DNA of 64,000 nucleotides from NCBI RefSeq assembly GCF_058153355.1, contig NZ_CM177019.1; one strand, written 5' to 3'. Position 1 is the first letter of the stretch, and each line of letters opens with the position of its first letter. The notes below the pieces were generated by a model. That model had not been told where the DNA came from. It worked only from the letters and a program-made list of their open reading frames with translations, and made no database searches. The position numbers were made by a program, and so were the translations under genes. This document shows, piece by piece, positions 1 through 64,000 of the stretch.

Positions 1-362
1 ACGATCTGTATGTCAGTTTCGACGTTAAAGATCTCCAAAAAGCGATGTTCCGCCAGCAGAGTTTCCCGTCAGTGGTGATGAACCCCCAGGACGCGCATAG
101 CGCTTATATTCGCGGTGAAGTGGAGTTGGTGCGGATTCGTGATGCCGAAGGGCGAATTGCGGCAGAAGGGGCTTTGCCTTATCCGCCTGGCGTGCTTTGC
201 GTGGTGCCCGGGGAAGTCTGGGGCGGGGCTGTCCAGCGTTATTTCCTTGCGCTGGAAGAAGGGGGGAATTTGCTGCCGGGATTTTCGCCGGAGTTGCAAG
301 GTGTCTATAGCGAAACCGATGCGGATGGCATGAAACGGTTGTACGGTTATGTGTTGAAGTAA
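1..362 (+). CDS. speC: Ornithine decarboxylase, C-terminal fragment (5' end lies outside window)
   Basis: Open frame from window edge to TAA at 360-362; C-terminus ...KRLYGYVLK; convergent with nupG as in K-12. Confidence 0.8.
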   Translation, partial: DLYVSFDVKDLQKAMFRQQSFPSVVMNPQDAHSAYIRGEVELVRIRDAEGRIAAEGALPYPPGVLCVVPGEVWGGAVQRYFLALEEGGNLLPGFSPELQGVYSETDADGMKRLYGYVLK

Positions 363-372
363 GAATAAAAAA

Positions 373-402
373 ACGGGTCACCTTCTGGCGACCCGTTTTT
401 CT
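373..402. terminator. Bidirectional rho-independent terminator between convergent speC and nupG
   Basis: Hairpin acgggtc/gacccgt followed by T-run; A-run on the other side. Confidence 0.6.
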
Positions 403-410
403 TTGCGTAA

Positions 411-1667
411 TTAGTGGCTAACCGTCTGTGTACCTGTCGGGACACGAACGTGTTTATATTTGAACATCGCCATGAACGCGAAGGCCAGAACCACGGAGTA
501 ACCTGCGAAAATCAGCCATACGGTCTGCCAGTCGGTAATGCCGTTTTGGGTGTACATCTCAACCACTTTACCGCTCACGATGCCGCCGAGGATACAGCCG
601 AAGCCGTTAGTCATCATCAGGAACATCCCTTGCGCACTGGCGCGAATCGCCGGGCTAACTTCTTTTTCCACAAATACGGAACCAGAGATATTGAAGAAGT
701 CGAATGCGCACCCGTAAACGATCATCGACAGCACCAGCAGCACAGTACCGAACGGAGTCGGGTCGCCGTAAGCAAACAGAGCAAAACGCAGGATCCACGC
801 CACGATACTGATCATCATTACGTTCTTAATACCGTAGCGGCTTAAGAAGAACGGGATGGTCAGAATGAACAGGGTTTCAGAGATCTGCGAAATCGACATG
901 ATGATTGACGCATGCTGCACGATGAAGCTGCTGGCAAACATCGGATCTTTGTCGAAGCTGTGCAGGAAGGTGTTACCGAACATGTTGGTAATCTGCAGTT
1001 CCGCGCCCAGCAGCATTGAGAAGATGAAGAAGATTGCCATACGCTTGTTTTTAAACAGCGCGAATGCATCGAGGCCCAGCAGGGTTGTCCAGCTCTGATT
1101 CGCTTGCTGTTTAGCAACCGGAATATGCGGCAGAGTCAGGGTAAATAGAACCAGAACGGCGGAAAGAGCTGCGCCAATATACAGCTGCATGTGGCTTAAT
1201 TCGAAGCCAGACAGGCTCACCACCCACATTGCCATGATAAAGCCGATGGTGCCCCAGATACGAATTGGCGGGAAGTCAGTAACGATATCCATCCCGGCAT
1301 TTTGCAGGCGATAGTAAGAGATGGTGTTGATTAACCCAAGCGTTGGCATATAAGCAAACGAGTTAATCAATATCACAAGGAACATCGCTTCCGGCGTCGT
1401 AACCTGTGCCGCCATGAACAGCGTGATAGCGCCAATGGTGTGGCAAATGGCATAGACCCATTTCGCACTTAACCATTTGTCGGCCACAATCCCCAGCAGC
1501 GCAGGCATGAAGACTGCGGCGATACCCAGCGAGCTATAAACTGCGCCAATAGAAGCACCGTCAAACTTCAGGGTAACAAACATATAGGAGCCGAGGGTCG
1601 TCAGCCAACTTCCCCACAGACAGAACTGCAGAAAAGAGAGGATTTTCAGCTGCAGCTTAAGATTCAT
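411..1667 (-). CDS. nupG: Nucleoside:H+ symporter NupG (MFS)
   Basis: 418 aa from MNLKLQLKILSFLQF...; ORF-track upstream extension rejected. Confidence 0.9.
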   Translation of the reverse strand: MNLKLQLKILSFLQFCLWGSWLTTLGSYMFVTLKFDGASIGAVYSSLGIAAVFMPALLGIVADKWLSAKWVYAICHTIGAITLFMAAQVTTPEAMFLVILINSFAYMPTLGLINTISYYRLQNAGMDIVTDFPPIRIWGTIGFIMAMWVVSLSGFELSHMQLYIGAALSAVLVLFTLTLPHIPVAKQQANQSWTTLLGLDAFALFKNKRMAIFFIFSMLLGAELQITNMFGNTFLHSFDKDPMFASSFIVQHASIIMSISQISETLFILTIPFFLSRYGIKNVMMISIVAWILRFALFAYGDPTPFGTVLLVLSMIVYGCAFDFFNISGSVFVEKEVSPAIRASAQGMFLMMTNGFGCILGGIVSGKVVEMYTQNGITDWQTVWLIFAGYSVVLAFAFMAMFKYKHVRVPTGTQTVSH

Positions 1668-1813
1668 GTTAATTTCCTCACATCGTGATGCGGATGAGTG
1701 TTTGAAAAAGCACATTTGACCGTGCGAGATGATGCGATTCTATCAACTTCGCAGACTGGTTTTTTGTTACCTGTGGCAAATAATTGCAAACATTCCCAAT
1801 TTGCAAAACGAAA

Positions 1814-1831
1814 TTGTGATGTGGATAACAT
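1814..1831. promoter_or_regulatory. Candidate CRP-like site (TGTGA-N6-TAACA) in nupG upstream region
   Basis: ttgtgatgtggataacat upstream of nupG; nupG is known to be CRP/CytR regulated. Confidence 0.35.
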
Positions 1832-1868
1832 TTTTGCCCCTGAGCATCGTCAGGGGCGGTAAGTGGAA

Positions 1869-2975
<1,107 letters not shown>

Positions 2976-3012
2976 TTATGCAAGTTGCCGGAGGTGACCT
3001 CCGGCTCTGTTT

Positions 3013-3291
<279 letters not shown>

Positions 3292-3315
3292 TCATCCTCT
3301 TTATCGACTCACGCG

Positions 3316-4368
3316 CTAAACCGGCGCGCCAGTGCGTAACTGCTGTAACAAACGCTCCACGGGAGCCGCCAGGCCAACTGACGGCGGTTGCGCTAAGTTA
3401 TACCAGAGCGCATTGCCTTCATCCATGCAGCCGGTGAATGACGACACGGGAAGCCACATAGGCACAATATCTAAGTGGAAATGGCTGAAGGTATGCCGAA
3501 ACGCGGTCAGTTGCGTCAGGTTATCGGCAGAAATCTGCCGTTGCGCCAGCCACTGCCGCAAACTTTCTTCATCGGCAAACTGCGGGAAACAGTATAAACC
3601 GCCCCACAATCCGCTCGGCGGACGCTGCGCCAGCAATACTTCATCTTCGTGCTGTAACAGCAAAAAGTAGCCGGTGCGCTCCGGTAGCGTCTGTTTCGGT
3701 TTTTTGCCCGGATAAAGCGACCAGCTATTGTTGGCGGCGGCAATACATCCGTTTTGTAGCGGACAGAGCGAACATTTCGGCTTAGAGCGCGTACAAATCA
3801 TCGCGCCCAAATCCATCATCGCCTGGTTAAACCGTTCCACGCCAACCGCGGGCGTCACCTGCTCGCTTAAACTCCATAGTTTGTTCTCGACCTCTTTTTT
3901 CCCAGGCCAGCCGTTTACAGCATAGCAGCGCGCCAGCACCCGTTTGACGTTACCGTCGAGAATCGGAAAGTGCTTACCCAGAGAAAGCGAGAGAATCGCG
4001 CCTGCGGTGGAACGCCCGACGCCCGGTAACGCGGCAACCTCATCAAAGGTTTCCGGGAATTTACCGCCGTGTAAGGTGGCAACTTGCTGTGCCGCTTTAT
4101 GTAGATTGCGCGCGCGGGCGTAATAGCCCAGTCCGGTCCACAAGTGGAGAATTTCGTCCAGCGGCGCATTGGCGAGATCGGTCACCGTTGGGAAGCGCGC
4201 CATAAAGCGTTCAAAATAGGGGATAACGGTCGCAACCTGAGTTTGTTGCAACATCACTTCTGAGAGCCATACTTTGTAGGGCGTCTTGTCAATTTGCCAG
4301 GGCAGCGTTTTCCGCCCGTATTTATCGTACCAGTCCAGAACCTGGGCTGAAAATTGCGACGCTTGCAT
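3316..4368 (-). CDS. mutY: Adenine DNA glycosylase MutY
   Basis: 350 aa from [25 protein letters not shown]; 4Fe-4S Cys cluster present. Confidence 0.9.
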
Positions 4369-4528
4369 GGTCACCGAATTCACTGTTGTTGGGGGCAAGA
4401 TTGCAGCACAGCGACGGCAGGGTGTAAACCGGAACTTTCCGCAGCCACGGCCTTATCATGCTTGCATCCGGCAACTAACTTTGGATAATGCCCGTTTTCA
4501 GAACACTTTCACAAGCGACTAAATCTTT

Positions 4529-5248
4529 ATGAAAAACGACGTCATCTCACCGGAATTTGATGAAAACGGCCGCCCACTGCGCCGTATCCGTAGTTTTGTG
4601 CGCCGCCAGGGGCGACTGACCAAAGGCCAGGAACATGCGCTGGAAAACTACTGGCCGGTGATGGGCGTTGAGTTCAGCGAAGATATGCTGGATTTCCCTG
4701 CGCTTTTTGGCCGTGAAGCGCCAGTGACGCTTGAGATTGGTTTCGGCATGGGGGCGTCGCTGGTGGCAATGGCTAAAGATCGCCCTGAGCAGGACTTCCT
4801 CGGCATTGAAGTGCATTCACCAGGCGTTGGTGCGTGCCTGTCTTCTGCGCATGAAGAGGGCTTAAGCAACCTGCGCGTGATGTGTCACGATGCGGTTGAA
4901 GTGCTACACAAAATGATTCCTGACAATTCATTGCGCATGGTACAGCTCTTTTTCCCTGACCCGTGGCACAAAGCGCGCCATAATAAACGCCGTATCGTTC
5001 AGGTGCCGTTTGCCGAACTGGTAAAAAGCAAACTGCAACTGGGGGGCGTATTCCATATGGCGACCGACTGGGAACCTTATGCGGAACATATGCTTGAAGT
5101 GATGTCTTCGATTGACGGTTATAAAAACCTGTCAGAGAGCAATGATTACGTACCGCGCCCGGCATCACGTCCGGTGACGAAATTTGAACAACGTGGTCAT
5201 CGTCTTGGTCACGGAGTATGGGACTTAATGTTCGAGAGGGTGAAATAA
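4529..5248 (+). CDS. trmB: tRNA (guanine46-N7)-methyltransferase
   Basis: 239 aa [31 protein letters not shown]... Confidence 0.9.
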
Positions 5249-5574
5249 TGGCAAAGAACCGTAGCCGTCGTCTGCGTAAAAAAATGCACATCGACGAATT
5301 CCAGGAATTAGGATTTTCGGTGGCATGGCGATTCCCGGAAGGTACATCGGAAGAACAGATTGATAAAACCGTTGATGACTTTATTAACGAGGTTATCGAA
5401 CCGAACAAACTGGCCTTTGACGGCAGCGGATATCTGGCCTGGGAAGGTCTGATCTGCATGCAGGAAATCGGCAAATGCACCGAAGAACATCAGGCGATTG
5501 TGCGTAAGTGGCTGGAAGAGCGCAAACTGGATGAGGTACGCACCAGCGAACTTTTCGACGTTTGGTGGGACTAA
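5248..5574 (+). CDS. yggL: DUF469 protein YggL
   Basis: 108 aa from [18 protein letters not shown]; ATG overlaps trmB stop (taATGg). Confidence 0.85.
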   Translation: MAKNRSRRLRKKMHIDEFQELGFSVAWRFPEGTSEEQIDKTVDDFINEVIEPNKLAFDGSGYLAWEGLICMQEIGKCTEEHQAIVRKWLEERKLDEVRTSELFDVWWD

Positions 5575-5606
5575 GAAAGCATACGGGCGATGACAAATGC
5601 AAAACT

Positions 5607-5633
5607 GTCTGATGCGCTACGCTTATCAGGCCT
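5607..5633. repeat. REP element (Y-type) carrying an unoccupied atcaggcct motif
   Basis: gtctgatgcgctacgcttatcaggcct. Confidence 0.8.
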
Positions 5634-5651
5634 GGAAAGATGCACAATCGA

Positions 5652-5686
<35 letters not shown>

Positions 5687-5757
5687 TGGATAACGTGTAC
5701 TTTGTTATCAATCTGGGGCCAGCAAATGCTGGCCTGATTTGTTCTTGAGGGAAGACT

Positions 5758-6477
5758 ATGATGCGCAAAATGCTGCTGGCGGCAGCACTTTCAGTGACGG
5801 CAATGACCGCTCACGCCGACTACCAGTGCAGCGTCACGCCGCGTGATGATGTGATTGTCAGCCCGCAAACCGTGCAGGTGAAGGGCGAAAACGGCAATCT
5901 GGTGATCACGCCAGACGGCAACGTGATGTATAACGGTAAGCAATATTCCCTGAACGCCGCCCAGCGCGAGCAGGCGAAGGATTATCAGGCTGAACTGCGT
6001 AGCACGCTGCCGTGGATTGATGAAGGCGCGAAAAGCCGCGTCGAGAAAGCCCGTATTGCGCTGGATAAAATTATCGTTCAGGAGATGGGCGAAAGCAGCA
6101 AAATGCGCAGCCGTCTGACCAAACTTGATGCGCAGCTGAAAGAGCAGATGAACCGCATTATCGAAACGCGCAGCGACGGCCTGACGTTTCACTATAAAGC
6201 CATTGATCAGGTTCGCGCCGAAGGCCAGCAATTAGTGAATCAGGCAATGGGCGGAATTTTACAGGACAGCATTAATGAAATGGGCGCGAAAGCGGTGCTG
6301 AAAAGCGGTGGTAACCCATTACAGAATGTGCTGGGAAGCCTGGGCGGTCTGCAATCCTCAATCCAAACCGAATGGAAAAAGCAGGAAAAAGATTTCCAAC
6401 AGTTTGGCAAAGATGTTTGTAGCCGCGTTGTGACTCTGGAAGATAGTCGCAAAGCCCTGGTCGGGAATTTAAAATAA
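5758..6477 (+). CDS. yggN: Periplasmic protein YggN (DUF2884)
   Basis: 239 aa with signal peptide MMRKMLLAAALSVTAMTAHA. Confidence 0.85.
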   Translation: MMRKMLLAAALSVTAMTAHADYQCSVTPRDDVIVSPQTVQVKGENGNLVITPDGNVMYNGKQYSLNAAQREQAKDYQAELRSTLPWIDEGAKSRVEKARIALDKIIVQEMGESSKMRSRLTKLDAQLKEQMNRIIETRSDGLTFHYKAIDQVRAEGQQLVNQAMGGILQDSINEMGAKAVLKSGGNPLQNVLGSLGGLQSSIQTEWKKQEKDFQQFGKDVCSRVVTLEDSRKALVGNLK

Positions 6478-6628
6478 TCCCCTATTTTAAGACGGCATAA
6501 TACTTTTTTATGCCGTTTAATTCTTCGTTTTGTTACCTGCCTCTAACTTTGTAGATCTCCAAAATATATTCACGTTGTAAATTGTTTAACGTCAAATTTC
6601 CCATACAAAGCTAAGGGATAATGCGTAG

Positions 6629-7698
<1,070 letters not shown>

Positions 7699-7703
7699 TC
7701 ACC

Positions 7704-7731
7704 TCGCCCCGGTATCGTGCCGGGGCTTTTC
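7704..7731 (+). terminator. Rho-independent terminator downstream of ansB
   Basis: gccccggtatcgtgccggggc + TTTT. Confidence 0.7.
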
Positions 7732-7813
7732 ACTTCAGACTCACGTCCATTGCCAATTTTCATCACCCTAATGATAATCACCGGAATAAATTATTCCGCG
7801 CGAGGGTTTTCGG

Positions 7814-8821
7814 GTGAAAAAGCAATGGATTGTAGGCACGGCGCTGCTTATGTTGATGACTGGTAATGCCTGGGCAGATGGCGAACCGCCAACTGAAAAT
7901 ATCTTAAAAGATCAATTCAAAAAGCAGTATCACGGCATTCTCAAGCTTGATGCCATCAGCTTAAAAAATCTTGATGCTAAGGGTAATCAGGCCACCTGGT
8001 CAGCGGAAGGCGATGTCTCTTCCAGTGACGATCTCTATACCTGGGTCGGTCAGTTGGCAGATTACGAACTGCTCGAACAGACCTGGACGAAAGATAAACC
8101 GGTAAAATTCTCGGCGATGTTAACCAGTAAAGGAACGCCCGCGTCTGGCTGGTCGGTGAACTTTTACTCTTTTCAGGCGGCAGCCAGCGATCGTGGGCGG
8201 GTGGTCGACGATATCAAAACGAATAATAAATATCTGATCGTGAATAGCGAAGATTTCAATTATCGCTTTAGTCAGCTTGAATCAGCGTTGAATACCCAGA
8301 AGAACTCGATTCCTGCGCTGGAAAAGGAAGTGAAAGCGCTTGATAAGCAAATGGTGGCGGCGCAGAAAGCAGCGGATGCATATTGGGGAAAAGATGCAAA
8401 CGGTAAGCAAATGACCCGCGAAGACGCCTTTAAAAAAATTCACCAACAGCGTGATGAGTTTAATAAACAGAACGATAGCGAGGCGTTCGCGGTTAAATAT
8501 GACAAAGAGGTTTATCAACCGGCGATTGCGGCATGTCATAAACAGAGTGCAGAGTGTTATGAAGTGCCGATTCAGCAGAAGCGAGATTTCGATATCAACG
8601 AACAACGGCGACAGACTTTTCTGCAATCACAAAAACTTAGTCGTAAATTGCAGGATGACTGGATAACGCTCGAAAAAGGGCAATATCCGTTAACGATGAA
8701 AGTTTCAGAAATAAACAGTAAAAAAGTCGCGATTTTGATGAAAATTGATGATATCAACCAGGCTAATGAACGCTGGAAAAAAGATACCGAACAATTGCGG
8801 CGCAATGGGGTGATTAAGTAA
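7814..8821 (+). CDS. yggM: Uncharacterized periplasmic protein YggM
   Basis: 335 aa, signal peptide MKKQWIVGTALLMLMTGNAWA. Confidence 0.85.
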   Translation: MKKQWIVGTALLMLMTGNAWADGEPPTENILKDQFKKQYHGILKLDAISLKNLDAKGNQATWSAEGDVSSSDDLYTWVGQLADYELLEQTWTKDKPVKFSAMLTSKGTPASGWSVNFYSFQAAASDRGRVVDDIKTNNKYLIVNSEDFNYRFSQLESALNTQKNSIPALEKEVKALDKQMVAAQKAADAYWGKDANGKQMTREDAFKKIHQQRDEFNKQNDSEAFAVKYDKEVYQPAIAACHKQSAECYEVPIQQKRDFDINEQRRQTFLQSQKLSRKLQDDWITLEKGQYPLTMKVSEINSKKVAILMKIDDINQANERWKKDTEQLRRNGVIK

Positions 8822-8843
8822 TTTTTGCGATGACGCAAGAGTT

Positions 8844-8877
8844 GTAGCCGGATGTTGCGTACACGCCGCATCCGGCA
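8844..8877. repeat. REP element
   Basis: gtagccggatgttgcgtacacgccgcatccggcaa. Confidence 0.75.
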
Positions 8878-8885
8878 ATACAAAT

Positions 8886-10022
8886 TTACTCAGCCAGAAA
8901 AAGCTCCAGCAGCGAATTTAAAAACAACTTCCCATGTTCCGTTATCTGCCAGTAATCCGCACATTCTGTGAGATAACCCTGAGCAATAGCCTCGTCTAAC
9001 TGAGGGCGAATAACCTCTTCTGAAAGGCCAGTATACTGGCTAAACTCCACGCGCGGCGCGGCTTCCAGCAGACGGAAGCGATTCATAAAGAACTCAAACG
9101 GCTTATCTGCGGCTTCGACATCGCGCTGGCTTTCCAGATACCGCCCCTGCATAAAACCACGCGGATGACGCGTTTTGGTGGTGCGCAGAATGCGCCCATC
9201 CGGGAAGGTGACTTTGCCGTGCGCGCCGCAGCCAATACCGATGTAGTCACCAAATCGCCAGTAGTTGAGATTGTGCTGGCACTGATAACCTGGTTTGGCG
9301 TAAGCGGATGTTTCATACTGCTGATAGCCCGCTGCGGTTAATAACTGATGCCCCTGTTCGAAAATATCCCACAGCGCGTCATCGTCCGGCAGTACAGGAG
9401 GGCGCGAGCCAAACAGCGTATTAGGTTCGATGGTTAGCTGATACCAGGAAAGATGCGGCGGATTCAGTTCAATAGCCTGGCGTAGATCGCCAAGCGCCTC
9501 TTCCAGTGATTGATCCGGTAGCCCATGCATCAAATCGAGGTTAAAGCTACGTAACCCTAAACCGCTCGCCAGCTTCGCAGCTCGTTTCGCTTCTTGCGGG
9601 CCATGAATGCGCCCAAGTCGTTTCAGCTTTTCTTCGCTAAAACTCTGCACACCAATAGAGATGCGATTCACGCCAGCACGCTGATAATCAACAAAGCGAT
9701 CGGCTTCTACCGTGCCTGGGTTCGCTTCCATGGTGATTTCTGCATCCGCTGCCAGCGGCAAACGCGCACGCACGCCGTCCAGCAGCGTTTGCATCGCCGG
9801 GCCAGAAAGCAGGCTCGGCGTACCGCCGCCAATAAAGATTGTCTGCACTTCACGGCCCTGAGCGTAAGCCACATCGTTGTCCAGATCGTTAAGCAGATGC
9901 TGAACATAATCGTCGTGCGGCACTTCTCCTTTCAACGCGTGAGAGTTGAAATCGCAGTACGGACATTTCTGCACGCACCACGGGATGTGAATGTAGAGAC
10001 TCAGCGGCGGTAATTTAACCAT
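8886..10022 (-). CDS. hemW: Heme chaperone HemW (radical SAM, HemN-like)
   Basis: 378 aa [25 protein letters not shown] (CxxxCxxC). Confidence 0.9.
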
Positions 10023-10608
10023 TTCGTAAAGCGTCCAACAGCAGTTTCAATGCCTGACCACGGTGGGAAATGGCGCTCTTTTCTTCGCGGGTCAGTTCGG
10101 CAGCAGTTTTACCTTCGGAAGGCACGAAGAATATTGGATCATAACCAAAGCCGCCAGTACCCGCCGGTTCACGAGTAATCACGCCCGGCCAGCTACCGTG
10201 GCACACCAGCGGAGTCGGATCTTCCGCGTGGCGCAGATATACCAGCACGCAGTGGAAACGCGCTTGACGTTGGTCGTCCGGTACGTCTTTCAGAGTTTCC
10301 AACAGTTTTTGCAGATTCTTTTGATCGGTCGCGTCTTCACCGGAATAACGTGCGGAGTAAATCCCAGGCGCACCGCCAAGTACATCTACCGCCAGACCAG
10401 AGTCGTCGGCAATTGCCGGTAAACCGGTCACTTTTGCCGCGTGGCGTGCTTTCAGAATCGCGTTTTCGATAAAGGTCAGGCCGGTTTCTTCGGCGGAATC
10501 TACGCCGAGGTCTGTTTGGGCCACGATATCAAGACCGAAGTCGCTAAGCAGCGACGCCAGCTCACGCACTTTACCGGCATTGCCGGTTGCGAGGACAACT
10601 TTTTGCAT
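10015..10608 (-). CDS. rdgB: dITP/XTP pyrophosphatase RdgB
   Basis: 197 aa [21 protein letters not shown]; overlaps hemW start by 8 nt. Confidence 0.9.
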
Positions 10609-10615
10609 AGGATAC

Positions 10616-10906
10616 CTAATTAATTAACGCCGCGATTTCTGGCGGGATTTGTTGCGGATTAATGATTTTAATTTGTTTGTGGCGGCCAAGTTCGCCTTTC
10701 TCAATTACCACCTGGCTTTTGGCTACCCGGAATTGCTTGCCGAGAAACTTCACCAGATGGCTGTTGGCCTGGCCGTCAACCGGCGGCGCGGTAATGGCGA
10801 CTTTTACTTCGTCGCCATGTAAACCGACAATAGAATCACGGCTGGCTTTCGGCTGAATATAAAGCCGTAAAACCAGACCGTCATCGTTAACTGTTACGGC
10901 ACTCAT
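10616..10906 (-). CDS. yggU: DUF167 protein YggU
   Basis: 96 aa from [18 protein letters not shown]. Confidence 0.8.
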
Positions 10907-11469
10907 AACGCCATCCACAGCCCCGGTAGCAGCATGTTTCCGGTCGCCTGCAGTACTTCTGCGACACCCATATTAATGACATACAGCAGCAGAACGAGGA
11001 TCATCGGCGAGAAATCAATCCCACCCATAGCCGGCAGCAGGCGGCGAATCGGACGCAGCAGTGGATCGGCCAGCTGAATCAGCACGTATTCAATCGGGCT
11101 ACGACCCTGGCTTACCCAGCTCATAATCGCCATCACCAGCAGGACCCAGAAAATCAACAGGCCGATGGTTTTCAGTAGAATCAGCAAACCTGCAATCCAG
11201 ATGATTGGCAGGAAGGTCACCACTTTAAACAGCACGATGGCTTTGATAAAACTCAAAATGTACGCAACCAGCAGCGAGGCGCTATCAATGGGGCCCATTG
11301 CCGGAATAACGCGGCGCAGTGGCCCGATAATTGGCTGCGTTACCTTCACTACAAACTGTGAGAAGGGGTTGTAAAAATCACAATGAGCCCACTGCATCCA
11401 GATGCGTAATAACAGCACCATGGTATACAGCTCAATGACCGTTGAAAGCAGGAAAGTCAACGTATTCAT
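10903..11469 (-). CDS. yggT: YggT family membrane protein
   Basis: 188 aa hydrophobic [21 protein letters not shown]. Confidence 0.85.
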
Positions 11470-11486
11470 GGCGTTCCTTTAATTCC

Positions 11487-12191
11487 TTATTTTTTAGAGT
11501 AATCACGCGCACCAAAAATTGCAGTGCCGATACGAACCATCGTGCTACCTGCCGCAATGGCGGCTTCCATATCGTCCGACATTCCCAGAGAGAGCGTGTC
11601 GATATGCGGGTAGCGCGTTTTCAGTCCGGCAAATGCTACAGCCATTTGGCGTGCAACTTCAAACTGCCTTACATATTCTGACTCAGGCGCAGGGATCGCC
11701 ATCAGCCCGCGTAGACGTAAACGCGGTAGTTCAGAGACCGCTGCTGCCAGCTCGTCCAGTTCAGCCAGTTGAATCCCGGACTTACTGTTTTCATCACTAA
11801 TATTAATTTGAATCAGTACGTTAAGAGGGGGGAGTTCTGCCGGGCGCTGGTCGTTCAGGCGGGTGGCGATGCGCAAACGGTCGATGGTATGACACCAGTC
11901 GAAATGTTCTGCCACCAGGCGGCTTTTATTAGACTGCAACGGGCCAATAAAATGCCATTCTAATCCTGTTACGCCCAGTTCCTGAAAGTGGCGAATTTTA
12001 TCTACCCCTTCCTGAACATAGTTTTCACCAAATTGACGCTGCCCGGCATCAATGGCTTCTGCGATGGCGCTCGCAGGTTTTGTTTTACTGACTGCAAGCA
12101 GCGTAATTTCTTCTGGAGAACGACCGCAACGCGTTGCAGCCGCTGAGATTTTGTCCCGGACCTGTGCCAGGTTATGCGCAATATCGTTCAT
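11487..12191 (-). CDS. yggS: PLP homeostasis protein YggS
   Basis: 234 aa MNDIAHNLAQVRDKISAAATRCGRSPEEITLLAVSKTKP. Confidence 0.9.
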   Translation of the reverse strand: MNDIAHNLAQVRDKISAAATRCGRSPEEITLLAVSKTKPASAIAEAIDAGQRQFGENYVQEGVDKIRHFQELGVTGLEWHFIGPLQSNKSRLVAEHFDWCHTIDRLRIATRLNDQRPAELPPLNVLIQINISDENSKSGIQLAELDELAAAVSELPRLRLRGLMAIPAPESEYVRQFEVARQMAVAFAGLKTRYPHIDTLSLGMSDDMEAAIAAGSTMVRIGTAIFGARDYSKK

Positions 12192-12208
12192 TTTCCGAGG
12201 ATCTTAGT

Positions 12209-13189
12209 ATGAATATGGAAGAAATTGTGGCCCTTAGTGTAAAGCATAACGTCTCGGATCTACACCTGTGCAGCGCCTGGCCCGCACGATGGCGTATTCG
12301 CGGGAGGATGGAAGCTGCGCCGTTTGATGCGCCGGACGTGGAAGAGCTATTGCGGGAGTGGCTGGATGACGATCAGCGGGCAATATTGCTGGAGAATGGT
12401 CAGTTGGATTTTGCCGTGTCGTTGGCGGAAAACCAGAGATTGCGCGGCAGTGCGTTCGCGCAACGGCAAGGTATTTCTCTGGCATTACGGTTGTTACCTT
12501 CGCACTGTCCACAGCTCGAACAGCTTGGTGCGCCACCGGTATTGCCGGAATTACTCAAGAGCCAGAATGGCCTGATTCTGGTGACGGGGGCGACGGGGAG
12601 CGGCAAATCTACCACGCTGGCGGCGATGGTTGGCTATCTCAATCAACATGCCGATGCGCATATTCTGACGCTGGAAGATCCTGTGGAATATCTCTATGCC
12701 AGCCAGCGATGTTTGATCCAGCAGCGGGAGATTGGTTTGCACTGTATGACGTTCGCATCGGGGTTGCGGGCTGCATTGCGGGAAGATCCCGATGTGATAT
12801 TGCTCGGAGAGCTGCGTGACAGCGAGACAATCCGTCTGGCGCTGACGGCGGCAGAAACCGGGCATCTGGTGCTGGCAACATTACATACGCGTGGTGCGGC
12901 GCAGGCAGTTGAGCGACTGGTGGATTCATTTCCTGCGCAGGAAAAAGATCCCGTGCGTAATCAACTGGCCGGGAGCTTGCGGGCAGTGTTGTCACAAAAG
13001 CTGGAAGTGGATAAACAGGAAGGAAGAGTAGCGCTGTTTGAATTGCTGATTAACACACCCGCGGTGGGGAATTTGATACGTGAAGGGAAAACCCACCAGT
13101 TACCACATGTTATTCAAACTGGGCTGCAGGTGGGGATGTTGACGTTTCAGCAGAGTTATCAGCAGCGGGTGGGGGAAGGGCGTTTGTGA
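12209..13189 (+). CDS. yggR: PilT-like type IV pilus retraction ATPase homolog YggR
   Basis: 326 aa from MNMEEIVALSVKHNVSDLHL; Walker A GATGSGKST. Confidence 0.85.
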   Translation: MNMEEIVALSVKHNVSDLHLCSAWPARWRIRGRMEAAPFDAPDVEELLREWLDDDQRAILLENGQLDFAVSLAENQRLRGSAFAQRQGISLALRLLPSHCPQLEQLGAPPVLPELLKSQNGLILVTGATGSGKSTTLAAMVGYLNQHADAHILTLEDPVEYLYASQRCLIQQREIGLHCMTFASGLRAALREDPDVILLGELRDSETIRLALTAAETGHLVLATLHTRGAAQAVERLVDSFPAQEKDPVRNQLAGSLRAVLSQKLEVDKQEGRVALFELLINTPAVGNLIREGKTHQLPHVIQTGLQVGMLTFQQSYQQRVGEGRL

Positions 13190-13238
13190 CGTTGCTGTGT
13201 CTGATACGAATTGTAAACATGCCCGATGTGCAAGCTTA

Positions 13239-14468
<1,230 letters not shown>

Positions 14469-14498
14469 CATGCCTGCAATCTGGGAAACCGGGGTAGA

Positions 14499-14529
<31 letters not shown>

Positions 14530-14559
14530 AGGGAAGCGTAACTTTGAATTCGCACTCAC

Positions 14560-14598
14560 CGTAGGTTGGATAAGGCGTTTACGCCGCATCCAACATGA
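14560..14598. repeat. REP element flanking IS621 copy 1
   Basis: ccgtaggttggataaggcgtttacgccgcatccaaca. Confidence 0.7.
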
Positions 14599-14642
14599 AA
14601 CAACGAGCACATTGTCAGAAATCTGTGCGCTAGTAAATCGCC

Positions 14643-15059
14643 TTAATATCCCTGCTCGAAATAACTTTCGAGAATAATAACCGCAGAGGCAGAGTCGACT
14701 TTACCTTTGTTGAGCGCCCGATAACCGCCCTGTTCGAACAGACCGGAGCGCGCTTCCACGGTGCTAAGCCGTTCATCATGGAGCTTAACTTCAACACCAA
14801 AACGGCCATGAATACGATTGGCGAATTTACGCGCCCGGGCAGTCAACGGTTGCTCGGTACCGTCCATATTCAGCGGCAAACCGACGATAATTTCGTCAGG
14901 TTGCCACTCTTTCAGTAAACGTTCGATAAGGTTCCAGTCCGGCGTACCGTCCTGTGCTTTAATTGCGGGCAGTGGGCGAGCGGTGCCGGTAATGCGTTGT
15001 CCGACCGCTACGCCAATGCTTTTGGTGCCGAAGTCGAAGGCGAGTAAGGTTCCACTCAT
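14643..15059 (-). CDS. ruvX: Putative pre-16S rRNA nuclease / Holliday junction resolvase-like YqgF
   Basis: 138 aa from [21 protein letters not shown]. Confidence 0.9.
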
Positions 15060-15622
15060 CAGGCATGCCCTGCCACACCAGGCATGGTGAGAATATCCAC
15101 ACCAATCAGTTTTGCCGCATCGCGCCAGCGGTCGGCAATCGGTGTTTTGAACAGAATATTCAGATCTGCCGGGGCGGTTAGCCACGCGTTATCGAGAATT
15201 TCTTGTTCCAGTTGACCTTTCTCCCAAGAGGCATAGCCCAGAGCCACCAATATGTCAGACGGTTGTTTATCGGTGCCGAGCGTTTCCAGCACATCGCGGG
15301 AAGTGGTCATCACCGTGTTGTCTGAAATGCGAATGCTGGAAGCAAAATTGGAGGGCGGAGTATGCAAAATAAACCCGCGATCTTCAGCCAGTGGGCCGCC
15401 GAGCATAACCGGTTTATCCAGACGGATTGATTCATCACGCGGCTCCGGCGTGATCTTCAGCTTTTCCAGAATCCCTTCAATTTTGAGATTTTCCAGTGGC
15501 TTGTTGACGATGATACCCATTGCACCATTGGCATTATGTTCGCAAATGTAGACCACGGAACGACGGAAAATCGGATCCTGGAGAGCAGGCATGGCAATAA
15601 GAAAGTGATGCTGTAAATTCAT
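15059..15622 (-). CDS. yqgE: UPF0301 protein YqgE
   Basis: 187 aa from [29 protein letters not shown]. Confidence 0.85.
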
Positions 15623-15730
15623 TGTCAGAGGTTCTGTTTCCTGGTTCAAAAAAGCAACAGCGCCCAGTATGCGGGGAAAGTAGGGCGCTGTCACTCAGAG
15701 TCTCAACGAGATCCTTCTCGCTAAGGTGGG

Positions 15731-16681
15731 TTACTGCTGCTGTAAACGTGCTTCGATGGCATCCATTAACATACCGGTGATCGACACCGGAAACTCTGCT
15801 TCAATCTCACGAATACAGGTTGGGCTGGTGACGTTAATTTCAGTCAGACGGTCGCCGATGATATCCAGACCAACAAAAATCAGCCCTTTTTCTTTCAGCG
15901 TCGGTCCGATCTGACGGGCGATTTTCCAGTCACTTTCCGTCAGCGGACGAGGTTCCCCGCGACCACCGGCAGCCAGGTTACCACGGGTTTCGCCGCCTTG
16001 TGGAATACGCGCCAGGCAGTACGGCACCGGTTCGCCATCCACCACCAACACGCGTTTGTCGCCATCTTTAATGGCTGGCAGGTAATTTTGCGCCATGCAG
16101 TAGCGAGTGCCATGCTCAGTCAGGGTTTCGGCAATCACGCCGAGGTTTGGATCGCCTTCTTTCACGCGGAAAATCGACGCGCCGCCCATACCGTCCAGCG
16201 GCTTAAGAATGATGTCGCTGTGTTTCTCCCAGAACGCTTTCAGCTGTGCTTTATTGCGCGTAACCAGCGTTTCTGGCGTTAAGTCAGAGAACCAGGCGGT
16301 AAACAGTTTCTCGTTACAGTCGCGCAGGCTTTGCGGCTTGTTAACGATCAGCGTCCCTTTCTCTTCGGCACGTTCCAGAATATAGGTCGCGTAGATAAAC
16401 TCGGTATCAAACGGCGGGTCTTTACGCATCAGGATCACATCGAGATCGGCCAGCGGCAGATCCTGTTCACCGACGAACGAAAACCACTCTTCGTAGTTCT
16501 GCTTCACGTTCAGCGTGCGGGTATGGGCGCGGGCTTCGCCATTGATCAAATACAGATCGCCCATCTCCATATAGTGAAGTTCGTAACCACGACGTTGTGC
16601 TTCCAGCAACATAGCGAAACTGGAATCTTTCTTGATGTTGATGCTTGCGATGGGGTCCATCACGATGCCGAGCTTGATCAT
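15731..16681 (-). CDS. gshB: Glutathione synthetase
   Basis: 316 aa MIKLGIVMDPIASINIKKDSSFAMLLEAQRRGYELHYMEMGDLY. Confidence 0.9.
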   Translation of the reverse strand: MIKLGIVMDPIASINIKKDSSFAMLLEAQRRGYELHYMEMGDLYLINGEARAHTRTLNVKQNYEEWFSFVGEQDLPLADLDVILMRKDPPFDTEFIYATYILERAEEKGTLIVNKPQSLRDCNEKLFTAWFSDLTPETLVTRNKAQLKAFWEKHSDIILKPLDGMGGASIFRVKEGDPNLGVIAETLTEHGTRYCMAQNYLPAIKDGDKRVLVVDGEPVPYCLARIPQGGETRGNLAAGGRGEPRPLTESDWKIARQIGPTLKEKGLIFVGLDIIGDRLTEINVTSPTCIREIEAEFPVSITGMLMDAIEARLQQQ

Positions 16682-16693
16682 TATTCTTCTCCG

Positions 16694-17425
16694 TTAGCCC
16701 AAATCGCCAAAACGCACTTGTAGCGCGGTAATGGCGGTGAGTGCAGTTGTCTCAGTACGCAAAACGCGAGGTCCCAACAGGATATCAGTAAATTGATAGC
16801 GGGCAGTCATGGCAATTTCATCTGCCGATAAACCGCCTTCCGGGCCAATCAGCAGGCGGACGCGTTCAACCGGTAACGGCAACGTATTGATGCTGTTACT
16901 GGCGCGCGGGTGAAGATTCAGTTTCAGTCCTTCATCCTGCTCTGCACACCAGGCTTCCAGATCCATCGCTGGACGGATTTCCGGCACCCGGTTACGACCA
17001 CACTGTTCACAGGCAGCAATTGCAATCTTCTGCCACTGCTGGAGCTTCTTGTTCAGACGTTCACTATCCAGTTTAACGCCGCAACGCTCAGAAAAAAGTG
17101 GCGTAATGAGGCTTACACCGAGTTCGATCGATTTCTGGATCGTAAATTCCATTTTTTCGCCACGCGACATCACCTGACCGAGGTGAATATGCAGCGGAGA
17201 TTCACGATCGTCGAGTTGGCCTTCCAGCACTTTCACTTCCACGCTTTTTTTGCTGGCGCTGGTAATTTCGGCGTCAAAGACCTGGTTGCTGCCGTCAAAT
17301 AATTGCAACGCCTGCCCCGGCCCCATACGCAGTACGCGCCCGATATGGTTGGCGGCATCTTCGCAAAGCGCGATGTGAGAATGGCTGGTCAGTGGTTCAG
17401 GATGATAAATGCGGGGGATACGCAT
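16694..17425 (-). CDS. rsmE: 16S rRNA m3U1498 methyltransferase RsmE
   Basis: 243 aa from [12 protein letters not shown]. Confidence 0.85.
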
Positions 17426-17504
17426 AGTTAAAAATCCGCGTCGTCTCCCCACGCGGTTGTACGCGTGGGGTAGGGGTTAACAAAAAGAATCCCGCTAGTG
17501 TAGG

Positions 17505-18212
17505 TTAGCTCTTTCGCGCCTGGCAAGCGCGTTGCACATACGGGTTATGATTGCCCTGCACCTTCGCGATGCGTTCATCACGCTCGCACTCCCAGTCGGT
17601 AACCGGATACATCTTGTTCCATGCGTTAAAAAGCTGCGTTTGCTGGCGAGAAAGCGTCAGGTTGTACTGGTCGCGCATATAGAAGTAGGTACGCGCAATA
17701 GCGCCACGGGCACGGGCTGGCGGTTCGGCAGCTTTTTCTTTGAAATCGACCTTCATGGCGCATTGACCGTACTGGCCTTCGCCGCCATTCCACTGGCTGT
17801 ACATAAAGTTGCCGCGATCGCCATTCACCTCACCGACTGACGGCTGCAGGTTATGCATATCGCTTTCCATCTTGCGATAGACCGGATCTTTAGCGCAGTT
17901 TTTACGTCCACCGTCCTGCCAGCACTGGCGCTGGTGACCGAACTGCCAGGCGGGAACGACGTGTTCCCACTCTACGCGGCTGGCGCGGTTTTCATTTTTG
18001 CGCACCTGATAGCCGCACGATTGCAGATCGACAAAGCCTTTTTTGCCCTGCCAGTCAATTTTACATCCGCAGTAAAACGTACCCGGCGCGTCAGCGTGGA
18101 TTTTTACCGCCGCGGCTTTCGCCTGAGAAAAACTATTGATACCTTCGGCCAACGTCGGGCCGGAAAATGCTGCGCTCAGTACCACCGCAGCAATAGACAA
18201 ATAACGGTACAT
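17505..18212 (-). CDS. endA: Periplasmic endonuclease I
   Basis: 235 aa from [19 protein letters not shown] with signal peptide. Confidence 0.9.
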
Positions 18213-18306
18213 CACTTACTCCGTGTTAAAACGAGCCAGCAACGTAGCGAAAGTTGTTTTGGTATGCAATCAGTCAGATCAGGAAAGTTCCTGATAGTTC
18301 AGGTGG

Positions 18307-18804
18307 TTATTTTGCAATCAGCTGTTCACCGCAATGAACACAGCGATAGACGGCCTCGCCACGAACTACGCGATTATGGCGGCGTACGGTAAGCTGATGC
18401 TCCTGGCACTTGCAGCGGTAGGGGAAGGTGTTGCGACGCACGGATTGCAGTTCGAACTGATGCGTACGACGGGCGGGAACGCCCAGCACGTTTTCCATCA
18501 TCCACTTCCACTCTTTGCCATGTGGCGCTACGCGGCCGAAATGTTTCCATACCAGCAAATGTGCCAGTTCGTGCGGCACCACTTCTTCAATAAAGGCTTC
18601 ACTGTTTTCCAACAGCAAAACGGGATTGAGGCGAATTTCATAGCTTTCCAGCCAGGCTGTTCCGGCAGAGGTGCCGCGCTGGGTGTAAGAGAGTTTTGGC
18701 TCCGGGTAGTTACGCCCTAGCTTCAGGTTGGCCTGGGCGAGTTTTTCCCGCAGGCGACGCATAACGGCCTGTTGGATGGCGATAGGGAGACGGGATGTTT
18801 TCAT
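18307..18804 (-). CDS. sprT: SprT zinc-metalloprotease-like protein
   Basis: 165 aa; HELAH zinc motif. Confidence 0.85.
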
Positions 18805-18880
18805 AGCGGCAGAGGATAGAGCGAAGAAAAGATGACTGCAAGAGGTGGCTTCCTCCGCGACGGGAGGAAGCCTGAGGAGA

Positions 18881-20275
18881 TTAATCGTGAGCGCCGATTT
18901 CGCGCAGTTTACGACCTTTCATCAGATTACGTTCAATATGTTCCAGCGAAACGTGTTTGGTTTCCGGTACCAGCCACAATGTCAGCAGGATAAACAGTAC
19001 GTTCAGAGCCGCATACACCCAGAAGGTGTTGGCGTTACCCAGCGTGTTGAGCATGGTCAGGAACGTTGCGCCAACGATCATGTTGGCAATCCAGTTGGTG
19101 GCGGTGGAGCAGGTGATGCCAAAATCGCGGCCTTTCAGCGGCTGAATTTCGGAGCACAGTACCCAAATCAGCGGACCGGCACTCATGGCAAAGCCGACAA
19201 TAAACATCAGCAGCATGGCGATAGCGAAATACTGCGCCGACGGAGAATGGATACCGATATGCATCATTGTACCGAGTACGCCCATGCCAGCAGCCATCAC
19301 CAGGAAGCCCAGCGTTAGCGTTGGTTTACGTCCCCAGCGGTCAACAAGGCCGATTGCGATAAAGGTGGCAAGTACGTTGGTCAGGCCGACAATCACCGTC
19401 CCCCACATTTGCTCGGTGGTGTTGGTATAACCCGCCAGTTCGAAGATTTTCGGCGCGTAATACATGATGACGTTCATCCCGGTGAATTGCTGCATTACCT
19501 GCAACAGTACGCCAAGGAACACCGCGCGGCGGAAGTTGCTGTTCTCTTTAAACAGCGCCCAGCCACTCTGTTTAACCTGCAAACTTTCACGGATTTCATC
19601 CAGTTCGCGTTTCGCTTCCGCACTGGTGTCGCGCAGGCGCAGCAGCACGCGCTCGGCATCAACAAAACGGCGTTTGGCGGCAAACCAACGTGGGCTGTCT
19701 GGCAGGAAGAAAACACCAATCAGCAGCAAAATTGCCGGGATGATAATCACACCCAGCATCCAGCGCCATGCACCGGTGTAGCTGAAGGCGGTATCAGAAA
19801 GATAAGCACCGAGGATCCCGATAGTGATCATCAACTGATACATCGAGATCATACTACCGCGAATTTTTTCCGGCGCAATTTCAGAGAGGTAAAGCGGTGC
19901 GGTATAAGAGGCCACACCCACCGCCAGCCCCAGCAGAACGCGGGAAAGAATCAGTACTTCAACGTTTGGCGCAGCCGCAGAGAACAGTGAACCGGCAACA
20001 AACAGGATTGCGCCGATCATCAAACTCTTTTTGCGCCCGAGTTTAAAGGAGAGCCAGCCGCTGCCCACCGCACCGACTGCCGCACCGAACATCATGGAGC
20101 TTACGACCCATTCTTGCGTGTGCGAAGTAATCTGGAATTCATCTGCAATAAACGGCAGTGCGCCAGCAATTACACCGATATCCAGGCCAAAGAGTAATCC
20201 CGCCAGAGCGGCAAGGAAGCAGACGAAAAACGTCATTGCCTTGTTTGACCGCCCCTGTTTTTTAGCGTCAGGCAT
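18881..20275 (-). CDS. galP: Galactose:H+ symporter GalP (MFS sugar porter)
   Basis: 464 aa from [38 protein letters not shown]. Confidence 0.9.
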
Positions 20276-20358
20276 GATGCCCTCCAATATGGTTATTTTT
20301 TATTGTGAATTAAGATAGGTGAGTACGACGTAAAAAGATGTGAAGCAAATCACATCAG

Positions 20359-20374
20359 TGTAATCGCTTACACT
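20359..20374. promoter_or_regulatory. GalR/GalS operator-like palindrome in galP promoter region
   Basis: gtgtaatcgcttacac fits gal operator pattern GTGNAANCGNTTNCAC. Confidence 0.5.
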
Positions 20375-20661
20375 AACATTTATCTTAGTTATGATTTAAG
20401 TGCATGAAAATAATTGAGTTATATCATCATAGATTAAACGCTGTTATCTGCAATTAAGACTTTACTGAAAAGAAATGTAACAACTGTGAAAGCAGAATAA
20501 TAATATGAAAATATTACAAATATTTGGCTGGTGTGGTTGGTGTAATCGGTTTCAGTCGTGATGATAATTTGCGGTAAAACGTGTTGAGGAAGAATGATGT
20601 TATTGCGGGCGGTTTTTTGCCGGATGCGGCGTGAATGTCTATCCACCGCGGTGAGGTAAAA

Positions 20662-20692
20662 GAAAAAGGCCAGCGCGAGGCTGGCCTTTGAA
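20662..20692 (-). terminator. Rho-independent terminator downstream of metK
   Basis: Minus strand: aggccagcctcgcgctggcct + TTTTT. Confidence 0.65.
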
Positions 20693-20708
20693 AGCAGGTG
20701 AAGAAAGA

Positions 20709-21863
20709 TTACTTCAGACCGGCAGCTTCACGCAGCAGCTGCGCTTTGTCGGTTTTTTCCCACGGGAAATGTTCACGACCAAAGTGACCGTATGCTGCGG
20801 TTTCTTTGTAGATCGGGTGCAGCAGATCCAGCATCTGAATCAGACCGTATGGACGCAGGTCAAAGAACTCACGTACCAGCAGAGTCAGTTGTTCAGAAGG
20901 CACTTTCTCGGTACCGAAAGTTTCCACCATGATGGAGGTCGGTTCAGCCACGCCGATTGCGTAGGAAACCTGAATTTCACAACGATCGGCCAGGCCAGCC
21001 GCAACGATGTTTTTCGCGACATAACGTGCTGCGTACGCTGCGGAACGGTCCACTTTTGATGGATCTTTACCAGAGAACGCACCGCCACCGTGACGTGCCA
21101 TGCCGCCGTAGGTATCAACGATAATTTTACGACCAGTCAGACCGCAGTCACCCATCGGGCCGCCAATAACAAAACGTCCGGTCGGGTTGATGAAGAACTT
21201 GGTTGCGGAAGTCAGCCATTCTGCGGGCAGAATCGGCTTGATGATCTCTTCCATTACCGCTTCTTGCAGCGATTTCTGGTCGATCTCTTCAGAGTGCTGG
21301 GTGGAAAGTACTACAGCATCGATGCCAACGATTTTGCCGTCGTCATACTGGAAAGTCACCTGGCTTTTCGCGTCCGGGCGCAGCCACGGCAGAGTGCCGT
21401 TTTTACGTACTTCAGCCTGACGCTGAACCAGACGGTGTGCATAGGTGATAGGTGCTGGCATCAGCACGTCGGTTTCATTGGTTGCGTAGCCAAACATCAG
21501 ACCCTGGTCGCCCGCGCCCTGTTCCAGCGGATCGGCACGATCAACGCCCTGGTTGATGTCAGGAGATTGTTTGCCGATAGCGCTCAGGACCGCACAGGAG
21601 TTAGCGTCAAAGCCCATGTCGGAATGTACATAGCCAATTTCGCGAACGGTGTTACGGGTGATCTCTTCGATGTCTACCCAGGCGCTGGTGGTGATTTCAC
21701 CGCCAACTAAAACCATGCCGGTTTTTACGTAGGTTTCGCAAGCAACACGTGCTTTCGGATCCTGTTCGAGGATCGCGTCTAAAACGGCATCAGAGATTTG
21801 GTCAGCAATTTTGTCAGGATGCCCTTCAGAGACGGACTCGGACGTAAAAAGGTGTTTTGCCAT
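20709..21863 (-). CDS. metK: S-adenosylmethionine synthetase
   Basis: 384 aa from [41 protein letters not shown]. Confidence 0.95.
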
Positions 21864-21903
21864 ATTTAATATCACCTAAAGAGAATTTGGTTAGCTCAAA
21901 CTG

Positions 21904-22170
21904 TTGTGTGGATTTTCTGTGGTAGCGGATCCTACCACGACTCTGCAGGTTAAAAACACTGGCAGTCTGAGTGTTAATCGGTATGGATGGATTAACATCT
22001 GGATGGCTATTTTAGGTCAGTTCTTCACCCAATTTCCACTTTTTTTTGAATCGTGTCTCATTCTGTTAAAAACGTGGCTGGAAATTTTTCCTGACAATGC
22101 TGGCATTCTGCGTATTTATCTTTTGCAATTTTCTGCCATTGTGGGGTATAAAACGCGGCGCGCGGCTTAA
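21904..22170 (+). CDS. Small hypothetical ORF in the metK–speA intergenic region (K-12 yqgD/yqgC-type; identity uncertain)
   Basis: 88-aa ORF only; no recognisable domain. Confidence 0.3.
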
Positions 22171-22517
22171 ATAAAAAGCACACGACGTTTCTTTCGTGTT
22201 GCCACTTCCAGCCGGGTTGAAATCAGAGTTTTGGCTTGTGGGTTCGTCTTAACAGGCGGCCGTGGAGGTGATACGAAATAATGAACCGTTGTCTGCTGCT
22301 TAACCTGTCACACCGTTCTGGTGTAGATTCGTTCCCCGCACTCTGCATCTCTGCTTTGCATACCTGCCGATGTTATACCCATCTCGGCGCTTCTCAGGAT
22401 TCAAGAGCTGGTTACAGTTACTGAGGACTGAACAAGGGCGCTCTTGTAAAAACAAGAGTTTTCTCGTGGTTTCGCCGAACTGTCACACTTACGTTCGGTT
22501 ATGTGTTTAATAATGTT

Positions 22518-22649
22518 ATGAAAAAGAAACCGGTTGCGCAGTCGGAGCGTCAGCATACTTTGCTGGAAAATCCGTGTGCTTATGGGTTGTTATCGCAGTC
22601 CCAGGCTGCGATAGTCGTTAACTGTTTTACACTTAATAAAATAATTTGA
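22518..22649 (+). CDS. yqgB: Small protein YqgB, upstream ORF ending 8 nt before speA
   Basis: 43 aa [43 protein letters not shown]. Confidence 0.6.
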
Positions 22650-22657
22650 GGTTCGCT

Positions 22658-24634
22658 ATGTCTGACGACATGTCTATGGGTTTGCCTTCGTCAGCGGGCG
22701 AACACGGTGTACTACGCTCCATGCAGGAGGTTGCAATGAGCTCCCAGGAAGCCAGCAAGATGCTGCGTACTTACAATATTGCCTGGTGGGGCAATAACTA
22801 TTATGACGTTAACGAGCTGGGCCACATTAGCGTGTGCCCGGACCCGGACGTCCCGGAAGCTCGCGTCGATCTCGCGCAGTTAGTGAAAACTCGTGAAGCA
22901 CAGGGGCAGCGTCTGCCTGCACTGTTCTGTTTCCCACAGATCCTGCAGCACCGTTTGCGTTCCATTAACGCCGCGTTCAAACGTGCGCGGGAATCCTACG
23001 GCTATAACGGCGATTACTTCCTCGTTTACCCGATCAAAGTTAACCAGCACCGCCGCGTGATTGAATCCCTGATTCATTCAGGCGAACCGCTGGGCCTGGA
23101 AGCCGGTTCCAAAGCTGAGTTGATGGCGGTACTGGCGCATGCTGGCATGACCCGTAGCGTCATCGTCTGCAATGGTTATAAAGACCGCGAATATATCCGC
23201 CTGGCATTAATTGGCGAGAAGATGGGCCATAAGGTCTATCTGGTCATTGAGAAGATGTCAGAAATCGCCATTGTGCTGGATGAAGCAGAACGTCTGAATG
23301 TCGTTCCTCGTCTGGGCGTGCGCGCGCGTCTGGCGTCTCAAGGTTCTGGCAAATGGCAGTCTTCTGGCGGGGAAAAATCGAAGTTCGGCCTGGCGGCGAC
23401 TCAGGTACTGCAACTGGTTGAAACCCTGCGTGAAGCCGGACGTCTCGACAGCCTGCAACTGCTGCACTTTCACCTCGGTTCGCAGATGGCGAATATTCGC
23501 GATATCGCCACGGGCGTTCGTGAATCCGCGCGTTTCTATGTGGAACTGCACAAGCTGGGCGTCAATATTCAGTGCTTTGATGTCGGCGGCGGTCTGGGTG
23601 TGGACTATGAAGGTACTCGTTCGCAGTCCGACTGTTCAGTGAATTACGGCCTCAATGAATACGCCAACAACATCATTTGGGCGATTGGCGATGCGTGTGA
23701 AGAAAATGGTCTGCCGCATCCGACAGTAATCACCGAATCAGGTCGTGCGGTGACTGCGCATCACACCGTGCTGGTGTCGAATATCATCGGCGTGGAACGT
23801 AACGAATACACGGTGCCGACCGCGCCAGCAGAAGACGCACCGCGCGCGCTGCAAAGCATGTGGGAAACCTGGCAGGAGATGCACGAACCGGGAACTCGCC
23901 GTTCTCTGCGTGAATGGTTACACGACAGCCAGATGGATCTGCACGACATTCATATCGGCTATTCTTCAGGCACTTACAACCTGCAAGAACGCGCGTGGGC
24001 TGAGCAGCTTTATCTGAGCATGTGTCACGAAGTGCAAAAGCAGCTGGATCCGCAAAACCGCGCACATCGCCCGATTATCGACGAATTGCAGGAACGTATG
24101 GCGGACAAAATGTACGTCAACTTCTCGCTGTTCCAGTCGATGCCGGACGCATGGGGGATCGACCAGTTGTTCCCGGTTTTGCCGCTGGAAGGGCTGAATC
24201 AAGTTCCGGAGCGGCGCGCCGTGCTGCTGGATATTACCTGTGACTCTGACGGTGCCATCGACCACTATATTGATGGTGATGGTATTGCCACAACAATGCC
24301 TATGCCGGAGTACGATCCAGAGAATCCGCCGATGCTCGGTTTCTTTATGGTCGGCGCATATCAGGAGATCCTCGGTAACATGCACAACCTGTTTGGTGAT
24401 ACCGAAGCGGTTGATGTGTTCGTCTTCCCTGACGGCAGCGTAGAAGTGGAACTGTCTGACGAAGGCGATACCGTGGCGGACATGCTGCAATATGTACAGC
24501 TCGATCCGAAAACGCTGTTAACCCAGTTCCGTGATCAAGTGAAGAAAACCGATCTTGATGCTGAACTGCAACAACAGTTCCTGGAAGAGTTCGAGGCAGG
24601 TTTGTACGGTTATACCTATCTTGAAGATGAATAA
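22658..24634 (+). CDS. speA: Biosynthetic arginine decarboxylase
   Basis: 658 aa from [45 protein letters not shown]. Confidence 0.95.
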
Positions 24635-24779
24635 TTAAGATTATTCCGCTATCGGGTCGATTTATTTACGTAAATCGGCCCGCTTTCTTTTTATATATTC
24701 TTAAAAATAATTTAGCTGCTTTCCTTATTGAATAATCTCCCTACAATCGCTGCATTAATTAAATGCAGAGGGAACGGTT

Positions 24780-25511
24780 ATGAAAAAATGGAAAGTACGT
24801 AGCGCGTTGGTGGCATTAGTCGTGCTGCTGGCCGGTTGTTCCAGTAATGCGCAGTATAATAGCAGTGCATCGGGCAATGTCGGCACCGCCTGGGGTGGGG
24901 ATGTGCACTCAACGGTTCAGGGCGTATCTGCTGAACGAGCCTGGCGCGATCCGGCAGAGATGATCGTTATTAGTTATTCGACTAATGTTCCTTCCGGCTA
25001 CGACCGCGTTTATAGCATTCGTATTAACGAACTTGAATATGCTATTCGCGATGGTAATTTTAATTCTCTACCTATTACGCGGGTTTATAATTCATCAGGT
25101 AAAGAACTACGCTATATAGTCCATGCCAGAGTAGGAATGAATTACCAATTATATGTCCGCAATTACAGTCGTAACACCAACTACGAGATCGTTGCGACAG
25201 TTGATGGCCTGGATGTTCTCAATGGTAAACAAGGTTCCCTGAATAACAACGGCTATATTGTGAATGCCGGGGATTCGTTGGCGATTAAAGGATTCCGCAA
25301 AGATAAACATACCGAAGCGGCTTTTCAGTTCGCCAACGTTGCTGATTCCTACGCAGCCAATTCGGCGCAAGGCGATGTGCGTAATACCGGTGTAATCGGC
25401 TTTGCCGCCTTTGAATTACAAGGCCCGGCGCAAAACGCGCTGCCACCGTGCTCTGGACAAGCGTTTCCGGCGGACAACAATGGCTATGCGCCGCCACCGT
25501 GTCGGAAATAG
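24780..25511 (+). CDS. Predicted lipoprotein of unknown function, between speA and speB (not present at this position in K-12 as far as I recall)
   Basis: 243 aa; signal peptide + lipobox MKKWKVRSALVALVVLLAGC; RBS gaggga upstream; two C-terminal Cys. Confidence 0.6.
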   Translation: MKKWKVRSALVALVVLLAGCSSNAQYNSSASGNVGTAWGGDVHSTVQGVSAERAWRDPAEMIVISYSTNVPSGYDRVYSIRINELEYAIRDGNFNSLPITRVYNSSGKELRYIVHARVGMNYQLYVRNYSRNTNYEIVATVDGLDVLNGKQGSLNNNGYIVNAGDSLAIKGFRKDKHTEAAFQFANVADSYAANSAQGDVRNTGVIGFAAFELQGPAQNALPPCSGQAFPADNNGYAPPPCRK

Positions 25512-25576
25512 TAACCTCGCTTGATGCCTCGCCCATTTAAGGCGATAATTAGCACAAAATTGTGTTTCGCAAATCC

Positions 25577-25619
25577 AACCCTTCCTCGTCGGGCCTAACG
25601 ACGCGGAAGGGTTTTTTTA
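25577..25619 (+). terminator. Rho-independent terminator between lipoprotein ORF and speB
   Basis: aacccttcc...ggaagggtt hairpin + T7. Confidence 0.6.
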
Positions 25620-25646
25620 TATCGACTTTGTAATAGGAGTCCACCC

Positions 25647-26567
25647 ATGAGCACCTTAGGTCATCAATACGATAACTCACTGGTTTCCAACGCCTTTGGT
25701 TTTTTACGCCTGCCGATGAACTTCCAGCCGTATGACAGCGATGCTGACTGGGTAATTACCGGCGTGCCGTTCGATATGGCCACTTCTGGTCGTGCGGGTG
25801 GACGCCACGGTCCAGCGGCGATCCGTCAGGTTTCGACGAATCTGGCCTGGGAACACAACCGCTTCCCGTGGAATTTCGACATGCGCGAGCGTCTGAACGT
25901 GGTGGACTGCGGCGATCTGGTGTATGCCTTCGGCGATGCTCGTGAGATGAGCGAGAAGCTGCAGGCGCATGCCGAAAAGCTGCTGGCTGCCGGTAAGCGT
26001 ATGCTCTCCTTCGGTGGTGACCACTTTGTTACCCTGCCGCTGCTGCGTGCTCATGCGAAGCATTTCGGCAAAATGGCGCTGGTACACTTTGACGCCCACA
26101 CCGATACCTATGCGAACGGTTGTGAATTTGACCACGGCACCATGTTCTATACCGCGCCGAAAGAAGGTCTGATCGACCCGAATCACTCCGTACAGATTGG
26201 TATTCGTACCGAGTTTGATAAAGACAACGGCTTTACCGTACTGGACGCCTGCCAGGTGAACGATCGCAGCGTGGATGACGTTATCGCCCAGGTGAAACAG
26301 ATTGTAGGTGATATGCCAGTTTACCTGACCTTTGATATCGACTGCCTGGATCCTGCTTTCGCGCCGGGCACCGGTACGCCGGTGATTGGCGGCCTGACCT
26401 CCGATCGCGCCATTAAACTGGTACGCGGCCTGAAAGATCTCAACATCGTTGGGATGGACGTAGTGGAAGTGGCTCCGGCATACGATCAGTCGGAAATCAC
26501 CGCTCTGGCAGCAGCGACGCTGGCGCTGGAGATGCTGTATATTCAGGCGGCGAAAAAGGGCGAGTAA
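25647..26567 (+). CDS. speB: Agmatinase
   Basis: 306 aa [43 protein letters not shown]. Confidence 0.95.
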
Positions 26568-26568
26568 G

Positions 26569-26692
26569 CGCCAGATGCGATGTCGCCCGTAGGCCGGATA
26601 AGATGCGTCAGCATCGCATCCGGCATTGCGGACAGGGTAACAAATGTGTCATTCATGTCAGATGCGGCGTGAACGCCTTATCTGACCTACGT
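26569..26692. repeat. BIME/REP cluster between speB and loiP
   Basis: Several REP units: ggccggataagatgcgtcagcatcgcatccggc, gatgcggcgtgaacgccttatctgacctac. Confidence 0.75.
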
Positions 26693-26708
26693 TCGGCACC
26701 ACCAGGCT

Positions 26709-27467
26709 TTACTTAACCCCATCCGCGCTCATACGATCGCGAATATGCTGGGCGCGTTCGGCGGATGCCGGATGGTCGTCAAACATTGAGCTTTGGCGGC
26801 CTTCTTCCAGTTTCGCCAGTTTTTCAAAGCTGGTGGCAAGACCAGCCGGGCTGATGCCGCGTTGGCGCAGAAGATCGTAAGAATAATCATCGGCTTCTGC
26901 TTCCTGGCGCTGGGAGAATTGCGAATTGACTAATTTCTCGCCCAGATCACCAAGCTGTGATTGCGATAAACTGCCGACAATCCCGCCCGCAGAGGCTGCC
27001 GCGACTCTCACGGCGTTGGTACCTAATGCAACTTGCATCCCTTTCTTCACATGGCCTAACGCGACGTGCCCCATTTCGTGACCGATCACCGCTTCGACTT
27101 CGTTATCCGTCATCATATCCATCAGCCCGCTATAGACGCGGATACAGCCGTTTGCCATCGCAAAAGCATTCACATCCTTCGCCATATACACTTTGTAGTT
27201 TACTGGCTGACCGTTGATATTGTTGCCTAGCGCATTGGCAATAGTTGTCAGACGTTTAGCGTATTCGCTATTGGCTGGCGCAATCGTCGCCTTGCTGTCC
27301 ATCTCCTGACATGCCTGATCGCTCAGGGCTTTCACCTGCGCATCACTCAAACTGTAAGCCTGAAAAGCTTCCGCTCCTGATGAGAGCAGTCCGTTGGAGT
27401 CCATATTCTGGCAACCGGTCAGTACCGTTGCCACGCTCATTGCTACCAATAAGGCGCGAATTTTCAT
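26709..27467 (-). CDS. loiP: Outer-membrane metalloprotease LoiP (M48 family lipoprotein)
   Basis: 252 aa from MKIRALLVAMSVATVLTGCQ; HEMGH motif. Confidence 0.9.
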   Translation of the reverse strand: MKIRALLVAMSVATVLTGCQNMDSNGLLSSGAEAFQAYSLSDAQVKALSDQACQEMDSKATIAPANSEYAKRLTTIANALGNNINGQPVNYKVYMAKDVNAFAMANGCIRVYSGLMDMMTDNEVEAVIGHEMGHVALGHVKKGMQVALGTNAVRVAAASAGGIVGSLSQSQLGDLGEKLVNSQFSQRQEAEADDYSYDLLRQRGISPAGLATSFEKLAKLEEGRQSSMFDDHPASAERAQHIRDRMSADGVK

Positions 27468-27744
27468 GTTTTCTCTTCCGCACAAGGTCAGGATTATTCT
27501 AAAAATGCACCGTTTGCAGGTGAATCGATGCTCAGTCTCAGTATAAGGAAAAGCGCAGCGGACGGGCGAGCAGATTGCGCAACATGCGAGCATGATCCAG
27601 AGATTTCTGAAGCGGCAAAAGGATGTTCCATGTACATGACGCGCGGCTTGCGGTAAATTGTTGGCAAATTTTCCGGCGTAGCCCAAAACGCGCTGTCGTC
27701 AAGTCGTTAAGGGCGTGCCCTTCATCATCCGATCTGGAGTCAAA

Positions 27745-29736
27745 ATGTCCTCACGTAAAGAGCTTGCCAATGCTATTCGTGCGCTGAGCATGGACGCAGT
27801 ACAGAAAGCCAAATCCGGTCACCCGGGTGCCCCTATGGGTATGGCTGACATTGCCGAAGTCCTGTGGCGTGATTTCCTGAAACACAACCCGCAGAATCCG
27901 TCCTGGGCTGACCGTGACCGCTTCGTGCTGTCCAACGGCCACGGCTCCATGCTGATCTACAGCCTGCTGCACCTCACCGGTTACGATCTGCCGATGGAAG
28001 AACTGAAAAACTTCCGTCAACTGCATTCCAAAACTCCGGGCCACCCGGAAGTGGGTTACACCGCTGGTGTGGAAACCACTACAGGTCCGCTGGGTCAGGG
28101 TATTGCCAATGCAGTCGGTATGGCGATTGCAGAAAAAACGCTGGCGGCGCAGTTTAACCGTCCGGGCCACGACATCGTCGACCACTACACCTACGCCTTC
28201 ATGGGCGACGGCTGCATGATGGAAGGCATCTCCCATGAAGTTTGCTCTCTGGCGGGTACGCTGAAGCTGGGTAAACTGATTGCGTTCTACGATGACAACG
28301 GTATCTCTATCGATGGTCACGTTGAAGGCTGGTTCACCGACGACACCGCAATGCGTTTCGAAGCTTACGGCTGGCACGTTATTCGCGGCATTGACGGTCA
28401 TGACGCGGCATCCATCAAACGCGCTGTAGAAGAAGCGCGCGCTGTGACTGACAAACCGTCTCTGCTGATGTGCAAAACCATCATTGGTTTCGGTTCTCCG
28501 AATAAAGCCGGTACTCACGACTCCCACGGTGCGCCGCTGGGCGACGCTGAAATTGCCCTGACCCGCGAACAGCTGGGCTGGAAATATGCACCGTTCGAAA
28601 TCCCGTCTGAAATCTATGCTCAGTGGGATGCGAAAGAAGCAGGCCAGGCGAAAGAATCCGCATGGAACGAGAAATTCGCTGCTTACGCCAAAGCTTATCC
28701 GCAGGAAGCCGCTGAATTTACCCGCCGTATGAAAGGCGAAATGCCGTCTGACTTCGATGCCAAAGCGAAAGAATTCATCGCTAAACTGCAGGCTAATCCG
28801 GCGAAAATCGCCAGCCGTAAAGCGTCTCAGAATGCGATTGAAGCGTTCGGCCCGCTGTTGCCGGAATTCCTCGGCGGCTCTGCTGACCTGGCACCGTCTA
28901 ACCTGACCCTGTGGTCTGGTTCTAAAGCAATCAACGAAGATGCTGCGGGTAACTACATCCACTACGGTGTTCGCGAGTTCGGTATGACCGCGATTGCTAA
29001 CGGTATCTCCCTGCACGGTGGCTTCCTGCCGTACACCTCCACCTTCCTGATGTTCGTGGAATACGCACGTAACGCCGTACGTATGGCTGCGCTGATGAAA
29101 CAGCGTCAGGTGATGGTTTACACCCACGACTCCATCGGTCTGGGCGAAGATGGCCCGACTCACCAGCCGGTAGAGCAGGTCGCTTCTCTGCGCGTGACCC
29201 CGAACATGTCTACATGGCGTCCGTGTGACCAGGTTGAATCTGCAGTAGCGTGGAAATACGGCGTTGAGCGTCAGGACGGCCCGACTGCGCTTATCCTCTC
29301 CCGTCAGAACCTGGCGCAGCAGGAACGTACTGAAGAGCAGCTGGCAAACATCGCGCGCGGTGGTTATGTGCTGAAAGACTGTGCCGGTCAGCCGGAACTG
29401 ATCTTCATCGCTACCGGTTCTGAAGTTGAACTGGCGGTTGCTGCCTACGAAAAACTGACTGCTGAAGGCGTGAAAGCGCGCGTGGTTTCCATGCCGTCTA
29501 CCGACGCATTCGACAAGCAGGATGCGGCTTACCGTGAGTCTGTACTGCCGAAAGCGGTTACTGCACGCGTTGCGGTGGAAGCTGGCATTGCTGACTACTG
29601 GTACAAGTATGTTGGCCTGAACGGTGCTATCGTCGGCATGACCACCTTCGGTGAATCTGCTCCGGCAGAGCTGCTGTTTGAAGAGTTCGGCTTCACCGTT
29701 GACAACGTTGTTGCGAAAGCAAAAGAACTGCTGTAA
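27745..29736 (+). CDS. tktA: Transketolase 1
   Basis: 663 aa from [32 protein letters not shown]. Confidence 0.95.
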
Positions 29737-29759
29737 TCGGTAAGATGCTTTGTGAGAAG

Positions 29760-29777
29760 GGCCGCGAAAGCGGCCCT
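29760..29777 (+). terminator. Hairpin downstream of tktA (putative terminator stem); a second copy lies at 31213..31230
   Basis: gggccgcgaaagcggccc perfect stem-loop; weak T tract. Confidence 0.45.
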
Positions 29778-29805
29778 TCAGATTATTGGCAAAGTGCGCG
29801 TTGTT

Positions 29806-29907
<102 letters not shown>

Positions 29908-29937
29908 TCTACCCCGGTTTCCCAGATTGCAGGCATG

Positions 29938-31187
<1,250 letters not shown>

Positions 31188-31234
31188 GTTTTGCCTTTGC
31201 CATCAGTCTCAAGGGCCGCGAAAGCGGCCCTTTT

Positions 31235-32143
31235 TTACTTAGTAGAGATAAACGGAACTGTACTGCCGGGGATCATGGTATCGGGTAGCTTACCGTCCCA
31301 ACGCTCAGCAGTGGTGAGGGCAACAAGTCCGGGATTATCCCGCAGAGCTTCACCGCGCAGGCGGATCGCTTCTGCTTCAGCCGCACTTTTTAAACGAATA
31401 GTTTCAGCCTCTGCCGCGCCTCTTACGCGAATAGTCTCAGCTTCTGCTTTGGCTGCCGCTAGTTTACTGTCTGCTTCTGCCTGGGCCTGAATTACCGCTA
31501 TTTGCGCCTGGATTTTCTCTGTTTCCAGATTTTGCTTACGTGTGGCAATGGCGACTTCTGCTTTCATTCGATCTTCAATCGATTTTTCATAAGCGTCAGA
31601 AAAATCAATATTTTCAATCTGGACACCATCAATCACCACCGGGCCAACAACGGCTTTACGCATTGCATTTTGCAGATCCTGAACCAGTTTTGTACGATCC
31701 TGTACCGCGCTGATGGCGGTATATTGGCCGAAAACGTTCTCCAGTTGAGTTGGCAATTGACGGACAATCAGACGATCTTTTAATGCTTCAATGGTGTTGT
31801 AAGTGGTATAAACCGCGCCTGCTTCTGAAGGTTTAATGTGGAAGCTGACTGATACTGTCATTTGTGCCGGTTGCTGGTCGCGGCTGTAGGCCTGTAATCC
31901 CTGATAAACCACAGCCTGATTACGCGTGGAAATTTTCTCTACGCTTTCCATAAATGGGATCTTAAAACCCAGACCCGGCTCGGCAACTTTTACGATTTTT
32001 CCGTAGCGCAGCAAAATGCCGCGTTCACCTTCATTAACGGTGTAATACGAGAGAAATGGCAGCACAACCACGGTAAGCACGCCAATGGCGATAGCAATAG
32101 ATTTTTGTGGGCGAAATGAGGTTATTGAAACAGGTGCTTTCAT
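31235..32143 (-). CDS. SPFH/band-7 (prohibitin/flotillin-like) membrane protein with repetitive Ala/Glu-rich C-terminus; not at this position in K-12 as far as I recall
   Basis: 302 aa; N-terminal TM IAIAIGVLTVVVLPFLSYY; SPFH-like core; AAEAETIRxR tandem repeats; RBS aaggaag. Confidence 0.7.
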   Translation of the reverse strand: MKAPVSITSFRPQKSIAIAIGVLTVVVLPFLSYYTVNEGERGILLRYGKIVKVAEPGLGFKIPFMESVEKISTRNQAVVYQGLQAYSRDQQPAQMTVSVSFHIKPSEAGAVYTTYNTIEALKDRLIVRQLPTQLENVFGQYTAISAVQDRTKLVQDLQNAMRKAVVGPVVIDGVQIENIDFSDAYEKSIEDRMKAEVAIATRKQNLETEKIQAQIAVIQAQAEADSKLAAAKAEAETIRVRGAAEAETIRLKSAAEAEAIRLRGEALRDNPGLVALTTAERWDGKLPDTMIPGSTVPFISTK

Positions 32144-32517
32144 GAGAATCTTCCTTGAGTAAAGTGTGGGAATATGTCACATGAGGTGAGGAGAAAACAG
32201 CCAACAGGTGAGAATTCAGAATCTATAAAGGGGGAGAGCGAAAAACATCGGCTAAAAAAGTATGTTTTCGAACATTCAATAGATAAATAGAGATATGCAT
32301 CACAAATACATAGGCAGATAAAACATTGGTTTTGTGATAAACATAACAAACACAAACTTGACTTTATAAGTATAAATTTCATGTTGTTGTTATTTAACAT
32401 TTTATTATTTTGGTTCATGTTTTTTTTCTTCTCGCGTGCCAATTGCTTTCATTAAATCGCACGAGTATTTTATTTTTACCGCCGGACGGTACCCTAAAAA
32501 TAAAATAAGGATAATTT

Positions 32518-32961
32518 ATGCGGCTTATTGATTATTTTCCAGAATCATCAATCTCAGTTATACATTCAGCAAAAGACTGGCAGGAAGTTATCGATTTTTC
32601 GATGGCATCATTGCTGGATAAAAACTATATCAGTGAGAATTACATTCAGGCTATTAAAGATTCCACCATTAACAATGGCCCTTATTATATTCTCGCACCA
32701 GGCGTGGCAATGCCTCATGCGCGACCGGAATGTGGGGCGCTTAAAACCGGGATGTCTTTGACGTTACTTAAACAAGGCGTTTATTTTCCGGGGAATGACG
32801 AACCGATTAAATTACTTATCGGTCTTTCTGCTGCCGATGCCGATTCGCACATTGGCGCTATTCAGGCGTTAAGTGAATTGCTGTGCGAAGAAGAAATACT
32901 TGAACAACTCTTAACTGCAACATCAGAAAAACAATTAGCGGACATTATCAGCCGCGAATAA
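32518..32961 (+). CDS. cmtB: Cryptic mannitol-type PTS EIIA component
   Basis: 147 aa MRLIDYFPESSISVIHSAKDWQEVIDFS. Confidence 0.85.
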   Translation: MRLIDYFPESSISVIHSAKDWQEVIDFSMASLLDKNYISENYIQAIKDSTINNGPYYILAPGVAMPHARPECGALKTGMSLTLLKQGVYFPGNDEPIKLLIGLSAADADSHIGAIQALSELLCEEEILEQLLTATSEKQLADIISRE

Positions 32962-32988
32962 TGACTCTCTCCTCTACAGGATAATATT

Positions 32989-34377
32989 ATGGAAAACAAG
33001 TCTGCTCGTGCAAAGGTCCAGGCTTTTGGGGGCTTTTTGACGGCAATGGTCATCCCCAATATTGGTGCTTTTATTGCCTGGGGTTTTATTACTGCATTAT
33101 TTATTCCTACTGGTTGGCTGCCTAACGAACATTTCGCCAAAATTGTCGGCCCGATGATTACCTATTTATTGCCCGTAATGATTGGTTCTACCGGTGGCCA
33201 TTTAGTCGGCGGTAAACGCGGCGCAGTCATGGGCGGAATAGGGACAATTGGTGTAATCGTCGGCGCAGAAATCCCGATGTTCCTTGGTTCAATGATCATG
33301 GGACCGTTAGGTGGGCTGGTCATAAAATATGTCGATAAGGCACTGGAAAAACGCATACCTGCTGGTTTTGAGATGGTTATCAATAACTTCTCATTAGGTA
33401 TCACCGGGATGCTCCTTTGTCTGCTGGGTTTTGAAGTTATCGGCCCGGCGGTGTTAATTGCCAATACTTTCGTCAAAGAGTGTATTGAGGCGCTGGTACA
33501 TGCGGGCTATCTGCCTTTGCTGTCAGTCATCAATGAACCGGCGAAAGTGCTTTTCCTCAATAACGCGATAGATCAGGGCGTCTATTACCCGTTGGGGATG
33601 CAACAGGCTTCAGTTAACGGTAAATCCATCTTCTTTATGGTGGCGTCCAACCCTGGGCCTGGCTTAGGACTGTTGCTGGCGTTTACTTTGTTTGGTAAAG
33701 GGATGAGTAAACGTTCTGCGCCCGGGGCGATGATTATTCACTTCCTCGGTGGGATCCACGAACTGTATTTCCCGTATGTGCTGATGAAGCCGCTGACCAT
33801 TATTGCCATGATTGCGGGCGGTATGTCTGGCACCTGGATGTTTAACTTACTGGACGGTGGTCTGGTGGCTGGCCCAAGTCCAGGCTCTATCTTTGCGTAC
33901 CTGGCACTGACGCCGAAAGGCTCATTCCTGGCGACAATTGCCGGTGTTACGGTAGGTACCCTGGTGTCCTTTGCTATCACTTCCGTAATACTGAAGATGG
34001 AAAAAACGGTGGAAACGGAGAGCGAAGATGAGTTTGTGCAGTCCGCCAATGCGGTTAAGGCGATGAAACAAGAAGGTACATTCTCGTTAAGCCGGGTTAA
34101 GCGTATCGCCTTTGTTTGCGATGCGGGAATGGGCTCCAGCGCGATGGGCGCAACCACCTTCCGTAAGCGCCTGGAAAAAGCGGGGCTGGCAATAGAAGTA
34201 AAACATTACGCGATAGAAAACGTGCCTGCGGATGTGGATATCGTCGTTACTCACGCTAGTCTGGAAGGGCGCGTGAAACGTGTGACGGATAAACCGCTGA
34301 TATTGATTAATAACTATATTGGCGATCCCAAACTCGACACTTTATTTAATCAATTAACCGCTGAACATAAAAACTGA
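32989..34377 (+). CDS. cmtA: Cryptic mannitol-type PTS EIICB component
   Basis: 462 aa polytopic membrane protein with C-terminal EIIB (CDAGMGSS). Confidence 0.85.
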   Translation: MENKSARAKVQAFGGFLTAMVIPNIGAFIAWGFITALFIPTGWLPNEHFAKIVGPMITYLLPVMIGSTGGHLVGGKRGAVMGGIGTIGVIVGAEIPMFLGSMIMGPLGGLVIKYVDKALEKRIPAGFEMVINNFSLGITGMLLCLLGFEVIGPAVLIANTFVKECIEALVHAGYLPLLSVINEPAKVLFLNNAIDQGVYYPLGMQQASVNGKSIFFMVASNPGPGLGLLLAFTLFGKGMSKRSAPGAMIIHFLGGIHELYFPYVLMKPLTIIAMIAGGMSGTWMFNLLDGGLVAGPSPGSIFAYLALTPKGSFLATIAGVTVGTLVSFAITSVILKMEKTVETESEDEFVQSANAVKAMKQEGTFSLSRVKRIAFVCDAGMGSSAMGATTFRKRLEKAGLAIEVKHYAIENVPADVDIVVTHASLEGRVKRVTDKPLILINNYIGDPKLDTLFNQLTAEHKN

Positions 34378-34391
34378 TTGCCGAGGTAAAA

Positions 34392-35669
34392 ATGAAAACC
34401 AAAGTTGCTGCTATTTATGGCAAGCGGGATGTCCGTCTGCGCGAATTTGAACTGCCCGAAATTACCGATAATGAACTGCTGGTGAGTGTAATTTCTGACA
34501 GCGTGTGTTTATCGACCTGGAAAGCGGCGTTACTCGGTAGCGAACATAAACGGGTGCCCGACGATTTAGAAAATCATCCGGTCATTACCGGACATGAATG
34601 TGCCGGGATTATTGTTGAAGTGGGGAAAAATCTCACCGACAAATATAAAAAAGGCCAACGTTTTGTATTGCAACCGGCGATGGGGCTACCAAGCGGATAT
34701 TCAGCGGGATACAGCTACGAATATTTTGGCGGTAATGCTACCTATATGATTATTCCAGAGGTAGCCATTAATTTGGGCTGCGTATTACCGTATCACGGAT
34801 CTTATTTTGCTGCGGCGTCGCTGGCAGAGCCTATGTGCTGCATTATTGGCGCTTATCATGCCAATTATCACACCACGCAATATGTTTATGAGCATCGCAT
34901 GGGCGTCAAACCTGGCGGCAATATTGCGCTGCTGGCGTGTGCGGGCCCGATGGGGATAGGCGCTATCGATTACGCTATTCACGGCGGCATACAACCGTCG
35001 CGGGTAGTGGTGGTCGATATCGACGAAAAACGCCTGGCACAGGTGCAGAAGCTGCTGCCGGTGGAGCTGGCGGCCAGCAAAGGCATTGAGCTGATATATG
35101 TGAATACCAAAGGAATGAGCGACCCAGTCCAGAGGCTGCGGGCGCTGACAGGAGATGCCGGATTCGATGACATTTTTGTTTATGCGGCGGTGCCTGCTGT
35201 CGTTGAGATGGCTGACGAATTACTGGCGGAAGATGGCTGCCTGAACTTCTTTGCCGGGCCGACGGATAAAAACTTCAAAGTGCCGTTTAATTTCTACAAC
35301 GTCCATTACAACAGCACGCACGTTGTCGGTACATCCGGTGGTTCAACGGACGATATGAAAGAGGCGATTGCCCTGAGCGCCACGGGGCAGTTGCAACCGT
35401 CGTTTATGGTGACGCATATCGGTGGCCTGGATGCAGTGCCAGAAACCGTTCTCAATTTACCGGATATCCCCGGTGGTAAAAAACTCATTTACAACGGCGT
35501 TACCATGCCGCTCACCGCCATTGCCGATTTTGCCGAAAAAGGCAAAACCGATCCGCTGTTTAAAGAGCTTGCGCGGCTGGTTGAGGAAACGCACGGCATC
35601 TGGAATGAACAGGCCGAGAAATATCTGCTGGCGCAATTTGGCGTTGATATCGGGGAGGCCGCGCAATGA
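34392..35669 (+). CDS. yggP: Zinc-type (MDR) alcohol dehydrogenase-like protein YggP
   Basis: 425 aa; GHECAG zinc-binding motif. Confidence 0.8.
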   Translation: MKTKVAAIYGKRDVRLREFELPEITDNELLVSVISDSVCLSTWKAALLGSEHKRVPDDLENHPVITGHECAGIIVEVGKNLTDKYKKGQRFVLQPAMGLPSGYSAGYSYEYFGGNATYMIIPEVAINLGCVLPYHGSYFAAASLAEPMCCIIGAYHANYHTTQYVYEHRMGVKPGGNIALLACAGPMGIGAIDYAIHGGIQPSRVVVVDIDEKRLAQVQKLLPVELAASKGIELIYVNTKGMSDPVQRLRALTGDAGFDDIFVYAAVPAVVEMADELLAEDGCLNFFAGPTDKNFKVPFNFYNVHYNSTHVVGTSGGSTDDMKEAIALSATGQLQPSFMVTHIGGLDAVPETVLNLPDIPGGKKLIYNGVTMPLTAIADFAEKGKTDPLFKELARLVEETHGIWNEQAEKYLLAQFGVDIGEAAQ

Positions 35670-36631
35670 TGTCCCTGGCGTGGCCATTATTTCGCGTTAC
35701 GGAGCAGGCAGCGTTGGCTGCCTGGCCGCAAACCGGATGTGGCAACAAAAATAAAATTGATGGCCTGGCGGTCACCGCGATGCGCCAGGCATTAAACGAT
35801 GTCGCTTTTCGTGGGCGAGTGGTCATCGGCGAGGGAGAAATTGACCATGCGCCGATGCTGTGGATTGGCGAAGAGGTGGGCAAAGGCGATGGGCCAGAAG
35901 TCGATATCGCGGTTGATCCCATTGAAGGTACGCGGATGGTGGCGATGGGGCAGAGCAATGCGCTGGCGGTCATGGCTTTCGCCCCTCGAGATAGCCTGTT
36001 ACACGCGCCCGATATGTATATGAAAAAACTGGTTGTTAATCGGCTGGCGGCGGGCGCGATTGATCTGTCTTTGCCTCTGGCGGACAACTTGCGCAACGTG
36101 GCGAAAGCGTTAGGCAAACCGCTGGACAAGCTGCGTATGGTTACGCTGGATAAACCGCGCCTGAGTGCCGCAATTGAGGAAGCGACGCAACTGGGCGTGA
36201 AGGTTTTTGCCCTGCCGGATGGCGATGTCGCCGCCAGCGTGCTGACCTGCTGGCAGGATAATCCTTACGATGTGATGTACACCATCGGCGGTGCGCCAGA
36301 AGGTGTGATTTCTGCCTGTGCCGTTAAAGCATTAGGCGGGGATATGCAGGCCGAGCTGATTGACTTTTGTCAGGCCAAAGGGGATTACACGGAAAATCGG
36401 CAGATTGCAGAGCAGGAACGCCAGCGTTGCAAGGCAATGGGCGTTGACGTTAACCGTGTGTACTCGCTCGATGAACTGGTGAGGGGGAACGATATCCTCT
36501 TTAGCGCTACGGGCGTGACGGGCGGTGAGTTGGTGAACGGTATCCAACAGACGGCGAATGGGGTGCGGACGCAGACATTACTGATCGGCGGCGCGGACCA
36601 AACGTGTAATATAATAGACTCCCTGCATTGA
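35666..36631 (+). CDS. yggF: Class II fructose-1,6-bisphosphatase (GlpX paralog)
   Basis: 321 aa; overlaps yggP stop by 4 nt. Confidence 0.85.
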   Translation: MMSLAWPLFRVTEQAALAAWPQTGCGNKNKIDGLAVTAMRQALNDVAFRGRVVIGEGEIDHAPMLWIGEEVGKGDGPEVDIAVDPIEGTRMVAMGQSNALAVMAFAPRDSLLHAPDMYMKKLVVNRLAAGAIDLSLPLADNLRNVAKALGKPLDKLRMVTLDKPRLSAAIEEATQLGVKVFALPDGDVAASVLTCWQDNPYDVMYTIGGAPEGVISACAVKALGGDMQAELIDFCQAKGDYTENRQIAEQERQRCKAMGVDVNRVYSLDELVRGNDILFSATGVTGGELVNGIQQTANGVRTQTLLIGGADQTCNIIDSLH

Positions 36632-36652
36632 TGGTGATCTATCGGAAGACCA

Positions 36653-37162
36653 ATGGCGACGCTGACAGAAGATGATGTGCTTGAGCAACTGGATGCACAG
36701 GACAATTTATTTTCATTTATGAAAACTGCGCATTCTATTTTGCTCCAGGGGATACGCCAGTTTCTGCCGTCGCTGTTTGTCGATAACGATGAAGAGATCG
36801 TGGAATATGCAGTGAAGCCGTTACTCGCTCAAAGCGGCCCGCTTGACGATATTGATGTTGCGCTACGTTTGATTTTTGCACTGGGGAAAATGGACAAATG
36901 GCTGTACGCCGATATCACGCACTTTTCCCAGTTCTGGCATTACCTGAATGAACAGGATGAAACGCCCGGATTTGCCGATGACATGACCTGGGATTTTATC
37001 AGCAACGTCAATAGTATAACCCGCAATGCGACGCTCTATGACGCGTTGAAAGCGATGAAGTTCGCCGATTTCGCCGTCTGGTCAGAGGTGCGTTTTAGTG
37101 GGATGGTCAAAACGGCGCTGACGCTGGCAGTAACGACCACCTTAAAGGAATTAACGCCGTGA
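36653..37162 (+). CDS. yggD: MtlR-like protein YggD
   Basis: 169 aa MATLTEDDVLEQLDAQDNLFSF. Confidence 0.8.
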   Translation: MATLTEDDVLEQLDAQDNLFSFMKTAHSILLQGIRQFLPSLFVDNDEEIVEYAVKPLLAQSGPLDDIDVALRLIFALGKMDKWLYADITHFSQFWHYLNEQDETPGFADDMTWDFISNVNSITRNATLYDALKAMKFADFAVWSEVRFSGMVKTALTLAVTTTLKELTP

Positions 37163-37872
37163 AAATCGAACTGACGGTGAATGGATTGAAGGTACAGGCG
37201 CAGTACCCGAACGAAGAGATTGAAAATGTGCATAAACCGTTGCTGCGTATGCTGGCAGCCTTACAGACGGTAAATCCGCAGCGGCGTACCGTGGTTTTTC
37301 TTTGCGCTCCGCCGGGGACGGGTAAATCTACCCTAACCACCTTCTGGGAATATCTCGCGCAACAAGACCCGGAACTACCCGCTATTCAGACGCTGCCGAT
37401 GGATGGTTTTCATCATTACAATAGCTGGCTGGATGCGCATCAATTGCGCCCCTTCAAAGGCGCACCAGAGACATTTGACGTTGCGAAACTGGCGGAAAAT
37501 CTGCGCCAGGTAATGGAAGGGGATTGTACGTGGCCGCAGTACGATCGACAAAAGCATGATCCTGTTGAAGATGCGTTGCACGTTACCGCACCACTCGTCA
37601 TCGTCGAAGGAAACTGGTTGTTGCTGGACGACGAGAAGTGGCGGGCGTTGGCATCGTTCTGCGATTTTTCTGTTTTTATTCATGCCCCCGTTCATATTCT
37701 GCGGGAACGCTTGATTAGTCGTAAAATTGCGGGGGGATTATCGCGGGATGAAGCCGAAGCTTTTTATGCCCGAACCGATGGTCCCAATGTCGAGCGTGTG
37801 CTGCTGAATAGTTGTCAGGCCAATCTGATATTAGAGATGACGGAAGAAGGCAGGTATCACTTCATAAGCTGA
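37159..37872 (+). CDS. yggC: P-loop NTP-binding kinase-like protein YggC
   Basis: 237 aa; Walker A PPGTGKST. Confidence 0.8.
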   Translation: MKIELTVNGLKVQAQYPNEEIENVHKPLLRMLAALQTVNPQRRTVVFLCAPPGTGKSTLTTFWEYLAQQDPELPAIQTLPMDGFHHYNSWLDAHQLRPFKGAPETFDVAKLAENLRQVMEGDCTWPQYDRQKHDPVEDALHVTAPLVIVEGNWLLLDDEKWRALASFCDFSVFIHAPVHILRERLISRKIAGGLSRDEAEAFYARTDGPNVERVLLNSCQANLILEMTEEGRYHFIS

Positions 37873-38156
37873 CAATTTATTCCAGTTATTGCGTGGTTAT
37901 TATTACGCCAGTCTGGAATAAAGCCTCCTGCAAGAAGGGAAGAAAGTGTGATGCAAGTCAGATAATTGTCTTCTTTGACTGGACAATCATTCCTTTTATT
38001 CCACGTTTCGCTTATCCTAGCTGAAGCGTTTCAGTCGATTAAATGTTCGACAATTAACCAATCAGTCGCAGTTTGCGACAGGTAAGGTTTCCCCGGACGA
38101 TTTGCTGGATTACTCTGTCTGGCAAATTTGCTCAGGGAAAACCTTGCAGGAGATCT

Positions 38157-39176
38157 ATGACCGTACGCGTAGCGATAAATGGCTTCGGTCGCATCGGGCG
38201 TAATGTGGTTCGTGCTTTGTATGAATCCGGACGCCGGGCGGAAATTACCGTGGTGGCAATCAACGAACTGGCGGATGCTGCCGGCATGGCGCATTTGTTG
38301 AAATATGACACCAGTCATGGCCGTTTTGCATGGGAAGTACGACAGGAACGCGATCAACTTTTTGTTGGTGATGACGCCATCCGCGTATTGCACGAACGTT
38401 CACTGCAATCGCTCCCATGGCGTGAACTTGGCGTCGATGTGGTTCTCGACTGCACCGGCGTATATGGCTCCCGCGAGCATGGCGAAGCGCATATTGCCGC
38501 CGGGGCTAAAAAAGTGCTCTTTTCACATCCTGGCAGTAACGATCTCGATGCGACCGTGGTTTACGGCGTCAATCAGGATCAACTTCGTGCGGAACACCGC
38601 ATCGTTTCTAACGCTTCCTGTACCACGAATTGCATAATTCCCGTCATCAAATTGTTAGATGATGCGTACGGTATTGAGTCCGGCACTGTGACCACAATTC
38701 ACTCCGCCATGCACGATCAACAGGTTATTGATGCATATCATCCTGACCTGCGTCGCACCCGGGCAGCCAGCCAGTCGATCATTCCAGTCGATACTAAACT
38801 GGCCGCCGGTATCACACGATTTTTTCCGCAATTTAACGATCGCTTTGAAGCAATTGCGGTGCGTGTACCAACCATAAATGTGACGGCAATCGATTTAAGC
38901 GTGACGGTGAAGAAACCTGTAAAAGCCAATGAAGTCAACCTGTTGCTGCAAAAAGCAGCACAAGGTGCATTTCATGGTATAGTTGACTATACGGAATTGC
39001 CGTTGGTCTCTGTAGATTTTAACCACGATCCGCACAGTGCCATTGTCGATGGCACCCAAACCCGGGTCAGTGGCGCACACCTGATCAAAACGTTGGTCTG
39101 GTGCGATAACGAATGGGGCTTTGCTAACCGAATGCTCGACACGACGTTAGCTATGGCTACTGTTGCTTTCAGGTAA
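38157..39176 (+). CDS. epd: D-erythrose-4-phosphate dehydrogenase
   Basis: 339 aa from [25 protein letters not shown]; active-site SNASCTTNC. Confidence 0.9.
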
Positions 39177-39225
39177 GACGCAAGCAGCGTCTGCAAAACT
39201 TTTAGAATCAACGAGAGGATTCACC

Positions 39226-40389
39226 ATGTCTGTAATTAAGATGACCGATCTGGATCTTGCTGGGAAACGTGTATTTATCCGTGCGGATCTGAACGTACCA
39301 GTAAAAGACGGGAAAGTAACCAGCGATGCGCGTATCCGTGCTTCTCTGCCGACCATCGAACTGGCCCTGAAACAAGGCGCAAAAGTGATGGTAACTTCCC
39401 ACCTGGGTCGTCCTACCGAAGGCGAGTACAACGAAGAATTCTCTCTGCTGCCGGTTGTTAACTACCTGAAAGACAAACTGTCTAACCCGGTTCGTCTGGT
39501 TAAAGATTACCTCGACGGCGTTGACGTTGCTGAAGGTGAACTGGTTGTTCTGGAAAACGTTCGCTTCAACAAAGGCGAGAAGAAAGACGACGAAACCCTG
39601 TCCAAAAAATATGCTGCACTGTGTGACGTGTTCGTAATGGACGCATTCGGTACTGCTCACCGCGCGCAGGCTTCTACTCACGGTATCGGTAAATTCGCTG
39701 ATGTTGCGTGCGCAGGCCCGCTGCTGGCAGCTGAACTGGACGCGCTGGGTAAAGCACTGAAAGAACCTGCTCGCCCGATGGTGGCTATCGTTGGTGGTTC
39801 TAAAGTATCTACCAAACTGACCGTTCTGGATTCCCTGTCCAAAATCGCTGACCAGCTGATCGTGGGTGGTGGTATCGCTAACACCTTTATCGCGGCACAA
39901 GGCCACGATGTGGGTAAATCCCTGTACGAAGCTGACCTGGTTGACGAAGCAAAACGTCTGCTGACCACCTGCAACATTCCGGTTCCGTCTGACGTTCGCG
40001 TAGCAACTGAGTTCTCTGAAACTGCACCGGCTACCCTGAAATCTGTTAACGATGTGAAAGCTGACGAGCAGATCCTGGATATCGGCGATGCTTCTGCGCA
40101 GGAACTGGCTGAAATCCTGAAGAATGCGAAAACCATTCTGTGGAACGGCCCGGTTGGCGTGTTCGAATTCCCGAACTTCCGCAAAGGTACTGAAATCGTG
40201 GCTAACGCTATCGCAGACAGCGAAGCGTTCTCCATCGCTGGTGGCGGTGACACTCTGGCAGCAATCGACCTGTTCGGCATTGCTGACAAAATCTCCTACA
40301 TCTCCACTGGCGGCGGCGCATTCCTCGAATTCGTGGAAGGTAAAGTACTGCCTGCAGTAGCGATGCTCGAAGAGCGCGCTAAGAAGTAA
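39226..40389 (+). CDS. pgk: Phosphoglycerate kinase
   Basis: 387 aa from [25 protein letters not shown]. Confidence 0.95.
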
Positions 40390-40450
40390 AAAATCACAGG
40401 GCAGGGAAACCTGCCCTTGTTGCAGCGCGCTTTTAGAGCACGCATTTTTT

Positions 40451-40576
40451 CATACTCTAAATAATTCGAGTTGCAGGAAGGCGACAAGAGAGTGAATCCC
40501 CAGGAGCTTACATAAGTAAGTGACTGGGGTGAGCGAACGCAGACGCAGCACATGCAACTTGAAGTATGACGAGTAT
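40451..40576. repeat. ERIC/IRU intergenic repeat between pgk and fbaA
   Basis: Contains gtgaatccccaggagcttacataagtaagtgactggggtgagcg; reverse complement of 53764..53888. Confidence 0.85.
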
Positions 40577-40603
40577 AAGGCCCGACGATACAGGACAAGA
40601 GAC

Positions 40604-41683
40604 ATGTCTAAGATTTTTGATTTCGTAAAACCTGGCGTAATCACTGGTGATGACGTACAGAAAGTTTTCCAGGTAGCAAAAGAAAACAACTTCGCACTGC
40701 CAGCAGTAAACTGCGTCGGTACTGACTCCATCAACGCCGTACTGGAAACCGCTGCTAAAGTTAAAGCGCCGGTTATCGTTCAGTTCTCCAACGGTGGTGC
40801 TTCCTTTATCGCTGGTAAAGGCGTGAAATCTGACGTTCCGCAGGGTGCTGCTATCCTGGGTGCGATCTCTGGTGCGCATCACGTTCACCAGATGGCTGAA
40901 CACTATGGTGTTCCAGTTATCCTGCACACCGACCACTGCGCGAAAAAACTGCTGCCGTGGATCGACGGTCTGCTGGACGCGGGTGAAAAACACTTCGCAG
41001 CTACCGGTAAGCCGCTGTTCTCTTCTCACATGATCGACCTGTCTGAAGAATCTCTGCAAGAGAACATCGAAATCTGCTCTAAATACCTGGAGCGTATGTC
41101 CAAAATCGGCATGACTCTGGAAATCGAACTGGGTTGCACCGGTGGTGAAGAAGACGGCGTGGACAACAGCCACATGGACGCTTCTGCACTGTACACCCAG
41201 CCGGAAGACGTTGATTACGCATACACCGAGCTGAGCAAAATCAGCCCGCGCTTCACCATCGCAGCGTCCTTCGGTAACGTACACGGCGTATACAAGCCGG
41301 GTAACGTTGTTCTGACTCCGACCATCCTGCGTGACTCTCAGGAATATGTTTCTAAGAAACACAACCTGCCGCACAACAGCCTGAACTTCGTATTCCACGG
41401 CGGTTCCGGTTCTACTGCTCAGGAAATCAAAGACTCCGTAAGCTACGGCGTAGTGAAAATGAACATCGATACCGATACCCAATGGGCAACCTGGGAAGGT
41501 GTTCTGAACTACTACAAAGCGAACGAAGCTTATCTGCAGGGTCAGTTGGGCAACCCGAAAGGCGAAGATCAGCCGAACAAGAAATACTACGATCCGCGCG
41601 TATGGCTGCGTGCCGGTCAGACTTCGATGATCGCTCGTCTGGAAAAAGCATTCCAGGAACTGAACGCGATCGACGTTCTGTAA
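40604..41683 (+). CDS. fbaA: Fructose-bisphosphate aldolase class II
   Basis: 359 aa from MSKIFDFVKPGVITGDDVQKVF; ORF-track start at 40520 lies inside ERIC and is rejected. Confidence 0.95.
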   Translation: MSKIFDFVKPGVITGDDVQKVFQVAKENNFALPAVNCVGTDSINAVLETAAKVKAPVIVQFSNGGASFIAGKGVKSDVPQGAAILGAISGAHHVHQMAEHYGVPVILHTDHCAKKLLPWIDGLLDAGEKHFAATGKPLFSSHMIDLSEESLQENIEICSKYLERMSKIGMTLEIELGCTGGEEDGVDNSHMDASALYTQPEDVDYAYTELSKISPRFTIAASFGNVHGVYKPGNVVLTPTILRDSQEYVSKKHNLPHNSLNFVFHGGSGSTAQEIKDSVSYGVVKMNIDTDTQWATWEGVLNYYKANEAYLQGQLGNPKGEDQPNKKYYDPRVWLRAGQTSMIARLEKAFQELNAIDVL

Positions 41684-41705
41684 GATATTCCTTTCTGCTT
41701 ATCTC

Positions 41706-41733
41706 AAGGCCCGCTCTGCGGGTCTTTTTTTCG
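41706..41733 (+). terminator. Rho-independent terminator downstream of fbaA (first of two direct copies)
   Basis: aggcccgctctgcgggtc + T7. Confidence 0.65.
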
Positions 41734-41746
41734 CCAAAAGAAAAAA

Positions 41747-42996
<1,250 letters not shown>

Positions 42997-43026
42997 CATG
43001 CCTGCAATCTGGGAAACCGGGGTAGA

Positions 43027-43128
<102 letters not shown>

Positions 43129-43153
43129 ACAAATCGCACATTGCTATCTGTCT

Positions 43154-43187
43154 GAGGCCCGCTCTGCGGATCTTTTTTCACCAAAAG
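43154..43187 (+). repeat. Second, degenerate copy of the fbaA terminator sequence
   Basis: gaggcccgctctgcggatcttttttcaccaaaag vs 41706..41740 (2 substitutions, 1 indel). Confidence 0.7.
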
Positions 43188-43320
43188 CAAGGTGATGCAG
43201 ATGAGAAATCTGTGATCTATTTGGCAAAATTATGCTTTATTGTTTACCCTTGTCAGACTGCCCGTCATAAGGCGGCGGAGTGTATTTCTCCATTTTGAGT
43301 CAGTTGAAAAGGAATATTGA

Positions 43321-44181
<861 letters not shown>

Positions 44182-44319
44182 TCAACGCTGAGGCCAGATA
44201 ATACTCTCTGGCCTCTCTCTTATTAGTTTTTCTGATTGCCAATTAATATTATCAATTTCCGCTAATAACAATACCGCGATATAGTCTCTTCATCAGATAC
44301 TTACTTCGGAATATCCAAC

Positions 44320-44955
44320 GTGTTTTCTTATTACTTTCAAGGTCTTGCACTTGGGGCGGCTATGATCCTACCGCTCGGTCCACAAAATGCTTTTGTGATG
44401 AATCAGGGCATACGTCGTCAGTACCACATTATGATTGCCTTACTTTGTGCTATCAGCGATTTGGTCCTGATTTGCGCCGGGATTTTTGGTGGCAGTGCGT
44501 TATTGATGCAGTCGCCGTGGTTGCTTGCGCTGGTCACCTGGGGCGGCGTAGCCTTCTTGCTGTGGTATGGTTTTGGCGCTTTTAAAACCGCAATGAGCAG
44601 TAATATTGAGTTAGCCAGTGCCGAAGTCCTGAAGCAAGGAAGATGGAAAATTATCGCCACCATGCTGGCAGTGACCTGGCTGAATCCGCATGTTTACCTG
44701 GATACTTTTGTGGTGCTGGGTAGCCTTGGTGGGCAGCTTGATGTTGAACCAAAACGTTGGTTTGCGCTCGGGACAATTAGCGCCTCTTTCCTCTGGTTCT
44801 TTGGTCTGGCTCTTCTCGCTGCCTGGCTGGCACCGGGTCTGCGTACGGCAAAAGCACAGCGCATTATCAATCTGGTAGTGGGATGTGTTATGTGGTTTAT
44901 TGCCTTGCAGCTGGCGAGAGACGGTATTGTTCATGCACAAGCCTTGTTCAGTTAG
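44320..44955 (+). CDS. argO: Arginine exporter ArgO (LysE family)
   Basis: 211 aa [30 protein letters not shown]. Confidence 0.9.
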
Positions 44956-45047
44956 GCGCTATCTGATGGAAAAATAAAACAGAGGCGCTAAGCTTGCCTC
45001 CAGAGGTCCTGAATTTTGGGCAAGTCAATTAACACGGAGAGACTAAC

Positions 45048-45788
45048 GTGAAGTTCAAAGTTATCGCCCTGGCGGCATTAATGGGTATTAGCGGGATGGC
45101 AGCGCAGGCTAACGAATTGCCGGATGGACCGCATATTGTCACCTCCGGTACGGCAAGCGTGGATGCGGTGCCAGACATTGCCACTCTTGCGATTGAAGTC
45201 AACGTGGCCGCGAAGGATGCCGCTACTGCCAAGAAACAGGCGGATGAGCGCGTCGCACAATACATTTCCTTCCTTGAACTCAATCAGATCGCGAAAAAAG
45301 ATATCAGCTCAGCGAACTTACGCACCCAGCCAGATTATGATTATCAGGATGGTAAAAGTATCCTGAAAGGCTACCGTGCTGTGAGAACGGTGGAAGTCAC
45401 GCTCCGTCAGTTAGACAAACTGAATTCCTTGCTGGATGGTGCGCTGAAGGCGGGTCTTAACGAAATTCGTTCTGTATCGCTGGGCGTGGCGCAGCCGGAT
45501 GCCTATAAAGACAAAGCGCGTAAGGCAGCGATTGATAACGCGTTTCATCAGGCGCAGGAACTGGCGAACGGCTTTCATCGTAAACTAGGGCCGGTATATA
45601 GCGTGCGCTACCATGTTTCCAACTATCAGCCCAGCCCAATGGTGCGGATGATGAAAGCCGATGCCGCGCCGGTCTCAGCCCAGGAAACTTACGAGCAGGC
45701 TGCTATTCAGTTTGATGATCAGGTCGATGTGGTCTTCCAGTTAGAACCTGTGGATCAACAACCCGCTAAAACACCTGCCGCACAATAA
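45048..45788 (+). CDS. yggE: Periplasmic oxidative-stress defence protein YggE (DUF541)
   Basis: 246 aa with signal peptide MKFKVIALAALMGISGMAAQA. Confidence 0.85.
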   Translation: MKFKVIALAALMGISGMAAQANELPDGPHIVTSGTASVDAVPDIATLAIEVNVAAKDAATAKKQADERVAQYISFLELNQIAKKDISSANLRTQPDYDYQDGKSILKGYRAVRTVEVTLRQLDKLNSLLDGALKAGLNEIRSVSLGVAQPDAYKDKARKAAIDNAFHQAQELANGFHRKLGPVYSVRYHVSNYQPSPMVRMMKADAAPVSAQETYEQAAIQFDDQVDVVFQLEPVDQQPAKTPAAQ

Positions 45789-45955
45789 TACTTGTAGCCC
45801 GACGTATTGGTCGGGCTAATGCCTTTACCCGATATTGCCTCCTTTTTCTGTAATTTTCTGTAAAACCATGACGTAATCACCTATCTTTGCTCGCGGTTTC
45901 ATCAAGGATAGGCTGACTGAAACGGTTAAGCGGACAAGGATGCGGGGGAGCGGGG

Positions 45956-46852
45956 ATGGACATTTTTATTTCGAAAAAGATGCGCAATTTCATTTTATTA
46001 GCGCAAACCAATAATATTGCCCGGGCGGCAGAAAAAATCCATATGACGGCTTCGCCATTTGGCAAAAGCATTGCCGCGCTGGAAGAACAAATTGGCTATA
46101 CGCTATTTACCCGCAAAGATAATAATATCAGCCTCAATAAAGCCGGGCAGGAACTGTATCAAAAACTGTTCCCGGTTTATCAACGGCTTTCTGCGATTGA
46201 TAATGAAATCCATAACTCAGGACGTCGTTCACGAGAAATTGTGATAGGCATAGATAATACTTATCCGACCATTATTTTTGATCAGTTGATTAGTCTCGGA
46301 GATAAGTACGAAGGCGTGACCGCCCAGCCAGTTGAGTTCAGCGAAAACGGCGTTATCGATAATCTTTTTGACCGTCAGTTAGATTTTATAATCTCCCCAC
46401 AGCATGTATCTGCACGAGTTCAGGAACTGGAAAACCTGACTATCAGTGAACTACCACCGCTGCGATTGGGCTTTCTCGTTTCTCGCCGTTATGAAGAGCG
46501 ACAAGAGCAAGAGTTGCTTCAGGAGCTACCCTGGCTACAAATGCGCTTTCAGAACCGGGCCAACTTCGAAGCAATGATTGATGCGAATATGCGTCCTTGT
46601 GGGATCAATCCCACCATTATTTATCGACCTTACAGTTTTATGGCCAAAATCAGCGCCGTGGAGCGCGGACATTTTCTGACGGTGATCCCGCATTTTGCCT
46701 GGCGACTGGTGAATCCGGCAACGCTGAAATATTTTGATGCGCCGCACAGGCCGATGTATATGCAGGAATATCTTTATTCAATCAGAAATCATCGTTATAC
46801 CGCCACGATGCTTCAGCATATTGCTGAAGATCGTGACGGGACGAGTCATTAA
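45956..46852 (+). CDS. ygfI: LysR-family transcriptional regulator YgfI
   Basis: 298 aa; N-terminal HTH; convergent with scpC, 4-nt overlap. Confidence 0.8.
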   Translation: MDIFISKKMRNFILLAQTNNIARAAEKIHMTASPFGKSIAALEEQIGYTLFTRKDNNISLNKAGQELYQKLFPVYQRLSAIDNEIHNSGRRSREIVIGIDNTYPTIIFDQLISLGDKYEGVTAQPVEFSENGVIDNLFDRQLDFIISPQHVSARVQELENLTISELPPLRLGFLVSRRYEERQEQELLQELPWLQMRFQNRANFEAMIDANMRPCGINPTIIYRPYSFMAKISAVERGHFLTVIPHFAWRLVNPATLKYFDAPHRPMYMQEYLYSIRNHRYTATMLQHIAEDRDGTSH

Positions 46853-48327
46853 CCCAGCATCGAGCCGGTTGCAATTAAATTACGGTGTAAATCGAAGACG
46901 TGGCTAAGATCGTGGTGAATATGTCCGCCGGGCGCATTTTCCAGATAGCGATGCAGATAATCCCGATACATAGGATGTGCACAATTATCAATGATGGTGC
47001 GGGCGCGTTGAAGCGGGGAAAGACCACGCAGATCGGCGATCCCTTGTTCGGTGATGATCACTTTGACGCTGTGTTCGCTGTGATCAACATGGCTGCACAT
47101 TGGCACGACGGTTGAGATCTTGCCTTCTTTAGCAATCGACGGGGCCATAAAGATCGACAGATACGCGTTGCGTTCAAAATCACCGCTGCCACCGATGCCG
47201 TTCATCAGATCGACCCCGGCTACGTGCGTTGAGTTGGCATGCCCGTAAATATCAAACTCCAGGCCGACGTTCAGAGCGATGACGCCCAGACGACGGATGA
47301 TTTCCGGGTTATTGGAAATCTCCTGCGGACGCAACACAATGCGGCTGGCAAAGTAATCCATATTGTCGTAAATCTTGCGCAGGGAATCGGCCGAGATAGT
47401 CAGGCTGGAGGCGCTGGCCCCGCTGATTTTGCCCGTTTCCAGTAAATGCACCACCGATTCCTGTAGCACTTCCGAATACATCATGAACGGAGGAATTTCC
47501 GGGTTTTCCCCTAGTCGCGCCATGACTGCATTATTGATATTGCCCACGCCACTTTGCAGCGGCAGAAATTCCGGCGGAATACGCCCATGCGCCATTTCCT
47601 GCAACAAGAACGTGACCACGTTATCGGCAATCTGCTGGCACATGGGATTTTGCTTATCCAGCATATTACCGGCGTCGGGCAAGTTGGTTTCCACGACGGC
47701 GACAATCTTTTTCGGATCGATTTGCACATAGCGGGTACCGACGCGATCCATTGCATGGAAGATCGATACGCTATTGCGCCGCGGTGGCGCGCCAGGAATC
47801 ACAATATCCGCCAGTTCTGCAACGCGCGGATCGTGATAGTGATTGAGTTCAATGATCACTTTCTTCGCCCGCAGCAGCCAGGTCGGCGCATTACCGATCC
47901 CGCTGGTTAACCAGACTCGACCATCCGGTGCCAGTGCCGATGCTTCAATGACGGCAACATCAATTTCGCCGAAGAAACCGTAATTGACCATTTGCGCCAC
48001 TTCGCTCAAATGCAGGTCAACGAAACTCACCGCGCCCTGATTGATCTTTTTACGTAAACCGGACGATGTTTGATATGGCGCACGCCAGGAAACAGCATCG
48101 GCGTCAGAAAGTACATCGTCAGCGGCGGCGCTGATTGACGCCCCCGTCAGTAGGCGGATTTGATACGGCTTTTTGGCCTCATGCTGTTCGTTAGCTCTGC
48201 GGGCAATGGCGGTGGGAAGGGCTTTCGGCGAACCCGCCGGGGTAAAGCCGCTAAATGCCACCATGTCGTTATGCTGGATAATTTCTGCCGCTTCATCGGC
48301 GGTCATCCTTGTCCACTGAGTTTCCAT
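46849..48327 (-). CDS. scpC: Propionyl-CoA:succinate CoA-transferase
   Basis: 492 aa METQWTRMTADEAAEIIQHNDMVAFSGFTPAGSPK. Confidence 0.9.
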   Translation of the reverse strand: METQWTRMTADEAAEIIQHNDMVAFSGFTPAGSPKALPTAIARRANEQHEAKKPYQIRLLTGASISAAADDVLSDADAVSWRAPYQTSSGLRKKINQGAVSFVDLHLSEVAQMVNYGFFGEIDVAVIEASALAPDGRVWLTSGIGNAPTWLLRAKKVIIELNHYHDPRVAELADIVIPGAPPRRNSVSIFHAMDRVGTRYVQIDPKKIVAVVETNLPDAGNMLDKQNPMCQQIADNVVTFLLQEMAHGRIPPEFLPLQSGVGNINNAVMARLGENPEIPPFMMYSEVLQESVVHLLETGKISGASASSLTISADSLRKIYDNMDYFASRIVLRPQEISNNPEIIRRLGVIALNVGLEFDIYGHANSTHVAGVDLMNGIGGSGDFERNAYLSIFMAPSIAKEGKISTVVPMCSHVDHSEHSVKVIITEQGIADLRGLSPLQRARTIIDNCAHPMYRDYLHRYLENAPGGHIHHDLSHVFDLHRNLIATGSMLG

Positions 48328-48350
48328 TTTTACTCCTTCGTTCGCAGGGA

Positions 48351-49136
48351 TTAATGACCAACGAAATTAGGTTTACGTTTTTCGAGGAAAGCGTTCATCC
48401 CTTCCTGGTAATCTTCGCTGTCATAAACCGCGCGGCGCATCCCCTGAATACGTTCAAATTCATCGGAGTTCATGGTGTGCGCTTCGCCCAGTACACGCAG
48501 TTCTTCTTTGATAACGGCAATGGCTAACGGCGCTTTCTCAGAGATGTGGTGCGCCATTTGTAAGGTGAAATCTTCCAGTTCTTCCACTTCCACAACATGA
48601 TTGAGGATGCCGACAGCCAGCGCGCGCTGGGCTGTGATTGGCGAAGCGGTAAAAATCAGCTCTTTGACAATGTGGAAGCCCGCGTCGCGGGTCAGGTTGT
48701 GAATGCCGACCAGGTTATACGGGACGCCGAGGTTTACAGGCGTCATTGAGAAGGTTGAGGTACTGGCGGCGATGATCAGATCGGAACTCATGATCATTTC
48801 AAATGCTCCCCCCCAAACACTACCTTCCACCATCGAAATGATCGGTTTCGGGAATTTTTGGATCATGCGGGTGATTTGACGCAACGGATCATCATAAGAG
48901 AGCGGATCGCGACCGCCAGACGGAAGTTCGTGAATATCGTGACCTGCGGAGAAGACTTTGGATCCACTCGGCGCGCGCAAAATGATACAGCGAATTTCCG
49001 GCCGGTTGAGATCGCTTAATGCCTGCATAAGATCATCAATAAAGACTTTACTTAAGGCATTAAGTTTTCGGCCATAGTTAAACTCAATGACCGCCACTTT
49101 GTTGATAGTGGCAACGTTCACATGCTGATAAGACAT
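48351..49136 (-). CDS. scpB: Methylmalonyl-CoA decarboxylase (crotonase fold)
   Basis: 261 aa from MSYQHVNVATINKVAVIEFNYGRKLNAL. Confidence 0.85.
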   Translation of the reverse strand: MSYQHVNVATINKVAVIEFNYGRKLNALSKVFIDDLMQALSDLNRPEIRCIILRAPSGSKVFSAGHDIHELPSGGRDPLSYDDPLRQITRMIQKFPKPIISMVEGSVWGGAFEMIMSSDLIIAASTSTFSMTPVNLGVPYNLVGIHNLTRDAGFHIVKELIFTASPITAQRALAVGILNHVVEVEELEDFTLQMAHHISEKAPLAIAVIKEELRVLGEAHTMNSDEFERIQGMRRAVYDSEDYQEGMNAFLEKRKPNFVGH

Positions 49137-49146
49137 AAAAATTCCT

Positions 49147-50142
49147 TTAATCAAAATATTGCGTCTGGATAAATTCACTAAGCTGCCGCAGGCCGGTGCG
49201 CGGTGAGAGCGTATTATTTTTGACCGCTAAAAGCGTCTGGCGGTAATAGCGATCGAAATCTTCATTCGCGAACAGGTGATTCAGTACTTCTTCTTCGGTC
49301 TGCTTACGCAGCCATTCCACCGATTGTTGTTGCCGCACTTGCTGTAAACGACCACTGGCAGTTAGCGCGGTTTTGAAGTCGATGATGGCGTGCCAGATCT
49401 CATCGATTCCACGTTTTTCCAGTGCGCTACAAGTCAGAACTCGTGGCTGCCATTCGTCGTATTTACGTCGCAGAATATGCAGGGCACTCTCGTACATATG
49501 CCGGGCAATGGCGACATTGGTATGGTTATCGCCATCGTCTTTGTTGATAACGATCAGATCTGCCACTTCCATCAGTCCCTTTTTAATCCCCTGCAGATCA
49601 TCGCCGCCACCGGCAATTTGCAACGAGATAAAACAGTCCACCATGCGGGCGACTTCCGTTTCCGACTGTCCGACGCCAACCGTTTCGACAATCACTACGT
49701 CATAACCCGCCGCTTCGCATAACAGCATTAATTCCCGCGCTCGCTGACTGGCACCGCCCAGATGGCTGGAGGATGGTACCGGGCGAATAAACGCCGCCTC
49801 GGCACGCGCCAGGTCATTCATGCGGGTTTTATCCCCGAAAATGCTACCGCCAGTGACCGGGCTGCTGGGATCGACCGCAATAACCGCAACCTTTAGTCCC
49901 TCACGAATCAACAACATGCCAAAGGCTCCAAGAAAGGTACTTTTCCCCGCGCCGGGTGTGCCGGTAACACCCAGTCGCAGGGCGTTACCACAGAACGGCA
50001 TAATGGCATCAAGCAGTTGCGTACTTAGCGCCTGATGACGCGGGTGACGGCTTTCCACCAGCGTCATGGCCTGGGCGAGCGTGGCACGCTCACCCTGACG
50101 TAAGCGGCGAATACTTTCTGCCAGCGTGGCTTCATTAATCAT
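49147..50142 (-). CDS. argK: Methylmalonyl-CoA mutase-associated GTPase (MeaB-like)
   Basis: 331 aa; P-loop GTPGAGKST. Confidence 0.9.
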
Positions 50143-52279
50143 GATGCTGGCTTATCAGATTCAGTACGTCGCGCACGCTGTCGAGCATAGGCGTACCTGG
50201 ACCATAAATCGCCGCCACGCCGCGCTCCTGCAGGAAGGCGTAATCCTGCGGTGGAATGACGCCACCCGCGACCACGAAAATATCTTCGCGATTCCATTTC
50301 TTCAGCGCTTCGACCAGTTCCGGGATCAGCGTTTTATGACCGGCAGCCAGTGAAGATGCGCCCACTATGTGAACGTCGTTTTCTACTGCCAGGCGGGCGA
50401 TCTCTTCAGGTGTAGAGAACATCGGGCTTAAATCTACGTCGAAACCGAGATCGGAATAGGCGCTGGCGATCACTTTCGCGCCGCGATCGTGCCCATCCTG
50501 GCCCATTTTGGCGATCAGAATGCGCGGGCGACGACCATTGTCGGCAAGGAACTGCTCCGTTTGCGCAACAATGGCATCGAACTCGGAGGCCGATTTCTCA
50601 GACTGATGATAGCTTTGCGCAATCACGCCGGTAACACACTGGCTTGGCACCAGATAACGGTCGAAAGCGGCTTCCAGCGCATCGGAAATTTCACCCAGGG
50701 TGGCGCGAACGCGAGCGGCATTAACAGCGGCAGCCAGCAGGTTTTCGTTGTGCTGTGCGGCGTGAGTCAGGGCGTTCAACGCGGCGGTTACGGCGGCATC
50801 ATCACGGGTGGCGCGAATGCGTTCCAGCGAAGCAATTTGCTCGTTACGCACCATCACGTTGTCGATCTCAAGTACATCGGTTTCGTCTTCGTGATCCAGT
50901 TTGTACTTGTTGACACCAACGATGACACGCTTGCCCTGGTCGATCAACGACTGTTCGCGCGCGGAGGCCTCTTCGATCATTCGTTTTGGCAGACCTGCTT
51001 CGATCGCTTTCGCCATGCCACCGGCTTCGTCGATCTGTTGGATAATGGCTCTGGCTTGTTTGACGATTTGATCGGTCAGCGATTCAACGTAATAGGATCC
51101 GGCCAGTGGATCGACGGTGCGGCAGAGTTCTGATTCTTCCTGAATGATGATCTGGGTATTGCGGGCAATGCGTGCTGAGAAATCGGTTGGCAAACCCAGC
51201 GCTTCATCAAAGGCGTTGGTATGCAATGACTGAGTACCGCCCAGCGTTGCAGCCAGTGCTTCAATGGTGGTGCGGATAACGTTGTTATACGGATCCTGTT
51301 CAGTCAGGCTCCAGCCTGAGGTCTGGCAGTGGGTACGCAGCGCCAGTGATTTCGGATCCTGTGCGCCAAATCCACTGACCGCTTCGCTCCATAAATAACG
51401 TGCCGCACGCAACATGGCGACGTTCATAAACAGATCCATGCCAATGCCGAAGAAAAACGACAGGCGAGGAGCAAAGTCATCAATTTTCAGCCCAGCGGAG
51501 ATTGCTGCTTTGATGTACTCAATCCCATCAGCGAGCGTAAATGCTACCTGCTGCACGCAGTTGGCACCCGCTTCACCCATATGGTAACCGCTGATACTGA
51601 TGGTATTAAATCGCGGCATGTTGCCGGAACACCAGGCGATGATGTCTGCGATAATACGCATTGACGGTTTTGGCGGGTAAATATAGGTGTTGCGGCAAAG
51701 ATACTCTTTGAGGATATCGTTCTGAATGGTGCCTGTCAGTTTATCGGGTGTAACACCTTGCTCTTCTGCGGCGACAATATAAAACGCCAGTACTGGTAGT
51801 ACTGCGCCATTCATGGTCATCGAAACCGACATTTTATCCAGCGGGATCTGGTCGAACAGGACTTTCATATCTTCCACGGTGTCGATGGCGACGCCCGCTT
51901 TGCCGACGTCACCCGCAACGCGCGGGTTATCGGAGTCGTAGCCACGGTGGGTGGCAAGGTCAAACGCAACGGAAAGACCTTTTTGCCCGGCGGCCAGGTT
52001 ACGGCGATAAAAAGCGTTAGACTCTTTTGCTGTCGAGAAACCGGCATACTGACGGATAGTCCACGGTTGGGCGGTATACATAGTGGCACGCGGGCCACGA
52101 ACGTAGGGTGGCAAACCAGGAAGGGTACCGGTCACTTCCAGATTATCGAGATCGGCTTCAGTATACAGCGGCTTGATGGCGATCCCTTCTGCGGTTTGCT
52201 GAACCAGCGAGTCGACAGTTTTCTCCCGACGGCTCAATTCCTTGTTGGCAAGCTGTTGCCACTCCTGCACGTTAGACAT
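50135..52279 (-). CDS. scpA: Methylmalonyl-CoA mutase (B12-dependent)
   Basis: 714 aa from [20 protein letters not shown]; overlaps argK start by 8 nt. Confidence 0.9.
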
Positions 52280-52482
52280 TATTTGCTCCATAAAACGCAA
52301 TCAAAATGAGGGTATTTGCGCTTACGGTGAGCTTTTTACGTGGGTTTGTCGCCAGCAAAAAAAATGCATTCAGACGTCGTTTTTTGCCGCCTGAGATTTG
52401 TCTATTTTGTGATGTGATTCAAGGAATACAAAAAGAACTGGAGGTGATGCCTGGTATGTATTACCAGGCATTATTTGATGGA

Positions 52483-53376
52483 TTATTCCTGACGAAGAAC
52501 TTTGTGACCATAATCGAGCAACGCATCAGTGACTTTACGCATCATGCGGCTTTCAGGAGCAAAGCGGTGCCAGTAGAGCATCCGGCGTTGAAATAGCCCT
52601 GGCGTTAAGTCAATCAGTTCGCCGCTGGCCAGTTCTTTCTCGATTTGCAGATGTGGGATCATACAGCAGGTGGTCCCCTGACGAGCAAGTTGCACGAACG
52701 CTTCTGAAGAATTAACGATATGGCAGGGTACGCTGCCTGGAGGCAGATCAAAGTTTTGCTGCAAAAAGGCCTGGTGCATATCATCAAGATGGTCAAAGGC
52801 GACCACTGGCGCTTTCAGTAATGCCGAACGCGTTACGCCGTTAGGGAAATATTTTTCGGCGAACGGTTTTGAGCTGACGAACAGATAGTCGAGCGCACCG
52901 AGCTTATCGACAAGACAACTCGGTAGCGCCTGATGTTGAATACTCACCGCGCCGACCACTTCGCCGCGACGCAGACGTTCCTGAGTGCGGGTTTCATCTT
53001 CTACCTGCAAGTTGAGGCGGATAGGCGAATCAGCTAACACAGGAGCCAGCGCCGGAAGCAACCACGTCGCCAGACTGTCAGCGTTGACCGCCAGTGAAAG
53101 CAGCAGCGGAGTTGAACCGGTTTGTTCATCGCCCAGCCACTCTTCTTCCAGTAACTCCACCTGGCGTAGCAGTGCCAGCAGTTTTTGCCCTTGTTCCGTC
53201 GGGCGCGGCGGTACGGTACGCACCAACAGCGGCTGCCCGAACATATTTTCCAGTTGCTTAATGCGCTGTGAGACGGCTGATTGTGTAATGCACAGCTTTT
53301 GTGCCGCGCGCTCAAATCCTCGTTCACGTATCACCGCATCCAGTGCCTGTAATGTTCTGTAGTCCGGGCGTTTCAT
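52483..53376 (-). CDS. argP: LysR-family regulator ArgP/IciA
   Basis: 297 aa from [43 protein letters not shown]. Confidence 0.9.
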
Positions 53377-53516
53377 TGCTGTTGTCTGCTCCTGGTAAAT
53401 GCTTTTTCCTGCACTATGACACAATTTTGCGTCAGGTTGCATATACCGAAGCCGTCGGCGGGTACATTTGTATCAGTGGTTAAACACGCAGCTTAAAAGA
53501 TCAGGGATTTGCGCTA

Positions 53517-53747
53517 TTGCATTTCGCTCAGCGAGTTCGCGCCCTGGTTGTGTTGAATGGCGTGGCGTTATTGCCTCAATTTGCCTGTAAACAGGGGCTT
53601 GCCAACGGTGAACTGGTGCGCCTGTTCGCACCGTGGAGCGGCATACCCAGACCGTTGTATGCTTTATTTGCCGGGCGAAAGGGGATGCCCGCCATTGCGC
53701 GATATTTTATGGATGAGTTAACCACGCGGCTTGCCAACGGGGTCTGA
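53517..53747 (+). pseudogene. yqfE: LysR-family regulator C-terminal remnant (yqfE-like)
   Basis: 76-aa ORF resembling a LysR effector-domain C-terminus, no HTH-bearing N-terminus. Confidence 0.4.
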
Positions 53748-53763
53748 ATCGCTTTTTTTGTAT

Positions 53764-53888
53764 ATACTCGTCATACTTCAAGTTGCATGTGCTGCGTCTG
53801 CGTTCGCTCACCCCAGTCACTTACTTCTGTAAGCTCCTGGGGATTCACTCTCTTGTCGCCTCCCTGCAACTCGAATTATTTAGAGTAT
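53764..53888. repeat. ERIC/IRU intergenic repeat upstream of rpiA, inverted relative to 40451..40576
   Basis: Near-identical reverse complement of the pgk–fbaA ERIC. Confidence 0.85.
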
Positions 53889-53925
53889 AATGCGAGTGAA
53901 ATTTCATACCACAGGCGAAACGATC

Positions 53926-54585
53926 ATGACGCAGGATGAATTGAAAAAAGCAGTAGGATGGGCGGCACTTCAGTATGTTCAGCCCGGCACCATTGTTGGT
54001 GTAGGTACAGGTTCCACCGCCGCACACTTTATTGACGCGCTCGGCACGATGAAAGGCCAGATTGAAGGGGCCGTTTCCAGTTCGGATGCGTCCACTGAAA
54101 AACTGAAAAGCCTCGGCATTCACGTTTTTGATCTCAACGAAGTCGACAGCCTTGGCATCTACGTCGACGGTGCAGATGAAATCAACGGCCACATGCAGAT
54201 GATCAAAGGCGGCGGCGCGGCGCTGACCCGTGAAAAAATCATTGCTTCGGTTGCGGAAAAATTTATCTGTATTGCAGACGCTTCTAAGCAGGTTGATATT
54301 CTGGGCAAATTCCCGCTGCCAGTAGAAGTTATCCCGATGGCACGTAGTGCAGTGGCGCGCCAGCTGGTGAAACTGGGCGGTCGTCCGGAATACCGCCAGG
54401 GCGTGGTGACCGATAACGGCAACGTGATCCTCGACGTCCACGGCATGGAAATCCTTGACCCAATAGCGATGGAAAACGCCATAAATGCGATTCCGGGCGT
54501 GGTGACTGTTGGCTTATTTGCTAACCGTGGCGCGGACGTTGCGCTGATTGGCACACCTGACGGTGTCAAAACCATTGTGAAATGA
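53926..54585 (+). CDS. rpiA: Ribose-5-phosphate isomerase A
   Basis: 219 aa from [32 protein letters not shown]. Confidence 0.95.
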
Positions 54586-54840
54586 TCTGACGGGGGAATC
54601 TCCCCCGTTAAAAAAATTCTCTTCGTTAAATTTGGTGACATGTGTCACGTTTTTACCTGGCTATTGTCGATTGCTCTAAATAAATCCTCTAATCCAGCAT
54701 ATTCATCCAAGAAAAACCTTTGCGTGATATTTCCTCAACATCGCGACGCAAACGTTCATATTGCCGCAATATTATTTTTTGATATGTTGAAAGGCGGATG
54801 CAAATCCGCACACAACATTTCAAAAGACAGGATTGGGTAA

Positions 54841-56073
54841 ATGGCAAAGGTATCGCTGGAGAAAGACAAGATTAAGTTTCTGCTGGTAGAAGGCGTGCAC
54901 CAAAAGGCGCTGGAAAGCCTTCGTGCAGCGGGTTACACCAACATCGAATTTCACAAAGGCGCGCTGGATGATGAACAATTAAAAGAATCCATCCGCGATG
55001 CCCACTTCATCGGCCTGCGATCCCGTACCCATCTGACTGAAGACGTGATCAACGCCGCAGAAAAACTGGTCGCTATTGGCTGTTTCTGTATCGGAACAAA
55101 CCAGGTTGATCTGGATGCAGCTGCAAAACGCGGGATCCCGGTATTTAACGCACCGTTCTCTAATACGCGCTCTGTTGCGGAGCTGGTAATTGGCGAACTT
55201 CTGCTGCTATTGCGCGGCGTACCGGAAGCCAACGCTAAAGCGCACCGTGGTGTCTGGAACAAGCTGGCAGCTGGCTCTTTTGAAGCGCGCGGCAAAAAGC
55301 TGGGTATCATCGGCTATGGTCATATTGGTACACAGTTGGGCATTCTGGCTGAATCGCTGGGAATGTATGTTTACTTTTATGATATTGAAAACAAACTGCC
55401 GCTGGGCAACGCCACTCAGGTACAGCATCTTTCTGATCTGCTGAATATGAGCGATGTGGTGAGTTTGCATGTGCCAGAGAATCCGTCCACCAAAAATATG
55501 ATGGGCGCGAAAGAGATTTCACTAATGAAGCCCGGCTCGCTGCTGATTAATGCCTCGCGCGGAACGGTGGTGGATATTCCGGCGCTGTGTGACGCGCTGG
55601 CGAGCAAACACCTGGCAGGTGCGGCAATCGATGTCTTCCCGACGGAACCGGCGACCAACAGCGATCCATTTACCTCTCCGCTGTGTGAATTCGACAACGT
55701 CCTTCTGACGCCACATATTGGCGGTTCGACTCAGGAAGCGCAGGAGAATATCGGCCTGGAAGTTGCGGGTAAATTGATCAAGTATTCTGACAATGGCTCA
55801 ACGCTCTCTGCGGTGAACTTCCCGGAAGTCTCGCTGCCACTGCACGGTGGGCGTCGTCTGATGCACATCCACGAAAACCGTCCGGGCGTGCTAACTGCGC
55901 TCAACAAAATTTTTGCCGAGCAGGGCGTCAACATCGCCGCGCAATATCTGCAAACTTCCGCCCAGATGGGTTATGTAGTTATTGATATTGAAGCCGACGA
56001 AGACGTTGCCGAAAAAGCGCTGCAGGCAATGAAAGCTATTCCGGGTACCATTCGCGCCCGTCTGCTGTACTAA
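54841..56073 (+). CDS. serA: D-3-phosphoglycerate dehydrogenase
   Basis: 410 aa MAKVSLEKDKIKFLLVEGVHQKALESLRAAGYTNIEFHKGALDDEQ. Confidence 0.95.
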   Translation: MAKVSLEKDKIKFLLVEGVHQKALESLRAAGYTNIEFHKGALDDEQLKESIRDAHFIGLRSRTHLTEDVINAAEKLVAIGCFCIGTNQVDLDAAAKRGIPVFNAPFSNTRSVAELVIGELLLLLRGVPEANAKAHRGVWNKLAAGSFEARGKKLGIIGYGHIGTQLGILAESLGMYVYFYDIENKLPLGNATQVQHLSDLLNMSDVVSLHVPENPSTKNMMGAKEISLMKPGSLLINASRGTVVDIPALCDALASKHLAGAAIDVFPTEPATNSDPFTSPLCEFDNVLLTPHIGGSTQEAQENIGLEVAGKLIKYSDNGSTLSAVNFPEVSLPLHGGRRLMHIHENRPGVLTALNKIFAEQGVNIAAQYLQTSAQMGYVVIDIEADEDVAEKALQAMKAIPGTIRARLLY

Positions 56074-56093
56074 ATCCCCTTCTCTGAAAATCA

Positions 56094-56125
56094 ACGGGCA
56101 GGTCACTGACTTGCCCGTTTTTTTA
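56094..56125 (+). terminator. Rho-independent terminator downstream of serA
   Basis: acgggcaggtcactgacttgcccgt + T7. Confidence 0.7.
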
Positions 56126-56239
56126 TCCCTTCTCCACACCGTTGCCGCATTGCGCATTCTACTTTGCGAGTCTGCTCCAGAAAATAAATCAAAGTCAGAT
56201 CAATGCGTTGTGTTTGTTTAATGAGGATTTAGGATGGCG

Positions 56240-56390
56240 AGGCAGCATAGGGCTACAACGGTAAAGCCCTCACCGAAGCGAGGGCTTGAAGGAGAAGGGT
56301 TATGATGCGACTCGTCATCATACTGATTGTACTGTTACTCATAAGTTTCCCAGCTTATTAACAGTCAGTCACAGGGGAGGAGCAATCCTC
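56240..56390 (-). ncRNA. sibC: SibC antisense sRNA (antitoxin to ibsC); boundaries approximate
   Basis: Inferred from known ibs/sib architecture; ends not determinable from sequence. Confidence 0.35.
56302..56361 (+). CDS. ibsC: Type I toxin IbsC (19-aa hydrophobic peptide)
   Basis: MMRLVIILIVLLLISFPAY; expected location between serA and ygfA. Confidence 0.6.
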   Translation: MMRLVIILIVLLLISFPAY

Positions 56391-56461
56391 CCTTACCCTT
56401 ACTCACTAAATTAGGTCAAAGAATCAACGATGTCAATCAGGGCGATGCAGGTGTGTCGCCC

Positions 56462-57010
56462 TCACCACTCCCAGACTTTCGACGGCGTAACTACTGCAGG
56501 AAGTGGAATATCCCACTCTTCAACGGGGAGTTTTTCTACCAACTGACAATCATGCGCATAACCCACCGGTTGCATTTGATAGCGCTGCCAGTTTTGTAAG
56601 GTCCGATCATAAAAACCACCGCCCATTCCCAGGCGCTGACCGTACTCATCAAAGGCGACCAGCGGTGTGATCAACACGTCTAATCGGGAAAGGGGTAGCA
56701 CGTCACGCACATCCAGTTTTGGCTCATGGATCTTCAACCTGTTCATCACCAGTTCGCTTTGCGGATGGTAATTCAGGAACAGCAAATTACCGGCACTAAA
56801 GGGATGCAAAACTGGAAGATATACGCGCTTACCGGCGCGCCAGAGTTGTTCTATGAGTGGCTGGGTGTCGAGTTCGCCATCAAAAGAGAGGAATACAGCG
56901 ACCGTATGCGCCATCACCACCGGGGGATAAGTCATCATCCGGGTAGCAGCTTGTTGACCCATTTCTTGCTGTTGTTTCGGCGTTAACGCACGACGACGTT
57001 GCCGAATCAT
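56462..57010 (-). CDS. ygfA: 5-formyltetrahydrofolate cyclo-ligase
   Basis: 182 aa from MIRQRRRALTPKQQQEMGQ; downstream of ssrS in same orientation. Confidence 0.8.
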   Translation of the reverse strand: MIRQRRRALTPKQQQEMGQQAATRMMTYPPVVMAHTVAVFLSFDGELDTQPLIEQLWRAGKRVYLPVLHPFSAGNLLFLNYHPQSELVMNRLKIHEPKLDVRDVLPLSRLDVLITPLVAFDEYGQRLGMGGGFYDRTLQNWQRYQMQPVGYAHDCQLVEKLPVEEWDIPLPAVVTPSKVWEW

Positions 57011-57082
57011 TTTGCGGATTTCTTGTCGATATAATGTCAGTGGGATTTCTGGTAGTTGCGTCATGGCTGGTGCCAGATAAGA

Positions 57083-57268
57083 AGGGAATCTCCGAGATGC
57101 CGCCGCAGGCTGTAACCCTTGAACCCTTGGTTCAAGGTGAATGTGTCGTCACAGTTTTAAGGCTTCTCGGACGGACCGAGCATGCTCACCAACCGCGGAG
57201 CGCCACATTCTTGTGGTATGAAATATCGGCTCAGGGGACTGGCCCGCTTGCGAACATCTCAGAGAAAT
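57083..57268 (-). ncRNA. ssrS: 6S RNA
   Basis: RC reads atttctctgagatgttcgcaagcgggccagtcccctgagccgatatttcatacc...ggagattccct. Confidence 0.9.
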
Positions 57269-57309
57269 TTTGTCTTCACGGTTACTCTACCACAGTAAAC
57301 CGAAAAGTG

Positions 57310-57705
<396 letters not shown>

Positions 57706-57806
57706 CTATAGCTACCCTGATGAGAAGAGACAAGCCCTTTTCTGGTCCACCAGGGCCCAAAGTGGTAGCATATCATGAATATTCCTCCCTTTGACGACGA
57801 ATGCTT

Positions 57807-58385
57807 ATGTCTATACAGAACGAAATGCCTGGTTACAACGAAATGAACCAGTATCTGAACCAACAAGGGACGGGTCTGACCCCTGCTGAGATGCATGGTT
57901 TAATCAGTGGGATGATATGTGGTGGTAACGATGACAGCTCATGGCTGCCACTGCTTCACGACCTGACGAACGAAGGCATGGCTTTCGGTCATGAGCTGGC
58001 ACAGGCATTGCGCAAAATGCACTCTGCTACCAGCGATGCCCTGCAGGATGACGGCTTCCTTTTTCAGCTTTATCTGCCTGATGGCGATGATGTCAGTGTT
58101 TTCGATCGTGCTGATGCGCTGGCAGGTTGGGTCAATCACTTCCTGCTTGGTCTTGGCGTTACGCAACCGAAGCTGGACAAAGTGACCGGCGAAACCGGTG
58201 AAGCCATCGACGATCTGCGTAACATCGCGCAGCTGGGCTACGACGAAGACGAAGATCAGGAAGAGCTGGAAATGTCGCTTGAAGAGATCATCGAGTACGT
58301 CCGTGTTGCCGCGCTGTTATGCCACGACACCTTTACTCATCCGCAACCGACCGCGCCAGAAGTACAAAAACCGACTCTACACTAA
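57807..58385 (+). CDS. ygfB: UPF0149 protein YgfB
   Basis: 192 aa from [31 protein letters not shown]. Confidence 0.85.
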
Positions 58386-58410
58386 AAACAAAAAACGTAA
58401 GGAGAGTGTT

Positions 58411-59736
58411 ATGAGTGAGATATCCCGGCAAGAATTTCAGCGTCGCCGTCAGGCCCTGGTAGAGCAAATGCAACCCGGCAGCGCCGCGCTGATTTTCGCG
58501 GCACCAGAAGTGACCCGTAGCGCCGACAGCGAATACCCCTATCGTCAGAACAGTGACTTCTGGTACTTCACCGGCTTTAACGAACCGGAAGCGGTGCTGG
58601 TACTGATTAAAAGTGATGACACTCATAACCACAGCGTTTTGTTTAACCGCGTGCGCGACTTGACGGCGGAGATCTGGTTTGGCCGTCGTTTAGGTCAGGA
58701 TGCCGCGCCAGAGAAACTGGGCGTTGACCGCGCACTGGCGTTCAGTGAAATCAATCAGCAACTTTATCAACTGCTTAATGGTCTGGATGTGGTTTACCAC
58801 GCTCAGGGCGAATATGCCTATGCTGATGAAATCGTGAACAGCGCGCTGGAAAAGCTGCGTAAAGGCTCGCGACAAAATCTCACCGCGCCAGCAACGATGA
58901 TCGACTGGCGTCCTGGTGTTCATGAAATGCGCCTGTTCAAATCGCCGGAAGAGATTGCCGTACTTCGCCGCGCGGGTGAAATCACTGCCCTGGCGCATAC
59001 CCGGGCGATGGAAAAATGCCGTCCGGGGATGTTCGAGTACCATCTGGAAGGCGAAATTCACCACGAATTTAACCGCCACGGTGCGCGTTACCCTTCCTAT
59101 AACACCATTGTTGGCAGCGGTGAAAACGGCTGCATTCTGCATTACACCGAAAACGAGTGTGAAATGCGCGACGGCGACCTGGTGCTGATTGATGCTGGTT
59201 GTGAATACAAAGGTTACGCTGGCGATATTACCCGCACCTTCCCGGTTAACGGTAAATTCACTCAGGCTCAGCGTGAAATCTACGACATTGTGCTGGAGTC
59301 TCTTGAAACCAGCTTGCGCCTGTATCGTCCGGGAACGTCCATTCAGGAAGTCACCGGTGAAGTGGTGCGCATCATGGTTAGCGGCCTGGTAAAACTCGGC
59401 ATCCTGAAAGGTGATGTTGATGAACTGATCGCTCAGAACGCCCATCGTCCTTTCTTTATGCATGGCCTTAGCCACTGGTTAGGTCTGGATGTCCATGATG
59501 TTGGTATTTATGGTCAGGATCGCTCGCGCATTCTGGAACCGGGCATGGTACTGACCGTAGAGCCGGGGCTGTACATTGCGCCGGATGCGGATGTACCAGA
59601 ACAATATCGCGGTATCGGCATTCGTATCGAAGACGACATTGTGATTACCGAAACCGGCAATGAAAACCTCACTGCCAGCGTAGTGAAAAAGCCGGAAGAA
59701 ATTGAAGCGTTGATGGCTGCTGCGAGAAAGCAATGA
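58411..59736 (+). CDS. pepP: Xaa-Pro aminopeptidase (aminopeptidase P)
   Basis: 441 aa from MSEISRQEFQRRRQALVEQMQPGSAALIFAAPE; RBS aaggaga. Confidence 0.9.
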   Translation: MSEISRQEFQRRRQALVEQMQPGSAALIFAAPEVTRSADSEYPYRQNSDFWYFTGFNEPEAVLVLIKSDDTHNHSVLFNRVRDLTAEIWFGRRLGQDAAPEKLGVDRALAFSEINQQLYQLLNGLDVVYHAQGEYAYADEIVNSALEKLRKGSRQNLTAPATMIDWRPGVHEMRLFKSPEEIAVLRRAGEITALAHTRAMEKCRPGMFEYHLEGEIHHEFNRHGARYPSYNTIVGSGENGCILHYTENECEMRDGDLVLIDAGCEYKGYAGDITRTFPVNGKFTQAQREIYDIVLESLETSLRLYRPGTSIQEVTGEVVRIMVSGLVKLGILKGDVDELIAQNAHRPFFMHGLSHWLGLDVHDVGIYGQDRSRILEPGMVLTVEPGLYIAPDADVPEQYRGIGIRIEDDIVITETGNENLTASVVKKPEEIEALMAAARKQ

Positions 59737-60911
59737 GCGTAATCATCGTCGGTGGCGGCATGGCGGGCGCGACGCTGGCGCTGGCTATTTCCCGGTTAAG
59801 TCACGGGGCGCTGCCGGTACATTTGATTGAAGCGACTGCGCCAGAGTCACATGCTCATCCGGGCTTTGATGGACGAGCTATTGCGCTGGCGGCGGGTACT
59901 TGTCAGCAACTGGCGCGCATCGGCGTCTGGCAATCTCTGGCTGATTGCGCAACCGCCATCACCAGCGTGCATGTCAGCGATCGTGGTCATGCCGGATTCG
60001 TCACCCTCGCCGCAGAAGATTACCAACTGGCGGCGCTGGGGCAGGTTGTCGAATTGCATAATGTCGGGCAACGGCTGTTTGCATTGCTGCGCAAAGCACC
60101 TGGCGTAACGCTGCATTGTCCGGATCGCGTGGCTAACGTTGCCCGTGCTCAGAGTCACGTTGAAGTGACGCTGGAGAGTGGCAAGACGTTGACGGGGCGT
60201 GTGCTGGTCGCTGCTGATGGCACCCATTCCGCGTTAGCCACCGCGTGCGGTGTTGACTGGCAGCAGGAGCCTTACGAACAACTGGCCGTGATTGCGAACG
60301 TTGCGACTTCCGTTGCGCACGAAGGCCGGGCGTTTGAGCGTTTCACACAATATGGCCCGTTGGCGATGTTGCCGATGTCTGACGGACGCTGTTCGCTGGT
60401 CTGGTGCCATCCACTGGAACGGCGCGAAGAGGTGCTGTCGTGGAGCGACGAGACGTTTTGCCGTGAACTCCAGTCGGCCTTTGGCTGGCGACTTGGGAAA
60501 ATTACCCACGCTGGTAAACGCAGTGCTTACCCGCTGGCGTTAACCCGCGCCGCCAGACCTGTTACCCATCGTACCGTGCTGGTGGGCAATGCGGCGCAAA
60601 CCCTGCACCCGATTGCCGGGCAAGGATTTAACCTCGGTATGCGTGATGTGATGAGCCTTGCGGAAACGCTGACTCAGGCTCAGGCACGTGAAGATGACAT
60701 CGGTGATTACGGCGTATTGTGCCGTTATCAGCAGCGTCGGCAGAGCGATCGCGAAGCAACCATCGGTGTCACGGACAGCCTTGTACATCTTTTTGCTAAC
60801 CGTTGGGCACCGTTGGTTGTCGGGCGCAACCTCGGGCTGATGACGATGGAATTATTCACCCCAGCACGCGATGTGCTGGCGCAGCGCACCCTCGGTTGGG
60901 TGGCGCGTTAA
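59733..60911 (+). CDS. ubiH: 2-octaprenyl-6-methoxyphenol hydroxylase
   Basis: 392 aa MSVIIVGGGMAGATLALAIS (FAD GGGxxG); overlaps pepP stop. Confidence 0.9.
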   Translation: MSVIIVGGGMAGATLALAISRLSHGALPVHLIEATAPESHAHPGFDGRAIALAAGTCQQLARIGVWQSLADCATAITSVHVSDRGHAGFVTLAAEDYQLAALGQVVELHNVGQRLFALLRKAPGVTLHCPDRVANVARAQSHVEVTLESGKTLTGRVLVAADGTHSALATACGVDWQQEPYEQLAVIANVATSVAHEGRAFERFTQYGPLAMLPMSDGRCSLVWCHPLERREEVLSWSDETFCRELQSAFGWRLGKITHAGKRSAYPLALTRAARPVTHRTVLVGNAAQTLHPIAGQGFNLGMRDVMSLAETLTQAQAREDDIGDYGVLCRYQQRRQSDREATIGVTDSLVHLFANRWAPLVVGRNLGLMTMELFTPARDVLAQRTLGWVAR

Positions 60912-60933
60912 AGGCGGCTTTAAGGAATAAACA

Positions 60934-62136
60934 ATGCAAAGTGTTGATGTAGCCATTGTTGGCGGCGGCATGGTGGGGCTGGCGGTTGCCTGCGGCTTGC
61001 AGGGCAGCGGCTTACGCGTTGCCGTACTGGAGCAGCGCGTACCGGAACCTCTGGCGGCGGATGCACCACCACAACTGCGCGTTTCGGCTATCAATGCCGC
61101 CAGCGAAAAATTACTCACCCGTCTTGGCGTCTGGCAGGACATTCTCTCTCGTAGGGCCAGCTGTTATCACGGTATGGAAGTGTGGGACAAAGACAGCTTT
61201 GGTCACATTTCGTTTGACGATCAAAGCATGGGCTATAGCCATCTTGGGCATATCGTTGAAAATTCAGTCATTCACTACGCGCTGTGGAACAAAGCACAGC
61301 AGTCCTCAGATATCAGCCTGCTAGCCCCTGCAGAATTACAGCAAGTCGCCTGGGGAGAGAACGAAACCTTCCTGACGCTGAAAGACGGCAGCATGTTAAC
61401 GGCGCGTCTGGTAATTGGCGCAGACGGCGCTAATTCCTGGTTGCGCAACAAAGCCGATATTCCGCTGACTTTCTGGGATTATCTGCATCACGCGCTGGTG
61501 GCGACCATTCGCACGGAAGAACCGCATGATGCGGTGGCGCGACAGGTTTTCCATGGCGAAGGCATTCTGGCCTTTTTGCCGCTTAGCGATCCGCATCTTT
61601 GCTCAATTGTCTGGTCACTGTCGCCAGAGGAAGCACAGCGGATGCAGCAGGCAGGTGAAGACGAATTTAATCGCGAGTTAAATATCGCTTTTGATAATCG
61701 CCTGGGCTTATGCAAGGTTGAGAGTGAACGCCTGGTGTTCCCGCTGACTGGGCGTTATGCGCGCCAGTTTGCCGCGCACCGTCTGGCGCTGGTGGGCGAC
61801 GCCGCACATACCATTCACCCGTTGGCGGGGCAGGGGGTGAATCTCGGCTTTATGGATGCTGCAGAGCTGATTGCTGAACTGAAACGGTTGCATCGTCAGG
61901 GTAAAGACATCGGGCAGTACATTTACCTGCGTCGCTATGAGCGTAGCCGCAAGCACAGTGCGGCGCTGATGCTGGCAGGTATGCAGGGATTCCGCGATCT
62001 GTTTTCCGGGGCTAATCCGGCGAAAAAACTGCTGCGTGATATTGGCCTGAAACTGGCCGACACGCTTCCTGGCGTTAAACCACAACTTATCCGTCAGGCA
62101 ATGGGATTAAACGATTTGCCTGAATGGCTGCGCTAA
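60934..62136 (+). CDS. ubiI: 2-octaprenylphenol hydroxylase (VisC/UbiI)
   Basis: 400 aa MQSVDVAIVGGGMVGLAVACGLQGSGLRVAVLEQ. Confidence 0.9.
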   Translation: MQSVDVAIVGGGMVGLAVACGLQGSGLRVAVLEQRVPEPLAADAPPQLRVSAINAASEKLLTRLGVWQDILSRRASCYHGMEVWDKDSFGHISFDDQSMGYSHLGHIVENSVIHYALWNKAQQSSDISLLAPAELQQVAWGENETFLTLKDGSMLTARLVIGADGANSWLRNKADIPLTFWDYLHHALVATIRTEEPHDAVARQVFHGEGILAFLPLSDPHLCSIVWSLSPEEAQRMQQAGEDEFNRELNIAFDNRLGLCKVESERLVFPLTGRYARQFAAHRLALVGDAAHTIHPLAGQGVNLGFMDAAELIAELKRLHRQGKDIGQYIYLRRYERSRKHSAALMLAGMQGFRDLFSGANPAKKLLRDIGLKLADTLPGVKPQLIRQAMGLNDLPEWLR

Positions 62137-62179
62137 AAATTTCTCTTCTGCTGTTTATTTGATACCCATCACACTTTCA

Positions 62180-62208
62180 TCTCCCGGTTTTTTCGCCGGG
62201 AGATTTTC
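62180..62208 (+). terminator. Rho-independent terminator downstream of ubiI
   Basis: tctcccggttttttcgccgggaga + TTTT. Confidence 0.65.
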
Positions 62209-62209
62209 C

Positions 62210-62583
62210 TCATTTGAAATAAACTAATTTCACCTGCGATTTCGCATTATATTTTCTAATGCCACGAATTTTTGATTTGGTGTTTTTTGACATTTTTTCA
62301 GTTCTTAATGTTGCCTTATTCAAATTAACTTTCTCATCTAATTATCTTTGTATAGAGATTGGTTCTTTTTTTGGTTTTTTATTCTGTTGTGATTTTGGCG
62401 TTTTTTAACCATAAGCTAATGTGATGATCAATTTTACCTTATGGTTAACAGTCTGTTTCGGTGGTAAGTTCAGGGAAAAGAGAACGATTGCGTTGGGGAC
62501 CGGGAGTGGCTCCGATGCTGGGTTTCGTGGTGATAATTTCACCATGAAAAAGTTGTCAGCCCCGCTTATTCAATGAGGACAAG
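62210..62583 (+). promoter_or_regulatory. AT-rich gcvTHP control region (expected GcvA/Lrp/CRP binding region); individual sites not resolved
   Basis: About 370 bp AT-rich non-coding tract immediately upstream of gcvT. Confidence 0.4.
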
Positions 62584-63678
62584 ATGGCACAACAGACTCC
62601 TTTGTACGAACAACACACGCTTTGCGGCGCTCGCATGGTGGATTTCCACGGCTGGATGATGCCGCTGCATTACGGTTCGCAAATCGACGAACATCATGCG
62701 GTACGTACCGATGCCGGAATGTTTGATGTGTCACATATGACCATCGTCGATCTTCGCGGCAGTCGCACCAGGGAGTTTCTGCGTTATCTGCTGGCGAACG
62801 ATGTGGCGAAGCTCACCAAAAGCGGCAAAGCCCTTTACTCGGGGATGTTGAATGCCTCTGGCGGTGTGATAGATGACCTTATCGTCTACTACTTTACTGA
62901 AGATTTCTTCCGCCTCGTTGTTAACTCCGCCACCCGCGAAAAAGACCTCTCCTGGATTACCCAACACGCTGAACCCTTCGGTATCGAAATTACCGTTCGT
63001 GATGACCTTTCCATGATTGCCGTTCAAGGACCGAATGCGCAGGCAAAAGCTGCCACACTGTTTAATGATGCTCAGCGTCAGGCGGTGGAAGGGATGAAAC
63101 CCTTCTTTGGCGTGCAGGCTGGCGATCTGTTTATTGCCACCACCGGTTATACCGGTGAAGCGGGCTACGAAATTGCGCTGCCCAATGAAAAAGCGGCGGA
63201 TTTCTGGCGTGCGCTGGTGGAAGCGGGCGTTAAGCCCTGCGGTCTGGGCGCTCGTGACACACTGCGTCTGGAAGCGGGTATGAATCTTTATGGTCAGGAG
63301 ATGGACGAAACCATTTCTCCTTTAGCAGCCAACATGGGCTGGACCATCGCCTGGGAACCGACTGATCGTGACTTTATCGGTCGTGAAGCTCTGGAAGCGC
63401 AGCGTGAACATGGCACAGAAAAACTGGTTGGTCTGGTGATGACCGAAAAAGGCGTGCTGCGTAATGAACTGCCGGTACGTTTTACCGATGCGCAGGGCAA
63501 TCAGCATGAAGGCATTATCACCAGCGGTACTTTCTCCCCGACGTTGGGTTACAGCATTGCGCTGGCACGCGTGCCGGAAGGTATTGGCGAAACGGCGATT
63601 GTGCAAATTCGCAACCGTGAAATGCCGGTAAAAGTGACGAAACCTGTTTTTGTGCGTAACGGCAAAGCCGTCGCGTGA
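62584..63678 (+). CDS. gcvT: Glycine cleavage system aminomethyltransferase (T protein)
   Basis: 364 aa [49 protein letters not shown]. Confidence 0.95.
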
Positions 63679-63700
63679 TTTACTTTTTGGAGATTAATTG

Positions 63701-64000
63701 ATGAGCAACGTACCAGCAGAACTGAAATACAGTAAAGAACACGAATGGCTGCGTAAAGAAGCCGACGGCACTTACACGGTTGGCATCACTGAGCACGCTC
63801 AGGAGCTGTTAGGCGATATGGTGTTTGTTGACCTGCCGGAAGTGGGCGCAACGGTAAGCGCGGGCGATGACTGCGCGGTTGCCGAATCGGTAAAAGCGGC
63901 GTCAGACATTTATGCGCCAGTAAGCGGTGAAATCATGGCGGTAAACGACGCACTGAGCGATTCTCCGGAACTGGTGAACAGCGAACCGTATGCAGGCGGC
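63701..64000 (+). CDS. gcvH: Glycine cleavage system H protein, N-terminal part (3' end outside window)
   Basis: [49 protein letters not shown]; runs to window edge. Confidence 0.9.

Follow-up and report, generated by a model that had tools for sequence, protein, structure and literature searches.

In the rpmI-rplT (L35-L20) operon of E. coli, as studied by the Springer laboratory in the 1990s, sequence within the upstream cistron pairs with the initiation region of the downstream cistron, and this pairing is melted by ribosomes. Upstream open reading frames (uORFs) also precede polyamine genes of eukaryotes, as exemplified by the ‘MAGDIS’ uORF of S-adenosylmethionine decarboxylase and by the conserved uORFs of plant arginine decarboxylase. 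The arginine route to putrescine begins with the bacterial speA gene, whose repression by putrescine and spermidine is described in the older E. coli literature. To our knowledge, neither this polyamine feedback on speA nor the reason for the two SpeA isoforms has ever been explained.

The small ORF yqgB upstream of speA is already known. RefSeq names it as a gene, and Adams et al. (2021; PMC7815308), who treat SpeFL, MdtU and yqgB-speA together as uORF cases, propose it as a candidate for uORF-based regulation. These authors also include yqgB among experimentally validated small proteins, and refer to Hemm et al. (2008) for a tagged form of YqgB. The locus resembles SpeFL-speF and MdtU-mdtJI in that it belongs to the polyamine pathway of enterobacteria and carries a long leader with a uORF, and in that a Rho-dependent 3′ end lies close to where the main gene begins. 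What is added here to this known arrangement is a comparative analysis, and the resulting sequence data favor a cis role for yqgB that is tied to the speA start.

The window (the entire stretch of 64,000 nucleotides that was analyzed) is E. coli sequence, and the region where yqgB meets speA contains the following features.

22513..22521, + strand: mini-ORF of two codons, ATG TTA TGA, whose stop overlaps the yqgB ATG (sequence)
22518..22649, + strand: yqgB uORF, 43 codons, from ATG 22518-22520 to TGA 22647-22649 (sequence, ORF list, RefSeq)
22647..22660, + strand: yqgB/speA junction, with stop TGA 22647-22649, Shine-Dalgarno (SD) sequence GAGG 22648-22651 and speA ATG 22658-22660
22658..24634, + strand: speA, biosynthetic arginine decarboxylase, 658 aa from the primary start (NCBIfam NF003763, TIGR01273; RefSeq)
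22725..22738, + strand: internal start of speA for a shorter SpeA isoform, with AGGAGG 22725-22730 and ATG 22736 (Met-27) (sequence)

The first-pass annotation had placed the end of a 43-codon ORF 8 nt before the speA ATG, and the sequence confirms these coordinates. The spacer, 22650-22657, reads GGTTCGCT, and the yqgB TGA overlaps the speA SD (UGAGG). The same annotation was also right to treat yqgB and speA as two ORFs, as evident by their different reading frames and separate RefSeq entries, and the SpeA N-terminus to which it appealed is indeed conserved (MSDD... in 80 of 80 loci). Its statement that the ORF track had fused yqgB to speA is mistaken: in the list, the speA frame opens at TTG 22646, no more than four codons (MRFA) early, and this frame is shut upstream by TAA TAA at 22634-22639. 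The supposed ‘fusion’ is a four-codon start-choice artifact of the ORF list, which opens the yqgB frame at GTG 22503 (48 aa). A fusion of YqgB to SpeA by frameshifting was rejected on the basis of the same TAA TAA, the lack of an evident slippery heptamer, and the occurrence of the uORF in the speA frame in 0 loci.

The encoded peptide is a member of the YqgB family, with full-length scores above the curated cut-offs of both Pfam PF11036 (E = 1.4e-30, 105.2 bits versus a cut-off of 24, residues 1-43) and NCBIfam NF033844 (E = 1.6e-25, 88.8 bits versus 35). It differs from K-12 YqgB (b2939) at 3 of 43 residues. Both in the matching E. coli RefSeq loci and in 79 Enterobacteriaceae loci, yqgB immediately precedes speA in the same orientation, and named YqgB protein matches are all from Enterobacteriaceae with the exception of two likely mislabelled records. 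Inspection of the sequence upstream of ATG 22518 revealed no recognizable SD for yqgB; the ATG-NNN-TGA mini-ORF is found at the same position in 65 of 79 loci.

A 43-codon ORF is by itself uninformative because 71 ORFs of at least 20 aa lie within 4 kb here. At the sequence level, it is conservation and not ORF length that carries the signal that yqgB exceeds chance. The yqgB frame is open in 79/79 Enterobacteriaceae loci, while the two other frames are open in 0/79 and 4/79, and composition-shuffled sequence leaves the frame open about 7% of the time. Among 495 inferred substitution events, approximately 10.8 were expected to create a stop and 0 were observed. The ATG is invariant, and eight indels within yqgB (+6, +21, +51, +60, +117, +126, +129 and -15) are all multiples of 3 nt, such that translation still reaches the junction. 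The ORF ranges from 38 to 91 codons with two stop positions, and its C-terminus is variable, in that the last 4-9 residues differ and insertions of 2 to 43 codons occur, including one ERIC-like repeat. The stop lies 8 nt before the speA ATG in 57 of 79 loci and is a TGA at +6..+8 inside ATGTCTGA in the other 22, with 0 exceptions. Thus, in 79/79 loci and as expected for coupling, only a few nucleotides separate the yqgB stop from the speA start. The junction sequence, TGAGGTTCGCTATG, is essentially invariant across the compared loci.

The substitution pattern argues against peptide-level selection, and suggests that the conserved property of yqgB is not the peptide itself. In yqgB, codon positions 1, 2 and 3 carry 3.86, 4.0 and 3.93 substitutions per site, respectively, and codon periodicity is absent; the corresponding values for speA are 0.58, 0.15 and 9.3. 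Invariant nucleotide blocks are interspersed with segments that evolve at an approximately neutral rate, and about 40% of yqgB codons change at roughly this rate at all three positions. The conserved peptide blocks KKPVA, YGLLS and AIVVNCFTL (the last near the C-terminus) are also invariant at synonymous positions, which suggests a constraint on the RNA, whereas 0 of 111 fourfold-degenerate sites in speA are invariant. A few sites that vary only at the wobble position might have signified selection on the peptide, but this interpretation was set aside, since the RNA model described below places these sites at unpaired or G.U-tolerant positions. The family names, ‘virulence promoting factor’ for PF11036 and ‘acid stress response protein YqgB’ for NF033844, apply to the same family at the same position upstream of speA; they imply a protein function to which the evolutionary pattern observed here gives no support. 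A yqgB deletion was reportedly found to be acid-sensitive by Hobbs, Astarita and Storz in 2010, a study to which PMC13159126 refers (its ref. 31).

The RNA model comprises a structured domain in the 5′ portion of yqgB, a hairpin at the speA start, and two helices that join yqgB to the speA coding region.

22528..22613, + strand: structured 5′ domain in yqgB (RNAalifold and pair counts, 64 sequences)
22528-22531 (AACC) with 22585-22588 (GGUU), + strand: P1, with an extension pairing 22538-22540 with 22577-22579 (RNAalifold)
22550-22554 with 22562-22566, + strand: hairpin A (RNAalifold)
22591-22596 (UAUCGC) with 22608-22613 (GCGAUA), + strand: hairpin B (RNAalifold)
22614..22633, + strand: 5′ strands of the long-range helices, GU(A/G/C)GU 22614-22618 and ACACU 22629-22633, in yqgB codons 33-39 (RNAalifold)
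22651..22703, + strand: speA start hairpin, GUUCGCU-A-UG-U-CUGACGA 22651-22668 with UCGUCAG-CN-GGCGAAC 22688-22703
22706..22715, + strand: 3′ strands of the long-range helices, GGUGU-ACUAC, speA +49..+58 (RNAalifold)

The 5′ domain folds with a predicted free energy of -38 kcal/mol (z = -4.1; 0 of 200 shuffled sequences are as stable), and the P1 extension carries compensatory changes from A-U to G-C in 14 sequences. The speA start hairpin has a predicted stability of -21.2 kcal/mol in the window and a mean of -20.0 kcal/mol over the 79 loci. Its loop is variable and its arms are invariant even at synonymous sites, with one-sided changes that are mostly G.U-compatible. The 3′ strands of the long-range helices, GGTGTACTAC, are present in 71 of 79 loci, and an altered GGUGU occurs only in loci whose ACACU partner is deleted or changed; in E. 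coli the GUNGU:ACUAC helix contains a C.U mismatch. The loop between the two 5′ strands tolerates insertions, and all yqgB indels fall there. Overall, 98.7% of cells in the consensus structure are paired, versus 28-49% when the partners are slid. The pairs of the start hairpin and of both long-range helices are invariant, so that covariation is evidence neither for nor against this model of a closed start. The primary start of speA is predicted to be structurally sequestered by a conserved hairpin, and these yqgB/speA structures presumably form in vivo. The first-pass suggestion that the arrangement is compatible with coupling or with uORF-mediated control agrees with this predicted sequestration, with a stop no more than about 8 nt from the speA ATG, and with the in-frame indels. 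It also seems that yqgB may be poorly translated, with no SD and a very stable predicted structure from 10 nt after its AUG. A scan of window positions 21000-25500 on both strands with the Rfam 15 covariance models (E ≤ 1) returned no match.

Published data bear on several of these elements. The Met-27 start of speA, which falls outside the predicted structure, is supported by Ribo-RET and an N-terminal peptide (Meydan et al., 2019) and likewise by INRI-seq and N-terminomics. By INRI-seq, the yqgB start codon is used in vitro, and Ribo-RET in vivo gives a peak at the primary start of speA and none at yqgB. From this pattern, at least some speA initiation is independent of yqgB, unless use of yqgB is confined to other conditions. 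The Term-seq supplement of Adams et al. lists a Rho-associated RNA 3′ end at K-12 position 3085854, which maps to 22715 in the window (speA +58), the very nucleotide at which the predicted long-range helix ends. This 3′ end provides indirect support for a closed start region. Read-through has also been observed in a rhoR66S mutant, and the Rho effect is retained in a fusion carrying only the speA 5′ UTR. In Salmonella, deletion of yqgB lowered speA and speB mRNA as well as the decarboxylase level, with no complementation reported, and this phenotype does not separate cis from trans effects. A recent paper (Adv Sci 2026) describes binding of ranitidine to YqgB together with pleiotropic deletion phenotypes, and overexpression of YqgB in a screen for arrest peptides elicited a heat-shock response of the aggregation type and not the cold-shock response of the arrest type. 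Full-text searches of the available literature did not find a paper that dissects the speA leader.

This leader begins well upstream of yqgB and includes another ORF, yqgG.

22123..22152, + strand: promoter-like elements, -35 TTGCAA 22123-22128, 18-nt spacer, -10 TATAAA 22147-22152 (sequence)
22160..22657, + strand: speA mRNA leader, 498 nt, containing yqgG and yqgB (clone primers of Adams et al.)
22203..22270, + strand: anti-SD CACUUCCA 22203-22210 with yqgG SD UGGAGGUG 22263-22270 (RNAalifold)
22281..22424, + strand: yqgG, first leader ORF, 47 codons (RefSeq, Pfam PF23505)
22440..22474, + strand: terminator-like hairpin GCUCUUGU-AAAA-ACAAGAGU followed by UUUUCUCGUGGUUUC, between yqgG and yqgB (consensus scan)

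The promoter-like block is 90-100% conserved across the family and is the putative promoter of the long speA leader. The speA 5′ UTR clone of Adams et al. begins at GCGCGGCTTAAATAAAAAGC, corresponding to window positions 22160-22179, and G22160 was taken as the transcript start from the primer used for that clone. Their 5′ UTR includes yqgB, which places yqgB and speA on one transcript. The leader exhibits block-wise conservation of 90-100% among 79 Enterobacteriaceae sequences and a fold z-score of -3.4. All 8 pairs of the anti-SD helix are kept in 74-76 of 76 distinct sequences (RNAalifold), and the hairpin that it encloses covaries with multiple pair types. The yqgG ORF, whose protein has been detected (Weaver et al., 2019), retains its ATG and open frame in 78/78 loci and lacks codon periodicity. 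A C > G stretch resembling a Rho-loading site overlaps it (GC skew -0.2 to -0.3 over 22280-22420). The yqgG ORF ends 8-26 nt before the conserved terminator-like hairpin and its U tract, for which z = -3.0; the stem of this hairpin covaries from U-A to C-G, and its U-rich tail is invariant. Between yqgB and speA, the consensus scan found no terminator-like site. As a side observation, pairing of CAAGAGC 22402-22408 with GCUCUUG 22440-22446 as an antiterminator is plausible in E. coli; it is not established across species, and we mention it as speculation. Two other candidate elements were rejected: a proximal speA promoter within yqgB (TTAACT-16-AATAAT, 22618-22645), whose -10 is not conserved and which would leave almost no leader, and a sigma-54 site tied to yqgB by Bonocora et al., which actually lies in endA, approximately 5 kb away.

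Eight loci were sampled outside Enterobacteriaceae. An ORF that runs into a TGA at +6..+8 is present in Serratia, Rahnella, Mixta, Pectobacterium, Dickeya and Erwinia, and in all of these genera but Serratia the peptide is beyond recognition by Pfam. The speA start region folds differently in Serratia, Rahnella and Yersinia, and the structure is thus not conserved across the order. In two Yersinia species the uORF frame is open only over the last 24-35 codons. The idea that Yersinia lost the uORF together with the hairpin received no support, as the start region there is still structured, though differently.

Given these observations, we consider it moderately probable that yqgB is a cis-acting translated uORF, whose ribosomes unfold the primary start of speA and are handed over to it. 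The start hairpin, together with pairing between the 3′ third of yqgB (GUNGU...ACACU) and speA +49..+58, would enclose the entire initiation region. A ribosome translating yqgB would open the long-range helices as it passes over their 5′ strands, and would then terminate on the UGA that overlaps the speA SD or, in about one quarter of species, on a UGA 8 nt past the AUG. The speA AUG would then be exposed for re-initiation or for binding by a fresh 30S subunit. By this route, synthesis of the long isoform, SpeA-74, would require translation of yqgB, and the long form of SpeA is probably dependent on it. The Met-27 start would be independent of yqgB because its strong AGGAGG is outside the structure. 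Ribosomes over yqgB would also limit the premature Rho-dependent termination reported for the speA leader. In this model, yqgB and speA would be translationally coupled, with an effect on the ratio of isoforms.

Other explanations account for parts of these data. In one of them, translation of yqgB (and yqgG) might serve mainly to shield the leader from Rho, with a stop codon positioned to close the ribosome-free gap and with no need for re-initiation. The Rho-dependent 3′ end, the rhoR66S read-through and its retention in the fusion with only the 5′ UTR fit such a role, as do a 498-nt leader with a C > G stretch and an ORF that is open right up to the speA start. However, the C > G stretch is within yqgG rather than yqgB, and shielding alone leaves unexplained both the -21 kcal/mol start hairpin and the complementarity between the 3′ part of yqgB and speA +49..+58. 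We regard shielding as the main role only as a tentative possibility, although it is compatible with coupling and both may operate. It seems unlikely that YqgB is mainly a trans-acting small protein for acid stress or virulence that is co-transcribed with speA by chance, its stop/SD overlap being a product of operon compaction. This proposal draws on the names in RefSeq, NCBIfam and Pfam, and leans on the reportedly acid-sensitive deletion of Hobbs, Astarita and Storz from 2010. The ranitidine binding and pleiotropic deletion phenotypes (Adv Sci 2026), the heat-shock response upon overexpression, and the conservation of KKPVA, YGLLS and AIVVNCFTL are also in its favor. Yet codon periodicity is absent, some 40% of codons are near neutral, the blocks are invariant at synonymous positions, and the wobble-only sites fit unpaired or G.U-tolerant RNA positions. 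Moreover, the variable C-terminus accepts insertions of 2 to 43 codons, and outside the family the ORF and its end point persist while the peptide is unrecognizable. The deletion phenotypes (less speA and speB, and rescue by polyamines) are also what a cis effect predicts, and complementation was not described.

Precedent in the same pathway from speFL and mdtU raises the possibility that yqgB encodes an arrest peptide which, like SpeFL, MdtU or TnaC, senses a metabolite, and at which stalling in response to polyamines, arginine or agmatine would lead to Rho action or RBS exposure. Repression of speA by putrescine and spermidine, Rho-dependent termination in the leader, and the conserved AIVVNCFTL near the C-terminus are in keeping with this idea. 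Nevertheless, an arrest peptide needs a fixed C-terminal geometry, and the distance from block to stop varies (38-91 codons in total, two stop positions). The conservation of the block at synonymous sites is explained by RNA pairing, and YqgB overexpression gave the aggregation-type heat-shock response instead of cold shock, which makes such a peptide very improbable. We likewise consider it improbable that yqgB is a repressive uORF whose ribosomes, upon terminating on UGAGG, occlude the speA SD and AUG. A terminating ribosome covers both signals because the yqgB stop overlaps the SD and is 8 nt from the AUG, and RBS occlusion by uORF ribosomes is described in a 2026 preprint. However, deletion of yqgB lowered rather than raised speA expression (a deletion that also removes RNA structure), and upstream translation is likelier to activate than to repress because the stable start hairpin already closes speA. 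Finally, nucleotide conservation without codon periodicity, the missing SD, and the lack of an in vivo Ribo-RET peak at yqgB might suggest a purely structured RNA or DNA regulatory element with an incidental, untranslated ORF. This we judge extremely unlikely, since the ATG never changes, 79/79 loci keep the frame open across near-neutral segments and insertions, the other frames are closed, and the indels are all in frame. In addition, the start codon is recognized in vitro, and Adams et al. rank yqgB with experimentally validated small proteins.

More speculatively, the whole 498-nt speA leader might constitute one multi-stage riboregulator, with a yqgG stage, a yqgB stage and a ratio of isoforms as its output, common to Enterobacteriaceae and in part to other Enterobacterales. 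We hold this extension to be possible but doubtful. In a first stage, the anti-SD helix would gate yqgG translation, and thereby Rho loading and the terminator-like hairpin. In a second, the SD-less yqgB, beside a very stable and partly covarying domain, would open the primary start of speA, such that yqgB translation would set the ratio of long to short SpeA in response to a signal, for example polyamines or acid. Under this scheme, neither of the two uORF peptides would matter.

If yqgB couples only to the primary start, then the ratio of SpeA isoforms would be the regulated output. The ‘acid stress’ and colistin-sensitivity phenotypes assigned to the YqgB protein would be cis effects on speA, which would bear on the recent proposal to target this protein with drugs. 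The locus would also represent a clean case of an annotated ‘small protein gene’ that is selected for being translated and not for its product.

Among the known systems, the eukaryotic polyamine uORFs share with yqgB a position upstream of an enzyme of polyamine biosynthesis. They belong to unrelated translation systems without homology, and operate instead by peptide-dependent stalling or by re-initiation after scanning. What the speA leader shares with the trpL, hisL and pheL attenuators is yqgG, a translated leader ORF followed after 8-26 nt by a conserved hairpin with a U tract. In contrast to these attenuators, yqgB has no downstream terminator or regulatory codon run, and yqgG also has no obvious run. 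With a single Arg in YqgB, no run of codons and no terminator before speA, amino-acid attenuation does not describe yqgB. SpeFL and MdtU work through an effector and a nascent peptide whose C-terminal part is conserved, and their stops lie approximately 100 nt upstream of the main gene, whereas the yqgB stop abuts the speA start and its C-terminus and length vary. Across loci, yqgB shows no conserved C-terminal peptide whose distance to the stop is constant, and it behaved unlike arrest peptides in the overexpression screen. Relative to rpmI-rplT, the yqgB peptide is seemingly dispensable, speA has a second, structure-free internal start, and coupling is something that we infer. In architecture, yqgB-speA resembles rpmI-rplT: yqgB ends at the speA start, the SD and AUG of speA are predicted to be sequestered, and part of the strand that would sequester them resides inside yqgB.

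The first-pass annotation placed a small ORF directly before the speA start codon, and this ORF is real. The junction and the RNA structures predicted around it are laid out as follows.

Features of the yqgB-speA junction
22518 (ATG) to 22647-22649 (TGA), plus strand: yqgB, 43 codons, from sequence reading
8 nt from the yqgB stop codon to the speA ATG at 22658, plus strand: spacer GGTTCGCT
22648-22651, plus strand: speA Shine-Dalgarno GAGG, overlapping the yqgB stop codon
22526-22612, plus strand: yqgB 5′ domain (the 5′ two-thirds), a very stable predicted fold (-38 kcal/mol, z = -4.1)
22614-22618 (GUNGU, yqgB codons 33-34) with 22711-22715 (ACUAC), plus strand: predicted long-range helix 1 (RNAalifold, 64 sequences)
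22629-22633 (ACACU) with 22706-22710 (GGUGU), plus strand: predicted long-range helix 2 (RNAalifold, 64 sequences)
22651-22703, plus strand: predicted speA start hairpin, GUUCGCU-A-UG-U-CUGACGA ... UCGUCAG-CN-GGCGAAC
22725-22730 (AGGAGG) and 22736 (ATG), plus strand: internal speA start, Met-27 (Meydan et al., 2019, and further published start mapping)

The earlier argument for two separate ORFs is borne out by their differing frames and by the TAA TAA that closes the speA frame upstream. The claim that the ORF track merged yqgB into an N-terminal extension of SpeA was mistaken: the ORF list opens the speA frame at TTG 22646 and so lengthens it by only four codons. SpeA begins MSDD... in all 80 Enterobacteriaceae speA loci fetched. 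The DNA near 22.5 kb belongs to the E. coli chromosome: segment 22100-22900 has a match, at 95-99.8% identity, in 5425 of 5426 complete E. coli genomes.

The ORF is already annotated and has previously been proposed as an upstream ORF (uORF). In RefSeq, both the closest-matching strain and K-12 (b2939, 3085920-3086051) carry the matching ORF between yqgG and speA under the name yqgB, ‘acid stress response protein YqgB’, and the peptide matches two profiles end to end (Pfam PF11036, E = 1.4e-30; NCBIfam NF033844, E = 1.6e-25). Adams et al. (2021; PMC7815308) list yqgB-speA among validated small-protein genes resembling regulatory uORFs, on the basis of an RNA 3′ end ≤200 nt downstream, and show Rho-dependent premature termination for speA. 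Their 5′ UTR clone begins at GCGCGGCTTAAATAAAAAGC, window position 22160, and the speA leader is therefore 498 nt long with yqgG and yqgB inside. Translation from the annotated and internal starts yields SpeA-74 and SpeA-70, respectively (Meydan et al., 2019). In a 2026 paper, in which complementation is not described, deletion of yqgB in Salmonella reduced speA mRNA, speB mRNA and the decarboxylase, and the phenotype was rescued by polyamines.

An ATG-started yqgB homologue is open in every one of the 79 loci whose upstream DNA reaches far enough. In 57 loci the frame's TGA precedes the speA ATG by 8 nt; in the other 22 the frame ends at a TGA inside ATGTCTGAC whose last base is at +8. Insertion or deletion of 1 nt in the T run preceding GAGG switches between these positions, and such switches have recurred within genera. 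The remaining two frames are open in 0/79 and 4/79 loci, the frame is open ~7% of the time in composition-shuffled sequence, and no stop-creating substitutions were seen versus ~10.8 expected (495 inferred events). Indels of +6, +21, +51, +60, +117, +126, +129 and -15 nt, all multiples of three, cause yqgB length to range from 38 to 91 codons, and all keep the frame open as far as the speA junction. A ~117-129-nt repeat lies inside yqgB of three loci (L029, L056 and L072; upstream of locus position 3001), where the ORF spans 87-91 codons and remains open to the speA start. These three largest insertions are presumably an ERIC-like repeat, judging from the ERIC primer sequences alone. In Raoultella (L061 and L063; locus positions ~2960-3060), the ACACU segment is deleted and yqgB has 38 codons.

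Counted on a 60-taxon neighbour-joining tree, the per-site changes at first, second and third codon positions are 0.58, 0.15 and 9.3 for speA and 3.86, 4.0 and 3.93 for yqgB. Fourfold-degenerate sites of speA undergo a mean of 12.2 changes, and 0/111 are invariant. Within yqgB, blocks without a single change at any codon position (e.g. GGG TTG TTA TCG, GCG ATA and TGT TTT ACA) alternate with segments of 10-14 changes per site at all three positions; the few sites variable only at the third position are unpaired or G·U-tolerant in the RNA model. Given this flat pattern and these blocks, what appears from sequence comparison to be selected is the nucleotide blocks and an open frame reaching the speA start, and not the amino-acid sequence. 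The window and K-12 differ at ten of 600 nt, and six of these differences fall inside yqgB’s 132 nt (22518-22649) and alter 3 of 43 YqgB residues; the variable segments therefore turn over fast even within a species. Taken together, the comparative and structural results make the protein-centred annotation of YqgB questionable. The leader’s first ORF, yqgG, likewise has no codon periodicity.

The start hairpin has a predicted energy of -21.2 kcal/mol in the window and a mean of -20.0 kcal/mol over 79 loci. Both arms are invariant, even where a speA substitution would be synonymous, the one-sided changes being mostly G·U-compatible, and the loop (SpeA residues 5-10) varies freely; speA codons 11-20 are again invariant, synonymous sites included. 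The 26-codon N-terminal extension of long SpeA (22658-22735) largely coincides with the 3′ half of the predicted regulatory structure. In the consensus structure, 98.7% of cells pair, versus 28-49% after partners are displaced by 1-3 columns; covariation cannot test the long-range pairs because they never vary. Two independent hints favor these helices. Adams et al. mapped a Term-seq 3′ end to K-12 3085854 (speA +58), which corresponds to 22715. Pairing in the model stops at precisely this nucleotide, as it should if exonucleases digest the RNA back to a stable structure. Moreover, GGUGU is changed only where ACACU is lost or altered, namely in Raoultella, where GGCGU replaces it at speA +49..+53 (L061, L063), and in L072. 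Every yqgB insertion falls between GUNGU and ACACU, in the loop that separates them. In 14 sequences, one helix of the 5′ domain has A-U pairs replaced by G-C through genuine compensatory change (18 cells versus 6.6 ± 2.0 in shuffles).

YqgB-family proteins are limited to Enterobacteriaceae in a collection of 5.8 billion proteins. In eight loci of other Enterobacterales, the frame runs into a TGA at +6..+8 of speA, and only the Serratia peptide scores above the Pfam cut-off.

Frames open to +8 in other Enterobacterales
Serratia: ATG start, 47 codons
Rahnella: ATG start, 47 codons
Mixta: ATG start, 46 codons
Pectobacterium: GTG start, 52 codons
Dickeya: GTG start, 52 codons
Erwinia: no ATG, 50 codons
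Yersinia (two species): no clear start, 24-35 codons

Of the two arrangements, ‘+8’ looks ancestral and the ‘-8’ of E. coli derived.

High conservation extends to the remainder of the leader.

Other features of the leader
22203-22210 with 22263-22270, plus strand: predicted anti-SD helix with the yqgG Shine-Dalgarno, invariant in 74-76 of 76 distinct sequences
22440-22474, plus strand: terminator-like hairpin with U tract between yqgG and yqgB, with stem covariation U-A to C-G
22187-22402, minus strand: yqgC, an ORF annotated in K-12, overlapping the conserved leader/promoter
21919-22170: yqgD, an annotated ORF, overlapping the conserved leader/promoter

The other conserved leader ORF, yqgG (22203-22424 including the anti-SD), stays open in 78/78 loci; a stretch with C > G overlaps it. 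Its strong Shine-Dalgarno is paired in the model with the invariant upstream anti-SD, and it ends 8-26 nt upstream of the terminator-like hairpin, which may be an attenuator. Weaver et al. found neither tagged protein nor ribosome density for yqgC. A two-codon mini-ORF, ATG TTA TGA (22513-22521), overlaps the yqgB ATG with its stop (ATG-NNN-TGA in 65/79 loci), and an in-frame GTG lies 15 nt before that ATG in 64/79 loci. Between metK and the leader promoter, a block at 21960-22050 is 90-100% conserved, and a minus-strand promoter-like site lies at 22038-22009; this is presumably the metK promoter and 5′ UTR. Between speA and speB, a hypothetical protein of 243 aa with a lipoprotein-like N-terminus (24780-25511) has no Pfam match; 3558 of the 5426 complete E. 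coli genomes carry its gene, which K-12 lacks.

Several explanations for yqgB must be weighed. That YqgB acts in trans as a small protein is rather unlikely, given its substitution pattern, its tolerance of insertions, and the loss of peptide similarity outside the family although the ORF persists. A role as an arrest-peptide sensor is very improbable: no fixed, conserved C-terminus was found, and overexpressed YqgB in an arrest-peptide screen elicited a heat-shock response, not an arrest-type response. Occlusion of the speA ribosome binding site by yqgB ribosomes is similarly improbable, and the idea that the region is an untranslated element, which conflicts with maintenance of the ORF, is the least credible. 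That yqgB translation serves purely to shield the leader from Rho is rather unlikely, and shielding may coexist with coupling.

On balance, we lean towards translational coupling by structure unfolding, from yqgB to the speA primary start. Against this model, the helices are invariant and beyond the reach of covariation, and yqgB lacks a Shine-Dalgarno, with structure beginning beside its start. Furthermore, INRI-seq detected the yqgB start codon in vitro with no signal reported in vivo, and Ribo-RET in vivo is reported to show a peak at the speA primary start and none at yqgB.

A hairpin of -21 kcal/mol over the AUG should render independent initiation inefficient, as inferred from established work on initiation-site structure. 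Under the coupling model, a ribosome translating yqgB would unwind the long-range helices from their 5′ strands and, once UGA occupies its A site, would also open most of the start-hairpin base. Termination would follow atop the speA Shine-Dalgarno, with 8 nt left before the AUG; in species of the other class, the ribosome would traverse the whole 5′ arm and stop 5 nt past the AUG. The Met-27 start has a strong AGGAGG 10 nt beyond the predicted structure, so that coupling would control specifically the long isoform. The Rho-dependent termination documented for the leader would also be countered by ribosomes on the yqgB stretch. The cautious first-pass reading, that the arrangement is compatible with coupling or uORF control, is supported by the comparative and structural evidence, which yields a specific, testable coupling model for yqgB-speA. 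The arrangement is the standard anatomy of coupling through structure unfolding.

Follow-up and report, generated by a model that had tools for sequence, protein, structure and literature searches.

In the literature on SPFH proteins and membrane microdomains, the SPFH proteins of Escherichia coli number four (HflK, HflC, QmcA, and YqiK), because that work uses K-12 (PMC10434171 and PMC6788730). The genes for QmcA and YqiK are paired with NfeD genes and their products face the cytoplasm; HflC has been placed facing the periplasm (PMC2636767). The 2009 survey by Hinderhofer et al. (PMC2636767), whose definition of the SPFH4 or "p-prohibitin" class is used here, noted that no bacterial member of this class had been studied and that genomes with both SPFH4 and HflK/C are rare. 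Literature searches found no studied bacterial member of the prohibitin class since that survey, no study in E. coli of the gene described below, and no experiment on a close homologue. As for stand-alone SPFH genes in gamma-proteobacteria, the searches returned only the work on Pseudomonas aeruginosa PA14, where such genes gave no strong phenotypes (PMC13086221).

The gene described here (the SPFH gene) would add a fifth SPFH protein, probably of the bacterial prohibitin class, to the E. coli set; it is found in 1,830 of 5,426 complete E. coli genomes (34%). It was analyzed in a 64,000-nucleotide stretch of contig NZ_CM177019.1 (assembly GCF_058153355.1), referred to as the window, where its coding sequence occupies positions 31235..32143 of the minus strand, stop codon included. 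The assignment draws on the open reading frame list, Pfam, the RefSeq name, and dN/dS. The initial annotation, made from the sequence alone, proposed a 302-aa minus-strand SPFH/band-7 membrane protein, and this holds: the open reading frame is present, with a single transmembrane (TM) helix and a Pfam Band_7 match (PF01145) to residues 35 to 210 with an E value of 9.3e-32, covering model positions 2 to 176 of 176. In the closest genome, the RefSeq entry of this gene (WP_000646925.1) already carries the name "prohibitin family protein." The protein is an uncharacterised member of a known SPFH/prohibitin kind for which an annotation pre-exists.

The SPFH gene lies between tktA (27715..29736) and cmtB (32518..32961). 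Both flanking genes had been named correctly, but a 1,287-bp IS621 copy also intervenes on the tktA side (29873..31159, minus strand; transposase at 29987..30967), inserted into a REP element. IS621 is present in three identical copies within the window and is missing from strain GmF052, whose SPFH locus is otherwise the same; it is an independent later insertion and lies outside the SPFH locus in most strains. At an E value of ≤1, the only Rfam matches are to the REP-associated ES036/naRNA4 families, near IS621. The SPFH gene is monocistronic, with no NfeD gene and no second SPFH gene beside it.

From its N terminus, the predicted protein comprises a TM helix and an SPFH domain, then a helix of 87 residues with an underlying 11-residue repeat, and finally a tail with a W-G-x-LP...PF pattern. 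The TM helix (residues 15 to 33; 32045..32101, minus strand) has a 19-residue Kyte-Doolittle mean of 2.24 and is the sole segment of the protein above 1.6; the AF2 monomer model (mean pLDDT of 91.4) places it at residues 12 to 31. The SPFH/Band_7 domain (31514..32041, minus strand) is supported by Pfam and Foldseek and by pLDDT values of 95 to 98, and spans residues 33 to 181 in the model. It is followed by one continuous α-helix, residues 183 to 269 (31337..31597, minus strand), seen in the AF2 secondary structure and alignable to the helices of HflC and prohibitins; it corresponds to the coiled-coil "wall" segment of SPFH cages. Membrane anchor and helical region thus both agree with those of the SPFH/Band 7 superfamily. 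Foldseek searches with the AF2 model show that all top matches are cage-forming SPFH chains, led by HflC (4.8e-17) and PHB1/2 (about 2e-15), with HflK, erlin, and QmcA among the further matches. The C-terminal tail, NPGLVALTTAERWDGKLPDTMIPGSTVPFISTK (residues 270 to 302; 31238..31336, minus strand), is conserved among 96 homologues, which show little or no variation at W282, G284, P287, P292, and P297. Its pLDDT in the monomer model is low, as might be expected of a segment that folds only in the oligomer.

The residues that precede the TM helix include three basic ones (K2, R11, and K14) and no acidic ones, and the N-terminal side of this helix is the more positive one in 83 of 95 homologues. 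This pattern predicts an N-in/C-out protein with its bulk in the periplasm. The transition from the TM helix to the first β-strand, which is much like that of the periplasm-facing HflC (PMC2636767), points the same way.

Searches with a family profile built from 96 sequences (profile A3) retrieve prohibitin chains first, with E values from 2.7e-29 to 1.6e-25 and nearly full-length alignments (profile positions 12 to 260), followed by HflC (2e-23), HflK (3e-20), QmcA (3e-17), and stomatin (4e-13); erlin and flotillin also score lower. A single-sequence search of PDB, unlike the profile search, places HflC first (3e-13). HflC shares with the SPFH protein a very similar junction between the TM helix and β1, and the HflK/HflC cages (7VHP and 7WI3) have an Ala/Glu-rich helix and the same predicted type II topology. 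However, the SPFH protein lacks the HflC insertion between the SPFH domain and the helix, its C-terminal tail is different, and its gene is a single one rather than part of an hflK-hflC pair. Orthology with either protein was rejected, as NCBIfam scores of 60.4 bits for HflC and 36.5 bits for HflK fall far below the respective equivalog cutoffs of 134.4 and 159.4. The mitochondrial prohibitins PHB1 and PHB2, taken together with the bacterial SPFH4 class, are the best profile match and have the same order of parts, an N-terminal anchor, SPFH domain, long helix, and C-terminal tail; they likewise have no NfeD partner and a bulk that is predicted to be noncytoplasmic. The identity to PHB chains is about 16 to 20%, and PHB1/PHB2 is a heteromer, whereas the single gene seen here presumably encodes a homo-oligomer. 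We consider it probable that this is a bacterial prohibitin-type protein of the SPFH4 class, encoded by an old chromosomal resident next to tkt and forming a periplasmic homo-oligomeric cage.

The SPFH protein also resembles QmcA (YbbK)-YbbJ and YqiK in its fold and cage-type architecture, and QmcA is matched significantly both by sequence and by structure (8Z5G). It might therefore be a cytoplasm-facing scaffold of the stomatin/QmcA type and cooperate with an NfeD protein from another locus (ybbJ or yqiJ), in line with the speculation that SPFH proteins whose genes have no adjacent NfeD gene might borrow one (PMC2636767). This reading is quite unlikely: the similarity is weaker, with prohibitin, HflC, and HflK profile scores all exceeding those of QmcA and stomatin, the positive-inside pattern predicts the opposite orientation, and an NfeD gene is adjacent in none of 80 loci. 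The lower ranking of QmcA, stomatin, and flotillin and the lack of an NfeD neighbor were also the grounds for setting aside assignment to the QmcA (SPFH1) or flotillin-like YqiK (SPFH2) groups; the NCBIfam FloT model gives 17 bits against a cutoff of 700.

In a prohibitin-type arrangement, many copies of the SPFH protein, side by side, would build a closed homo-oligomeric cage that covers the inner membrane from the periplasmic side, with the long helices as its wall and the C-terminal tails as its cap, as in the FtsH modulators HflK/C and in mitochondrial PHB1/2. Such a cage would separate an area of membrane, together with the proteins inside it, from its surroundings. By analogy with these systems, the most likely client would be the FtsH protease. 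In 10 Pseudomonas loci, the orthologue is divergently oriented beside a gene for a YccA-like "FtsH protease modulator"; this hints, if weakly, at a link with FtsH, but the arrangement is limited to Pseudomonas species that are close relatives and may reflect no more than synteny. Neighbor clustering across the 80 loci revealed no neighbor family common beyond one genus-level group (12 loci at most). E. coli normally has hflKC, which lies outside the window. In this respect the SPFH gene differs from SPFH4 genes generally, whose coexistence with HflK/C is described as rare (PMC2636767), so that there is no obvious reason to expect it to be simply redundant with HflK/C. It is conceivable, if on balance doubtful, that the periplasm-facing prohibitin cage acts alongside HflK/C or competes with it for FtsH and that the phage homologues described below tap the same machinery. 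The carrier lineages would then differ in the quality control of membrane proteins, in aminoglycoside tolerance, or in phage lysogeny. The SPFH gene would be a convenient and genetically tractable system in which to study a prohibitin cage made from one gene.

The repetitive coiled-coil tail noticed in the initial annotation is borne out as a set of 11-aa units within the C-terminal helix. Periodicity, shuffles, and homologue gaps delineate four hendecads of 33 nt each (residues 219 to 262; 31358..31489, minus strand), of which three are clear (AAKAEAETIRV, RGAAEAETIRL, and KSAAEAEAIRL; residues 230 to 262, 31358..31456) and the fourth is degenerate (residues 219 to 229, 31457..31489). At a lag of 33, nucleotide identity over 99 nt is 0.64, a value reached by none of 1,000 codon shuffles, and a repeat search also returns a 33-nt spacing in the SPFH gene. 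The imperfect 33-bp repeats seen initially therefore correspond to a real periodicity but are located at 31358..31489 rather than at 31320..31480. Tandem Repeats Finder (TRF), even at its lowest score threshold, reports no period-33 array in the SPFH gene, because the nucleotide identity between units is only 52 to 70%.

Such repeats raise the question of a contingency-type locus, in which the 33-bp units, by slippage or by unequal crossing-over, would alter the length of the coiled coil between strains. The 33-nt periodicity is genuine, and clear hendecads number three in Escherichia and two in other genera, the middle unit (residues 241 to 251) being an Escherichia-specific extra copy opposite an 11-aa gap in all non-Escherichia homologues. 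In addition, one E. albertii cluster (P0013) is shorter by exactly 22 aa, in register, and another cluster (P0015) lacks 11 aa and carries a frameshift. However, in a 60-genome spread sample of E. coli, all 59 full-length matches have a gene of 909 bp, and the three-unit block has the same protein sequence across Escherichia species despite dS values of up to 0.77. The hendecad block also contains no long perfect DNA repeat and, as noted, gives no TRF array. With its units diverged and its copy number uniform in this sample, a repeat-variable locus was rejected and is extremely unlikely. The expected variation in repeat number was thus absent across strains and present between genera and in the E. 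albertii cluster P0013. On the sequence evidence, the 33-nt repeats are old. We infer that the extra hendecad is a fixed genus-level feature rather than a variable switch; it would add three helical turns (about 16 Å) in register and make the cage wall taller with the helix packing unchanged. The natural two-unit and three-unit variants provide a built-in test of whether helix length sets cage size.

The SPFH family is frequent on phages and on plasmids, conjugative ones included. The E. coli protein matches PHROG 200 with an E value of 1e-62, and a separate PHROG covers its C-terminal tail. Full-length homologues are found in jumbo phages (about 50% identity), Skarpretter (45%), and N4 and Stx2a phages. 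These phage proteins (PHROG 200; the GAP32-like jumbo phages, Skarpretter, and BCI50276 of an Stx2a phage) belong to the same family and have the same tail as the E. coli protein, but they are encoded in early or accessory regions of the phage genomes. HflK and HflC were discovered through lambda lysogeny. These facts would fit a phage-related function, such as superinfection exclusion, lysogeny control, or anti-phage defence, which the gene would have retained or taken over from phage SPFH genes. Such a function is nevertheless very unlikely, given that the gene has housekeeping genes and no prophage genes around it, that synteny of the chromosomal lineage extends across genera, and that identity to the phage homologues is at most 51%. 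A PADLOC search with the SPFH protein gave no families at an E value of ≤1, and a known anti-phage defence system was dropped as a candidate.

The accessory status of the SPFH gene, proposed initially together with its absence from K-12, agrees with its variable presence among E. coli strains: the tktA-cmtB interval of K-12 MG1655 contains no gene, and the SPFH gene is missing from about 66% of the complete E. coli genomes. The carriers include well-known extraintestinal pathogenic strains; the B2 reference strains EC958, 536, and NC101 are among them. The further suggestion of horizontal acquisition fared less well. It would make the SPFH gene and the adjoining AT-rich DNA an H-NS-silenced accessory islet, which some strains would have gained in the tktA-cmtB interval. 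Besides the patchy presence in E. coli, this is favored by the occurrence of the family on conjugative plasmids and in phages, a 71%-identical paralogue inside a mobile element of Klebsiella oxytoca, and the IS621 copy that adjoins the gene. Codon usage points both ways: with a GC3 of 0.43, the SPFH gene was reported as the lowest of 53 open reading frames in the window (mean of 0.56), but cmtB, which is present in all strains, is lower still at 0.37, and the SPFH orthologues also have low GC3.

However, the gene adjoins tkt, in convergent orientation, in E. albertii, E. whittamii, and another Escherichia species, as well as in Kluyvera intermedia and Pseudocitrobacter (82% and 85% amino acid identity, respectively), so that four Escherichia species and two other genera share this position. 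Its divergence tracks that of the flanking genes: dS relative to E. albertii is 0.77 for the SPFH gene and 0.44 to 0.58 for loiP, cmtA, and cmtB. The dN/dS ratios of 0.013 to 0.079 indicate strong purifying selection on the SPFH gene. No integrase, tRNA, or direct repeat bounds the locus, and IS621 is independent of it, being absent from the same locus in GmF052. A horizontally acquired islet was accordingly rejected as a description of a site that is occupied in E. albertii, E. whittamii, Kluyvera, and Pseudocitrobacter and that received IS621 later, and we regard it as unlikely. The gene-less E. coli among the genomes listed all share one right junction, at window position 32437. Taken together, the tkt synteny across genera, the flank-like divergence, and the purifying selection suggest that the K-12 state is most likely the loss of an old resident gene. 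The low GC3 and the frequent plasmid and phage homologues leave room for an earlier event, and the gene may have entered Enterobacteriaceae by an ancient transfer. Otherwise, the locus is ordinary: its membrane gene is conserved and of a housekeeping type, and one branch of E. coli would have lost it.

The noncoding stretch upstream of the SPFH gene (32144..32517, 374 bp) is AT rich, as first described, with 32% GC compared to 51.5% for the whole window. Its interpretation as foreign DNA is contradicted by the alignment, in which the segment from about 32264 onward matches the AT-rich cmtB spacer of K-12 itself. Specifically, the K-12 cmtB spacer and the tract at 32264..32517 are 64% identical over 151 nt and then about 95% identical from 32437. 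The alignment makes the cmtB-proximal two-thirds of the tract orthologous to the cmtB upstream region of K-12, and it is therefore not island DNA. Judging from this comparison, most of the AT-rich DNA serves as control region for the divergently oriented cmtBA operon. The part at 32264..32517 (plus strand), common to strains with and without the SPFH gene, contains putative CRP sites at 32289-32304 and 32333-32348, both within conserved blocks of the cmtB spacer. Across the whole window, the CRP pattern occurs 32 times against 25.9 expected, which is not above chance; the two putative spacer sites are instead suggested by their conservation and by the reported CRP activation of the K-12 cmtB promoter (PMC3105977). 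Rfam searches at an E value of ≤1 found nothing within the AT-rich tract.

The remaining part of the tract, 32144..32263 (minus strand), is the 5' leader or upstream region specific to carriers; it is highly similar in the Escherichia strains that carry the gene, and K-12 lacks it. A sigma-70 scan of positions 29700-32600 found no promoter-like site and no consensus match. A Shine-Dalgarno sequence, AAGGAAG, is located 6 nt before the ATG of the SPFH gene. At the other end of the gene, a terminator scan detects a GC-rich hairpin followed by a T run (31211..31236), terminator-like on the plus strand, in the tktA direction. This hairpin overlaps the SPFH stop codon, directly downstream of the gene on the minus strand, and its 22-nt stem-loop has a second copy at 29757-29778.

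The 302-codon ORF at 31235..32143 (minus strand) is a real gene, already present in annotation pipelines under the RefSeq name "prohibitin family protein." It lies between tktA (27715..29736, plus strand) and cmtB (32518..32961, plus strand); in this strain, a 1,287-bp IS621 copy (29873..31159) sits within a REP element between tktA and the SPFH gene. The SPFH membrane protein with an N-terminal transmembrane (TM) helix described in the initial annotation is borne out by a full-length match to the Pfam Band_7/SPFH domain (aa 35-210, E 9.3e-32) and a sole strongly hydrophobic segment at aa 15-33. The AlphaFold2 model, built with 96 homologues as input, is confident (mean pLDDT 91.4) and predicts a TM helix (aa 12-31), a compact alpha/beta SPFH domain (aa 33-181), a single unbroken 87-residue helix (aa 183-269), and a short helix (aa 272-280) followed by an extended tail.

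This gene is found in 1,830 of 5,426 complete E. coli genomes, including EC958, 536, and NC101. It is absent from K-12 MG1655, where the initial annotation placed no such gene, and from a listed O157:H7 genome. Homology to K-12 runs out with the stop codon of tktA (29737) and restarts at 32437, a point common to every gene-less genome among those listed. The same site and orientation, convergent with tkt, are seen in E. albertii (95% aa identity), E. whittamii, and Escherichia sp. MOD1-EC7003, as well as in Kluyvera intermedia (82%) and Pseudocitrobacter (85%); on its other side, the Kluyvera gene has epd-pgk-fbaA in place of the cmt operon. Synonymous divergence from E. albertii (dS 0.77) is similar in magnitude to the values for loiP (0.53), cmtA (0.58), and cmtB (0.44); against Kluyvera it is saturated for the SPFH gene and loiP alike. 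The dN/dS ratio is 0.013 to 0.079 across all comparisons. The simplest reading is that the gene has long resided at this site and was lost by one E. coli branch, which includes K-12 and O157. Its gain by some E. coli strains as an islet, in line with the horizontal acquisition first proposed, is less likely, given the shared tkt-side position in these genera and the dS values comparable to those of the flanking genes. Some residual doubt comes from codon usage, since the GC3 of the gene (0.43) is the lowest of 53 window ORFs, although that of cmtB is lower still (0.37) and the SPFH orthologues are similarly low, and from the wider family, which is plainly mobile, with paralogues on plasmids and in a mobile element and homologues of about 50% identity in jumbo phages. 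It is an ordinary conserved membrane-scaffold gene, most likely lost from the K-12 lineage, and unsurprising as a finding.

The non-coding tract at 32144..32517 is indeed strongly AT-rich (32% GC versus 51.5% for the window), but its proposed foreign origin is not supported. The 230-bp tktA-cmtB spacer of K-12 aligns with 32264..32410 (64% identity, E 3e-8). A multi-species alignment reveals shared blocks, including TTTTCGnAC, TTCAATA, ATCACAAAT, TTTGTGAT, TTGAC, and ATTGTTAT, and almost complete identity from 32437 to the cmtB start. Pattern matching finds two CRP-like sites (32289-32304 and 32333-32348), both within shared blocks, and CRP reportedly activates the cmtB promoter of K-12 (PMC3105977). 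Because of these features, the tract is best read as mainly regulatory DNA of the divergent cmtBA operon, present also in gene-less strains. Only ~120 bp (32144..32263), highly conserved in Escherichia and containing a good Shine-Dalgarno sequence, is carrier specific. A promoter scan of the region did not locate the SPFH promoter, and the tract has no Rfam family match. H-NS may well bind DNA of this kind, but such binding would be no sign of foreign origin. The spacer also contains a palindrome, ATGTT-N4-AACAT (32262-32275), of which K-12 keeps only part; the blocks at 32262-32348 are conserved from E. albertii to K-12 with some substitutions. Between conserved blocks the spacer is unusually divergent: K-12 and this strain share 64% identity there, versus about 95 to 97% in the flanking genes. 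In one gene-less strain (L002, 4083-4499), cmtB is annotated as 138 aa versus 147 aa in K-12 and the carriers; a tblastn search still matches 146 residues, and this looks like an annotation difference with no real truncation.

The distal half of the long helix consists of 11-residue units, QAQAEADSKLA, AAKAEAETIRV, RGAAEAETIRL, and KSAAEAEAIRL (aa 219-262; 31358..31489). The imperfect ~33-bp repeats noted earlier are thus real: nucleotide identity at a lag of 33 peaks at 0.64 (99 nt), a value that none of 1,000 codon shuffles attains, and seeded repeat finding gives the same 33-nt spacing, although Tandem Repeats Finder reports no array in the gene. The units share 52 to 70% pairwise DNA identity and, judging from sequence, are old. 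Three clear units are found in all Escherichia sequences versus two in every other genus examined (Kluyvera, Pseudocitrobacter, Klebsiella, Kosakonia, Mixta, Erwinia, Salmonella, Pseudomonas, and others), a gap of exactly 11 residues. The suggested strain-to-strain variation is not seen: when 60 genomes are drawn from across the 1,830 matching E. coli genomes, the coding sequence is exactly 909 bp in 59 of 59 full-length matches. The repeat-block protein is identical in E. coli, E. whittamii, another Escherichia species, and E. albertii, with dS up to 0.77. The fixed number and identical block argue that the repeat belongs to the fixed architecture of the protein, with its length differing at the level of the genus, and is no variable tract. 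Rare exceptions are an E. albertii cluster (P0013) missing 22 aa in register and a seven-member cluster (P0015) with an 11-aa deletion plus a frameshift. Elsewhere, one Shigella flexneri sequence (P0004) gains 7 aa by duplication of QQPATSN, and the E. albertii type strain (P0006) gains 3 aa (QGL).

Single-sequence searches give HflC (3e-13), HflK, QmcA, prohibitin, and stomatin as the best solved relatives. A profile of 96 homologues ranks prohibitins first, almost end to end (2.7e-29, 1e-28, and 1.6e-25), followed by HflC (2e-23), HflK, QmcA, stomatin, erlin, and flotillin. The top Foldseek matches to the model are solely cage-forming SPFH chains. HflC and HflK equivalogs were rejected, with NCBIfam scores far under the cut-offs. 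Neither an NfeD gene nor a second SPFH gene adjoins this one, and neighbour clustering of 80 loci from many genera finds no conserved neighbour beyond genus-level synteny. In 83 of 95 homologues, the segment N-terminal to the TM helix is the more positive, favouring an N-in/C-out topology. The SPFH4 "p-prohibitin" class comprises single genes without an NfeD partner and with a predicted periplasmic orientation of the product; at the time of the survey, none of its bacterial members had been studied (Hinderhofer et al. 2009, PMC2636767). As a single gene without NfeD and with predicted N-in/C-out topology, the SPFH protein has features that fit this class. A literature search found no paper on this gene or any close homologue, leaving it an uncharacterised member of a known protein class. 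Studies of SPFH proteins in E. coli deal with the four of K-12. In Pseudomonas aeruginosa, a single survey of genes encoding stand-alone SPFH proteins reported slight phenotypes only (PMC13086221). As a tractable single-gene bacterial prohibitin, the gene is worth modest follow-up.

The solved HflK/C, PHB1/2, stomatin, erlin, and QmcA assemblies suggest, by analogy, that many copies would pack laterally, with the TM helices forming a ring within the inner membrane, the SPFH domains the base of a cage, the long helices its parallel wall, and the invariant W-G-x-LP...PF tails closing its top. Such a cage, on the periplasmic side, would wall in a patch of membrane. The extra 11 residues would add three turns of hendecad-type helix and make the wall ~16 Angstrom longer with the packing register unshifted, which would explain why indels in this stretch come in multiples of 11. 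The obvious client to propose is FtsH, since proteases of this type are held by HflK/C and by prohibitins alike. The sole hint of such a link in this analysis is a divergently adjacent YccA-like gene (NCBIfam "FtsH protease modulator YccA," E 1e-67, under the equivalog cut-off) at ten Pseudomonas loci (L041, L050, L051, L056, L061, L068, L069, L073, L074, and L089; about 3950-4700), which may be mere synteny of close relatives. In 12 loci, a sensor histidine kinase lies downstream.

IS621, an IS110 family element encoding a 326-aa transposase, is present in three 100% identical copies within 64 kb (13247-14529, 29873-31159, and 41775-43061). All three border a REP-like ...TATCAGGCCT sequence, in keeping with the preference for REP targets known for this element. 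At the tktA locus, the annotation of the closest complete genome gives the copy as frameshifted. A 22-nt GC-rich hairpin, AAGGGCCGCGAAAGCGGCCCTT, brackets the REP/IS621 segment, directly after tktA (29757-29778) and overlapping the SPFH stop codon (31211-31232), with a T-run following only the latter; a strain lacking IS621 has both hairpins too, with two substitutions in the first. An Rfam ES036 (CssrF) sRNA match (29843-29886), above the gathering threshold (40.4 versus 37.6 bits), spans the left IS621 junction (29872/29873) and is flanked by sub-threshold matches to the REP-derived naRNA4.

Paralogues with 67 to 71% identity are found on Enterobacter and Kosakonia plasmids (84 to 131 kb; H92-H103) and on a K. 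oxytoca mobile element (L010, CP136265.1), where the neighbours include ArdC/CbtA/N6-methylase, HNH, and TraF-like genes. Full-length homologues with 45 to 51% identity are encoded by jumbo myophages and one 42-kb E. coli phage (records H106-H123, including GAP32, Serratia phage BF, Erwinia pEa_SNUABM phages, Yersinia fHe-Yen9-04, and Escherichia phage Skarpretter); in the 42-kb phage, the gene lies amid replication and nucleotide-metabolism genes. In the Stx2a-converting phage Stx2_95, an early-region gene near int/xis labelled "serine protease" (L092 1871-2698, BCI50276) in fact encodes a Band_7/SPFH protein (Pfam 1.7e-30), and such a prophage gene is also found in phiP27 and P1-like records. 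The last 65 residues of BCI50276 share 50% identity with the E. coli SPFH protein over its C-terminal helix and tail, and a separate PHROG (38808, 68 aa) spans just the SPFH C-terminal tail.

Follow-up and report, generated by a model that had tools for sequence, protein, structure and literature searches.

The DNA between argP and rpiA in the window (the whole analysed stretch of 64,000 nt) contains a short ORF related to LysR-type regulators, which raises the question of whether it is an old, decayed duplicate lying beside the intact LysR-family gene argP, as a preliminary description of this DNA held, or the remnant of something else. The region is collinear with the E. coli chromosome in the order scpA, argP, short ORF, rpiA, serA, and a megablast search with 53380–53930 found matches in 5,425 of 5,426 complete E. 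coli genomes. The nearest genome over this segment is that of E. coli 2020CK-00188 (99.5% by megablast), in which the part corresponding to 53433–53766, referred to below as the scar, is 100% identical to the window. The preliminary description correctly placed the ORF next to an intact argP and correctly took an ERIC element as its boundary; the element is real. The features of the locus are as follows:

52483–53376, minus strand: argP (iciA), intact LysR-family regulator gene (297-aa ORF; argP is annotated in the collinear genomes)
53433–53472: scar-specific spacer of 40 bp, from the point where homology to block-bearing genomes ends (53432) as far as the azoreductase fragment with its stop codon
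53473–53554, minus strand: 3' fragment of an FMN-dependent NADH-azoreductase-like gene, last 26 codons and stop (by homology to positions 2577–2654 of locus L003 from strain CB6837)
53517–53747, plus strand: annotated 76-aa ORF, yqfE (b2915) in K-12, a chimera with TTG start and TGA stop
53556–53747, plus strand: last 63 codons, with the stop, of the gene for a 298-aa LysR-type regulator; only this part of yqfE truly derives from LysR (tblastn; Pfam)
53763–53889, no strand: ERIC element, a 127-bp imperfect palindrome with terminal inverted repeats (53763–53787 and 53865–53889) and a central inverted repeat
53886–53891, plus strand: TATAAT hexamer, probable –10 element of rpiA, 34 nt upstream of the rpiA ATG
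53926–54585, plus strand: rpiA, the right flank (ORF list; annotation of collinear genomes)

The ORF has a known counterpart. A 231-bp pseudogene, yqfE (b2915), is annotated in MG1655 at the equivalent place between rpiA and argP, and the K-12 gene shares with the window ORF its position, its strand (that of rpiA), its length and about 97% of its nucleotides. Its identification as K-12 yqfE in the preliminary description is therefore sustained by annotation and alignment alike, and the feature itself is already annotated and ordinary. The two copies are not the same in every respect: K-12 yqfE begins with ATG and is not followed by an ERIC, whereas the window ORF begins with TTG, differs at four synonymous positions in the LysR part and has the ERIC after it. 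The same protein (WP_000545308.1, PGAP) is encoded in a K-12-like strain, in ST131 and in 2020CK-00188, under the label “LysR substrate-binding domain-containing protein.” PGAP applies this label in many sampled genomes, and the stub should not be taken for such a protein, nor for an argP paralogue. Literature on yqfE or b2915 comprises incidental mentions only, namely a deletion list for strain DGF-298 and a CsrA-binding prediction, the yqfE–argP spacer being on a list of computational CsrA-binding candidates (PMC8144298).

Only part of a LysR-type protein is present. A Pfam scan of the 76-aa ORF could have found no similarity to the LysR effector domain; instead it returned a single family, PF03466 (LysR_substrate; E 6.5e-7; 29.4 bits, the cut-off being 28). 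Residues 15–72 of the ORF correspond to profile positions 151–208 of 209, the extreme C-terminus only, so that the complete two-lobed effector domain (about 209 positions) is not encoded, and the same scan found no HTH_1 domain (PF00126) in 53517–53747. The earlier reading of the ORF as a C-terminal LysR fragment devoid of an HTH domain thus proved accurate. Homology to the effector domain is evident also from the intact 298-aa LysR protein of strain CB6837 (WP_000568123.1; orthologues in E. whittamii and Escherichia sp. E1V33), residues 236–298 of which equal residues 14–76 of the window ORF. In a tblastn search of 52400–54000 with this protein, residues 236–298 matched 53556–53744 with 63/63 identity and no frameshift, and the identity is 100% in nucleotides too. 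Residues 1–235 gave only weak, non-significant matches in this interval, all but one of them on the argP strand. Mapping a full-length LysR protein in this way, as the preliminary description had proposed, therefore revealed the truncation it expected and none of the frameshifts.

The remainder of the ORF comes from another gene. Window positions 53555–53766, comprising the last 63 LysR codons and 19 bp beyond the gene, are 100% identical to L003 4001–4212, while 53477–53554 match L003 2577–2654 at 82% nucleotide identity, that is, the 3' end of an azoreductase-like gene on the minus strand. The alignment thus places the deletion junction directly at 53554|53555. Since the ORF starts at 53517, its codons 1–13 lie antisense to the azoreductase-like fragment and only codons 14–76 derive from the LysR C-terminus, a point missed in the preliminary description. 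The start of the remnant had been put at 53443, a coordinate with no biological meaning, being merely the end of an over-extended argP ORF. Translated on the minus strand, the azoreductase fragment reads TQPGRELAERNAIAQIPDLLSCVFNH before its stop in the window against TQPGRELAEQNALAQIPDLITHVFNHYL before the stop at the intact C-terminus: 21 of the last 26 residues are identical, and the stop then comes two codons early. With merely 26 codons left, this piece is a fragment and not a gene. The stretch missing at the junction is 1,346 bp long in CB6837, and the sequences at its ends, GGTTGGGTT and GCTTGGCGG, show an imperfect 9-bp similarity that would fit a microhomology-associated deletion. Derivation of the azoreductase fragment from a paralogue elsewhere in the genome was considered and rejected, as each genome has a single match, always at the argP–rpiA locus.

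The intact arrangement is preserved in strain CB6837, in which four genes are annotated between argP and rpiA (L003 903–4193):

441 aa: ferredoxin/ferric-reductase-like protein with Ferric_reduct, FAD_binding and NAD_binding domains, encoded on one strand with the BhsA-like and azoreductase-like proteins
86 aa: YdgH/BhsA/McbA-like protein, encoded on the strand of the reductase-like gene
209 aa: FMN-dependent NADH-azoreductase-like protein with a Flavodoxin_2 domain (PF02525), encoded on the strand of the reductase-like gene
298 aa: LysR regulator WP_000568123.1 with HTH_1 and complete LysR_substrate domains, divergent from the other three genes

The regulator carries HTH_1 at residues 4–63 and PF03466 positions 2–208. 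It thus possesses the winged helix-turn-helix (wHTH, PF00126), the full effector domain and a divergent pairing with the azoreductase-like operon, none of which is found in the window. The spacing from the LysR stop to rpiA is 55 bp in the block-bearing arrangement, and the distance to rpiA is the same in scar strains lacking the ERIC. The block was found in 233–249 of the 5,426 complete E. coli genomes, and 240 genomes match the azoreductase-like gene instead of the scar, so the block is present in about 4.5% of E. coli genomes. IS1 insertions within it, seen in a few E. coli strains, are secondary.

A scan of one genome per species revealed the block in relatives as well. The order argP, block, rpiA, serA is shared by E. 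whittamii, Escherichia sp. E1V33 and Escherichia sp. MOD1-EC7003, each with at least one degraded block gene. LysR is 96% identical in E. whittamii and 94% identical in E1V33, and the ferredoxin-reductase gene is fragmented in both; in MOD1-EC7003 LysR is frameshifted but nearly full-length, and the ferredoxin-reductase and BhsA-like genes are truncated. A Pseudocitrobacter MAG contains three of the four genes in the same order, the azoreductase gene being absent, with LysR 72%, ArgP 95% and RpiA 95% identical. From the LysR stop to the ATG of rpiA the spacer keeps one length, 55 bp, across the four aligned lineages, the ERIC-carrying MOD1-EC7003 being outside this alignment. The LysR–rpiA adjacency and the constant spacer in relatives indicate that the adjacency is older than Escherichia and that the stub derives from the block and not the block from the stub. 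With its ferric-reductase-like flavoprotein of the membrane, its periplasmic BhsA-like protein, its azoreductase-like flavoprotein and its divergent LysR, the intact block (L003; relatives L004–L007, L017 and L018) looks like a redox or electrophile-stress module, whose decay has reached different stages in different Escherichia lineages.

The intact LysR protein also shows how distant the ancestor is from ArgP. The remnant aligns with ArgP in BLASTP over 39 aa at 28% identity (E 0.005 for a single comparison), and the intact ancestor over 36 aa at 28%. Against NCBIfam models the ancestor scores 172 bits with PRK14997, 151 with YafC and 125 with AaeR, and 54–56 with the ArgP models. The PRK14997, YafC and AaeR families are its best matches, but the scores are far under their equivalog cut-offs of 380–470 bits, so the ancestor is a family member without a name. 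The best solved structures for it in a PDB search are 3szp/3t1b (123 bits) and 3hhg (102 bits), deposited only as “LysR family” regulators, which we take to be AphB of Vibrio cholerae and CrgA of Neisseria, respectively. By profile scores and structural matches the intact LysR groups with YafC/AaeR/AphB-type regulators and not with ArgP, and neither it nor the remnant belongs to the ArgP/LysG subfamily. The subfamily scores and the weak alignment with ArgP indicate that the nearness of the remnant to argP is coincidental at the subfamily level; to judge from sequence, argP borders the scar on its left but did not give rise to the remnant.

The scar itself is the common state of E. coli. It was detected directly in 5,153–5,176 of the 5,426 complete genomes (about 95%), the spacer and the azoreductase fragment occurring together in 5,176. 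In an alignment of the junction from K-12, MG1655, ST131, O111, O157:H7 and five other strains, every strain that retains the junction has the same one, N96 having lost it by a secondary deletion. One junction shared across lineages points to one deletion event. The scar has since been damaged further, as is directly visible in the aligned alleles. A deletion of 45 bp (15 codons) between GCCT repeats is present in O111, O157:H7, ST648 and strain 181.1, and was found in 18 of 60 evenly spaced scar-match rows, that is, in about 30% of genomes. The N96 scar has an 89-bp deletion, the O157:H7 scar a TAG at codon 5, and one large group of scar alleles carries P268L together with Y270H. The frame opens with TTG in the window, O157 and N96 but with ATG in K-12, and PGAP calls no ORF at the scar in the O157 and ST648 genomes examined. 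In strain WB61 (L019 700–830) the junction lies elsewhere, at L003 947|3924, and about 90 LysR codons and 45 nt of the ferredoxin-reductase 3' end are retained. This junction is unique among the 5,426 genomes and differs from the common one, indicating a second, independent loss of the block. The locus is a small, clean case of staged gene loss, with intact block, common scar, secondary deletions and independent deletion.

It is very probable, on this evidence, that yqfE is the scar of a deletion, without regulator function, and not a decayed copy of argP. In the ancestral state the reductase-like, BhsA/YdgH-like and azoreductase-like genes would have lain on one strand between argP and rpiA, with the 298-aa LysR gene transcribed divergently from these three and ending 55 bp short of rpiA. 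On the line of descent to about 95% of today's E. coli, a deletion of about 1.35 kb would then have taken LysR codons 1–235, the divergent promoter region and the 5' portion of the azoreductase-like gene, so that what was left of both genes, their 3' ends, became joined tail to tail; the reductase-like and BhsA-like genes are gone as well. A chance start codon antisense to the azoreductase fragment opens the 76-codon frame into the LysR C-terminus that is annotated as yqfE, and the DNA of the stub is probably drifting. The predicted product would have neither the wHTH nor the linker helix, would miss about 70% of the effector-binding domain and consequently could not act as a LysR regulator; a residual function is probably absent. 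The pseudogene status of the stub had already been flagged in K-12, and what is added here is its origin as a tail-to-tail deletion scar of a redox/stress gene block. The locus could serve as an E. coli lineage marker and as a teaching example of a deletion that creates an apparent ORF.

Further observations concern the left half of the scar. The 40-bp spacer (53433–53472) has no match in any allele of the block (L003–L007, L017 and L018), including the ferredoxin-reductase and BhsA-like genes. Window positions 52545–53432 match argP of CB6837 (L003) and 56 bp upstream of it, and homology with the block-bearing genomes stops at 53432. Beyond these 56 bp, therefore, scar-bearing and block-bearing haplotypes have different regulatory DNA in front of argP. 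The azoreductase fragment diverges by 10–18% from all block alleles found, and the adjoining LysR part by 0–2% from the E. coli alleles, a disparity between the two halves that a simple one-step history does not predict. The scar may stem from a divergent allele that is no longer seen, recombination having made its right half uniform with other alleles, or the blocks now present in E. coli may have been imported.

The alternative that survives best, though we regard it as unlikely, is that the stub has been kept as cis-regulatory DNA for rpiA (promoter-upstream elements) or for argP, longer deletions being selected against. The common scar and the WB61 deletion, two independent events, both stop within the 3' end of LysR, and in each of them 190 bp or more remain in front of rpiA. 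The TATAAT hexamer at 53886–53891 is probably the rpiA –10 element, as suggested by its position 34 nt before the rpiA ATG and by TTTTTGTATATAAT, which is invariant from E. coli to Pseudocitrobacter despite the fact that the neighbouring LysR gene is just 72% identical there. With a –10 element at this distance from the ATG, a –35 or UP region, if there is one, would reach into the final codons of LysR.

The ERIC of the window bears directly on this proposal. Compared with the K-12 sequence (GTATATAATGCG), 122 bp are inserted in the window, flanked on either side by TATA, and the inserted element has the properties of an ERIC: a palindrome of about 127 bp with a central inverted repeat, multi-copy, intergenic, and present in some strains and absent from others. 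It lies directly upstream of TATAAT, so that no native upstream sequence adjoins the probable –10 element of rpiA any longer. By displacing the sequence upstream of TATAAT, the last LysR codons included, by 122 bp in the window and in 41 other genomes, the ERIC speaks against the stub being strictly required in cis. The internal deletions of 45 and 89 bp are likewise tolerated, and polymorphism is not lower in the half of the stub near rpiA. On its gene-level deletion list, the genome-reduced, viable E. coli DGF-298 lacks yqfE through mscS and keeps rpiA (PMC10652928). No terminator-like structure was predicted by RNA folding of 53700–53775, which covers the LysR 3' end and a T-run (z = 0.86), and an Rfam scan found no RNA family in the stub. 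A promoter and terminator scan of 53300–53960 returned nothing, the argP and rpiA promoters being among its misses. A constraint in cis would concern, at most, the last few tens of bases of the stub.

A broader doubt is that the deletion scar may not be inert, in that either the 76-aa ORF is translated and selected where it is preserved, or 190 bp are needed in cis for the nearly essential rpiA. The second possibility, if true, would explain why two independent deletions both end inside the LysR 3' end. Synonymous-only differences between the main full-length scar alleles are compatible with a stub that is not inert, yet recombination with intact alleles accounts for them better, and we consider an active stub improbable.

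Horizontal acquisition of the block at the argP–rpiA site, followed by loss of most of it with only the stub left behind, appears a little less probable still. Such an origin agrees with the rarity of the block in E. coli, and the divergence of the scar azoreductase fragment from every extant allele points to at least two allele lineages and to import by recombination. The LysR–rpiA adjacency, however, occurs also in three other Escherichia lineages and in the Pseudocitrobacter MAG with its much more divergent LysR, and the block is not flanked by mobility genes or repeats, the only IS1 copies being secondary insertions in a few strains. The block is thus probably ancestral rather than acquired, and the stub is a deletion remnant under either history.

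It is very improbable that the chimeric ORF encodes a functional small protein, for example a LysR fragment that disturbs the oligomerisation of other LysR proteins. An identical WP_000545308.1 is encoded in strains as distant as K-12, ST131 and the window strain, and the full-length scar alleles of these three differ in the LysR part at seven positions, all synonymous, with a probability of about 6e-5 for 7/7 if the changes arose neutrally in the scar. Six of the seven variants, however, are present also in intact alleles (AHM21C2872I, 2014C-3075 and E. whittamii); the simplest reading is therefore that they originated in intact genes and entered scar haplotypes by homologous recombination. 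Recombination of this kind, as judged from the shared variants, can explain the synonymous-only pattern and does not call for selection on the stub. Codon changes confined to the scar were counted in anchored pairwise alignments, N96 codons 236–261 being excluded. They comprise six non-synonymous and six synonymous changes, against 4:19 in intact alleles and a neutral expectation of about 3:1. The scar-only ratio is under the neutral expectation and lies between it and that of intact alleles, neither comparison being significant (p about 0.05–0.06; Fisher p 0.06 against intact alleles). This suggests relaxed constraint, the numbers being small. The other lesions of the scar are difficult to reconcile with a small protein: the 15-codon deletion in about 30% of genomes, the stop at codon 5 in O157:H7, the 89 bp missing from N96, P268L/Y270H in a large allele group and the variation between ATG and TTG starts. 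The ORF is, moreover, dispensable in DGF-298 (PMC10652928), and its 63 LysR residues, the tail of a two-lobed domain, would be unlikely to fold alone.

The least credible account is an old tandem duplicate of argP that decayed through point mutations and frameshifts, the origin favoured in the preliminary description: an intact LysR-family gene does adjoin the stub and shares a weak, family-level similarity with it, but the ancestor resembles PRK14997, YafC and AaeR and the structures 3szp/3t1b and 3hhg more than ArgP (172 against 56 bits at best) and aligns with ArgP over a short segment only, the truncation is one clean junction without frameshifts, the stub is divergent to argP and part of another gene block, and the intact gene is still at the exact same place in about 240 E. 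coli genomes and full-length or frameshifted in relatives.

The ERIC is an ordinary member of its kind, notable only for where it stands, directly before the probable –10 element of rpiA, and for how seldom it occurs there. ERIC core copies occupy a median of four places per E. coli genome, and the core matches sequences that we take to be those of the PCR primers ERIC1R and ERIC2. At the argP–rpiA site, an ERIC is present in just 42 of 5,426 E. coli genomes, K-12 being without it. The same element at the same site, with one mismatch, is found in the window (53700–53930), in N96 (L015 2680–2908) and in the cryptic-clade strain MOD1-EC7003 (L007 6850–7080), so this insertion either dates far back or was passed from one lineage to another by recombination. 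A second ERIC core in the window, at 40492–40535, has one mismatch to the core at 53805–53848. The Rfam family V_AS5 (Vibrio RNA AS5, RF02818) matches the ERIC at 53767–53890 on the minus strand over the full model length with 42 bits (E 1e-7), which is below the gathering threshold of 96; this similarity suggests that the Vibrio “antisense RNA” family V_AS5 may be an ERIC-like repeat. Farther downstream, ibsC, encoding an Ibs-family type I toxin, is located just 3' of serA in collinear annotated genomes, and its position in the window, projected from L001 5435–5494, would be approximately 56314–56373.

What the first reader, a model, noticed from the sequence alone, without database searches (positions are those of the whole stretch)
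56240..56390. ibsC/sibC type I toxin–antitoxin locus between serA and ygfA
A 19-codon ORF (56302..56361) encoding the hydrophobic peptide MMRLVIILIVLLLISFPAY with a good RBS (ggagaag) matches the Ibs toxin family. Its antisense partner SibC is expected on the opposite strand. This is a known element but is easily missed by ORF-length filters.
Basis: established knowledge. Interest (0 to 1): 0.3.

Follow-up and report, generated by a model that had tools for sequence, protein, structure and literature searches.

The report
Known ibsC/sibC toxin–antitoxin locus
This is the well-known E. coli ibsC/sibC type I toxin–antitoxin pair (a 19-residue membrane toxin gene overlapped by an antisense small RNA) in its usual place between serA and fau/ygfA, carrying the commonest natural allele, so it is ordinary.

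Summary
Window 56302..56361 (+) encodes MMRLVIILIVLLLISFPAY, behind an AAGGAG Shine-Dalgarno sequence 7 nt upstream. The peptide matches Pfam Ibs_toxin over the whole profile (47.3 bits, cut-off 27). The opposite strand matches Rfam SIB_RNA (140.5 bits, gathering 56). The flanks are serA (54841..56073, +) and fau/ygfA (56462..57064, -), as in K-12.

The peptide differs from K-12 IbsC by one residue, S17P. It is identical to RefSeq WP_071525914.1, which is named IbsC. A 41-mer carrying the Pro codon occurs in 2790 of 5426 complete E. coli genomes. The K-12 Ser version occurs in 2165. This codon is SibC nt 49-51, in the loop of target-recognition domain 1, a known variable specificity site. Cis-encoding keeps the two RNAs complementary whatever the codon is.

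It omits the first 10 nt of SibC (56391..56400) and the SibC promoter (56408..56436).

Expression and toxicity were not tested here and are inferred from published K-12 work. Verdict: already known, low interest.

The parts
54841..56073 (+). serA (phosphoglycerate dehydrogenase), upstream flanking gene (context)
   Evidence: 410-aa ORF. The same gene is annotated at the syntenic position in E. coli A30 and K-12.
56093..56119 (+). serA intrinsic terminator hairpin followed by a T-run (context; separates serA transcription from ibsC)
   Evidence: Terminator scan: 12-pair stem followed by TTTTTTTA.
56208..56235 (+). Putative ibsC promoter: -35 TTGTGT (56208..56213), 16-nt spacer, -10 TAGGAT (56230..56235; K-12 has TACGAT)
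   Evidence: Hexamers read from the sequence. They are placed 6 nt upstream of the start site transferred from Han et al. 2010. This is inferred: the strict consensus scan did not report it.
56242..56400 (+). ibsC mRNA (159 nt), coordinates transferred from K-12
   Evidence: Han et al. 2010 describe a 159-nt mRNA with an 18-nt 5' overhang beyond the SibC 3' end. Their G50, G51 and G53 fall on the GGAG of the SD here, and their SibC C107UCCUUC113 is reproduced. The predicted fold has z = -4.56 and leaves the SD unpaired.
56289..56294 (+). Shine-Dalgarno AAGGAG, 7 nt before the ATG; target of SibC TRD2
   Evidence: Sequence; Han et al. 2010.
56302..56361 (+). ibsC ORF, 19 codons plus stop: MMRLVIILIVLLLISFPAY (GRAVY 2.4)
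   Evidence: Translation. Pfam Ibs_toxin 47.3 bits. Identical to WP_071525914.1 'toxin IbsC'. Aligns to K-12 b4665.
56260..56400 (-). SibC antisense antitoxin RNA, 141 nt (5' end at 56400, 3' end at 56260); covers the whole ibsC SD and ORF
   Evidence: Coordinates transferred from K-12 sibC b4446 through the alignment. 136 of 141 nt identical to K-12 SibC. Rfam SIB_RNA 140.5 bits. Fold -54.7 kcal/mol, z = -4.79. 8 pairs show compensatory changes across the Sib paralogues.
56408..56436 (-). SibC promoter: -35 TTGACA (56436..56431), 17-nt spacer, -10 TAATTT (56413..56408), start 7 nt downstream at 56400
   Evidence: Sequence. Identical to K-12 over this stretch. Included in the Rfam model match. 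The strict scan missed it because the -10 matches only 3 of 6 positions.
56333..56355 (-). SibC target-recognition domain 1 (nt +46..+68, P5 loop); nt 49-51 = UGG here and GCU in K-12; pairs within the ibsC ORF at codon 17
   Evidence: Domain limits from Han et al. 2010. Sequence. nt 48-55 are predicted to form a loop.
56286..56302 (-). SibC target-recognition domain 2 (nt +99..+115, contains the anti-SD CUCCUUC); identical to K-12
   Evidence: Han et al. 2010. Sequence. nt 107-113 are predicted to be single-stranded.
56264..56287 (-). SibC 3' terminator hairpin AAGCCCUC-GCUUCGGU-GAGGGCUU
   Evidence: Fold. Compensatory CG/UA changes in this stem among SibA-E.
56462..57064 (-). fau (= ygfA, 5-formyltetrahydrofolate cyclo-ligase), downstream flanking gene (context)
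   Evidence: 200-aa ORF. Annotated fau at the syntenic position.

Best explanation
This is the chromosomal ibsC/sibC type I toxin-antitoxin module of an E. coli-like genome. The + strand carries a short mRNA of about 159 nt (56242..56400) encoding IbsC, a 19-residue, very hydrophobic peptide. When made in excess, IbsC inserts into the inner membrane and depolarises it. The - strand carries SibC, a 141-nt RNA (56400->56260) transcribed from a promoter with a consensus -35 box. SibC is fully complementary to the ibsC ribosome-binding site and coding sequence. It first contacts the mRNA through two independent exposed segments. The TRD1 loop pairs within the ORF at codon 17. The single-stranded TRD2 anti-SD pairs at the ribosome-binding site. 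Pairing then spreads, translation is blocked and the duplex is degraded, so the toxin is normally not made. What is shown here is the sequence anatomy, the membership of both families, the orthology to K-12 and the predicted RNA structures. What is inferred from K-12 experiments is transcription of both strands, repression, the degradation of the mRNA after pairing and toxicity.
For: The ORF and peptide are as described. The peptide has a full-length Pfam Ibs_toxin match at 47.3 bits against a cut-off of 27 and is identical to RefSeq IbsC WP_071525914.1. The antisense strand matches Rfam SIB_RNA at 140.5 bits against 56. The spacer aligns end to end with K-12, where sibC (b4446) and ibsC (b4665) are annotated, with serA and fau flanking in both. 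SibC is 96.5% identical to K-12 SibC and 68-83% identical to the other four paralogues. The SibC promoter, TRD2 and terminator are identical to K-12. The predicted SibC fold reproduces the published architecture: P1, P5 loop at nt 48-55, unpaired 107-113 and a terminator, with z = -4.79. Eight pairs carry compensatory changes across the paralogues. All five K-12 paralogues and eight E. coli alleles keep an intact 18-19-codon hydrophobic ORF despite nucleotide divergence. The mechanism comes from Han et al. 2010 (PMC2943612) and the review PMC8309996. The locus is present in 5422-5425 of 5426 complete E. coli genomes.
Against: Nothing contradicts this explanation. Several caveats apply. No expression or toxicity data exist for this particular sequence. 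The -10 of the putative ibsC promoter differs from all eight E. coli alleles examined (TAGGAT against TACGAT), and the strict promoter scan reported neither promoter. The S17P allele itself has not, to my knowledge, been tested for toxicity. However, K-12 IbsE, annotated as a 'toxic peptide', also has Pro at position 17.
Confidence: 0.96

Rival explanations
1. The locus is a decayed or silenced copy. SibC is intact, but the toxin side is no longer expressed or no longer toxic, because of the lineage-specific changes in the ibsC promoter and leader and the S17P change.
For: Nine of the 11 differences from strain A30 in 56200..56440 cluster in 56216..56256, which is the ibsC promoter and 5' leader. 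One of them changes the -10 hexamer from TACGAT to TAGGAT. The review notes that C-terminal residues 6-19 matter for IbsC toxicity.
Against: The -10 keeps T1, A2 and T6. The start codon, SD, reading frame and stop codon are intact. The 41-mer carrying the Pro17 codon is in 2790 of 5426 complete E. coli genomes, more than the K-12 Ser17 41-mer (2165), so it is not a private lesion. IbsB and IbsE naturally carry Pro at the equivalent position, and IbsE is annotated as toxic. The promoter/leader segment also varies among ordinary E. coli alleles.
Confidence: 0.03
2. Only the small RNA is functional. The 19-codon ORF is an incidental reading frame on the strand opposite a regulatory sRNA that has other, trans targets.
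For: ORFs of this length are abundant by chance, with 561 in the window. Sib RNAs were first described simply as abundant intergenic RNAs.
Against: The ORF, its SD, its length and its hydrophobic character are all kept in five paralogues that are only 68-83% identical at the nucleotide level. The Pfam family match has E 1.8e-12. Toxicity of IbsC and its repression by SibC have been shown experimentally in K-12.
Confidence: 0.01

Closest known systems
ibsC/sibC of E. coli K-12 MG1655 (b4665 / b4446)
   Same: It sits in the same position between serA and fau(ygfA), with the same orientation of all parts. The mRNA and sRNA boundaries transfer base for base. The SibC promoter, TRD2/anti-SD and terminator are identical. 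SibC is identical at 136 of 141 nt and the peptide at 18 of 19 residues.
   Different: Codon 17 is CCA (Pro) instead of AGC (Ser), so SibC nt 49-51 are UGG instead of GCU in the TRD1 loop. There is one synonymous change in Leu4 (CTT to CTC at 56313) and one change 3' of the stop codon (56371). Several changes lie in the ibsC promoter and 5' leader, including TACGAT to TAGGAT in the -10.
RefSeq IbsC WP_071525914.1 (e.g. E. coli A30, FDAARGOS_1297)
   Same: The 19-aa peptide is identical and lies in the same serA-fau spacer. A 41-mer spanning the Pro17 codon is found in 2790 of 5426 complete E. coli genomes.
   Different: The best nucleotide identity to the window across the 382-nt spacer is only 97.1%. 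The window has private substitutions at 56216, 56232, 56255-56256 and 56313 relative to all eight E. coli alleles compared.
Paralogous pairs ibsA/sibA, ibsB/sibB, ibsD/sibD, ibsE/sibE of K-12
   Same: They have the same architecture: an 18-19-aa hydrophobic ORF fully overlapped by a ~140-nt antisense RNA, with the same consensus RNA fold. IbsB and IbsE also have Pro at the position corresponding to residue 17.
   Different: They lie at other chromosomal sites, as tandem pairs yegL-mdtA and yqiK-hldE. SibC here is only 68-83% identical to them, and the TRD1 and TRD2 sequences differ.

Membership tests
Ibs toxin (Pfam PF13956, type I toxin) | 18-19-residue hydrophobic peptide matching the family profile above its curated cut-off | tested here: met
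   47.3 bits against a cut-off of 27, E 1.8e-12, profile positions 1-19 of 19. GRAVY 2.4. No NCBIfam HMM hit, but PGAP names the identical peptide IbsC.
Ibs toxin (Pfam PF13956, type I toxin) | ORF with its own SD and start codon, lying entirely inside and antisense to a Sib RNA gene | tested here: met
   AAGGAG, 7 nt, then ATG. The ORF 56302..56361 lies inside SibC 56260..56400 on the opposite strand.
Ibs toxin (Pfam PF13956, type I toxin) | Overexpression causes growth arrest or death with membrane depolarisation | not testable with these tools
   Shown for K-12 IbsC (review PMC8309996). Inferred for this S17P allele.
Sib antitoxin RNA (Rfam RF00113) | Covariance-model score above the gathering threshold over the full model | tested here: met
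   140.5 bits against 56, model positions 1-147 of 147, E 5.4e-29, - strand 56436..56286.
Sib antitoxin RNA (Rfam RF00113) | Independent ~140-nt transcription unit with its own promoter and terminator | tested here: met
   At the sequence level only. TTGACA-17-TAATTT lies 7 nt upstream of the K-12 +1, and the terminator hairpin is at 56264..56287. All of these are identical to K-12. Transcription itself was not tested.
Sib antitoxin RNA (Rfam RF00113) | Conserved secondary structure exposing TRD1 (P5 loop) and TRD2 (single-stranded anti-SD) | tested here: met
   In the MFE fold, nt 48-55 form a loop and nt 107-113 are unpaired, with z = -4.79. The consensus fold of 7 Sib sequences has 41 pairs, 8 with compensatory changes. 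Domain definitions are from Han et al. 2010.
Sib antitoxin RNA (Rfam RF00113) | Represses the cognate ibs mRNA | not testable with these tools
   Shown for K-12 SibC/ibsC. Here complementarity is perfect because the pair is cis-encoded.
Orthologue of the C copy (ibsC/sibC) rather than A, B, D or E | Single copy in the serA-fau(ygfA) spacer, and closest in sequence to K-12 SibC | tested here: met
   Synteny rpiA-serA-[ibsC/sibC]-fau-ssrS-zapA. 96.5% identical to SibC against 68.5-82.6% to the others. There is only one SIB_RNA hit in the 64-kb window.

The most novel reading that the evidence does not exclude
The most novel reading not excluded concerns variation in ibsC/sibC within the E. coli population. 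Two things vary: the triplet at toxin codon 17, which is also the SibC TRD1 loop (Pro/CCA in about 51% of genomes, Ser/AGC in about 40%), and the ibsC promoter and 5' leader, which is hypervariable and carries this lineage's private changes. The reading is that this variation reflects ongoing selection on sRNA-mRNA specificity (avoiding or allowing cross-talk with the SibD/E and SibA/B paralogues) and on toxin expression level, so that alleles differ functionally between lineages.
Probability: 0.1. Interest if true: 0.25.

Novelty: already known. Interest (0 to 1): 0.06.

Why it matters
It matters little beyond correct annotation. Tiny toxin ORFs and their antisense RNAs are dropped by ORF-length filters. 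PGAP-annotated genomes list the ibsC CDS but not the sibC RNA, so flagging the pair is useful housekeeping. The one mildly interesting point is that the toxin residue distinguishing this allele from K-12 is encoded by exactly the three nucleotides that Han et al. mutated to retarget SibC. That triplet is dimorphic across E. coli.

Tried and rejected
1. The NCBIfam scan of the peptide gave no hit. The family evidence rests on Pfam and on the identical RefSeq protein.

2. The strict sigma-70 consensus scan of 56050..56500 found no promoter. The SibC -10 (TAATTT) and the ibsC -35 (TTGTGT) fall below its thresholds. The promoters were therefore placed by transfer from K-12 and the literature, and by reading the hexamers directly.

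3. I tried to identify the source organism with an exact window-specific 45-mer against one genome per species. It found nothing. I did not use the second scan, because a collection with one genome per species cannot resolve a within-species lineage.

4. Fozo et al. 2008 (PMC2597788, PMID 18710431) and Mok et al. 2010 (PMC3009890) are not held in the library. Their results are cited only through Han et al. 2010 and the review PMC8309996.

5. I considered and rejected a chance ORF, an sRNA-only locus and a decayed copy (see the rival explanations).

6. I looked for a second tandem Sib copy in the spacer, as at the A/B and D/E loci. There is only one Rfam hit in the window.

Full report
**Observation**

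Window 56302..56361 on the + strand translates to MMRLVIILIVLLLISFPAY followed by a stop codon. An AAGGAG Shine-Dalgarno sequence lies at 56289..56294, 7 nt before the ATG.

A 19-codon ORF means nothing on its own. The window contains 561 ATG ORFs of at least 19 codons. The family matches are what count:
- With one upstream codon added to reach the tool's 20-residue minimum, the peptide matches Pfam PF13956 (Ibs_toxin) over all 19 profile positions. The score is 47.3 bits against a curated cut-off of 27, E 1.8e-12.
- The opposite strand matches Rfam RF00113 (SIB_RNA) over the full model. The score is 140.5 bits against a gathering score of 56, E 5.4e-29, at 56436..56286.

**Identity and anatomy**

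The gene order around the locus is rpiA, serA (54841..56073, +), the spacer, fau/ygfA (56462..57064, -), 6S RNA (57085..57268, -) and zapA. This is the K-12 order in reverse orientation. In K-12 the spacer is annotated with sibC (b4446) and ibsC (b4665).

The spacer aligns without internal gaps to K-12 and to strain A30.

SibC here is identical to K-12 SibC at 136 of 141 nt. It is only 68.5-82.6% identical to SibA, B, D and E. Only one SIB_RNA hit occurs in the 64-kb window. This is therefore the C copy.

The SibC transcription signals are identical to K-12:
- -35 TTGACA at 56436..56431
- a 17-nt spacer
- -10 TAATTT at 56413..56408
- the start 7 nt downstream, at 56400

The strict consensus scan did not flag this promoter, because the -10 matches only 3 of 6 positions.

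Han et al. 2010 (PMC2943612) defined the ibsC mRNA as 159 nt, with an 18-nt 5' overhang beyond the SibC 3' end. That maps it to 56242..56400. The transfer can be checked internally. Their ibsC G50, G51 and G53 fall on the GGAG of the SD, and their SibC C107UCCUUC113 is reproduced exactly at 56294..56288. A plausible ibsC promoter sits just upstream: TTGTGT, 16 nt, then TAGGAT at 56208..56235. This promoter is inferred.

**Structure**

SibC is predicted to fold at -54.7 kcal/mol, z = -4.79 against shuffles. The fold matches the published architecture:
- a closing P1 stem (nt 1-6 with 101-106)
- a P5 hairpin whose loop is nt 48-55
- an unpaired stretch at nt 107-113
- a terminator hairpin (56264..56287)

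A consensus fold of the window, two E. coli SibC alleles and K-12 SibA, B, D and E gives 41 pairs. Eight of them have compensatory double changes, mostly in the terminator and P5 stems. The ibsC mRNA also folds well (z = -4.56) and leaves the SD unpaired.

**Mechanism**

This part is established for K-12 and inferred here. SibC has two independent target-recognition domains. TRD1 (nt +46..+68, P5 loop; window 56355..56333) pairs inside the ORF. TRD2 (nt +99..+115, anti-SD; window 56302..56286) pairs at the translation-initiation region. Pairing spreads from these contacts, and repression leads to degradation of the ibsC mRNA; in vitro, RNase III cleaves the SibC–ibsC duplex. IbsC is a helical membrane peptide. 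Its overproduction depolarises the membrane within minutes and kills the cell. SibC transcription also has a sigma-S component (PMC4447067).

**How this copy differs from K-12**

- The peptide has Pro instead of Ser at residue 17 (CCA against AGC).
- There is one synonymous change in Leu4 (CTT to CTC at 56313).
- There is one change just after the stop codon (56371).
- There is a cluster of changes in 56216..56256, the ibsC promoter and the 5' leader that SibC does not cover. One of them changes the -10 from TACGAT to TAGGAT.

Codon 17 corresponds to SibC nt 49-51. This is the very triplet (G49CU51) that Han et al. replaced to retarget TRD1 to ibsD. Here it is UGG. Because the pair is cis-encoded, complementarity is kept automatically.

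The change is not novel:
- The identical peptide is RefSeq WP_071525914.1, named IbsC.
- A 41-mer centred on the CCA codon is found in 2790 of 5426 complete E. coli genomes. The AGC (K-12) version is found in 2165.
- K-12 IbsB and IbsE also carry Pro at the equivalent position, and IbsE is annotated as a toxic peptide.
- The locus as a whole is present in 5422-5425 of 5426 genomes.

**Rivals**

A decayed toxin side, an sRNA-only locus and a chance ORF were considered and are unlikely. The ORF, its SD and its hydrophobic character are kept across paralogues that are only 68-83% identical at the nucleotide level. The Pro17 allele is common. The essential positions of the -10 are retained.

**Verdict**

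Both the observation and the interpretation are confirmed. The element is already known and ordinary. Expression and toxicity of this exact allele remain untested.

Noticed in passing
window 57085..57268 (-): 6S RNA (ssrS), Rfam RF00013 at 138.1 bits, full length, between zapA and fau as in K-12.
   Followed up: partly
window 29843..29886 (+): Match to Rfam RF02751 ES036 (CssrF) sRNA just above its gathering score (40.4 against 37.6 bits, E 1e-4).
   Followed up: no
window 50000..62000, and 56080..56461: No complete E. coli RefSeq genome is very close to the window. The best identity is 97.1% in the serA-fau spacer and 97.7-98.5% over 12 kb, among 5,426 genomes. A window-specific 45-mer is absent from one-genome-per-species representatives. 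The source looks like a divergent, poorly sampled E. coli-like lineage.
   Followed up: partly
window 56216..56256 (+): Nine of the 11 differences from strain A30 within 56200..56440 cluster in this 41-nt stretch, which is the putative ibsC promoter plus the 18-nt 5' leader not covered by SibC. Only 2 fall in the 141 nt overlapped by SibC. The same stretch also varies among E. coli alleles (E24377A, U13A, EC42405). It is unexplained, and might tune toxin expression.
   Followed up: partly
window 56350..56352 (ibsC codon 17 = SibC nt 49-51): This triplet is dimorphic in E. coli. The CCA/Pro 41-mer is in 2790 genomes and the AGC/Ser 41-mer in 2165, out of 5426. Minor alleles such as CCG/Pro, V5A, V5I and F16L were seen among sampled genomes. 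It coincides with the TRD1 specificity determinant of Han et al. 2010.
   Followed up: partly
L001 (E. coli A30) 2501..2882, and other PGAP-annotated loci L005-L010: PGAP-annotated genomes list the ibsC CDS, sometimes only as 'Ibs family toxin'. They carry no sibC ncRNA feature, although ssrS is annotated. Only the K-12 record carries sibC.
   Followed up: no
window 56462..57064 (-): The fau/ygfA ORF is 200 aa here, as in the PGAP genomes (603 bp). The K-12 record annotates a shorter, 549-bp CDS. This is a start-codon annotation discrepancy, not a sequence difference that I examined.
   Followed up: no
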